Part shown: piece after piece, positions 1-9,937 of the stretch
Numbering within the stretch: position 1 is the first letter of the stretch
How the letters are laid out: each line of letters opens with the position of its first letter
Source of the DNA: a virus
Taxonomy: Duplodnaviria; Heunggongvirae; Uroviricota; Caudoviricetes
IMG/VR virus record: IMGVR_UViG_2698536681_000002
Length of the DNA: 9,937 nucleotides
Strand: one strand, 5' to 3'
Position numbers and translations under genes: made by a program
The notes under the pieces: generated by a model
The model's input: the letters and a program-made list of their open reading frames with translations, nothing else
What the model was told of the DNA's origin: nothing
The model's database searches: none

Positions 1-45
1 AGAATCGTAACGGGATACCAGATCAAGAGCCTGTCCAATGTGCAT

Positions 46-79
46 AAAAAAATCCGGAAACAAGTGAGCGTTTCCGGAT
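46..79 (-). terminator. Rho-independent terminator-like hairpin 30 nt downstream of the portal stop
   Basis: Perfect 9-bp inverted repeat ATCCGGAAA (52-60) / TTTCCGGAT (71-79) around a 10-nt loop. On the plus strand it is preceded by A7 (46-52), so on the minus strand the stem is followed by a T7 tract. Confidence 0.45.
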
Positions 80-112
80 TCTTACACAGCCACTGGATCG
101 GTCAACTGATCC

Positions 113-1360
113 TTAACTGATCGGCATTACACCACCGGGACGCGGATTCATATCTTCCAGGTCGCGGCAGTCATTGGAAGAGTAAATTCCCCAGTTGATC
201 CCGGTGGCGTAGGCTTCAAAACGGGACTTCATATCCCCGCGCAGTAACGCCCCGGCGTTAAATTTGGCGTAATAAACGCCCTGCTTACTTTTTCGTACCA
301 GTCCGGTGTTGATCCGCTGTTCGATGCGGGTCAGATACGGCACCAGTGAATAGTTGATAAATCCCAGCCCCAGCTCTTCGATATTGTTGAAGGTGGCGCG
401 ATCGGTGTTCTGCACCATGTGCAACGGCACCCGGAACAGACGACAGATTTCTTCCAGCTGAAACTTGCGGGTTTCCAGGAACTGACTGTCCTCGGCGTTC
501 AGCGCCATCGACTTCCAGTCCAGCCCCATTTCCAGAATCATCGGGCGGTGAGCATTGCCAAGCCCCGTGTGACACTCCTCAAAATCTTTCTTCAGACGCT
601 CGTAAGCATCCGGCGTGAGCTTTTGTTCCGTACGCAACACACCGGATGTCACCGCACCATTACTAAACAACCTGGCACCGTGCTCCTCGGTTGCCGCTGC
701 CAGTGAAATGGCCTCACGCGCATACGCAATGGGATTCAGCCCGACAAGTCCATCCAGCGTCAGGGTGCGCACATGCCAGATTTCATTCTGGGTCAACACA
801 TCCACGGAACCATCCGGAAACGTCACCTGATAAACCGGCTGCCACTGGCTGTTCAGCTTCGGTTCCACACAGCCCGGATCTATCGGAAGAAGCTCCACCA
901 CTTCTCCCAGTGCCTTTACCTTGTAGGCGTAAAAATTCCCCCGTAGACACAGGCAGACAATAACCAGCTCCCAGAATTCCTGCGGTGTCATGTAGCCATT
1001 AGGTTTTGCCGAAACCAACTTATGCAGTCGTTCATCCACCGCCCGTGTTTTCAGGGTACCGCTGATTTTGTAGAGACTGCAGGGCAGCATACCAACAGAC
1101 TCTGCCAGCACCCTGACGCAAGAATAGACCGCCGTCAGGCGCATGGCCCGCTGGCTACTGATCCGCTTTCCGGTATAGGTGTCGTATGACAGCCCGATAG
1201 CATCAGCAGTTCTGCTGGCGTGGTCACCGGCACATCGCTTTTTCGTTGAAATAATCCCGAAAAGAACACTATTTACCTCCGCCGACAGACTGCCGTGTAC
1301 GGTCGAGATATCGCGCCACCAGCCACGACCAGAACAGGCACAGCGCCCCGGCAACAACAA
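113..1360 (-). CDS. Phage portal protein, HK97 family; start codon unresolved
   Basis: Translation carries the portal N-terminal signature (...[39 protein letters not shown]...) and a long conserved body. It sits directly after the terminase large subunit. Stop at 113-115. The ORF-track start at 1360 is TTG; the next in-frame ATG is Met73 (1142-1144), with no GTG between, so the true start is uncertain. Confidence 0.85.
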
Positions 1361-1451
1361 AACCCGCCGGGGGATAAATCAGCCAGGCACCATACGCCAG
1401 CAAAAGCGCACCCAGCACGCCCACCAGAGGCGCGAGAATCAGCATGATCAT
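1269..1451 (-). CDS. Small hydrophobic protein, 60 aa, two predicted transmembrane helices
   Basis: ATG at 1449-1451 with GAGGT about 5 nt upstream, 11 nt after the terminase large stop. Translation [49 protein letters not shown] is strongly hydrophobic. Conflicts with the 5' end of the portal ORF in another frame. Confidence 0.4.
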
Positions 1452-1462
1452 AATTACCTCAG

Positions 1463-3196
1463 TTAAAGCGAGCGGATCCCGTAGGACTCAATGTGGTCAG
1501 ACAGCGTGTCTTCTTTCTCGTACAGCATGGCTCTGCCAACCGCCATAATCAGCGCAACTGCACCATCGATTTTGTTTTCCGCCTGCTCTTTGACGGGTTT
1601 CACCACATCATCGTTACCCGGCATGTTTTTGCCGACCACGTTGCCGATACACCAGGTCATGATGGGATTGCCGTCATGATGAAAACGTCCCGATTCAATC
1701 GCTGCTTCCAGCTCTTTCATCGGATCGGACATATTGGTGAAGTTCTGGACGATAGTGACGGGATTCAGGTCTTCATCAGCAAGGTCATGTGACAACCCGG
1801 TCGCCCCGAAGGGGTCGATGGGTGACTCACTGACCGGGCTGATTTTGTTCGCCGCTTTGGCCTCCTCGAGGATGTAGCGATAATCCACCTCCGCACCATC
1901 GGTAACGGTCAGAACGCCCATTTCCACCCATTTCTGAAAGCGTTCGGCTGTCCGTCGATCTTCATTTTTCTCGACGCTGTACACCGTGTCATACGGTACC
2001 CAGAAACGCGGGGCCACACTGTAGTAATGCGTTTTACCGTCAATCTCGCGGGTATAAAGTCGCGCCATGCTGTTCATATCCAGCTTACGCGCCAGGTCAA
2101 AGGCCAGAATGCACGGCTGCCCCTCGAACTGCTCAAGGGTCAGTGATTTATCCTCGCAGCTCTGCCAGCTCACCAAGTTGAAATACGCCGAACGCGCCGA
2201 CACCCAGATATTGAGGTGTTTTGTTTTAAAGACGTTTGCCAGACGGGCGTTATTTTTCGCACGCTGCTGCTGACTTAACAAAAATTCGCGATAAACCGAC
2301 ACGCCAATATTTGGATTGGCTTTTTCCAGCACCTGCGGGCCGGTCCAGTCGTCACCTTCATCAACGGTATAGATGATCCCGAACAGTTCATCGTTAGGCA
2401 CCGAGCCGTTGAGCATCTCGATGACTTCCCGCCGCTTGTCGTAGCACGGCCCCTCAATGTTGTACCCGGCGGTGGTGATGGCCCACATCAGTGGCTGACG
2501 TCGCGCCCCCATCCCGGTAAGCATTGTGGTATAAAGCGCATCGGTGGCATGCTCGTGATATTCATCAACCACGGCACAGTGGGGTGATGAACCATCACCT
2601 GGGTTGCCGATCAGCGGTTCAAACCGCGCGCCATCCTCCGGACGGTTCATGTTTGAGGCGTTAACCTCAATCCCGAACGCTTCCGTCAGCATGGGTGTGC
2701 GTTTACACATCAGTCGCGCCGGGCGAAAGACTTCCCACGCCTGTTTCTCTGTCGTGGCACCGGAATACACTTCCGCGCCAAACTCGTTATCACAGGCAAA
2801 ACAATACAGGGCAACACCGGCAGAGATTGCTGATTTGCCGTTCTTACGGGGGATTTCGGTGTACACCTCCCGGAAGCGGCGCAACCGGGTGCCTTTATTG
2901 ACCCAGCCAAACGCACAGCAGATCACAAATAGCTGCCACGGCTCCAGCGTGATGGGCATCCGTTTGAATGCCCACTCCCCCTTGGTGTGCGGCAACAGCT
3001 GAATAAATTTCGCGGCCCGTTCAGCCAGGTCCTTGTCGAAGCGGTAACGAAACGACTTACTTTTTTCCGCCATCAGGTCATCAAGATGGCGCTGGCAGGC
3101 CTGAATCACAAACTGGCAGGCAACAATCTTTCCGCGCACGACATCCCGGGCATACTGATTTGCAGCATTTACGTTGGGGTAAGATTTCCGGCTCAT
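1463..3196 (-). CDS. Terminase large subunit (TerL), 577 aa
   Basis: Full-length ORF with a Walker-A-like motif (IPRKNGKS) and typical terminase ATPase/nuclease architecture. ATG at 3194-3196 overlaps the TerS stop (ATGA). Stop at 1463-1465. Confidence 0.93.
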
Positions 3197-3687
3197 GATT
3201 CGATAATTTTCAGAAACGGGTTAGTGGCTTTCTTCTGCCCCGCCAGGCCAATCAGACGCTGGCGGCTGCTGGGGTCGAGTCCGAGCATTGCCCCCGTGCT
3301 GCTCATCTCGGACTCCTGTTCTTTTTTGGCGGTCAGCTCCGGATTTTTGACCCTGCCGCCCATTGCACCGGTGATGGTGTTGCCCTGTATGGCAATATTT
3401 TTCACGGCACGTCGCCAGAACTCATAGGCCACGCACCACCGCTCAAGTACCGCCAGGTCAGTCACGCACAGCAGGCCCTGACCGCAGAGTTCTTTGGTTG
3501 TCAGTTGCCACATGATCGTGGCGAGAGGGAGATCTTCTTCAGCGAACCACTCTGGTGGCTCAACACCTTTGATGGGCGTAAAAACAGGTTCATCTTTGTT
3601 CAGGGCTCGCTTGCCGGGGTTTCCGGCCAGCGCCTTGCGCGCCGTTGGCTTGGGGCGACGCCCGGAACGCCCCGCCGTTCCAGCCAT
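3193..3687 (-). CDS. Terminase small subunit, P27-like family
   Basis: N-terminus [18 protein letters not shown]... is characteristic of P27-family small terminases. ATG at 3685-3687 with AGGAG 10 nt upstream; the ORF-track start at 3696 is a GTG with no spacing to that Shine-Dalgarno. Stop TGA overlaps the TerL ATG. Confidence 0.85.
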
Positions 3688-3696
3688 ATGCGGCAC

Positions 3697-3808
3697 TCCT
3701 GGTTAAATTTCATTTTTCGCGGGTATAAAAAAACGATGGGGCGGGCAGTCCGGAAGACGTCAGGTCACAGGGATTTGCCCCGCCCCTCCCTACAAGTGAG
3801 AATAATTA
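3697..3808. other. Candidate cos / packaging-site region between HNH endonuclease and TerS
   Basis: 112-nt non-coding gap in the position where HK97-like phages carry cos. GC-rich imperfect inverted repeat GGGGCGGGCAG (3738-3748) / TTGCCCCGCCCC (3775-3786) flanks a GACGTC palindrome, with an A7 tract (3725-3731) beside it. Assignment is positional and by loose resemblance to a lambda cosN-like GGGCGG motif. Confidence 0.3.
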
Positions 3809-4159
3809 TCACCGGATTCGTTCGCGCGCTGTTTTCGCTTTATGGCAGGGCCAGCACAGACTCTGCAGGTTGCTGTCTGCGTCTGTTCCGCCATGCGCTT
3901 TCGGGATGATGTGGTCGACGGTTTTCGCCTCGCTCACCACACCGACACGCAGACACAACTGACACAGACCTTTATCGCGCTTCAGAATACGGGCACGAAT
4001 CACCGTCCATTTTGAGCCATAGCCACGCTGGTGGCGGCTCAGTCCGCGCTGGTGCTGCACCCAGCCTTCACCGCGATGTTTATCGCAGTAACCCGAACTG
4101 TCTGTGGTTGTACCTGCACATCCACGCTTACGGCAGGCACGTGGGATTAGTGATGGCAT
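3809..4159 (-). CDS. HNH endonuclease (terminase-associated), 116 aa
   Basis: Cys-rich N-terminus (CRKRGCAGTTTDSSGYCDKH) and HNH motif (DHIIPKAHGGTDADSNLQSLCWPCH). ATG at 4157-4159 with GAGGT 4 nt upstream. Confidence 0.9.
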   Translation of the reverse strand: MPSLIPRACRKRGCAGTTTDSSGYCDKHRGEGWVQHQRGLSRHQRGYGSKWTVIRARILKRDKGLCQLCLRVGVVSEAKTVDHIIPKAHGGTDADSNLQSLCWPCHKAKTARERIR

Positions 4160-4201
4160 AAATACCTCATACCCTGCGAAATGTTTACCACGATAAAAAG
4201 G

Positions 4202-4672
4202 CTACTTAATGCACTGAGTGCGGATATACTCCTGTGCCCCTTCCAGTTGCATCTGCATCGTCATCAGCCGCTCTCTGAGGGTGAAATAATCCCGTTCAGC
4301 GGTGTCTGCCAGTCGGGGGCTGGTTGCATTATCCACGCCGGAGGCGGTGGTGGCTTCACGCACTGACTGACAGACTGCTTTGATGTGCAACCGACGACGA
4401 CCAGCGGCAACATCAGCGCGCAGAGTTTCATTTTCAGCTTTCGCATCAGCTAACTCCTTCNNNNNNNNNNNNNNNNNNNNNNNNNNNNNNNNNNNNNNNN
4501 NNNNNNNNNNNNNNNNNNNNNNNNNNNNNNNNNNNNNNNNNNNNNNNNNNNNNNNNNNNNNNNNNNNNNNNNNNNNNNNNNNNNNNNNNNNNNNNNNNNN
4601 NNNNNNNNNNNNNNNNNNNNNNNNNNNNNNNNNNNNNNNNNNNNNNNNNNNNNNNNNNNNNNNNNNNNNNNN
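4202..4672 (-). CDS. Rz-like i-spanin; C-terminal 85 codons visible, N-terminus inside the N run (5' end estimated)
   Basis: Visible frame 4202..4459 translates KELADAKAENETLRADVAAGRRRLHIKAVCQSVREATTASGVDNATSPRLADTAERDYFTLRERLMTMQMQLEGAQEYIRTQCIK, near-identical to my recollection of the lambda Rz C-terminal half. The ORF-track start at 4390 is an internal TTG. The 4672 end is an estimate assuming about 155 aa and an ATGA overlap with the endolysin stop. Confidence 0.75.
   Translation of the reverse strand, partial: XXXXXXXXXXXXXXXXXXXXXXXXXXXXXXXXXXXXXXXXXXXXXXXXXXXXXXXXXXXXXXXXXXXXXXXKELADAKAENETLRADVAAGRRRLHIKAVCQSVREATTASGVDNATSPRLADTAERDYFTLRERLMTMQMQLEGAQEYIRTQCIK
4264..4446 (-). CDS. 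Rz1-like o-spanin lipoprotein, embedded in the +1 frame of Rz
   Basis: MRKLKMKLCALMLPLVVVGCTSKQSVSQCVKPPPPPAWIMQPAPDWQTPLNGIISPSESG has a signal peptide with lipobox (VVVGC) and a proline-rich mature part, near-identical to lambda Rz1 as I recall it. ATG at 4444-4446 lies wholly inside the Rz frame. Confidence 0.9.
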   Translation of the reverse strand: MRKLKMKLCALMLPLVVVGCTSKQSVSQCVKPPPPPAWIMQPAPDWQTPLNGIISPSESG

Positions 4673-4880
4673 NNNNNNNNNNNNNNNNNNNNNNNNNNNN
4701 NNNNNNNNNNNNNNNNNNNNNNNNNNNNNNNNNNNNNNNNNNNNNNNNNNNNNNNNNNNNNNNNNNNNNNNNNNNNNNNNNNNNNNNNNNNNNNNNNNNN
4801 NNNNNNNNNNNNNNNNNNNNNNNNNNNNNNNNNNNNNNNNNNNNNNNNNNNNNNNNNNNNNNNNNNNNNNNNNNNNNNNN
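4461..4880. other. N-masked run (420 nt) inside the lysis cassette
   Basis: Contiguous n characters. The flanking reading frames imply it hides the C-terminal part of the endolysin and the N-terminal part of Rz. Confidence 1.
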
Positions 4881-5166
4881 CCGGTATATCGACTTTGATG
4901 TACGGGTTAATTTGTCTGGCGACAGTGGCAAGGTCTTTATTCAGGAGGGCTTTGCATTCTGCTTCGGTATACGTTTTACCGAGCATGATGTCTTTTCCGG
5001 TGTGTCCGTGACATACAGTCCATACACCAATGATATCTTTGTATGGTATGTAGCTGACACCTTCCAGACCATCGTTACCACCTGGGCCAGTGATTAACAC
5101 AGATGCTATAGCAACAGCCCCACCACCAATAGCAGCTGCAACAGCCTTGCGTAATGATGGCGACAT
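4669..5166 (-). CDS. SAR endolysin, T4-lysozyme fold, phage 21 R / RrrD-like; 95 N-terminal residues visible (3' end estimated)
   Basis: ATG at 5164-5166 with GAGG upstream. N-terminal Gly/Ala-rich signal-anchor-release segment ([30 protein letters not shown]) followed by ...[29 protein letters not shown], placing Glu35/Asp44/Thr50 at the positions I recall for the R21 catalytic triad. The 238-aa read-through ORF in the track is an artefact of translating the N run; the 4669 end assumes about 165 aa. Confidence 0.85.
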
Positions 5167-5381
5167 TATTCACCTCTCGCAGCCTTACGCTTGTCTTCTC
5201 TTATTTTGAAATACAGATTTGTCAGATAAGTCAGAAGCCCCAGAAGCAGACTTCCCAGCACACCAATCGCAGCCCACTGTGATGGACTGACCTGATCCAA
5301 CCACTGCAAAAACCAGTAGCCGGCACTGCCGGCGGAGGTGCCGTAGGCANNNNNNNNNNNNNNNNNNNNNNNNNNNNNNNN
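5166..5381 (-). CDS. Pinholin, phage 21 S-like class II holin; C-terminal 60 residues visible (5' end estimated)
   Basis: Visible frame 5166..5348 translates [60 protein letters not shown], near-identical to S21 as I recall it. Its TAA stop overlaps the endolysin ATG (TAATG). Absent from the ORF track because its start lies in the N run; the 5381 end assumes about 71 aa. Confidence 0.75.
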
Positions 5382-5744
5382 NNNNNNNNNNNNNNNNNNN
5401 NNNNNNNNNNNNNNNNNNNNNNNNNNNNNNNNNNNNNNNNNNNNNNNNNNNNNNNNNNNNNNNNNNNNNNNNNNNNNNNNNNNNNNNNNNNNNNNNNNNN
5501 NNNNNNNNNNNNNNNNNNNNNNNNNNNNNNNNNNNNNNNNNNNNNNNNNNNNNNNNNNNNNNNNNNNNNNNNNNNNNNNNNNNNNNNNNNNNNNNNNNNN
5601 NNNNNNNNNNNNNNNNNNNNNNNNNNNNNNNNNNNNNNNNNNNNNNNNNNNNNNNNNNNNNNNNNNNNNNNNNNNNNNNNNNNNNNNNNNNNNNNNNNNN
5701 NNNNNNNNNNNNNNNNNNNNNNNNNNNNNNNNNNNNNNNNNNNN
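5350..5744. other. N-masked run (395 nt) upstream of the holin
   Basis: Contiguous n characters. Only about 32 nt are needed for the holin N-terminus, leaving roughly 360 nt of unknown content. Confidence 1.
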
Positions 5745-5759
5745 GAGTCAGACATTCCC

Positions 5760-5773
5760 ACACAATATTGTGT
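5760..5773. repeat. 14-bp perfect palindrome ACACAATATTGTGT
   Basis: Exactly self-complementary, in the 63-nt visible gap between the tRNA-Gly 3' end and the N run. Confidence 0.5.
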
Positions 5774-5807
5774 CAGTGCAAATAACAACCTTCGTCTCAA
5801 ATCTCGC

Positions 5808-5882
<75 letters not shown>

Positions 5883-5885
5883 ATA

Positions 5886-5961
<76 letters not shown>

Positions 5962-5963
5962 GC

Positions 5964-6040
5964 TGGCCCACCACCGAGGACTCGAACCTCGCACCGTCAA
6001 CTTAGAAGGTTGATGCTCTATCCGGATGAGCTAGTGGTGG
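5964..6040 (-). tRNA. tRNA-Arg, anticodon UCU (reads AGA/AGG), 77 nt
   Basis: CCACCACTAGCTCATCCGGATAGAGCATCAACCTTCTAAGTTGACGGTGCGAGGTTCGAGTCCTCGGTGGTGGGCCA: all four stems pair perfectly, anticodon loop CTTCTAA, encoded CCA. It differs from host argU as I recall it, consistent with a phage-type tRNA. Confidence 0.85.
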
Positions 6041-6041
6041 T

Positions 6042-6118
6042 TGGTGGCCCTTGCTGGACTTGAACCAGCGACCTGGCGATTATGAGTCGCTCGCTCTGAC
6101 CAACTGAGCTAAAGGGCC
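6042..6118 (-). tRNA. tRNA with CAU anticodon (Met, or Ile2 if lysidine-modified; ileX/ileZ-like), 77 nt
   Basis: GGCCCTTTAGCTCAGTTGGTCAGAGCGAGCGACTCATAATCGCCAGGTCGCTGGTTCAAGTCCAGCAAGGGCCACCA: cloverleaf with anticodon loop CTCATAA. It resembles E. coli ileX and the Stx-phage ileZ type as I recall them. Confidence 0.85.
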
Positions 6119-6127
6119 GGAGGCAGA

Positions 6128-6156
6128 ATAATAACCATATGTCATCACATCTGCAA
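6128..6156 (-). promoter_or_regulatory. Candidate sigma70 promoter for the tRNA array
   Basis: On the minus strand: TTGCAG (-35, weak), 17-nt spacer, TATTAT (-10), ending 9 nt before the 5' end of the first tRNA. Confidence 0.3.
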
Positions 6157-6206
6157 ACTCATCTGACCACCAGCACGTTTAACGTCCTGTGCCGTTTTTC
6201 AGGTAT

Positions 6207-6231
6207 AAAAAAACCCGCTCATCGGCGGGTT
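6207..6231 (-). terminator. Rho-independent terminator downstream of the ORF6N gene
   Basis: On the minus strand: 7-bp stem AACCCGC/GCGGGTT with a 6-nt loop, followed by T7 (plus-strand A7 at 6207-6213). About 80 nt after the ORF6N stop and before the tRNA promoter. Confidence 0.65.
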
Positions 6232-6307
6232 TAAGCTGTGTGGCGTAGTAACCACTCTTAACAGGATATTCAACTTTTTACGATCGTAAAGTTTTCGGAA
6301 AAAATTT

Positions 6308-6871
6308 TTAAAACCGCATCAACCGCTCCACCAGTTGCTCTTTACGGGCAACGATCCACCCGTGTTGCTCCAGATAAAATTTAAACCGTTCCAGAGTACA
6401 TACCATCGCATCGGCGGGTACCTTTTCCGTGAACTCAACCTGACCGTGTTTATCGAAGTGGCTCAGTAATGCGCATCCATCATTTTCGATAGATGTGTTT
6501 TGTGCCGCTGGTGGCTGTTTCTGGTTGAAATAACAGTCTTCCAGTTTTTCGAACACTTCCCACGCCTGATCGGTTTCGAGCATTTTGGCGTGACGGGCTG
6601 CGCCACGTTCTGTCCAGAGGATGAGGGAGCGAACGTTACGGGCAATTTTCACAGAAACTCTTAAAGAGTTTTCGTTCTTCAACTCTCGTAACGCATCACC
6701 TTCTATCAGGAAAAAATGTTTACCTTCTATAAACCGTTCTTTGTTTCGATTGAAATTGTTTGTCAAACGCTGGCGCTCTGTTCCGTACAAATCAGCCAGC
6801 AGCTCTGTTGTCATGACAGGAAGATGGTTATGCGTAAGTGACGGGAGTTTTTCAATAGACGTGCGATTCAT
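6308..6871 (-). CDS. ORF6N-domain protein (KilA-N / antirepressor-like DNA-binding domain family), about 187 aa; accessory gene
   Basis: Translation MNRTSIEKLPSLTHNHLPVMTTELLADLYGTERQRLTNNFNRNKERFIEGKHFFLIEGDALRELK...RSLILWTERGAARHAKMLETDQAWEVFEKLEDCYF matches my recollection of the ORF6N consensus (NF.NNK.RF.EGKH.F...G..L.......LWTERGA.RHAK.L.TD.AWEV...LED.YF). Preferred start is the ATG at 6869-6871 (AGGA 7 nt upstream), with an alternative ATG at 6877. The longer ORF-track start at 7069 would run through the promoter/terminator modules and is rejected. Confidence 0.75.
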   Translation of the reverse strand: MNRTSIEKLPSLTHNHLPVMTTELLADLYGTERQRLTNNFNRNKERFIEGKHFFLIEGDALRELKNENSLRVSVKIARNVRSLILWTERGAARHAKMLETDQAWEVFEKLEDCYFNQKQPPAAQNTSIENDGCALLSHFDKHGQVEFTEKVPADAMVCTLERFKFYLEQHGWIVARKEQLVERLMRF

Positions 6872-7014
6872 AGACATGTCCTTTCGAATATTTTGATTTA
6901 CCCCTTTTGAGAGGGTGACCGGGCGCTCAAAACCGTCGAAAGTCGGCGGGCGTATTTCCATTGCTGGTATTGTATTAGCCGCACACCCGGTCATAAACCA
7001 AGAATTCTGGACAC

Positions 7015-7042
7015 AAAAAAACCACATGGCTATCGGGTGTGG
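7015..7042 (-). terminator. Terminator-like hairpin plus T7 tract (module 2)
   Basis: On the minus strand: stem CCACA/TGTGG around an 11-nt loop (an alternative stem GGTATC/GATAGCC is possible), followed by TTTTTTT (plus-strand A7 at 7015-7021). About 45 to 55 nt downstream of the module-2 -10 element. Confidence 0.45.
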
Positions 7043-7077
7043 ATACCGCTTTCGAGGTGTTTTGAGCACCGCGGGGA

Positions 7078-7106
7078 AATGTAAACTGCAAACCTGAAAC
7101 TGTCAA
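7078..7106 (-). promoter_or_regulatory. Candidate sigma70 promoter (module 2)
   Basis: On the minus strand: consensus -35 TTGACA (plus 7101-7106), exact 17-nt spacer, -10 TACATT (plus 7078-7083). Confidence 0.45.
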
Positions 7107-7231
7107 CACCGTCAGGTTCCAATCATCGGGTGGTGAGACGCACAGGGTTGGAACTACCGGGAAACCGACCGGCGAGCTTTTCAGCTCCCCCATGCGCCCC
7201 ACCATAATTCAGATGTGCGCGTGCATACGAC

Positions 7232-7256
7232 AATAAAAAACACGCTCGCGGCGTGT
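7232..7256 (-). terminator. Rho-independent terminator (module 1); candidate tR'
   Basis: On the minus strand: 6-bp stem ACACGC/GCGTGT with loop CGCGA, followed by TTTTTATT. About 75 to 85 nt downstream of the module-1 promoter. Confidence 0.5.
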
Positions 7257-7317
7257 GTCTGTCGCGGTCTCTATCCGGGGTTCCAATCCCGACGCCAGAT
7301 TTTGCTGGCGCGTGAGG

Positions 7318-7347
7318 AATATAGCCCCGGACAATGTGTCTGGTCAA
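7318..7347 (-). promoter_or_regulatory. Candidate sigma70 promoter immediately after the Q stop (module 1); candidate late promoter PR'
   Basis: On the minus strand: -35 TTGACC (plus 7342-7347), 18-nt spacer, -10 TATATT (plus 7318-7323). It begins 5 nt after the Q stop codon and is followed in the initial transcribed region by the hairpin GCGCCAG-CAAAAT-CTGGCG. Confidence 0.45.
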
Positions 7348-7351
7348 GCAC

Positions 7352-7738
7352 CTACATAATTCGTTCTACGTATCTGTCCATCTCCAGCCGGATATCAAGC
7401 ATCATCAACATGCCATCAATAACCCCTTCCGCTTTCTGCAGGCGCTTGCCAATACAGGTATCCGAACACCCATGTTTCCGTGCCAGACTCATAAAAGTCA
7501 TTCCACCTACGTAATAATCCACCAGCAAATCGTGCAAATCCTGATTTTTCTTGTTCAACCGGGCCATACAGCCACAAATTATCATTGCATCATCATCAGA
7601 ACACTGAGGGCGTGATTTCACTTTCGACGGAATTAACCCTTTAAAACCAGCAGCGATCGACGCCCAGGATACATCTTCATGAGTGTTTGCAGCCCAAGCC
7701 CCCCACCGTTCCATAACCTGCTGAATATCACGCGCCAT
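7352..7738 (-). CDS. Late-gene antitermination protein Q, Q21/QuuD-like family, about 128 aa
   Basis: Translation [105 protein letters not shown]... closely matches my recollection of E. coli DLP12 QuuD. Preferred start is the ATG at 7736-7738 (AGGTGA upstream, 11-nt overlap with the RusA stop); an alternative ATG is at 7759. Confidence 0.88.
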
Positions 7739-8099
7739 CGTTATCACCTGTGATTTCATAAATCTTCACGCCCAGTCGCCCACCAGGAACGAGCTGACCG
7801 CGCACAATATTGATTTCATCAAACTGCTCGTCGTCTATGAGTAGTCCGGCATGCGTCAGCGCATCCAGTGGTGCTTTCAGGATATTGTCCAGGTCACGAC
7901 GGCGCTTATCCGGTGGCTCTGCAATAATCTTTATCGCCAGCCTTCCGGACAGGTTTAATTTCAGCCGCTGCTGGCGAACAATTAGCGTCACATCACGGCG
8001 ATAACGCTCACCAACTTTTGATACAAAATATGTGCTGCCACGACGTCGCCAGTAAGTATTCACCGTCGGCGGATAAGGTAAAATAAACTCATGGCGCAT
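7728..8099 (-). CDS. rusA: RusA-family Holliday junction resolvase, 123 aa
   Basis: RusA-like motifs ([12 protein letters not shown]...[30 protein letters not shown]). ATG at 8097-8099 overlaps the upstream stop (ATGA). It sits directly upstream of Q, as in 21/82-type nin regions. Confidence 0.88.
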
Positions 8100-8341
8100 C
8101 AGCGCAGCACCTCCTGCACCATTTTTTCAAACTTTCCAACTTTGGTTTCCAGCTCTGCCACACAATCAACGAGCTCATCCACCGCTTTTTGTGCGCGATG
8201 TTTCGCCTGCATCAGTTCCCTGAGCGCTGGCACCATATCCCGACGAATGGCATCTTTTGTTACACCTGTTTTTTCCAGTTGTTCCGCCTGTCGCAACATT
8301 TCCTGCGCGTGTTTACGCAATTGTTCAGAGGTAAAAGTCAT
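8099..8341 (-). CDS. Hypothetical small protein, about 80 aa, predicted coiled coil
   Basis: ORF between the helicase and RusA. ATG at 8339-8341 (the ORF-track start at 8356 is TTG). Charged heptad-like sequence (EQLRKHAQEMLRQAEQLEKTG...AQKAVDELVDCVAELETKVGKFEKMVQEVLR). No family recognised. Confidence 0.5.
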   Translation of the reverse strand: MTFTSEQLRKHAQEMLRQAEQLEKTGVTKDAIRRDMVPALRELMQAKHRAQKAVDELVDCVAELETKVGKFEKMVQEVLR

Positions 8342-8352
8342 TGTCTGGTTGT

Positions 8353-9744
8353 TCAAAAGAAACGCTCCATCTTACTGCTGTCGGTACGTGTATTGCTGTA
8401 TCTGCGCGGCTGGGGCTGCCGCATTGGGGTGGAAAGAACCTGTGCGCTTTCCTGGTCCACAGGCAGAAAATGTCCGTTATAAAAACGCCGGTAAATCGTC
8501 CCCAGAGAACCGTTACGTTGTTTCGTGATATTAATTTCTGCTATGCCTGTAGCCTGTGTATCCGGGTTGTACACTTCATCCCTGTAAAGCATCAGAATGA
8601 TGTCTGCATCCGCCTCTATTTCTCCGGAATTTTTCAGGTCTGAGTTCATGGGACGTTTATTGGGTCTGGACTCCACACCGCGGGAGAGCTGGCTCAGCGC
8701 AATCAACGGAAAACCACCGGATTTTGCCAGGCCTTTAAGCCCCTTTGAGATTTCACCCACGGCAAGGTCATGACGCCCCGTGGTTCGGGTTTTTATCAGC
8801 CCGAGATAATCAACCACCACCAGCGCCGTTTCCGGATGTTTAATCAGATGGTGTTTCGTTGTTGCGCATATCTCATCAATGGTCAGGTTCGCCTGGTCCA
8901 CCATCCAGATATTGCGCCCGGTCATCCGCCCCACCCCTTGTGAGAAACGCGCCCAGTCTTCATCTTCAAAGTGAGCCACAGATTTCAGGCGTGATACTGG
9001 CATCCCTCCAGCCGCAGACACCATACGTTCACCAATCTGGATGTTCGCCATCTCCATGGTGAACAGAAGCACACCATGCCCCTGCTCAGTCACCTTGTCG
9101 ATGATGTCCAGCGCAAGTTCGGTTTTCCCCATCGAAGGACGGGCGGCAATGAATACCAGGTCTCCGGGCTCCATACCGCCTGTTTTTGCGTCCAGTTCAT
9201 CAATACCGGTCATCAACGTCCTGGATTTCTCCAGCCCCTGATTCCGGCATTCAACACGCTCAACCACTTCCGGAAGCACATCATCAATATGTACCGGCTG
9301 AATGACGCCCTTTCCTGTCGACAGTGTGACCATCATGTTCTGCGCATCCTTCAGGGCATCTTCAGCTGCTTCACAGGTATGCGCATCACGTAATTTCTGC
9401 AGCGCCTCATTCAGTGTTTTTTCTGCATCGCGCAGTGCGGCATTGCGCCGCAACGCTGCAACATAGTGCTCCAGTGAAGACTTCACCCAGGTTTTACGCC
9501 CGGTATCAGTAATCACCGGGGCAAGTTCCGGCATCTCATTACACAACAGCACGGGGTCAATCACTCCTGAAACACGGGCCTGTCTGCAGATGCCTGTGTA
9601 GATATCCCGATACGCTCGTACAGAAAAAATGTCCGCCGGTAGTGTGATCAGAATATCCATCACTTCATGATCTGCCCCACGCAGAAAGAATGCGCCAATG
9701 ACAGCGCCTTCCAGGTCATCATTACGCCAGACTGGTGTTGTCAT
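8353..9744 (-). CDS. Replicative DNA helicase, DnaB family, about 463 aa
   Basis: DnaB-like motifs: Walker A (ARPSMGKTELALDI), and the C-terminal helicase motifs (VVVDYLGLI, ALSQLSRGVESRPNKRPMNSDLKNSGEIEADADIILMLYRDEVY, ITKQRNGSLGT). Preferred start is the ATG at 9742-9744 (GAGGTG upstream); the ORF-track GTG start at 9885 adds 47 non-DnaB-like residues. Confidence 0.9.
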   Translation of the reverse strand: MTTPVWRNDDLEGAVIGAFFLRGADHEVMDILITLPADIFSVRAYRDIYTGICRQARVSGVIDPVLLCNEMPELAPVITDTGRKTWVKSSLEHYVAALRRNAALRDAEKTLNEALQKLRDAHTCEAAEDALKDAQNMMVTLSTGKGVIQPVHIDDVLPEVVERVECRNQGLEKSRTLMTGIDELDAKTGGMEPGDLVFIAARPSMGKTELALDIIDKVTEQGHGVLLFTMEMANIQIGERMVSAAGGMPVSRLKSVAHFEDEDWARFSQGVGRMTGRNIWMVDQANLTIDEICATTKHHLIKHPETALVVVDYLGLIKTRTTGRHDLAVGEISKGLKGLAKSGGFPLIALSQLSRGVESRPNKRPMNSDLKNSGEIEADADIILMLYRDEVYNPDTQATGIAEINITKQRNGSLGTIYRRFYNGHFLPVDQESAQVLSTPMRQPQPRRYSNTRTDSSKMERFF

Positions 9745-9937
9745 GCAGCCACACCTCTGATACAAGAACGGTAGCTGGGCCAGTTGAACGACAACCAGTT
9801 GCGCCCCCCGTCTGTGATCCTGTCGGCAATGCGGGGGCTGATGAACGCTGGATTTGCCCCTATATTTCCAGACACCTGTTATCACTTAACCCATTACTGG
9901 CTTGCTGCCGTAGATATTCCCGTGGCGAGCGATAACC

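Follow-up and report, generated by a model that had tools for sequence, protein, structure and literature searches.

A portal gene carrying a one-base deletion and an IS4 insertion at the ymfR junction of a Shigella sonnei-type prophage remnant

The portal gene in the window (the whole stretch of DNA that was analyzed, 9,937 nucleotides of IMG/VR record IMGVR_UViG_2698536681_000002) is almost certainly a pseudogene, disrupted by a one-base deletion and an IS4 insertion within a decayed prophage remnant of the S. sonnei type. The apparent anomaly at the start of the portal arises from the resulting frameshift, and the locus itself is the already known terL-ymfR-portal junction of phiP27/SfII/ST64B-type phages, which have an HK97-like head module. 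A remnant of this kind is fixed in S. sonnei, and none of the observations made speaks against the pseudogene reading. The features on which this reading is built are listed in Table 1.

Table 1. Coordinates of the features identified in the window
Feature	Position	Strand	Description
IS4 left end	1..129	minus	Inserted after portal codon 380; from transposase matches and junction comparison
Long portal-frame ORF	1360..113	minus	415 aa; opens with three TTG codons (1360-1352)
Portal body	130..1207	minus	Codons 22-380 of the repaired portal; HK97-family portal domain; in the frame of ORF 1360..113
Met73 of the long ORF	1142..1144	minus	First ATG of the portal-body frame; residue 42 of the repaired portal
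One-base deletion	1207..1208	minus	CTGGC in relatives, CTGC in the window; between portal codons 21 and 22
True portal 5' end	1207..1269	minus	GTG start (1269-1267) and codons 2-21; from alignment and translations of relatives
ymfR	1269..1451	minus	60 aa, two hydrophobic helices; ATG 1451-1449, GAGG 1460-1457, stop TAG 1271-1269
Portal Shine-Dalgarno (GGAGG)	1276..1280	minus	In the last ymfR codons, 7 nt before the GTG
Three TTG codons	1352..1360	minus	Not a start site; head of a fortuitous upstream extension of the portal-body frame
Large terminase subunit gene	1463..3196	minus	577 aa, intact; PF03354 and PF20441; annotated so in relatives
P27-family small terminase	3193..3696	minus	
HNH endonuclease	3809..4159	minus	
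ORF6N-domain protein	within 6308..7069	minus	
510-aa ORF	8353..9885	minus	Replicative DNA helicase gene at the same position in related E. coli prophages

Portal start and its junction with ymfR

A preliminary description of this DNA had reported that the long portal-frame ORF lacks ATG and GTG from its TTG codons to Met73; this was confirmed by reading the sequence, in which only ATC, CTG, and ATT occurred in this interval. The portal-like sequence that it had noted upstream of Met73 was found to comprise 20 residues in the same frame and 21 residues in another frame, and the 60-aa ORF that it had described as overlapping a TTG-started portal is present, preceded by GAGG, with an overlap of 92 nt. 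It had presented the start codon of the portal as anomalous. No such anomaly exists, as the portal starts with a GTG in a frame that had not been considered. The ORF opened by this GTG (1269..1135, minus strand), which had been missed together with the IS4 truncation at the portal 3' end, encodes 44 aa and ends with TGA (1137-1135) at codon 45. The ymfR stop TAG supplies the G of the GTG (TAGTG in the window), and an in-frame TAA (1275-1273) closes the portal frame upstream of it (TAA ATA GTG).

For comparison, 80 related loci were taken from IMG/VR using the repaired portal (described below) as the query. A 60-aa YmfR homologue was located directly upstream of the portal in all of them, and the ymfR stop and the portal start shared one base throughout, as TAGTG (GTG start) in 57 loci and as TAATG (ATG start) in 23 loci, the portals of the latter subgroup reading MFFQGLFQ. 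The GGAGG motif was found 7 nt upstream of the start in 80 of 80 relatives, in the context GGAGG(T)AAATAGTG or GGAGGTGAGTAATG. All 80 also had an in-frame stop two codons upstream (TAA ATA GTG or TGA GTA ATG), and hence no earlier portal start is possible in any of them. The portal ORF was intact from the conserved start in 76 relatives; the remaining four showed the 44-codon ORF, and they were contigs 100% identical to the window, representing its own lineage. The N-terminus of the relatives' portals corresponds to the 21 residues of the window GTG ORF, followed by the window long ORF from its residue 53. Because the window has the same signals as all 80 relatives, the real portal start is, from this comparison, the Shine-Dalgarno-preceded and canonical GTG.

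The arrangement extended well beyond the IMG/VR loci. A 600-nt region matched 1,600 of 5,426 complete E. coli genomes and 23 phage records, and the annotation beneath the matches was uniform (terminase large subunit, ymfR or "membrane protein", and portal protein). The annotated portal CDS starts on the last base of the stop of the small gene in phiP27, SfII, and the UTI89 prophage, while the ST64B annotation starts one codon earlier in the same frame. These four share with the window the gene order of terS, terL, the 60-aa membrane protein, and portal (the last two being L37/L38 in phiP27, SfII_03/04 in SfII, and sb3/sb4 in ST64B), as well as the GGAGGTAAATAGTG junction, with 94-97% identity to the window over the region. 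They differ from the window in having intact portals of 413-414 aa, after which come the prohead protease and major capsid genes, whereas the window copy is frameshifted and cut by IS4. The portal body of the window is about 94-97% identical to the phiP27 and SfII portals. The same 1-nt overlap is found in the e14 element of K-12, between ymfR (b1150, 5550-5732 of the retrieved locus L100) and beeE (b1151, from 5732). As in the window, a decayed portal resides in a defective prophage, but the e14 portal is shortened by another lesion than the frameshift and IS4 of the window (the beeE call is 157 aa and followed by the jayE pseudogene), and the terminase of e14 is also a pseudogene, while that of the window is intact.

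These data bear directly on the first explanation offered earlier, a functional portal starting from one of the TTG codons and overlapping ymfR by about 90 nt, which we consider very improbable. The frame is indeed open from 1360, and the original gene call of strain Ss046 uses the second TTG (414 aa). However, no strong Shine-Dalgarno sequence precedes the TTG codons, no relative has an equivalent of the 52 extra residues, the stretch lying off the portal frame there, and the portal frame of the relatives is shut 6 nt (two codons) upstream of the GTG or ATG. A TTG start would forfeit the conserved portal N-terminus, in a gene that is truncated by IS4 and whose head-gene partners are absent. 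Comparison of homologues, which had been proposed as the means of locating the start, revealed a conserved GTG or ATG over the ymfR stop and no conserved TTG start. The openness of the interval from 1360 to 1207 needs no special cause, as G+C-rich coding sequence is here read in an alternative frame; we estimate the chance of a stop-free run of 51 codons at (61/64)^51, or approximately 0.09. The long TTG-headed ORF represents the portal body, read backwards over ymfR by a gene finder up to a stop. The second explanation, a real small ORF next to a portal with a non-canonical start, was right about the small ORF and wrong about the start, which is a canonical GTG with a Shine-Dalgarno sequence.

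By its conservation, the small ORF is a real gene, ymfR. Its counterparts in E. coli, phiP27, ST64B, SfII, and K-12 e14 are annotated as "protein YmfR" or "membrane protein". All 80 relatives encode a product of exactly 60 aa, a length that was constant over 43 distinct nucleotide versions, and the variable sites were distributed as 19, 11, and 29 over codon positions 1, 2, and 3, respectively. The pN/pS ratio was 0.44 in the ymfR frame, compared with 0.91 and 1.38 in the two alternative frames. YmfR matched PHROG 502 ("membrane protein") over residues 1-55 (E=2.8e-28), and its gene was placed between terL and portal, with its stop overlapping the portal start, in the 80 relatives and in phiP27, SfII, UTI89, and e14. 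No family was matched in profile searches of Pfam and NCBIfam. The two hydrophobic segments in its hydropathy profile support a putative membrane protein. A literature search retrieved no functional study of YmfR, and the papers found name it only in passing or by a look-alike name.

The geometry of the junction (UAGUG or UAAUG, with GGAGG inside the end of ymfR) suggests that ymfR and the portal gene would be arranged for translational coupling in functional relatives, and we infer from the same geometry that coupling probably takes place.

A "putative rho-independent terminator" is marked within the 5' part of ymfR in the SfII record (L003, 2370-2419; approximately 1443-1394 in the window). 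A simple terminator scan detected none at the equivalent position on the coding strand of the window, and scanning near the region gave nothing beyond the shuffled expectation.

One-base deletion in the portal gene

In the base-by-base alignment of the window with four intact annotated relatives, only one gap column was observed. The relatives read GA(G/A)CTGGC(G/T)GA, while the window reads GAACTGCTGA, and thus one G of a GG pair is gone. The deletion is located 62 nt into the portal gene and places its first 21 codons out of frame with the rest. As a consequence, the GTG frame runs out of register after codon 21, and translation from the real start would end after 44 residues. When G1207 was used twice, a 380-residue portal with the N-terminus of the relatives was restored. 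The repaired protein matched TIGR01537 with 263.6 bits (cut-off of 112.05) over residues 39-379 (profile positions 3-343 of 343) and PF04860 with 359.2 bits (cut-off of 39.1) over residues 47-373 (profile positions 2-321 of 321). In comparison with HK97-family portals, the repaired protein therefore covers the full-length profile, but the window copy cannot make it from its native start, as its reading frame is broken before the conserved stop can be reached. Given the deletion after codon 21 and the IS4 insertion after codon 380, the window portal is a pseudogene of the HK97 family. The third explanation of the preliminary description, a frameshift or sequence error near 1270-1290, was correct in its frameshift, which is a real one-base deletion; the proposed site lies some 60-80 nt upstream of the real one, and the change is inherited rather than a sequence error.

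Joining the GTG frame to the portal body within their overlap (1269 to 1135) would take a -1 shift. Programmed -1 ribosomal frameshifting could in principle provide it, but we regard this as vanishingly unlikely. No X XXY YYZ heptamer was found in the GTG frame across 1269-1135, and the two-frame arrangement is not conserved: the portal is encoded in a single frame in 76 of 80 relatives, the shift being present only in the lineage of the window, and the difference amounts to a simple deletion of GG to G. The IS4 truncation and the lost head genes weaken this explanation further.

The missing base could alternatively be an error of sequencing or assembly, the 5' end being intact in the real genome. 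The site is a short GG run, and single-base indels are a common error type; nevertheless, a two-base run is no error hotspot, and the distribution of the deletion leaves this explanation scarcely credible. The same deletion was present in all eight NCBI loci examined (L012-L019), the finished chromosome of Ss046 among them, and it is shared by six IMG/VR contigs (L006-L011), each with a different genome id. Locus L016 of the NCBI set is 99.3% identical to the window and differs from it at 23 other positions, yet carries the same deletion. Since it is identical in many independent assemblies, the deletion is, on these records, an inherited mutation of the window lineage and not a read error.

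As for the identity of this lineage, the window was 100% identical to CP000038.1 across all the unmasked stretches compared, and CP000038.1 is the chromosome of Shigella sonnei Ss046 (PMC5447701). The nearest IMG/VR contig with an intact site (L005) was approximately 95% identical over the aligned portion. The window version was found in none of the 5,426 complete E. coli genomes, in which the best identity over the 600-nt region was 95.5%, and an exact-pattern scan of the species-representative genome collection gave no match to it. The empty result of the latter scan is probably explained by GTDB having no separate Shigella representative.

From the two lesions, we infer that the window lineage has no functional portal product; a low-level product may arise from Met73 or a near-cognate codon.

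IS4 insertion at the 3' end of the portal gene

After the residues NPRPGG, the portals of the relatives continue with DVYLTPMNMTT... for 33 more residues, while the window continues with VMPIS and a stop (115-113). At the nucleotide level, the window departs from the relatives exactly after CCCGGTGGTG. The divergent DNA matched the "IS4-like element IS4 family transposase" (RefSeq label) in thousands of E. coli records. The 18-bp IS4 terminal repeat TAATGCCGATCAGTTAAG occupies 129-112, and the transposase gene starts with ATG at 45-43 and runs past the window edge, so that the first 129 bases of IS4 are inside the window. Downstream in two of the NCBI loci (L015 and L016), a 442-aa transposase was identified with PF13006 (Nterm_IS4) and PF01609 (DDE_Tnp_1), and the IS4 ends, TAATGCCGATCAGTTAAG and TAATGCCAGTCAGTTAAG, are imperfect terminal repeats matching at 16 of 18 positions. 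The element therefore combines terminal inverted repeats with an IS4-type DDE transposase, as expected for a member of IS4.

The identical IS4 junction was found in all seven NCBI loci that reach it, including L016. The right IS4 end adjoins the host genes raiA-pheL-pheA in L015 and L016, and in the Ss046 copy the IS4 is itself interrupted by another IS. Because the far side of IS4 adjoins host genes in complete genomes, this site has lost the prohead protease, capsid, and tail genes that come after the portal in relatives. The insertion at codon 380 removes the last 33 codons of the portal gene, and, in the complete genomes, it joins the remnant to unrelated chromosome. The locus differs in this respect from an IS4 insertion in general: the right flank in complete genomes is raiA-pheL-pheA or another IS and not the portal tail, which implies a later IS-mediated deletion or rearrangement.

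One IMG/VR contig (L011) has a different right flank. Past the right IS4 end, 12 bp of the left flank (GTCCCGGTGGTG) are repeated in direct orientation, after which come the portal tail, protease, and capsid genes; this 12-bp target duplication is the signature of the original simple insertion. L011 (IMGVR_UViG_2663762996_000003, positions 1-4940) carries the same deletion, yet its portal runs uninterrupted past the IS4 site. Next come an "n" at 2819, a partial IS4 with its 5' hairpin loop in the opposite orientation to that of the window, and another copy of the portal tail and protease, which differs at 3 of 376 nt. L011 could be two related prophages wrongly scaffolded together or a genuine intermediate having the deletion without IS4; the contig looks mis-scaffolded.

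The flank of IS4 in the portal gene (window 130-141, GTCCCGGTGGTG) resembles the flank CCCCTGTCGGTG of an unrelated IS4 in atoC of E. coli Rb-50 (L101, approximately 1500-1512). Similar flanks stretched the BLAST matches by about 10 bases beyond the IS4 end. The shared flank hints at a possible target preference of IS4.

Within the IS4 end, a long perfect hairpin with a T-run (AATCCGGAAAC-GCTCACTT-GTTTCCGGATTTTTTT) occupies 62-96 on the minus strand, just upstream of the transposase start. The consensus terminator scan did not list it. Transcription running towards IS4 from the phage late operon would probably be stopped at this hairpin.

Wider remnant and public annotation

The remaining part of the prophage (3193-9885, minus strand) looks like an intact and ordinary lambdoid/P27-like prophage. 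The stop of the terminase gene (TAA, 1465-1463) lies 11 nt before the ymfR start, and many NCBI records encode an identical terminase protein. Two ORFs on the minus strand, 7728..8099 and 7352..7759, presumably resemble a RusA-type resolvase and a Q-type antiterminator. The decay of this prophage is ordinary and adds one more case driven by IS elements and indels in S. sonnei.

The public annotation of the portal pseudogene is inconsistent. In the complete records L013-L016, the portal is called with 343 aa from Met73 alongside ymfR; the same 343-aa call is made in L017, where ymfR is uncalled, while a 414-aa portal from the second TTG is called in Ss046 (L018) and no portal in L012. The calls thus disagree (343 aa, 414 aa, or none), and neither the real GTG start nor the frameshift is marked by any of them. 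The overlap of the ymfR stop and the portal start provides a simple rule by which portals in this phage group can be annotated and decayed copies flagged.

S. sonnei might still express a clipped portal (for example, the 343 aa from Met73) or the intact ymfR, and the product could then hinder related phages in head assembly or infection, which we consider very unlikely. If true, it would give YmfR, as a small membrane protein that always accompanies the portal in this head module, an unrecognized role in packaging or exclusion.

Two runs of N (4461-4880 and 5350-5744) mask parts of the lysis cassette region, where holin, lysozyme, and Rz are found in the identical NCBI loci, and the ORFs listed across these runs are masking artefacts. 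For several genes, the starts of the longest ORFs exceed the public calls, as in the ORF6N-domain protein (253 vs. 187 aa) and terS (167 vs. 164 aa).

Follow-up and report, generated by a model that had tools for sequence, protein, structure and literature searches.

In lambdoid phages, the lysis genes are separated from the late promoter by serial intrinsic terminators (lambda tR′/6S RNA, Stx-phage tR′), which Q-modified polymerase has to override. Short DNA dyads serve a different purpose in the same phages, as in the operator of the phage 434 repressor, which has the form ACAA-N6-TTGT. At the 3′ end of a bacterial tRNA operon, Lalaouna et al. are said to have described in 2015 an external transcribed spacer with sponge activity, the 3′ETS-leuZ of E. 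coli glyW-cysT-leuZ; a spacer of this kind is co-transcribed with the tRNAs, is released by RNase E, and binds Hfq or sponges sRNAs. Dual-terminator sRNAs have been described at the ends of rrn operons (rrA/rrB/rrF; PMC8144298), and the Pas sRNAs of EPEC are located in the neighbourhood that extends from Q to the holin gene (bioRxiv 10.64898/2026.05.13.724894; PMC8550237).

The present analysis concerns a 14-bp palindrome next to a tRNA array in prophage DNA. It is probably a small RNA hairpin, called P2 below, that belongs to a conserved structured trailer (the element) on the minus strand of the tRNA cluster, a trailer that would stop or process the tRNA transcripts. As such, the palindrome would be an ordinary small stem, but part of a conserved structured RNA that appears to be undescribed; in the literature searched, no structured RNA linked to tRNAs and placed ahead of prophage lysis genes was found to be described. 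In kind, it comes closest to the 3′ETS of glyW-cysT-leuZ and to the rrn dual-terminator sRNAs (PMC8144298).

Gene order around the palindrome

The window, i.e., the whole stretch of 9,937 nucleotides that was analysed, carries all of its real genes on the minus strand. On all unmasked bases it is 100% identical to the genomes of several strains of Shigella sonnei, Ss046 (CP000038.1) among them. In transcription order, its features are:

8353-9885, minus strand: DnaB helicase, first in transcription order
7728-8099, minus strand: RusA
7352-7759, minus strand: antiterminator Q (Pfam Phage_antitermQ)
7126-7324, minus strand: isrK/C4-type antisense-RNA module (Rfam)
6308-7069, minus strand: ORF6N antirepressor
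6232-6211, minus strand: intrinsic terminator, tR′-like, upstream of the tRNAs
6128-6157, minus strand: promoter-like site TTTGCA-18-TATTAT, by consensus match only, about 10 nt upstream of the first tRNA
6042-6118, minus strand: tRNA(CAT), Met/Ile2 (ARAGORN)
5964-6040, minus strand: tRNA-Arg(TCT) (ARAGORN)
5886-5961, minus strand: tRNA-Thr(TGT) (ARAGORN)
5808-5882, minus strand: tRNA-Gly(TCC), last of the four (ARAGORN)
5780-5807, minus strand: A/U-rich linker of 28 nt from the CCA end of tRNA-Gly to stem P1, variable among relatives
5774-5779, minus strand: P1 5′ strand GCACUG, whose partner CAGUGC lies about 70-90 nt downstream, behind the mask
5760-5773, minus strand: the palindrome, predicted hairpin P2, in which ACACA/UGUGU forms the stem and AUAU the loop, directly adjoining P1
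5753-5759, minus strand: P3 5′ strand GGGAAUG, which includes the ATG and pairs in MFE folds with CAUCUCC behind the mask
5350-5744, minus strand: masked stretch, its content known from the 100%-identical S. sonnei genomes and also from L001 (99% identical)
5166-5349, minus strand: class II holin gene, visible 3′ part (L001/L002 annotation; Pfam Phage_holin_2_1 in S. sonnei loci)

Past the element, the lysis genes begin with the holin gene, which is followed, in order, by RrrD lysozyme, a second mask, Rz, HNH, TerS, TerL and portal. The palindrome is located in the late operon of a lambdoid prophage of the HK97/P27 type, between the tRNA cluster and the lysis cassette. Like the tR′ of lambdoid phages, the element lies between Q and the holin gene and comprises serial intrinsic terminators; unlike tR′, it stands downstream of tRNAs and is far more structured, and a canonical tR′-like terminator is already found upstream of it (6211-6232).

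The four prophage tRNAs score 56-70 bits with the Rfam tRNA model. The one with the CAT anticodon (6042-6118) is called Met by ARAGORN and tRNA-Ile (lysidine-type, ileX-like) by RefSeq in relatives, where the second slot of the array holds Arg, Lys or nothing. The -10 hexamer TATTAT just upstream of the first tRNA was also found by the consensus scan in L004 and L005, which makes three divergent contexts in total. Further upstream, directly after Q, the interval 6909-7324 contains a module that resembles c4-icd-ant of P1/P7 and isrK of Gifsy-1, with Rfam matches to isrK (77.5 bits), c4-a1b1 (50 bits), C4 (71 bits) and sRNA-Xcc1 (77.4 bits, at 6909-6992). These matches lie upstream of, or inside the 5′ end of, the ORF6N antirepressor gene, which is called at 187 aa in most S. 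sonnei records and at 253 aa in Ss046.

On the plus strand, positions 5760-5773 read ACACAATATTGTGT, 14 bases that are fully self-complementary and AT-centred, in agreement with the preliminary description, which had noted a perfect palindrome beside the tRNA array. The gap to the 3′ end of tRNA-Gly (5808), given there as 52 nt, is actually 34 nt (5774-5807). The ATG that had been placed at 5754 and described as opening into the masked region does exist, on the minus strand (5755-5753) and four bases (GGGA) after the palindrome, but it begins a frame of 10 codons only, read as MSDSLPSPVL* in the 100%-identical relatives; the same frame runs to 12 codons in P27-like relatives and to only 3 in K_EC180. 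An ORF running from this ATG into the mask is ruled out by the stop after 10 codons in the identical genomes.

The mask at 5350-5744 consists of 395 N, where the 100%-identical S. sonnei genomes have 649 nt, and that at 4461-4880 consists of 420 N, where they have 414 nt. The N-runs are not length-true, so distances measured across a mask are unreliable, and the 254-nt deletion that the length of the first N-run might suggest is ruled out by the same comparison. In S. sonnei, the 649 nt contain the rest of P3, P4, the P1 3′ strand with its U-tract, a hairpin of about 35 bp and the terminator AACUGCC..GGCGGUUUUUU; the remainder is made of about 400 nt with more terminator-like hairpins, and then the first 32 nt of the holin gene. 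The whole spacer between tRNA-Gly and the holin gene measures 680 nt, holds no annotated gene, and shares 99.1% identity with its counterpart in E. coli FDAARGOS_944 (L001). In S. sonnei, elements of the IS4 family and of IS3 type truncate the prophage soon after the portal gene, beyond the left end of the window (L152-L156, 8100-10100). The prophage is therefore defective, and the element may no longer be under selection in it.

A family of tRNA-linked trailers and its predicted fold

Taken alone, the bare palindrome is not significant. Dinucleotide-preserving shuffles of the window contain a mean of 0.57 perfect 14-nt palindromes, with at least one in 44% of shuffles, and the window itself has a second one, TTTACGATCGTAAA, at 6277-6290. 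This second palindrome is flanked by the stop of ORF6N (6308) on one side and the terminator at 6232-6211 on the other, and it borders the stretch that is homologous to the region downstream of Q in E. coli VL40. Since the bare palindrome at 5760-5773 does not go beyond chance, its significance had to come from comparison with relatives, and it is only in this comparison of sequences that it is non-random, the predicted pairing being kept there while the sequence changes.

Relatives are numerous. In a pattern scan, tRNA-Gly followed by GCACTGACA was found in 58 IMG/VR contigs as well as in S. flexneri and E. coli genome loci, and the conserved downstream hairpin was found in more than 120 IMG/VR contigs among the matches listed. 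BLAST searches of 5426 complete E. coli genomes detected one variant in 435 (about 8%) and the variant of the window in 238; the exact 68-nt trailer is present in nine, each time 100% identical, and the exact palindrome is restricted to one lineage, with 34-35 identical copies. As a whole, the family extends over hundreds of prophages of E. coli/Shigella. What is encoded upstream of the tRNAs varies among relatives (DUF1133, Q, an HTH protein or ORF6N) while the element stays in place, and tRNA-Gly directly precedes it in 131 of 133 copies. In the records inspected, no annotated feature covers the element save occasional hypothetical-protein calls, one of which was checked and lies on the opposite strand; phage SerU-LTIIb carries two copies, both without annotation. 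In all, several hundred E. coli/Shigella genomes carry this predicted structured RNA of about 290 nt between the prophage tRNAs and the lysis cassette, with no annotation as such in the records inspected.

The trailer, about 290 nt in all and upstream of the holin gene, spans the interval from the CCA of tRNA-Gly to a canonical intrinsic terminator, AACYGCC..GGCGGU6-8, on the strand of the tRNAs, which is the placement of a tRNA-operon 3′ ETS. It starts, 28 nt after tRNA-Gly, with a domain of about 90-105 nt predicted to fold into a cloverleaf-shaped four-way junction in the order P1 (G)GCACUG/CAGUGC(Y), P2 directly after it, P3, P4, the P1 3′ strand and U6-8; a hairpin of about 35 bp, an A/U-rich stretch and the terminator follow. 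With a tRNA cloverleaf this domain shares the four-way junction, a closing stem of 6-8 bp and a position directly downstream of the tRNA array; unlike a tRNA, it has other arm lengths and loops, no D/T-loop signatures, and a U-tract in place of CCA. Identity of the domain as a tRNA is not supported, neither ARAGORN nor Rfam RF00005 making a call on the element in relatives of the window.

The position of P2 is delimited by the invariant GCACTG and GGG, between which the lineage of the window reads ACACA-ATAT-TGTGT. P27-like prophages have ACACAT-TAT-ATGTGT, CACAT-TTT-ATGTG, CACAT-TATAT-ATGTG, ACATA-TTA-TATGT or ACATA-TTGA-TATGT at this place, and a second large class has GCGTA-T6-8AT-TACGT, GTGTA..TACGT or GCGTG..TACGT; the loop or spacer between the arms ranges from 3 to 10 nt across relatives. 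As far as these sequences tell, the inverted repeat is kept at this position, and neither its sequence nor its spacing is. The differences are of two kinds: either both sides have changed together (A-U to G-C, C-G to U-A), or a G-U wobble appears on the minus-strand transcript, and the arm asymmetries inspected (class B variants) are all of the wobble type.

The same P1-closed four-way junction was obtained in unconstrained MFE folds of all 42-44 unique variants, each of which has a hairpin of 3-6 bp located 0-2 nt after P1. P1 is 99% paired in 48 distinct family members and shows no covariation because it is almost invariant, while P3, GGGAAUG/CAUCUCC, covaries by eye with GGGAUGU/ACAUCCU and GGGGCG/CGCCCU in relatives. 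In a MAFFT alignment (A3), the P1 and P2 positions are 95.5% paired versus 17-46% with slid partners, and the middle pair of P2 is GC in 18 sequences and AU in 17. In a covariance-model alignment of the 48 distinct sequences, the corresponding values are 96.3% versus 16-50%, with both-sided change at four of the five P2 pairs, these changes representing few independent events, mainly two sequence classes. One P2 pair is out of register in 17 of the 48 sequences of this alignment, where the hairpin is shifted by one base (CACAU/AUGUG) according to the folds of the sequences themselves. The joint count is limited to P1 and P2: the MAFFT columns of P3 and P4 are not in structural register between classes, so these two stems were left out and judged on per-sequence folds. 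The covariance model (R1) gave no match on the window itself, where two thirds of the domain are masked.

When the larger structure is considered, its 39 predicted pairs are formed in 98.5% of cells across 21 variants, versus 27-59% with slid partners. About 163 of the cells in these pairs are G-U and 3 are A-C, an excess that points to an RNA of the late-gene strand and not to DNA symmetry or to the opposite strand. Antisense-strand folds of domain 1 are much weaker. Its fold z-scores range from -4.3 to -6.0 in three variants and from -1.9 to -2.2 in two others, the lineage of the window being the weakest (z = -1.9); for the 291-nt element of S. sonnei taken as a whole, z is -1.16 and the global MFE fold lacks P1. 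The case for structure rests on comparison and not on thermodynamics. At the level of predicted pairing, the comparison shows that P2 is kept in structure, that the fold is common to all family members, that the signal is strand-specific and that the link to tRNA-Gly is almost constant.

Downstream of the three inner arms, P1 has five G-C among its seven pairs and is followed after 1-2 nt by the conserved U6-8 tract, its "loop" being the 80-nt three-arm junction; the U-tract is kept even where it is unpaired with the long hairpin (L005). This long hairpin, behind the mask in the window, has 23-26 predicted pairs, is 98.8% paired across 21 variants and would fit the criterion of about 20 bp for an RNase III substrate. 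It lies at 2255-2350 in L156 and at 5858-5952 in L001, and many of its changes are G-U wobbles. Its 3′ arm carries AUG CAU CAU (MHHSGVVN...), opening frames of 13-85 aa depending on the variant, which in some cases are annotated as a hypothetical gene. Between the element and the holin gene there are two or three intrinsic terminators.

The palindrome had also been suggested to process or terminate the tRNA transcript. This is partly supported: the palindrome is a predicted hairpin of a conserved structured 3′ trailer, but one stem of a larger fold and not the terminator itself. Alone, it makes a 5-bp stem with two G-C pairs followed by GGGAAUG, and the terminator scan did not call it; with a stem that is not G+C-rich and no U-tract directly after it, the palindrome alone is ruled out as an intrinsic terminator.

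Alternative readings of the palindrome

A perfect 14-bp dyad with an AT centre is what a helix-turn-helix dimer, for example of CI, Cro or the ORF6N antirepressor, would be expected to bind in order to control a downstream promoter, and the arms change together between phage classes, as half-sites co-evolving with a repressor would. The palindrome further resembles the 434 operator in being a short AT-centred dyad with ACAA..TTGT, but it differs from it in a spacing of 2 instead of 6, in occurring as a single copy outside the immunity region, in having neither sequence nor spacing conserved, and in its wobble-type variation. Half-sites as different as ACACA, ACACAU, CACAU, ACAUA, GCGUA, GUGUA and GCGUG, set 3-10 nt apart, occupy the same place in collinear prophages. 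The preliminary description, which favoured an operator for a gene in the mask, had itself named degeneracy in collinear prophages as evidence against it, and such degeneracy is what they display. Nor did the repeats that might be expected of an operator turn up elsewhere: the complete 40-kb prophage L148 has one copy (at most 2 mismatches), 7 kb from cI/cro and with none near them, and the window has no other ACACA-N2-8-TGTGT. No sigma-70-like promoter was called at or just downstream of the palindrome, no real ORF follows it, and the element stays where it is when the upstream neighbour gene differs. An RNA stem is favoured over an operator because the arm asymmetries inspected are of the G-U type on one strand, because the spacer spans 3-10 nt, and because the hairpin is embedded in a strand-specific fold; binding by a regulator is accordingly regarded as very improbable. 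Still further down the scale comes control of translation, whereby the hairpin would mask or present the ribosome-binding region of an ORF starting four bases downstream. GGGA does precede the ATG and the hairpin adjoins it; against this, the frames have 10, 12 and 3 codons in relatives, the 0-1 nt between GGGA and ATG is too short for a Shine-Dalgarno sequence, and the AUG is base-paired in P3 and absent from the GGGGCG variants, so that this reading has next to no credibility.

It is also conceivable, if improbable, that the palindrome arose neutrally in an AT/CA-rich spacer, for instance through slippage in repeats resembling (CA)n(TA)n(TG)n, and has no function of its own. The frequency of such palindromes in shuffled windows is compatible with this, as are the low-complexity alternating purine-pyrimidine runs at the P2 position, the only marginally better fold of the window's variant relative to shuffles, and the defective state of the host prophage. 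However, neutral origin accounts poorly for a hairpin that occupies the same position in all 42 unique variants, including those with the unrelated, non-alternating stem GCGUA/UACGU, that pairs at 92-96% versus at most 50% in slid controls, and that is nested in a fold conserved throughout the family. A further reading accepts this same hairpin and gives it another job, as part of a tRNA-like decoy or processing substrate (RNase P/E/III), of a stable Hfq-binding RNA like 3′ETS-leuZ, or of a cis sensor that gates read-through into the lysis genes. The four-way junction with its 7-bp closing stem and 3′ U-tail would suit such roles, as would the hairpin of about 35 bp for RNase III, and the A/U-rich single strands with a U-tailed terminator downstream have the usual look of an Hfq ligand. 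The prophage sRNAs PasA/C/D occupy the same Q-to-holin interval, and the 3′ part of the element gives weak, full-length, sub-threshold STnc100 matches in two classes. Yet neither ARAGORN nor the Rfam tRNA model sees a tRNA at the element, the STnc100 matches (17.5-19.5 bits) are far under the gathering score of 47, and no similarity to PasA, PasC or PasD was found; another job for the hairpin is therefore judged rather unlikely, if less so than neutrality.

Proposed role and comparison with described RNAs

In the favoured reading, in which P2 is one stem of a trailer that stops or processes tRNA transcripts, the tRNAs would form a transcription unit of their own (a "moron") starting at the promoter-like site downstream of the tR′-like terminator. 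Their transcript would run into the trailer, which would fold and stop and/or process it by means of P1 and the U-tract and of the later terminators. P1 with its U-tract is predicted to be terminator-like, in an unusual form with a branched hairpin, and the long hairpin would suit RNase III. The contribution of P2 would be architectural, stacking on P1 and holding the junction. The insulation provided by the trailer would keep the lysis genes, holin included, silent in the lysogen, and upon induction the Q-modified polymerase would presumably read through it. The trailer may also leave a stable RNA.

If it is true that the element insulates the lysis genes, this would explain how the tRNAs can be expressed in a lysogen without killing the host; if a stable RNA results, the sRNAs known from prophages of pathogenic E. 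coli and Shigella would be joined by one linked to tRNAs. More immediately, the result is a caution against classifying a short palindrome as a regulator site when its symmetry is probably the by-product of an RNA stem. A bolder proposal, put forward tentatively and with rather more doubt than confidence, is that the palindrome marks the 5′ end of an undescribed, tRNA-Gly-linked RNA family of Escherichia/Shigella lambdoid and P27-like prophages, made up of the U-tailed junction, the long hairpin and the terminator. This RNA would be more than a passive terminator and would either be processed (RNase P/E/III) to a stable Hfq- or protein-binding RNA or act in cis as a gate into the holin-lysozyme genes.

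The element shares with 3′ETS-leuZ its place between the last tRNA and the operon terminator, its strand and its U-tailed end, and release from the tRNA precursor is plausible. In contrast to that spacer of about 50 nt, it measures about 290 nt, includes a four-way junction as well as a long hairpin (about 35 bp), is borne by a prophage and stands before lysis genes. It differs from the rrn dual-terminator sRNAs (PMC8144298) in operon type and in sequence, and its first candidate terminator would be a branched junction with a U-tract.

Like STnc100/PasD and PasA/PasC, which are terminator-ended RNAs of the Hfq type, the element belongs to the neighbourhood formed by Q, tRNAs, TerB/DUF3927 and holin-lysozyme (Rfam RF02076; bioRxiv 10.64898/2026.05.13.724894; PMC8550237). 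Unlike PasA, which is on the opposite strand, it lies on the late-gene strand. BLAST revealed no similarity of the element to the PasA, PasC and PasD1 regions of E2348/69, and identity with a Pas sRNA is ruled out, the neighbourhood being alike but the sequences unrelated and PasA being antisense to the late genes.

At the gathering threshold, no Rfam 15 family was found on the element in the window, L001, L004, L073 or 14 loci. Searching at an E-value threshold returned the tRNAs, chance miRNA-type matches on the long hairpin, and the sub-threshold STnc100 (RF02076), which is confined to the 3′ part of the element, at 17.5 and 19.5 bits with E = 0.06-0.2, and is taken as a lead only. In some variants, the long hairpin is separated from the terminator by an additional insert of about 110 nt, which CCAGAGACG...CGUCUCUGG closes (L004, 2250-2355; L073, 7600-7710; also L003, L020 and L058), and this insert is the site of the STnc100 matches. 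Parts of the element, namely the long hairpin with the insert, also match plasmids of 88-105 kb, possibly phage-plasmids, at 40 places (E. coli genome matches H131, H132 and H135).

Follow-up and report, generated by a model that had tools for sequence, protein, structure and literature searches.

An AnrP-family ORF6N gene behind Q and the antisense-RNA leader that probably gates its translation

What is a gene for an ORF6N-domain protein doing between the antiterminator gene Q and the lysis genes of a lambdoid prophage, just ahead of a run of tRNA genes? The question was raised by the window, by which we mean the whole 9,937-nt stretch of viral DNA that was analysed (Table 1). The initial annotation had described a moron behind a late promoter region, with an undefined role at a late-operon site. 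The reading we favour, and to which we give a probability of roughly three in four, is that the gene encodes an antirepressor-type protein of the AnrP family, the translation of which is gated by antisense RNA switches in its own leader, in the style of phage P1 immI. It would then be a known kind of gene, an antirepressor gated by antisense RNA, in a variant form whose proximal gate is an RNA of the sRNA-Xcc1 class. The seemingly "empty" 480 nt between Q and the gene hold four RNA elements that are significant by Rfam (c4-a1b1/IsrK, C4 and sRNA-Xcc1). This is a dense RNA control region, and so annotation pipelines miss the switch and give ORF6N proteins false N-terminal extensions.

Table 1. 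Features of the Q-to-tRNA interval, in the order in which they would be transcribed.
Feature	Position	Strand	Basis and remarks
Q antiterminator gene	7352..7759	minus	Pfam PF06530, E 2.7e-52
Sigma-70-like promoter TTGACC-18-TATATT, PisrK equivalent	7318..7347	minus	Consensus prediction; start ~7311
c4-a1b1 element, target-mimic boxes for C4	7272..7324	minus	Rfam RF03163, 50.1 bits (gathering 46.7)
IsrK-type short RNA	7235..7311	minus	Rfam RF01394, 77.5 bits (gathering 50)
C4 antisense RNA	7126..7209	minus	Rfam RF01695, 71 bits (gathering 45); fold z = -4.5
orf45-like ORF, 76 aa	6975..7205	minus	Starts within C4 at +107/+119 of IsrK start
Second sigma-70-like promoter TTGACA-17-TACATT	7078..7106	minus	Consensus prediction
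Predicted short decoy RNA	7015..7070	minus	Boxes a1, b1, then hairpin and U7 at 7042-7015
sRNA-Xcc1-family RNA	6909..6992	minus	Rfam RF02221, 77.4 bits (gathering 53), model positions 1-87 of 87
Target boxes a2, b2	6879..6897	minus	Complementarity; overlap Shine-Dalgarno AAGGA 6883-6879
AnrP-family gene (ORF6N)	6308..6871	minus	Pfam, PHROG and BLASTP matches; 187 aa
Intrinsic terminator 3' of ORF6N gene	6203..6232	minus	8-bp GC-rich stem (6232-6211) and U-run

The gene itself is much as it had been annotated. Its frame looks translated, with the Shine-Dalgarno motif 7 nt ahead of the ATG at 6871. The orthologue in Escherichia coli EC12 keeps the equivalent of this start and lacks the alternative ATG at 6877, so the gene's coordinates can be taken as right. 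A 253-aa version extending in frame to a GTG at 7069 was rejected: it crosses the Xcc1 RNA and has no Shine-Dalgarno motif, and the conserved spacing of b2 box, Shine-Dalgarno and ATG, together with the EC12 sequence, favours ATG 6871. Residues 13-97 of the protein match Pfam ORF6N (PF10543; E 8.8e-21, 74.4 bits against a gathering score of 27.8, profile positions 5-86 of 86). A helical extension of this domain runs to about residue 114, followed by a disordered linker (115-130) and a small C-terminal domain (133-186); AlphaFold2 models the N-domain with confidence, the linker at pLDDT <50 and the C-domain at about 65. The C-terminal part had been called unassignable, and we fared no better with it. 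The Pfam search found neither ORF6C (at E <= 1) nor any other domain there, and a 33-sequence profile run against PDB sequences returned nothing at E <= 1. The last ~60 residues (about 130-187) have no assignable fold and match solely the uncharacterised PHROGs 25059, 22471 and 340 and the tail of PHROG 995. The gene is an ordinary one: antirepressor-type genes of this sort exist in thousands of copies in enterobacterial prophages. The exact protein is present in many chromosomes and falls in a 99% cluster that bears the name Shigella sonnei.

The suggestion that such a protein would be of antirepressor or regulator type holds up well. It matches PHROG 2379 ("anti-repressor") over its full length (E 4e-85), and it is homologous to AnrP of the Salmonella prophage Gifsy-1 (STM2616/SL2578; BLASTP 49% identity over residues 3-184, 184 of 187 residues, E 6e-58), identity being about 60% in the N-domain and about 30% in the C-domain. 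Nor is the role of such a protein at this site undefined, as had been thought, for it has been defined by experiment for the Gifsy-1 homologue: the promoter PisrK drives anrP transcription, the small RNA IsrK activates anrP translation, and AnrP raises transcription of the antQ operon and induces the prophage (Hershko-Shalev et al. 2016, PMC4825925). That AnrP is an antirepressor was itself deduced from this induction and antQ up-regulation (PMC4825925). One could suppose instead that our protein is a sequence-specific DNA-binding regulator (an activator, a repressor or something toxic and KilA-like) acting directly on promoters. We find this doubtful. The full-length PHROG match carries the anti-repressor annotation; the RNA gate set out below is common to Bro-N, P22_AR_N, Rha and ANT proteins, the common denominator of which is antirepressor function; and sequence change is rapid in the C-domain but not in the conserved N-domain, the pattern to be expected of a C-domain that follows a partner protein.

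In phage P1, C4 RNA is processed from the leader by RNase P and works through short a and b boxes, pairing with boxes a2/b2 at the ribosome-binding region, of which copies, a1/b1, lie upstream. The DNA after Q can be read in the same terms, as two tandem switch modules, module 1 at 7347-7116 and module 2 at 7106-6872. Module 1 begins right behind Q, with 5 nt separating the Q stop codon from the -35 of its promoter. Its c4-a1b1 element carries b1, UUGGAAC, at 7286-7280, and the IsrK-type RNA has a predicted intrinsic terminator (stem 7256-7240 and a U-run). In C4 the b' box, GUUCCAA, lies at 7154-7148, with a complementary b2 copy, UUGGAAC, at 7122-7116. The C4:IsrK duplex comes to -30.4 kcal/mol, which 1 of 500 shuffles equalled. 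Only the b box (7 nt) is evident in this module, and its b2 no longer adjoins any ribosome-binding site. Judged from its sequence, module 1 is the Gifsy-1 arrangement with its own payload gene deleted.

Does module 1 still speak to the ORF6N gene? Translational coupling through the orf45-like ORF, the length of which is not conserved, was discarded for the present locus: the ORF ends at 6975, leaving 101 nt to the ORF6N start (213-255 nt in other composite loci). With coupling unworkable here, module 1 may have no direct effect on the ORF6N gene. Direct action of C4 on the ORF6N start region and pairing of Xcc1 with IsrK were discarded too, both duplexes being no better than shuffles.

Module 2 appears to be built like module 1 from other parts: a promoter, a terminated a1/b1 RNA of about 55 nt and an RNA of the sRNA-Xcc1 class. 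The promoter lies where recombination has joined the C4 module to the Xcc1 module, the junction falling exactly at its -35, and phages TL-2011c and Nil2 have a homologous TTGACA...TATATT promoter. The decoy RNA, for which no Rfam family was found at E <= 0.1, carries a1 (GCUCAAAAC, 7067-7059) and b1 (UCGAAAG, 7055-7049). The Xcc1 RNA folds into a closing stem and two hairpins with a 3' ACCC tail, its stems backed by covariation; b' (CUUUCGA, 6942-6936) lies in the loop of hairpin 2 and a' (GUUUUGAGC, 6933-6925) in the junction. The target boxes are a2 (AUCAAAAU, 6897-6890) and b2 (UCGAAAG, 6887-6881), and the ORF list shows no gene between the Xcc1 RNA and the ORF6N gene. Complements to Xcc1 are of two kinds, perfect ones of 9 nt and 7 nt upstream and 6/7-nt ones over the Shine-Dalgarno motif. 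The antisense segment of Xcc1 pairs with the decoy at -30.7 kcal/mol (0 of 500 shuffles as good) and with the a2/b2 target at -17.7 kcal/mol (7 of 500). Taken together, the duplex energies describe two orthogonal switches, with the ORF6N start region targeted by Xcc1 only.

The decoy's hairpin, CCACA...UGUGG followed by U7 at 7042-7015, deserves a word. The initial annotation had the gene bracketed by terminator-like hairpins, and both are indeed present; the upstream one is better read as the predicted terminator of the decoy RNA within the gene's own leader than as an insulator between the late promoter PR' and the gene. Its loop of 11 nt made the terminator scanner miss it. The hairpin is thermodynamically weak on its own, and is kept in related loci with compensatory changes. 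The downstream terminator ends a structured 3' UTR (fold z = -2.1). A leader of its own with predicted promoters also bears out the separate regulation that had been proposed for the gene.

How might such a leader work? Read-through transcripts would carry the Xcc1 RNA, which could be released as a stable RNA of about 85 nt, as in Xanthomonas. In the lysogen it would pair with a2/b2, blocking ribosome binding and keeping the antirepressor off. The short a1/b1 RNA, binding the antisense RNA more strongly, would titrate Xcc1 away, as IsrK does for C4, and so turn translation on. The protein would then inactivate a prophage repressor, leading to transcription of the early genes and Q and to induction, as AnrP does in Gifsy-1.

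Evidence that module 2 is a gate also comes from comparing its relatives. We surveyed 88 non-redundant phage loci with sRNA-Xcc1, scoring complements of at least 7 nt to b' within each locus and between loci. A complement lies downstream in the leader in 70% of loci, as against 5% in cross-locus comparison, and in the upstream box in 89% as against 9% (n=88 for both). There are about 50 distinct b' sequences among the 88 loci, and the b1/b'/b2 triple covaries from one to the next (UCGAAAG, CAAGUAG, UUAGCA, CUCAGUGAG and others), with the 3' end of b2 9-11 nt ahead of the start codon. Counting pairs over 70 sequences, 80.5% of cells are paired, against 69.4% when shuffled (0 of 500 shuffles as good) and 31-58% when slid. 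The b':b2 helix shows both-sided changes in five of its six pairs; a':a2 is less well supported (68% paired, changes mostly one-sided). Most loci have a 3' ACCC/CACC tail behind the closing stem, which, like the stable 88-nt RNA of Xanthomonas, hints indirectly that the antisense RNA may be processed out of the leader. In a spot check sRNA-Xcc1 scored above the Rfam gathering score in 17/17 loci. Downstream of Xcc1, 76 of 82 genes encode antirepressor-type domains (ORF6N 22, KilA-N 19, Bro-N 20, P22_AR_N 10, Rha 4, ANT 1). Seen from the other side, AnrP-family genes at 80 viral loci are closely preceded by isrK/a1b1 and/or C4 in 72 cases, with Xcc1 present too in 12.

These numbers bear on a quite different view of the RNA, in which sRNA-Xcc1 is an independent trans-acting regulator with host targets, as in Xanthomonas or Xylella, and its position before the ORF6N gene is incidental. 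The literature gives this view its footing, describing in Xanthomonas a stable RNA of about 88 nt that acts in trans, is controlled by HrpG/HrpX and has many predicted targets. Against it, the variable loop covaries, in some 50 versions, with the Shine-Dalgarno region of the next gene and with the upstream box; one functional class accounts for nearly all of the downstream genes; and the Xanthomonas copy also lies directly upstream of a gene, symE. We regard it as highly improbable. It is likely, rather, that the whole sRNA-Xcc1 family, read until now as a virulence RNA of plant pathogens, is a second class of antisense RNA of the P1 c4 type: a programmable, cis-encoded gate over the ribosome-binding site of the next gene, with its own upstream decoy RNA (an IsrK analogue outside Rfam) and with a payload that is symE in Xanthomonas integrons and almost without exception an antirepressor in phages, and that in the window two orthogonal gates are stacked before one antirepressor behind Q. 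We found no description of sRNA-Xcc1 as a c4-like RNA in the literature.

What, then, of the moron? On that account the gene would be cargo, transcribed under Q from PR', insulated by terminators and conferring a host or superinfection phenotype while having no part in the phage's own switch. The setting invites it. The gene lies where it had been placed, between Q and the lysis genes, an interval that houses morons such as stx, and is followed by tRNA-Met/Arg/Thr/Gly (6118-5808) and then the holin and lysozyme genes. There are several terminators between Q and holin, a Q-modified polymerase would transcribe through the gene, and its own GC content is slightly low. The gene does have predicted promoters of its own and a terminator; the function of its homologue, on the other hand, is prophage induction, AnrP inducing Gifsy-1 and raising antQ-operon transcription. 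The leader is a dedicated translational switch in layout, and this module also turns up outside late regions: in the nin region (Nil2), in the early region (PA8, TL-2011c) and beside integrases. As for the late promoter region that had been placed upstream, the interval is filled by IsrK/a1b1, C4 and sRNA-Xcc1, and no PR' or qut was identified between Q and the ORF6N gene, part of that interval being N-masked. PisrK may itself be the Q-dependent late promoter. A Q-specific qut site is made less likely by the company the module keeps, for it stands behind Q genes of three families, always 20-28 nt away, and occurs apart from Q as well. We therefore think the moron reading very unlikely, and take the gene to belong to a control module for lysis and lysogeny.

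Base composition had been enlisted as a sign of foreign origin. The gene is indeed more AT-rich than the window (46.3% GC against 52.5%), but Q is equally so at 46.6%, and the neighbours that are rich in GC specify structured RNA, the leader at 52.7% and the tRNAs at 56.3%. With Q at the same GC content, AT-richness is no evidence for separate acquisition. The region itself is mosaic and recombinogenic.

It is also conceivable that the module is a relic: a defective prophage in which the payload of module 1 has been lost and what is left, the other module and the gene, drifts without function. In related chromosomes IS elements flank or cut the prophage, abutting its DnaB side or cutting terminase, and its cognate repressor may be gone. 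The first ant gene of the Nil2, TL-2011c, L139 and L142 tandems is absent, and the orf45-like ORF has been extended to 76 aa. Yet the ORF6N frame is intact, with 57 residues invariant over 33 homologues of 64-94% identity, the boxes of module 2 are all perfectly complementary, and the composite architecture recurs in diverged loci, namely L061-L064 and EC12, which has the same four RNA elements at 89% DNA identity. Decay seems unlikely to us.

If the gated-antirepressor reading is right, an orphan RNA family gains a concrete mechanism, that of a c4-like gate over the ribosome-binding site of a neighbouring gene with a matching decoy, and this would bear on recent work predicting host or plant targets for sRNA-Xcc1. 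The variable box resembles an address label, with its 50 or so versions, and could set immunity specificity among co-resident prophages. These include Stx phages, in which antirepressors influence induction and toxin release. Two stacked orthogonal gates might give one antirepressor two independent RNA inputs, or allow heteroimmunity-like cross-talk between prophages sharing a cell.

How does the locus compare with systems already known? In the tandems of Stx phages (antA-antB of Nil2/VT2-Sa and Rha-ORF6N of TL-2011c) the order is isrK, C4, first ant, Xcc1 and an ORF6N-type second ant, and the Xcc1 leader is 87-90% identical to ours in DNA. They differ in having the first ant gene, in the C-terminal domain of the protein (residues 1-124 alone align) and in place, theirs being in the nin or early region and ours after Q. 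P22 sar/ant offers the same outcome by another route: translation of the antirepressor is stopped at its start region by a small antisense RNA, although sar, a cis-antisense RNA proper, is made from the strand opposite ant, whereas the regulator in the window lies upstream on the same strand and has short-box complementarity. The sRNA-Xcc1 of the Xanthomonas campestris integron shares a position directly upstream of a gene, symE; its literature is one of a trans-acting, virulence-linked RNA with unknown or host targets, in contrast to the cis, c4-like gate pattern of the 88 phage loci.

Alike in protein family and layout is isrK-orf45-anrP of Gifsy-1. Both proteins are of 187 aa and both genes come directly after Q, with a1b1/IsrK and C4 (STnc1160) above the Rfam gathering score upstream and a terminator and tRNA gene(s) downstream; the orf45 AUGs at +107/+119 of the IsrK start match the published positions. 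The window differs in its Q family (PF06530, against PF06323), in showing no Rfam match to IsrJ downstream of the ORF6N gene and, above all, in the ~200-nt module of promoter, a1/b1 RNA and sRNA-Xcc1 inserted between C4 and the gene, which puts C4 254 nt from the start codon instead of 54 nt. In Gifsy-1, orf45 ends at the anrP start and coupling between the two is essential (PMC4825925); in the window orf45 no longer abuts the gene and the coupling is lost.

The likeness in principle is to the immI region (c4-icd-ant) of P1 and P7, where c4 acts at the ribosome-binding site to prevent translation of ant (PMC12197685, PMC8546580). The window has no icd-like gene and a lambdoid context, its payload is ORF6N and not P1 Ant1/Ant2 (no Bro-N, ANT or P22_AR domain), and its proximal antisense RNA belongs to another Rfam family, outside the c4 clan. 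What the two share is a structured antisense RNA derived from the leader and directed, through two short boxes, against a downstream ribosome-binding region. The window has a bona fide member of the C4 family and, beside it, a second RNA of the same topology, Xcc1, the module of which carries both sets of immI-type boxes, a2/b2 and a1/b1.

The gene between Q and the tRNA array is a further member of a known, experimentally studied family, and the locus in which it sits is a variant of the antisense-gated antirepressor design not seen before. Its 187-residue product has one clear Pfam match, ORF6N (PF10543; residues 13-97, E 8.8e-21, 74 bits against a cut-off of 27.8), which bears out the ORF6N-domain gene claimed at 6308-6871 in the initial annotation; the Pfam search gave no ORF6C match. 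PHROG 2379, annotated as an anti-repressor, covers the protein end to end (E 4e-85), and over residues 3-184 it is 49% identical (E 6e-58) to AnrP (STM2616/SL2578) of the Gifsy-1 isrK-orf45-anrP locus. A Shine-Dalgarno sequence, AAGGA, lies 7 nt 5' of the ATG. The gene's location, after Q and ahead of the lysis cassette, had also been read correctly: a DnaB-like helicase gene, an 85-aa ORF, RusA and Q precede the gene on the same strand, and four tRNAs, a P21-type holin, lysozyme, a lysis protein, HNH, small and large terminase and portal follow it. The ORF6N frame stays open upstream (6872-7069, minus strand) through the Xcc1 RNA to a GTG at 7069 (253 aa), and database homologues annotated at 195-230 aa probably carry false N-terminal extensions of this kind. 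Two runs of N (4461-4880 and 5350-5744) leave little of the lysozyme gene readable and also cover the holin gene's 5' part with the region upstream of it; at these stretches an unmasked relative, a chromosome with the identical gene (L226), has an ordinary 98-aa ORF, two further terminator-like hairpins and a P21-type holin.

Features of the Q-to-tRNA region (a'/b', boxes in the antisense RNA; a1/b1, upstream copies; a2/b2, copies at the ribosome-binding site)
Feature	Position	Strand	Detail
Q	7759-7352	minus	PF06530
Sigma-70-like promoter	7347-7318	minus	TTGACC-18-TATATT; 5 nt after Q stop codon
c4-a1b1	7324-7272	minus	Rfam, above gathering score
isrK	7311-7235	minus	Rfam, above gathering score
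IsrK terminator	7256-7240	minus	
C4 antisense RNA	7209-7126	minus	Rfam, above gathering score
Second promoter-like site	7106-7078	minus	TTGACA-17-TACATT; start of second module
a1	7067-7059	minus	GCUCAAAAC; start of predicted transcript
b1	7055-7049	minus	UCGAAAG; directly 3' of a1
Upstream hairpin	7042-7015	minus	CCACA/UGUGG + U7; 11-nt loop; weak in isolation
sRNA-Xcc1	6992-6909	minus	Rfam, above gathering score
b'	6942-6936	minus	CUUUCGA; Xcc1, second-hairpin loop
a'	6933-6925	minus	GUUUUGAGC; Xcc1, junction adjoining b' loop
a2	6897-6890	minus	AUCAAAAU; 3' of Xcc1 RNA
b2	6887-6881	minus	UCGAAAG; overlaps Shine-Dalgarno AAGGA 6883-6879
ORF6N gene	6871-6308	minus	ATG to stop; 187 aa
Downstream terminator	6232-6211 (stem)	minus	followed by T-run; strong
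tRNA array	6118-5808	minus	Met-CAT, Arg-TCT, Thr-TGT, Gly-TCC

The leader that follows Q has the anatomy of the Gifsy-1 isrK locus, where the order is Q (STM2617), a1b1/isrK, C4, STM2616 (187 aa), isrJ, tRNA-Arg and onward to holin. All four Rfam matches in the 480 nt between Q and the ORF6N gene are on the gene's strand, and the predicted start of the first promoter is the first base of the IsrK model. For the Gifsy-1 homologue it has been published that transcription from PisrK, the IsrK promoter, passes the IsrK terminator into orf45-anrP; that the long RNA is translationally silent until short IsrK, acting in trans, makes its orf45 ribosome-binding site accessible, whereupon coupling allows anrP to be translated; and that AnrP expression leads to more antQ-operon transcripts and to Gifsy-1 induction (PMC4825925). 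Counted from the IsrK start, the orf45 AUGs keep their Gifsy-1 positions, +107 and +119, in the window (7205 and 7193), and the published IsrK-target pairing mutations (G28/G31 with C162/C159) map to window boxes UUGGAAC (7286-7280) and GUUCCAA (7154-7148), which are mutually complementary. What differs is the distance from the end of C4 to the gene, 54 nt in Gifsy-1 and 254 nt in the window; a whole second module fills the additional length.

The second promoter-like site is the exact point at which similarity to C4-only loci (L105) ends and similarity to Xcc1-only loci (Stx phage TL-2011c) begins. Of the terminator-like hairpins proposed on either side of the gene, the downstream one is strong; the upstream one exists, U7 included, but with its 11-nt loop is weak alone, and it stands directly 3' of the a1/b1 boxes in the predicted second-module RNA. 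The Xcc1 antisense segment is predicted to pair with this short upstream RNA at -30.7 kcal/mol (0/500 shuffles as good) and with the ORF6N start region at -17.7 kcal/mol (7/500), and C4 with IsrK at -30.4 kcal/mol (1/500). None of the cross duplexes (C4 with the ORF6N start, Xcc1 with IsrK, C4 with the second short RNA) outperforms its shuffles. The two switches are thus orthogonal, and of the two antisense RNAs Xcc1 alone addresses the ORF6N gene. With only 133 nt between C4 and Xcc1, the orf45-like ORF extends to 76 aa, against 27-45 aa elsewhere. Its stop is 101 nt 5' of the ORF6N ATG (in composite loci, 115-255 nt short of the end of the extracted leader), so the translational coupling essential in Gifsy-1 cannot apply here; it must be the proximal Xcc1 gate that operates.

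The short element itself (7015-7070, minus strand) carries the a1 box in a small hairpin loop, the b1 box, a hairpin whose loop is of the CCCGNNAG type, and a run of U. It matches no Rfam family at E <= 0.1, is conserved, with an equivalent upstream region in about 89% of 88 Xcc1 loci, and is apparently the Xcc1 system's counterpart to IsrK. Its 7042-7015 hairpin has a 5' arm (CACACCCG, 7041-7034) with a further complement in the Xcc1 closing stem, namely that stem's own 5' arm (CGGGUGUG, 6989-6982), a hint of alternative folds.

The pairing covaries. In a first alignment of seven loci b1, b' and b2 change together, from UCGAAAG/CUUUCGA/UCGAAAG in the window to CAAGUAG/CUACUUG/CAAGUAG in TL-2011c and Nil2, UUAGCA/UGCUAA/UUAGC in Symbiopectobacterium and CUCAGUG/CUCACUGAG/UCAGUGAG in L089, a comparison locus where the a boxes co-vary too. 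Scanning viral contigs for the invariant first-hairpin core, with the boxes left free, gave 134 instances and 88 non-redundant sequences; 17 of 17 re-checked passed the sRNA-Xcc1 gathering score. Among the 88, the segment with the hairpin-2 loop finds a perfect complement of at least 7 nt in its own downstream leader in 70% of loci (5% in cross-locus pairings) and in its own upstream region in 89% (9%), with some 50 different box sequences. The 3' end of b2 lies 9-11 nt 5' of the start codon in most loci, over the Shine-Dalgarno sequence. In a 70-sequence MAFFT alignment, not tuned to pairing, 80.5% of cells are paired against 69.4% when shuffled (0/500 reach 80.5%) and 31-58% with partners slid. 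The b':b2 helix is 81% paired, with two-sided changes in five of six pairs, and the closing stem and both hairpins likewise covary; a':a2 is weaker (68%, changes mostly one-sided).

Thousands of assemblies encode the identical protein, on 4.8-5.0 Mb chromosomes, and it falls in a 99% cluster named Shigella sonnei; homologues 64-94% identical are many in E. coli, Salmonella, Citrobacter and E. albertii. Similar DNA is found in 1,190 of 5,426 complete E. coli genomes, the best match (EC12, 89%) agreeing with the window in the Q-to-ORF6N position and in all four RNA elements, with hokD a few kb from the module. We surveyed by BLAST with the window's RNA elements 80 viral contigs encoding an AnrP-family protein (48-100% identity): 47 have isrK/a1b1 and C4, 12 these plus Xcc1, 10 isrK/a1b1 only, three C4 only, one Xcc1 only and seven no leader element (several of these truncated).

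Behind the Xcc1 RNAs, 76 of 82 loci with a recognisable downstream ORF encode antirepressor-typical N-terminal modules: ORF6N (22), Bro-N (20), KilA-N (19), P22_AR_N (10), Rha (4) and ANT (1). A few have small Pfam-less proteins (L149/L172, L126/L163, L116, L155), b' still being matched at the Shine-Dalgarno sequence, for example CCUAGGA; these payloads, with symE in Xanthomonas, suggest a portable cassette. Stx phages often carry both switch types in series with two genes, isrK-C4-antA then Xcc1-antB in Nil2, isrK-C4-Rha then Xcc1-ORF6N in TL-2011c and similarly in L139 and L142; the window locus looks like such a tandem minus its first gene. On viral contig L139 a hok/sok-type antitoxin RNA (3958-4128; Rfam sok, 108 bits) is found near the tandem, and viral contig L109 has three CRISPR-DR4 repeat matches (2202-2349), which may be a phage-borne mini-array, about 1 kb from its Xcc1-gated ant gene.

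In the AlphaFold2 model (33 homologues) the N-terminal domain is confident (residues 17-114, pLDDT 80-91), the linker 115-130 disordered and the small beta-beta-alpha-alpha C-terminal domain of modest confidence; neither sequence search nor Foldseek found a PDB relative. The C-domain matches uncharacterised PHROGs only and diverges much faster (about 30% identity to AnrP, against about 60% for the N-domain), and Stx-phage relatives align over residues 1-124 only, a pattern that would fit a specificity domain.

As to late transcription, neither PR' nor qut was located in the window. The gene directly 5' of the module is a Q of three families (PF06530, 33 loci; DUF1133/Q-like, 18; PF06323, 3) at a constant gap of 20-28 nt, and in a few loci an integrase or another ant gene instead. 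Three unrelated Q families at fixed spacing, together with the module's occurrence away from Q, argue against PisrK being a Q-specific site. Several further terminators separate the ORF6N gene from holin in an unmasked relative, which requires late transcription to begin upstream of them and to undergo antitermination; should it start at PisrK, IsrK would be the counterpart of lambda 6S RNA and ORF6N would also be in the late transcript. The gene is lower in GC than the window (46.3% against 52.5%), but the AT-richness argument for separate acquisition fails because Q is hardly richer (46.6%) and what is GC-rich beside the gene is structured RNA. The 3' UTR of ORF6N (6200-6307, minus strand) shows structure (z = -2.1), with the strong terminator at its end; isrJ, the sRNA at the equivalent Gifsy-1 position, has no Rfam match in the window, and this UTR could be an unrelated 3'-UTR-derived sRNA. 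Directly after the terminator, with a promoter-like site at 6157-6128, come four tRNAs, where Gifsy-1 has a single tRNA-Arg and Stx phages Ile/Arg/Arg before stx; the 'Met-CAT' tRNA may be of ileX/ileZ type.

Gene, domain and homology, RNA family memberships, box complementarities and covariation, orthogonal switches and the functional class of the payloads are established here; beyond them, the Xcc1 RNA would repress ORF6N translation, the 7070-7015 RNA would relieve that repression, and the protein would inactivate a repressor, perhaps one from another prophage, since in related chromosomes (L226-L230) the prophage seen here is flanked by IS elements, with transposase genes beside the DnaB-like gene and, in L230, an IS in place of terminase; in at least some hosts it looks like a defective remnant. 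In the literature searched, sRNA-Xcc1 is a trans-acting sRNA under HrpG/HrpX control; it sits 5' of symE in integron cassettes of Xanthomonas, has several copies in Xylella, for which host and plant targets are predicted, and is mentioned once, in passing, 5' of an ORF6N gene in APSE phages. Rfam places it outside the c4 clan, and this literature gave no link to c4, a1b1/a2b2 boxes or antirepressor control, though one may exist beyond its coverage; if anything here could be new to a specialist, it is the reading of sRNA-Xcc1 as a c4-class gate that has an unannotated decoy RNA of its own. The a and b boxes of P1 and RNase P processing were reportedly detailed by Citron and Schuster (1990/1992) and Hartmann et al. 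(1995). In P1, c4 RNA prevents translation of ant at its ribosome-binding site (PMC12197685; PMC8546580). The order of the window's second module, a1b1, antisense RNA, then a2b2 at the ribosome-binding site, is the layout of P1 immI.

Follow-up and report, generated by a model that had tools for sequence, protein, structure and literature searches.

Two putative antisense-RNA switches in series, IsrK/C4 and decoy/sRNA-Xcc1, between the Q gene and an ORF6N antirepressor gene of a tailed phage

The immI region of phages P1 and P7 reportedly encodes the c4 antisense RNA, its targets a1/b1 and a2/b2, and the genes icd and ant. The C4 RNA of these phages is matured at its 5' end by RNase P [Hartmann et al. 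1995, in the account given in PMC4919922]. In Gifsy-1, the isrK-orf45/STnc1160-anrP region [Hershko-Shalev et al. 2016, PMC4825925] follows the Q gene; activity of the promoter PisrK has been demonstrated (PMC4825925, Table 1A), AnrP induces Gifsy-1, and IsrK supplied in trans raises anrP translation 114-171-fold (PMC4825925). The CI RNA of P4 (seqA, seqC), the structural homologue of IsrK according to PMC4825925, is a processed antisense RNA that lies between two complementary sites on one transcript and leads to premature transcription termination. Lambdoid phages carry a PR'-qut-tR' unit (lambda 6S RNA; Q21, Q933W; 10.1101/651190). RNAs of the sRNA-Xcc1 family are described from Xanthomonas campestris, as a discrete 88-nt RNA (PMC2996969), and from Xylella, as sXF RNAs (PMC12189769); they are presented as trans-acting, virulence-linked, integron- or island-borne, and with many predicted mRNA targets. 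An APSE phage paper notes sRNA-Xcc1 upstream of an ORF6N gene and nothing further, and no link from sRNA-Xcc1 to antirepressor control was found in the literature searched.

The window analyzed here, the whole stretch of 9,937 nt from a virus of the Caudoviricetes (IMG/VR record IMGVR_UViG_2698536681_000002), carries a Q antiterminator gene of the Q21/933W family (7352..7759, 135 aa; PF06530, E 2.7e-52), with a product ~80% identical to Q of Stx phages, and an ORF6N-domain gene (6308..6871, 187 aa; PF10543, E 9e-21). The product of the latter is a putative antirepressor, homologous to AnrP of Gifsy-1 (49% identity over the full length, E 6e-58). These genes and all features given below lie on the minus strand. 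The gap of 480 bases from the Q stop codon (TAG, 7354-7352) to ORF6N is best read as two antisense-RNA switches in series and not as a doubled late promoter; the first, an IsrK/C4 pair (unit A), is already known, and the second, a decoy/sRNA-Xcc1 pair (unit B), is newly recognized. Both switches most likely keep an induction-triggering antirepressor untranslated, and it is considered probable that they gate its translation as two tandem units of the kind found in immI of phage P1.

A covariance search against Rfam matched four families, all at gathering level and in the expected order: isrK and c4-a1b1 (7324-7235), C4 antisense RNA (7209-7126), and sRNA-Xcc1 (6992-6909). The original prediction, which had proposed such a search, described two modules in series, each with promoter, short RNA, and terminator, neither accounted for by coding sequence. 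All of its motifs were recovered at the positions given, and both statements are borne out; the two structured RNAs that follow the modules, C4 and sRNA-Xcc1, had been overlooked. Module 2, which starts from the second promoter, matched no Rfam family, even at E <= 10.

The isrK-type promoter P1 (7318..7347; TTGACC 7347-7342, 18-nt spacer, TATATT 7323-7318) begins 5 nt past the Q stop; promoter P2 of the Xcc1 cassette occupies 7078..7106 (TTGACA 7106-7101, 17-nt spacer, TACATT 7083-7078). Both have 10/12 matches in a consensus scan, which also called the first terminator; the second hairpin (CCACA-N11-TGTGG) was not called by the same scan, because its 11-nt loop exceeds the limit of the scan. 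Promoter-like sites number 2 in the window versus 1.4 +/- 1.2 in shuffles, which is not above chance on a single sequence, and the fold of the module-2 RNA (-8.3 kcal/mol, z = +0.93) is no better than that of shuffles. The reality of these features rests on comparison with relatives.

In unit A, the IsrK-type short RNA has predicted ends at 7235..7311 and matches both models over their full length (RF01394, isrK, 77.5 bits, cut-off 50; RF03163, c4-a1b1, 50.1 bits, cut-off 46.7). It contains an invariant hairpin 1, GCGCCAG-CAAAAT-CTGGCG (7311-7293); hairpin 2 (7291-7276), which holds C4 site 1, TTGGAAC (7286-7280); C4 site 2, GAGACCG (7271-7265), in the linker; and terminator T1, a stem (7256-7240) followed by T6 ending at 7235. 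The C4 antisense RNA (7126..7209; RF01695, 71 bits, cut-off 45) is equivalent to STnc1160/'orf45' of Gifsy-1; its minimum free energy structure is the fold of the model, a long outer stem around two hairpins (-44.9 kcal/mol, z = -5.0), and the outer stem has compensatory changes between relatives. Its recognition elements are CGGTTTC in the loop of hairpin 2 (7167-7161) and GTTCCAA in the 3' junction (7154-7148), with predicted IsrK-C4 duplexes TTGGAAC/GTTCCAA and GAGACCG/CGGUUUC of -16.6 and -10.3 kcal/mol. Both C4 sites of IsrK covary in Gifsy-1, C311, EC12, and Z869; the three copies of site 1 read TTGGCGT / ACGCCAA / TTGGCGT in Gifsy-1, and a 1-nt insertion in C311 is present in all three. 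Transcription from P1 would yield a short IsrK RNA ending at T1, and read-through transcripts would carry C4, whose loop and junction are complementary to the two IsrK sites.

A copy of C4 site 1, TTGGAAC, recurs downstream of C4 (7116..7122); shuffling yielded a word complemented to either side of C4 in 12 of 20000 cases. Neither a second downstream C4 site nor a ribosome-binding site (RBS) is present at 7122-7116, which leaves unit A without a complete downstream target; in the short-form relatives Gifsy-1 and C311, both downstream C4 sites lie beside the Shine-Dalgarno sequence (SD). Since C4 of the window retains a single downstream site out of two, with no RBS there to be covered, we infer that the direct gatekeeper of the antirepressor in the long form is Xcc1.

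The window shares with Gifsy-1 the order Q, PisrK, IsrK, C4, ORF6N, and the two are alike in the -10 element, the IsrK hairpins and terminator, the C4-type RNA, and the ORF6N antirepressor. Gifsy-1 is a short form (~280 nt), with both C4 targets flanking the anrP RBS, whereas the window is ~200 nt longer, the additional part being P2, the decoy, and Xcc1; the sites at the RBS match Xcc1 in the window and C4 in Gifsy-1; Q belongs to PF06530 in the window and to PF06323 in Gifsy-1; a canonical PR' follows anrP in Gifsy-1 and is lacking in the window.

In unit B, the predicted decoy short RNA (7015..7072, ~57 nt) comprises a hairpin GGTG-CTCAAAA-CACC (7070-7056) with site a1, GCTCAAAAC (7067-7059); site b1, TCGAAAG (7055-7049); and terminator T2, CCACA-CCCGATAGCCA-TGTGG (7042-7022) with T7 (7021-7015). 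T2 is thermodynamically weak. The sRNA-Xcc1-family antisense RNA follows (6909..6992; RF02221, 77.4 bits, cut-off 53, model positions 1-87), with site b', CTTTCGA, in the loop of hairpin 2 (6942-6936) and site a', GTTTTGAGC, in the 3' junction (6933-6925). The target leader of the ORF6N gene (6869..6911) carries site a2, CTCAAAA (6911-6905), and site b2, TCGAAAG (6887-6881), the latter overlapping the SD, AAGGA (6883-6879); the conserved start codon is ATG 6871-6869, with an alternative in-frame ATG at 6877. The gap of 38 nt between Xcc1 and the ORF6N start holds no conserved or icd-like ORF.

That one of the modules could be a short terminated RNA or a regulatory leader of the ORF6N gene had been suggested originally; for module 2 both probably apply, the module also being the 5' part of the leader. 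With a profile of 36 module-2-like sequences from other phages, positions 7074-7015 of the window were found at E = 2e-11. Owing to register shifts in the aligned decoys (MAFFT), no consensus structure emerged from RNAalifold, and each sequence was scored for its own stem: in 41/41 distinct decoy homologues the T-run is preceded by a pairing stem, with 15 different stem sequences. Of 40 distinct cassettes, 75% have a promoter with at least 9/12 matches in the corresponding position, versus 2.9% of control windows. For two non-overlapping 7-mers in the recognition region of Xcc1, complements exist upstream as well as downstream, an arrangement seen in 0 of 20000 shuffles. The duplex of Xcc1 with the decoy is predicted at -35 kcal/mol, and with the leader two 7-bp helices only are predicted (-8.8 and -6.2 kcal/mol).

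The three copies of the b site (decoy/Xcc1/leader) change together: TCGAAAG / CTTTCGA / TCGAAAG in the window, TCAGTAG / CTACTGA / TCAGTAG in E. coli EC12 and in Z869, and CAAGTAG / CTACTTG / CAAGTAG in the Stx phage P13374 (O104:H4). The joint change of the three copies also extends across about 40-58 distinct viral loci, in a sample of viral contigs drawn with a pattern from the Xcc1 core and with crude loop calls that miss some loci. Close relatives have three specificity alleles, and the different loop words of the viral loci number more than 20. Complements of at least 7 nt are found in the own downstream 110 nt of 49/58 distinct Xcc1 elements (113/580 cross-locus pairings) and upstream of 50/58 (127/580 cross-locus pairings). 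Throughout the family, the complement of the loop adjoins or overlaps the SD, and the start codon is found 35-53 nt downstream of the Xcc1 element; the best duplex partner of Xcc1 is its own decoy in 23/37 units and its own leader in 12/37. The genes that follow Xcc1 elements encode Rha, P22_AR_N, AntA, Bro-N, ORF6N, or KilA-N domains in 41 of 45 cases.

Unit B shares features with immI of phage P1: two recognition elements complementary to two sites at the RBS, an upstream copy of both sites, an antirepressor-type gene downstream, and specificity alleles. As in immI of P1 and P7, the antisense RNA and its target share a transcript, on which the RNA comes first; one copy of the target precedes the RNA and the other is at the RBS; and the allele differences between relatives resemble those of P1 versus P7. 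Unit B differs in that its RNA belongs to RF02221, outside the C4 clan, in that an icd-like coupled ORF is lacking, and in that the upstream copy resides on a terminated short RNA of its own with its own promoter. The downstream site in the window overlaps the SD, whereas CI of P4 acts through premature termination. The RNAs of Xanthomonas and Xylella belong to the same Rfam family as the window element, and the role described for them is unlike the one proposed here.

Three further relations were considered and found no support. Homology of the decoy with IsrK fails, in that the decoy profile misses IsrK and a CCCG(G)ATAG motif is the only common stretch. An 8-nt complement in the window (CACACCCG/CGGGTGTG) joins T2 and the 5' strand of the Xcc1 outer stem; over 36 units, pairing of the T2 loop/5' strand with the Xcc1 outer stem is not specific (own -12.1 versus other -11.6 kcal/mol, median rank 12.5). 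A P4-like mechanism, with antisense pairing promoting termination at T2, is unsupported: when a1/b1 are masked, the T2 stem rises from a predicted probability of 0.40 to one of 0.86 (41 decoys), a generic effect that the window does not show, its value falling from 0.87 to 0.58.

From these elements the following course is proposed. Transcription from P2 would yield the ~57-nt decoy where it ends at T2, which is presumably leaky, and read-through transcripts would carry sRNA-Xcc1, probably excised as a stable RNA of ~85 nt by analogy with the processing of C4 by RNase P. The Xcc1 loop CUUUCGA and the 3' junction GUUUUGAGC would pair with the two sites in the ORF6N leader; pairing at b2 would cover the SD, prevent translation, and hold the prophage silent. 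The decoy presents both sites side by side, for a predicted, nearly continuous 24-bp duplex with Xcc1, far stronger than the pairing with the leader; because of this difference, an excess of decoy, whether through increased initiation at P2 or through increased termination at T2, would titrate Xcc1 and release translation of the antirepressor. Such titration would match the activation of anrP by IsrK in trans in Gifsy-1 (>100-fold). In Gifsy-1, the cis mutations G28A and G31A of the upstream site increase basal translation (PMC4825925), an effect that a pure sponge model does not predict, and the upstream copy may thus also act in cis or in processing.

A leader of alternative structures acting in cis only, with no processed trans-acting RNA, could also be envisaged: the Xcc1 region would pair either with a1/b1 or with a2/b2 at the RBS, and translation would depend on which pairing forms, as determined during transcription or by the short decoy RNA. 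The C4 RNA of phage P1 reportedly acts in trans, which counts against this reading. All pairing partners do lie on one transcript, within 200 nt, and the helix formed with the decoy in cis is predicted to be very stable (-35 kcal/mol); a model of this type was proposed by Hershko-Shalev et al. for IsrK/orf45, and cis mutations of Gifsy-1 behave like an alternative-structure switch (PMC4825925). However, discrete small RNAs accumulate, both sRNA-Xcc1 (PMC2996969) and STnc1160/C4 (PMC4825925), and Xcc1 conserves a closed outer stem and an RCCC/RCCA tail, as in the RNase P substrate C4. We regard action in cis only as unlikely, though with a weight that should be kept in mind, and prefer a processed Xcc1 RNA.

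The gap might instead encode small proteins (ORFs 6975..7205 and 7123..7347, or an extension of ORF6N from ATG 6994), with the RNA signals secondary, a reading to which we give hardly any credence. ORF 6975..7205, earlier called implausible, begins ATG GTG GGG CGC ATG, exactly as orf45 of Gifsy-1, which is treated as translated, mutation of its start or stop codon changing the translation of anrP (PMC4825925, Table 1C); to this extent the verdict is corrected. Conservation as proteins was nevertheless rejected for it and for the other ORFs of the gap, the orf45-like ORFs being 76, 45, 27, 44, 31, and 35 aa long (range 27-76 aa) with unrelated C-termini. The ORF6N frame is open from 7069; nevertheless, Xcc1 as a coding N-terminal extension was rejected, an ATG at its 5' edge being in frame and open to the gene in only 3/31 loci. 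Substitutions in the RNA stems are, moreover, compensatory.

Taken from the original prediction, the frame of a duplicated PR'-qut-tR' would put two units of the PR' type, each with promoter, qut, and terminator, in the gap, one a copy of the other, and no antisense regulation. Two 10/12 promoters, each followed by a hairpin and a T-run, agree with this; yet module 1 is the IsrK/c4-a1b1 unit, the two modules have no common sequence, and the decoy profile does not match IsrK. Cassettes of the module-2 type occur in many phages without an upstream Q gene (29/32 upstream genes are not Q), and isrK/C4 is absent in 20/20 tested loci. C4, Xcc1, and the covarying complementary sites would also be left unexplained, and the frame is judged highly improbable. 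P2 fits the PR' layout (promoter after Q, terminator, late genes) trivially only; it is, from its sequence context, intrinsic to the Xcc1 cassette and not PR'. Comparison with known PR' regions, also part of the original proposal, revealed no PR'-tR' of the 933W, ev203, or 82 type in the window.

It is a different matter whether module 1 is a late promoter unit in addition, with P1 as PR' and IsrK as a tR'-terminated leader, which would be compatible with the antisense switches and is held to be a real possibility, somewhat short of an even balance. CAAAAT at +8..+13, with the key A2 and T6 positions of a -10-like pause element, would then be the sigma-dependent pause element, and Q loaded at P1 would pass T1, T2, and a strong intrinsic terminator after the antirepressor gene (6211..6232) to reach the tRNA, lysis, and head genes. 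The latter terminator is part of the block that directly follows Q in 933W-type Stx phages. The CAAAAT motif is the same in every relative, among them Gifsy-1, in which P1 does not act as PR'. The formal layout of a lambdoid Q cassette (10.1101/651190) is shared by P1/IsrK/T1: the promoter lies right after Q, the terminator at about +72 and hence within about 200 nt, and same-strand late genes beyond; a Q binding element was not recognized. A PR'-tR' like that of Q genes 78-82% identical (933W-type phages, Lambda_ev203) is lacking in the window, EC12, and C311, and no other candidate PR' was found in this phage lineage; from Q to the holin gene of EC12, P1 and P2 are the only promoters with at least 9/12 matches, with four terminators between. 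The -35 element and spacer of P1 vary between loci with different Q families.

Against this, the P1 region has no similarity to PR' of these related Q genes. Gifsy-1, C311, EC12, and Z869 do not differ in the -10 element or the initial transcribed region, which follow three kinds of protein in the Q position (PF06530; PF06323; DUF1133 with a weak PF06530 match). Downstream of this promoter and IsrK, Gifsy-1 has a separate canonical PR' of the 82/434 type, immediately after anrP; unlike a lambdoid PR' unit, the IsrK unit coexists with PR' there. Deletion of PisrK still gives phage if AnrP is supplied (PMC4825925, S5B). Association with Q is not obligatory: IsrK/C4 units are also found far from Q, as in phage PA2, and P2/module-2 cassettes stand alone after non-Q genes. 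The wider proposition, that sRNA-Xcc1 and an undescribed promoter-proximal decoy sRNA form a second widespread C4-like class of antirepressor switches with dozens of natural specificity alleles and, jointly, that the stacked IsrK unit here is a Q-loading late promoter with IsrK as its tR'-terminated leader, wiring Q antitermination directly to antirepressor release, is as a whole doubtful.

Antirepressors trigger prophage induction without the SOS pathway, and a gate on their translation would therefore set the rate of spontaneous induction. Stx2a phages likewise have the decoy/Xcc1 unit upstream of an ORF6N gene; one of them is P13374, the O104:H4 outbreak phage, in whose GenBank record the RNA element appears as a CDS of 48 aa named 'antB2'. 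Homologues of Xcc1 are now discussed as virulence or vesicle-delivered trans-acting sRNAs (Xanthomonas, Xylella); a cis-linked task in phage immunity would alter the reading of these data and would move this 'virulence sRNA' family into phage immunity control. The Xcc1 family would also represent a natural library of orthogonal RNA-RNA specificities, and 'empty' gaps after Q in lambdoid prophages can be moron-like regulatory cassettes and not late promoters.

The gap lies on the minus strand between the Q ORF (7759-7352; PF06530; TAG stop 7354-7352) and the ORF6N antirepressor gene. All promoter, hairpin and terminator motifs of the original prediction were recovered in place by sequence check and consensus scan, on the minus strand throughout: promoter P1, 5 bases past the Q stop (TTGACC 7347-7342, 18-nt spacer, TATATT 7323-7318); the hairpin GCGCCAG-CAAAAT-CTGGCG (7311-7293); terminator T1 (stem 7256-7240, T6 ending at 7235); promoter P2 (TTGACA 7106-7101, 17-nt spacer, TACATT 7083-7078); and T2, a hairpin CCACA-N11-TGTGG (7042-7022) with T7 (7021-7015). 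Single-sequence statistics are weak for these modules: the scan found 2 promoter-like sites vs 1.4 +/- 1.2 for shuffled sequence and did not call the hairpin at 7042-7022 a terminator, and the module-2 RNA folded no better than shuffles (z = +0.93). At the level of sequence, it is comparison that makes the modules real. The covariance search against known sRNA families that had been proposed placed four Rfam families in succession on this strand, at gathering thresholds: isrK (7311-7235, 77.5 bits), c4-a1b1 overlapping it (7324-7272, 50.1 bits), C4 antisense RNA (7209-7126, 71 bits), and sRNA-Xcc1 (6992-6909, 77.4 bits). Because these families fall there, the two stretches that had been left unexplained are structured RNAs; module 2 (7072-7015) had no Rfam match with the cut-off relaxed to E <= 10. 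Four tRNA genes (Met-cat, Arg-tct, Thr-tgt, Gly-tcc; 6118-5808) lie between the antirepressor and lysis genes, with an N run (masked or unknown bases; 5745-5741) just 3' of the cluster; the tRNA-Met leader and a promoter-like site (6157-6128) are similar to those of Stx phages.

The first half of the gap, comprising P1, IsrK, T1, and C4 (unit A), is matched in Gifsy-1 and many Stx phages (megablast). In Gifsy-1, where the order is Q, a ~270-nt gap, and STM2616, the short IsrK RNA is transcribed from PisrK, some transcripts pass the IsrK terminator into 'orf45' and anrP, and a stable STnc1160 species maps to the read-through region; anrP translation rises 114-171-fold with IsrK in trans, and the prophage is induced by AnrP (Hershko-Shalev et al., PMC4825925). 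The STnc1160 stretch is the counterpart of the window stretch called C4 by Rfam, and the window ORF6N protein shares PF10543 with AnrP and is 49% identical to it over its full length (E 6e-58). C4 and its sites change in concert in an alignment of five loci. Site 1 occupies three positions (IsrK hairpin-2 loop, C4 3' junction, copy just 3' of C4), reading TTGGAAC, GTTCCAA, and TTGGAAC in the window, TTGGCGT, ACGCCAA, and TTGGCGT in Gifsy-1, and TTAGGAAC, GTTCCTAA, and TTAGGAAC in C311, a related locus; site 2, at which the IsrK linker pairs with the loop of C4 hairpin 2, reads GAGACCG/CGGTTTC in the window, TCACCG/CGGTGA in Gifsy-1, TCGAAAC/GTTTCGA in E. coli EC12, and TACGGA/TCCGTA in O157 Z869. 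Where the locus has the short form (Gifsy-1, C311), site 2 recurs downstream, adjoining the anrP SD (in Gifsy-1, e.g. TCACCG-GAGGG), the same logic as in immI of phage P1. IsrK hairpin 1 (GCCAGCAAAATCTGGC, window 7311-7293) does not vary among seven loci that follow three different Q-position proteins; C4 holds no complement to this hairpin, and its loop CAAAAT, at +8 to +13, is -10-like.

The original prediction took one of the two modules to be presumably PR'/tR' with a Q21-type qut site, and the other as a possible second short terminated RNA or regulatory leader of the ORF6N gene. A PR' role for P2 and module 2 was discarded, as the genes upstream of stand-alone Xcc1 cassettes are unrelated; Q lies upstream in only 3 of 32 cassettes, all three of them tandem loci, and the Rfam scan found isrK/C4 at 0 of 20 Xcc1 loci. 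The window, EC12, and C311 hold nothing like the PR'-tR' of 933W-type phages or Lambda_ev203, whose Q genes are 78-82% identical; the block behind Q in those phages sits behind ORF6N in the window, running directly into the tRNA leader, and in EC12 P1 and P2 are the sole good promoters from Q to the holin gene, with four terminators between. These findings favour P1 as PR' in this phage lineage, but the evidence is mixed and we give that reading somewhat less than an even chance. Against it, Gifsy-1 has a canonical 82/434-type PR' directly after anrP (TTGCAA, 17-nt spacer, TATATT, conserved initial transcribed region, terminator), its IsrK-C4-anrP cassette having been inserted between Q and PR'; phage is still produced by a PisrK deletion when AnrP is supplied (PMC4825925); and some IsrK/C4 units lie at a distance from Q, e.g. 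in phage PA2. In Gifsy-1 (locus L001) this PR', with its initial transcribed region and terminator, falls within 3840-3990; the sRNA gene isrJ has been placed downstream of anrP (PMC4825925), and IsrJ may be no more than the leader RNA that runs from PR' to tR' in Gifsy-1.

Module 2 and Xcc1 together make up a second unit (unit B) built, as their complementarities indicate, on the same plan as unit A. The Xcc1 hairpin-2 loop CTTTCGA (6942-6936) has its complement TCGAAAG in module 2 (7055-7049), and a second TCGAAAG (6887-6881) overlaps the SD AAGGA (6883-6879) that serves the conserved ORF6N start (6871). The 3' junction of Xcc1, GTTTTGAGC (6933-6925), has its complement GCTCAAAAC in the module-2 hairpin loop (7067-7059) and is also complementary to CTCAAAA (6911-6905). 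None of 20000 shuffles produced two such words with a complement on each side. With the module-2 RNA (the decoy), where the sites are adjacent, Xcc1 is predicted to form a near-continuous 24-bp duplex (-35 kcal/mol), and with the ORF6N leader two 7-bp helices (-8.8 and -6.2 kcal/mol). The three copies of the loop site (decoy, Xcc1 loop, at SD) vary in step among close relatives: TCGAAAG, CTTTCGA, and TCGAAAG in the window; TCAGTAG, CTACTGA, and TCAGTAG in EC12 and Z869; CAAGTAG, CTACTTG, and CAAGTAG in the O104:H4 outbreak Stx2a phage P13374. In P13374 (L132, 1348-1494) a 48-aa CDS, 'antB2', has been annotated over the Xcc1 element and its target leader, and the ORF6N gene behind Xcc1 is labelled 'antitermination'; both annotations are probably wrong.

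Across the family, 120 viral contigs were pulled by a pattern derived from the Xcc1 core itself; about 70 carry real Xcc1 elements, 56-58 with distinct recognition regions, and RF02221 scored 64-80 bits in 20/20 loci tested. The longest exact complement to the recognition region reached at least 7 nt in the locus's own downstream 110 nt in 49/58 vs 113/580 cross-locus, and in its own upstream flank in 50/58 vs 127/580, these control pairings including related sequences; for the hairpin loop alone, under crude loop definitions, complements were present downstream in 46% vs 2.4% and upstream in 52% vs 5.6%. Loop words are highly diverse across loci, complements extend into the SD (e.g. CTTCAAAGgaggtcatcATG), and the start codon lies 35-53 nt past the element. 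The best partner in an all-against-all duplex test was the own decoy for 23 of 37 units and the own leader for 12. Antirepressor-type N-terminal domains were found in 41 of the 45 downstream genes (Rha 9, P22_AR_N 7, AntA 7, Bro-N 7, ORF6N 7, KilA-N 4).

The decoy unit is as conserved as the rest of the cassette, in the order hairpin with pairing site a1 in the loop, site b1, 4-7 bp stem capped by the conserved loop CCCG[AT][CT]AG, and T-run. Its terminator stem pairs in 41/41 distinct sequences with 15 different stems, unlike stems being cross-compatible in just 9/132 combinations; a sigma70-like promoter (at least 9/12) stands just upstream of 75% of 40 units vs 2.9% of 1141 control windows; and a profile built with the window and close relatives left out found 7074-7015 at E = 2e-11. 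Since decoy stem, promoter, and profile are conserved across the family, P2 and T2 are genuine parts of the cassette. A conserved AUG marks the 5' edge of the outer stem in C4 (UUAUGG; window 7205-7203) and in Xcc1 (UAUG; window 6994-6992; 31/44 loci among L002-L124), possibly as processing-site context, since the reading frame is not conserved. A gene directly upstream of one stand-alone Xcc1 cassette (alignment A7, among loci L007-L124) has a ProQ/FinO domain (PF04352, E 4e-13), of RNA-chaperone fold, and adjoins this antisense-RNA unit; in viral contig L054 (2202-2349) three CRISPR-DR4 repeats (RF01317), which may be a phage-borne mini-array, directly follow the antirepressor gene behind Xcc1.

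The gap measures ~480 nt in the window, EC12, and Z869 (long form) and ~280 nt in Gifsy-1 and C311. The two forms part at ~7100, the DNA added in the long form being P2, module 2, and the Xcc1 element; downstream of C4, site 1 (7122-7116) is all that the long form retains, with no RBS after it. Unit A of the window, without a complete target, may be a relic of recombination joining both units or may act in trans on other prophages. Past the ORF6N stop, 6290-6205 (including a terminator, 6232-6211) is homologous to the Q 3' end and terminator of 933W-type Stx phages, a recombination scar which suggests insertion of the cassette at the Q/PR' junction. IsrK/C4 units can stack repeatedly, since contig L098 has one on either side of its Xcc1-ORF6N cassette (2415-2603 and 3555-3766); Xylella Temecula1 reportedly has five homologues of Xcc1 at intervals of about 381-386 nt (PMC12189769). 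In contig L053 (IMGVR_UViG_2740892272_000010), which could widen the context past the window ends, the decoy/Xcc1 region is identical to the window's and the IsrK/C4 region is the top match to the five-locus IsrK/C4 profile.

What is observed is three families at their curated scores, together with complementarities that covary; the mechanism is proposed by analogy with phage P1 c4 and Gifsy-1 IsrK, with the mechanisms of phages P1, P7, and P4 as background. Xcc1 would be made by read-through of the weak T2, because its spacer (22 nt in the window, 13-84 nt elsewhere) leaves no room for its own promoter, would be cut out as a stable RNA, and would block the RBS of the antirepressor gene. As a much stronger partner, the short decoy RNA would titrate Xcc1 and turn antirepressor translation on. 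The Gifsy-1 cis mutants caution that the upstream copy may also be active in cis or in processing. An 88-nt Xcc1 species has been mapped in Xanthomonas (PMC2996969).

The open-access sRNA-Xcc1 papers inspected, and a search of that literature for co-occurring antirepressor-related terms, gave no link to antirepressor control or C4-like pairing, the nearest published statement being that APSE phages carry sRNA-Xcc1 upstream of an ORF6N gene. Unit A is already known, and the decoy of unit B has no Rfam family. Unit B appears to be a variant of C4/IsrK-type antisense immunity in which another RNA family does the work, helped by a decoy sRNA of its own; in the window it is stacked behind the classical IsrK/C4 unit.
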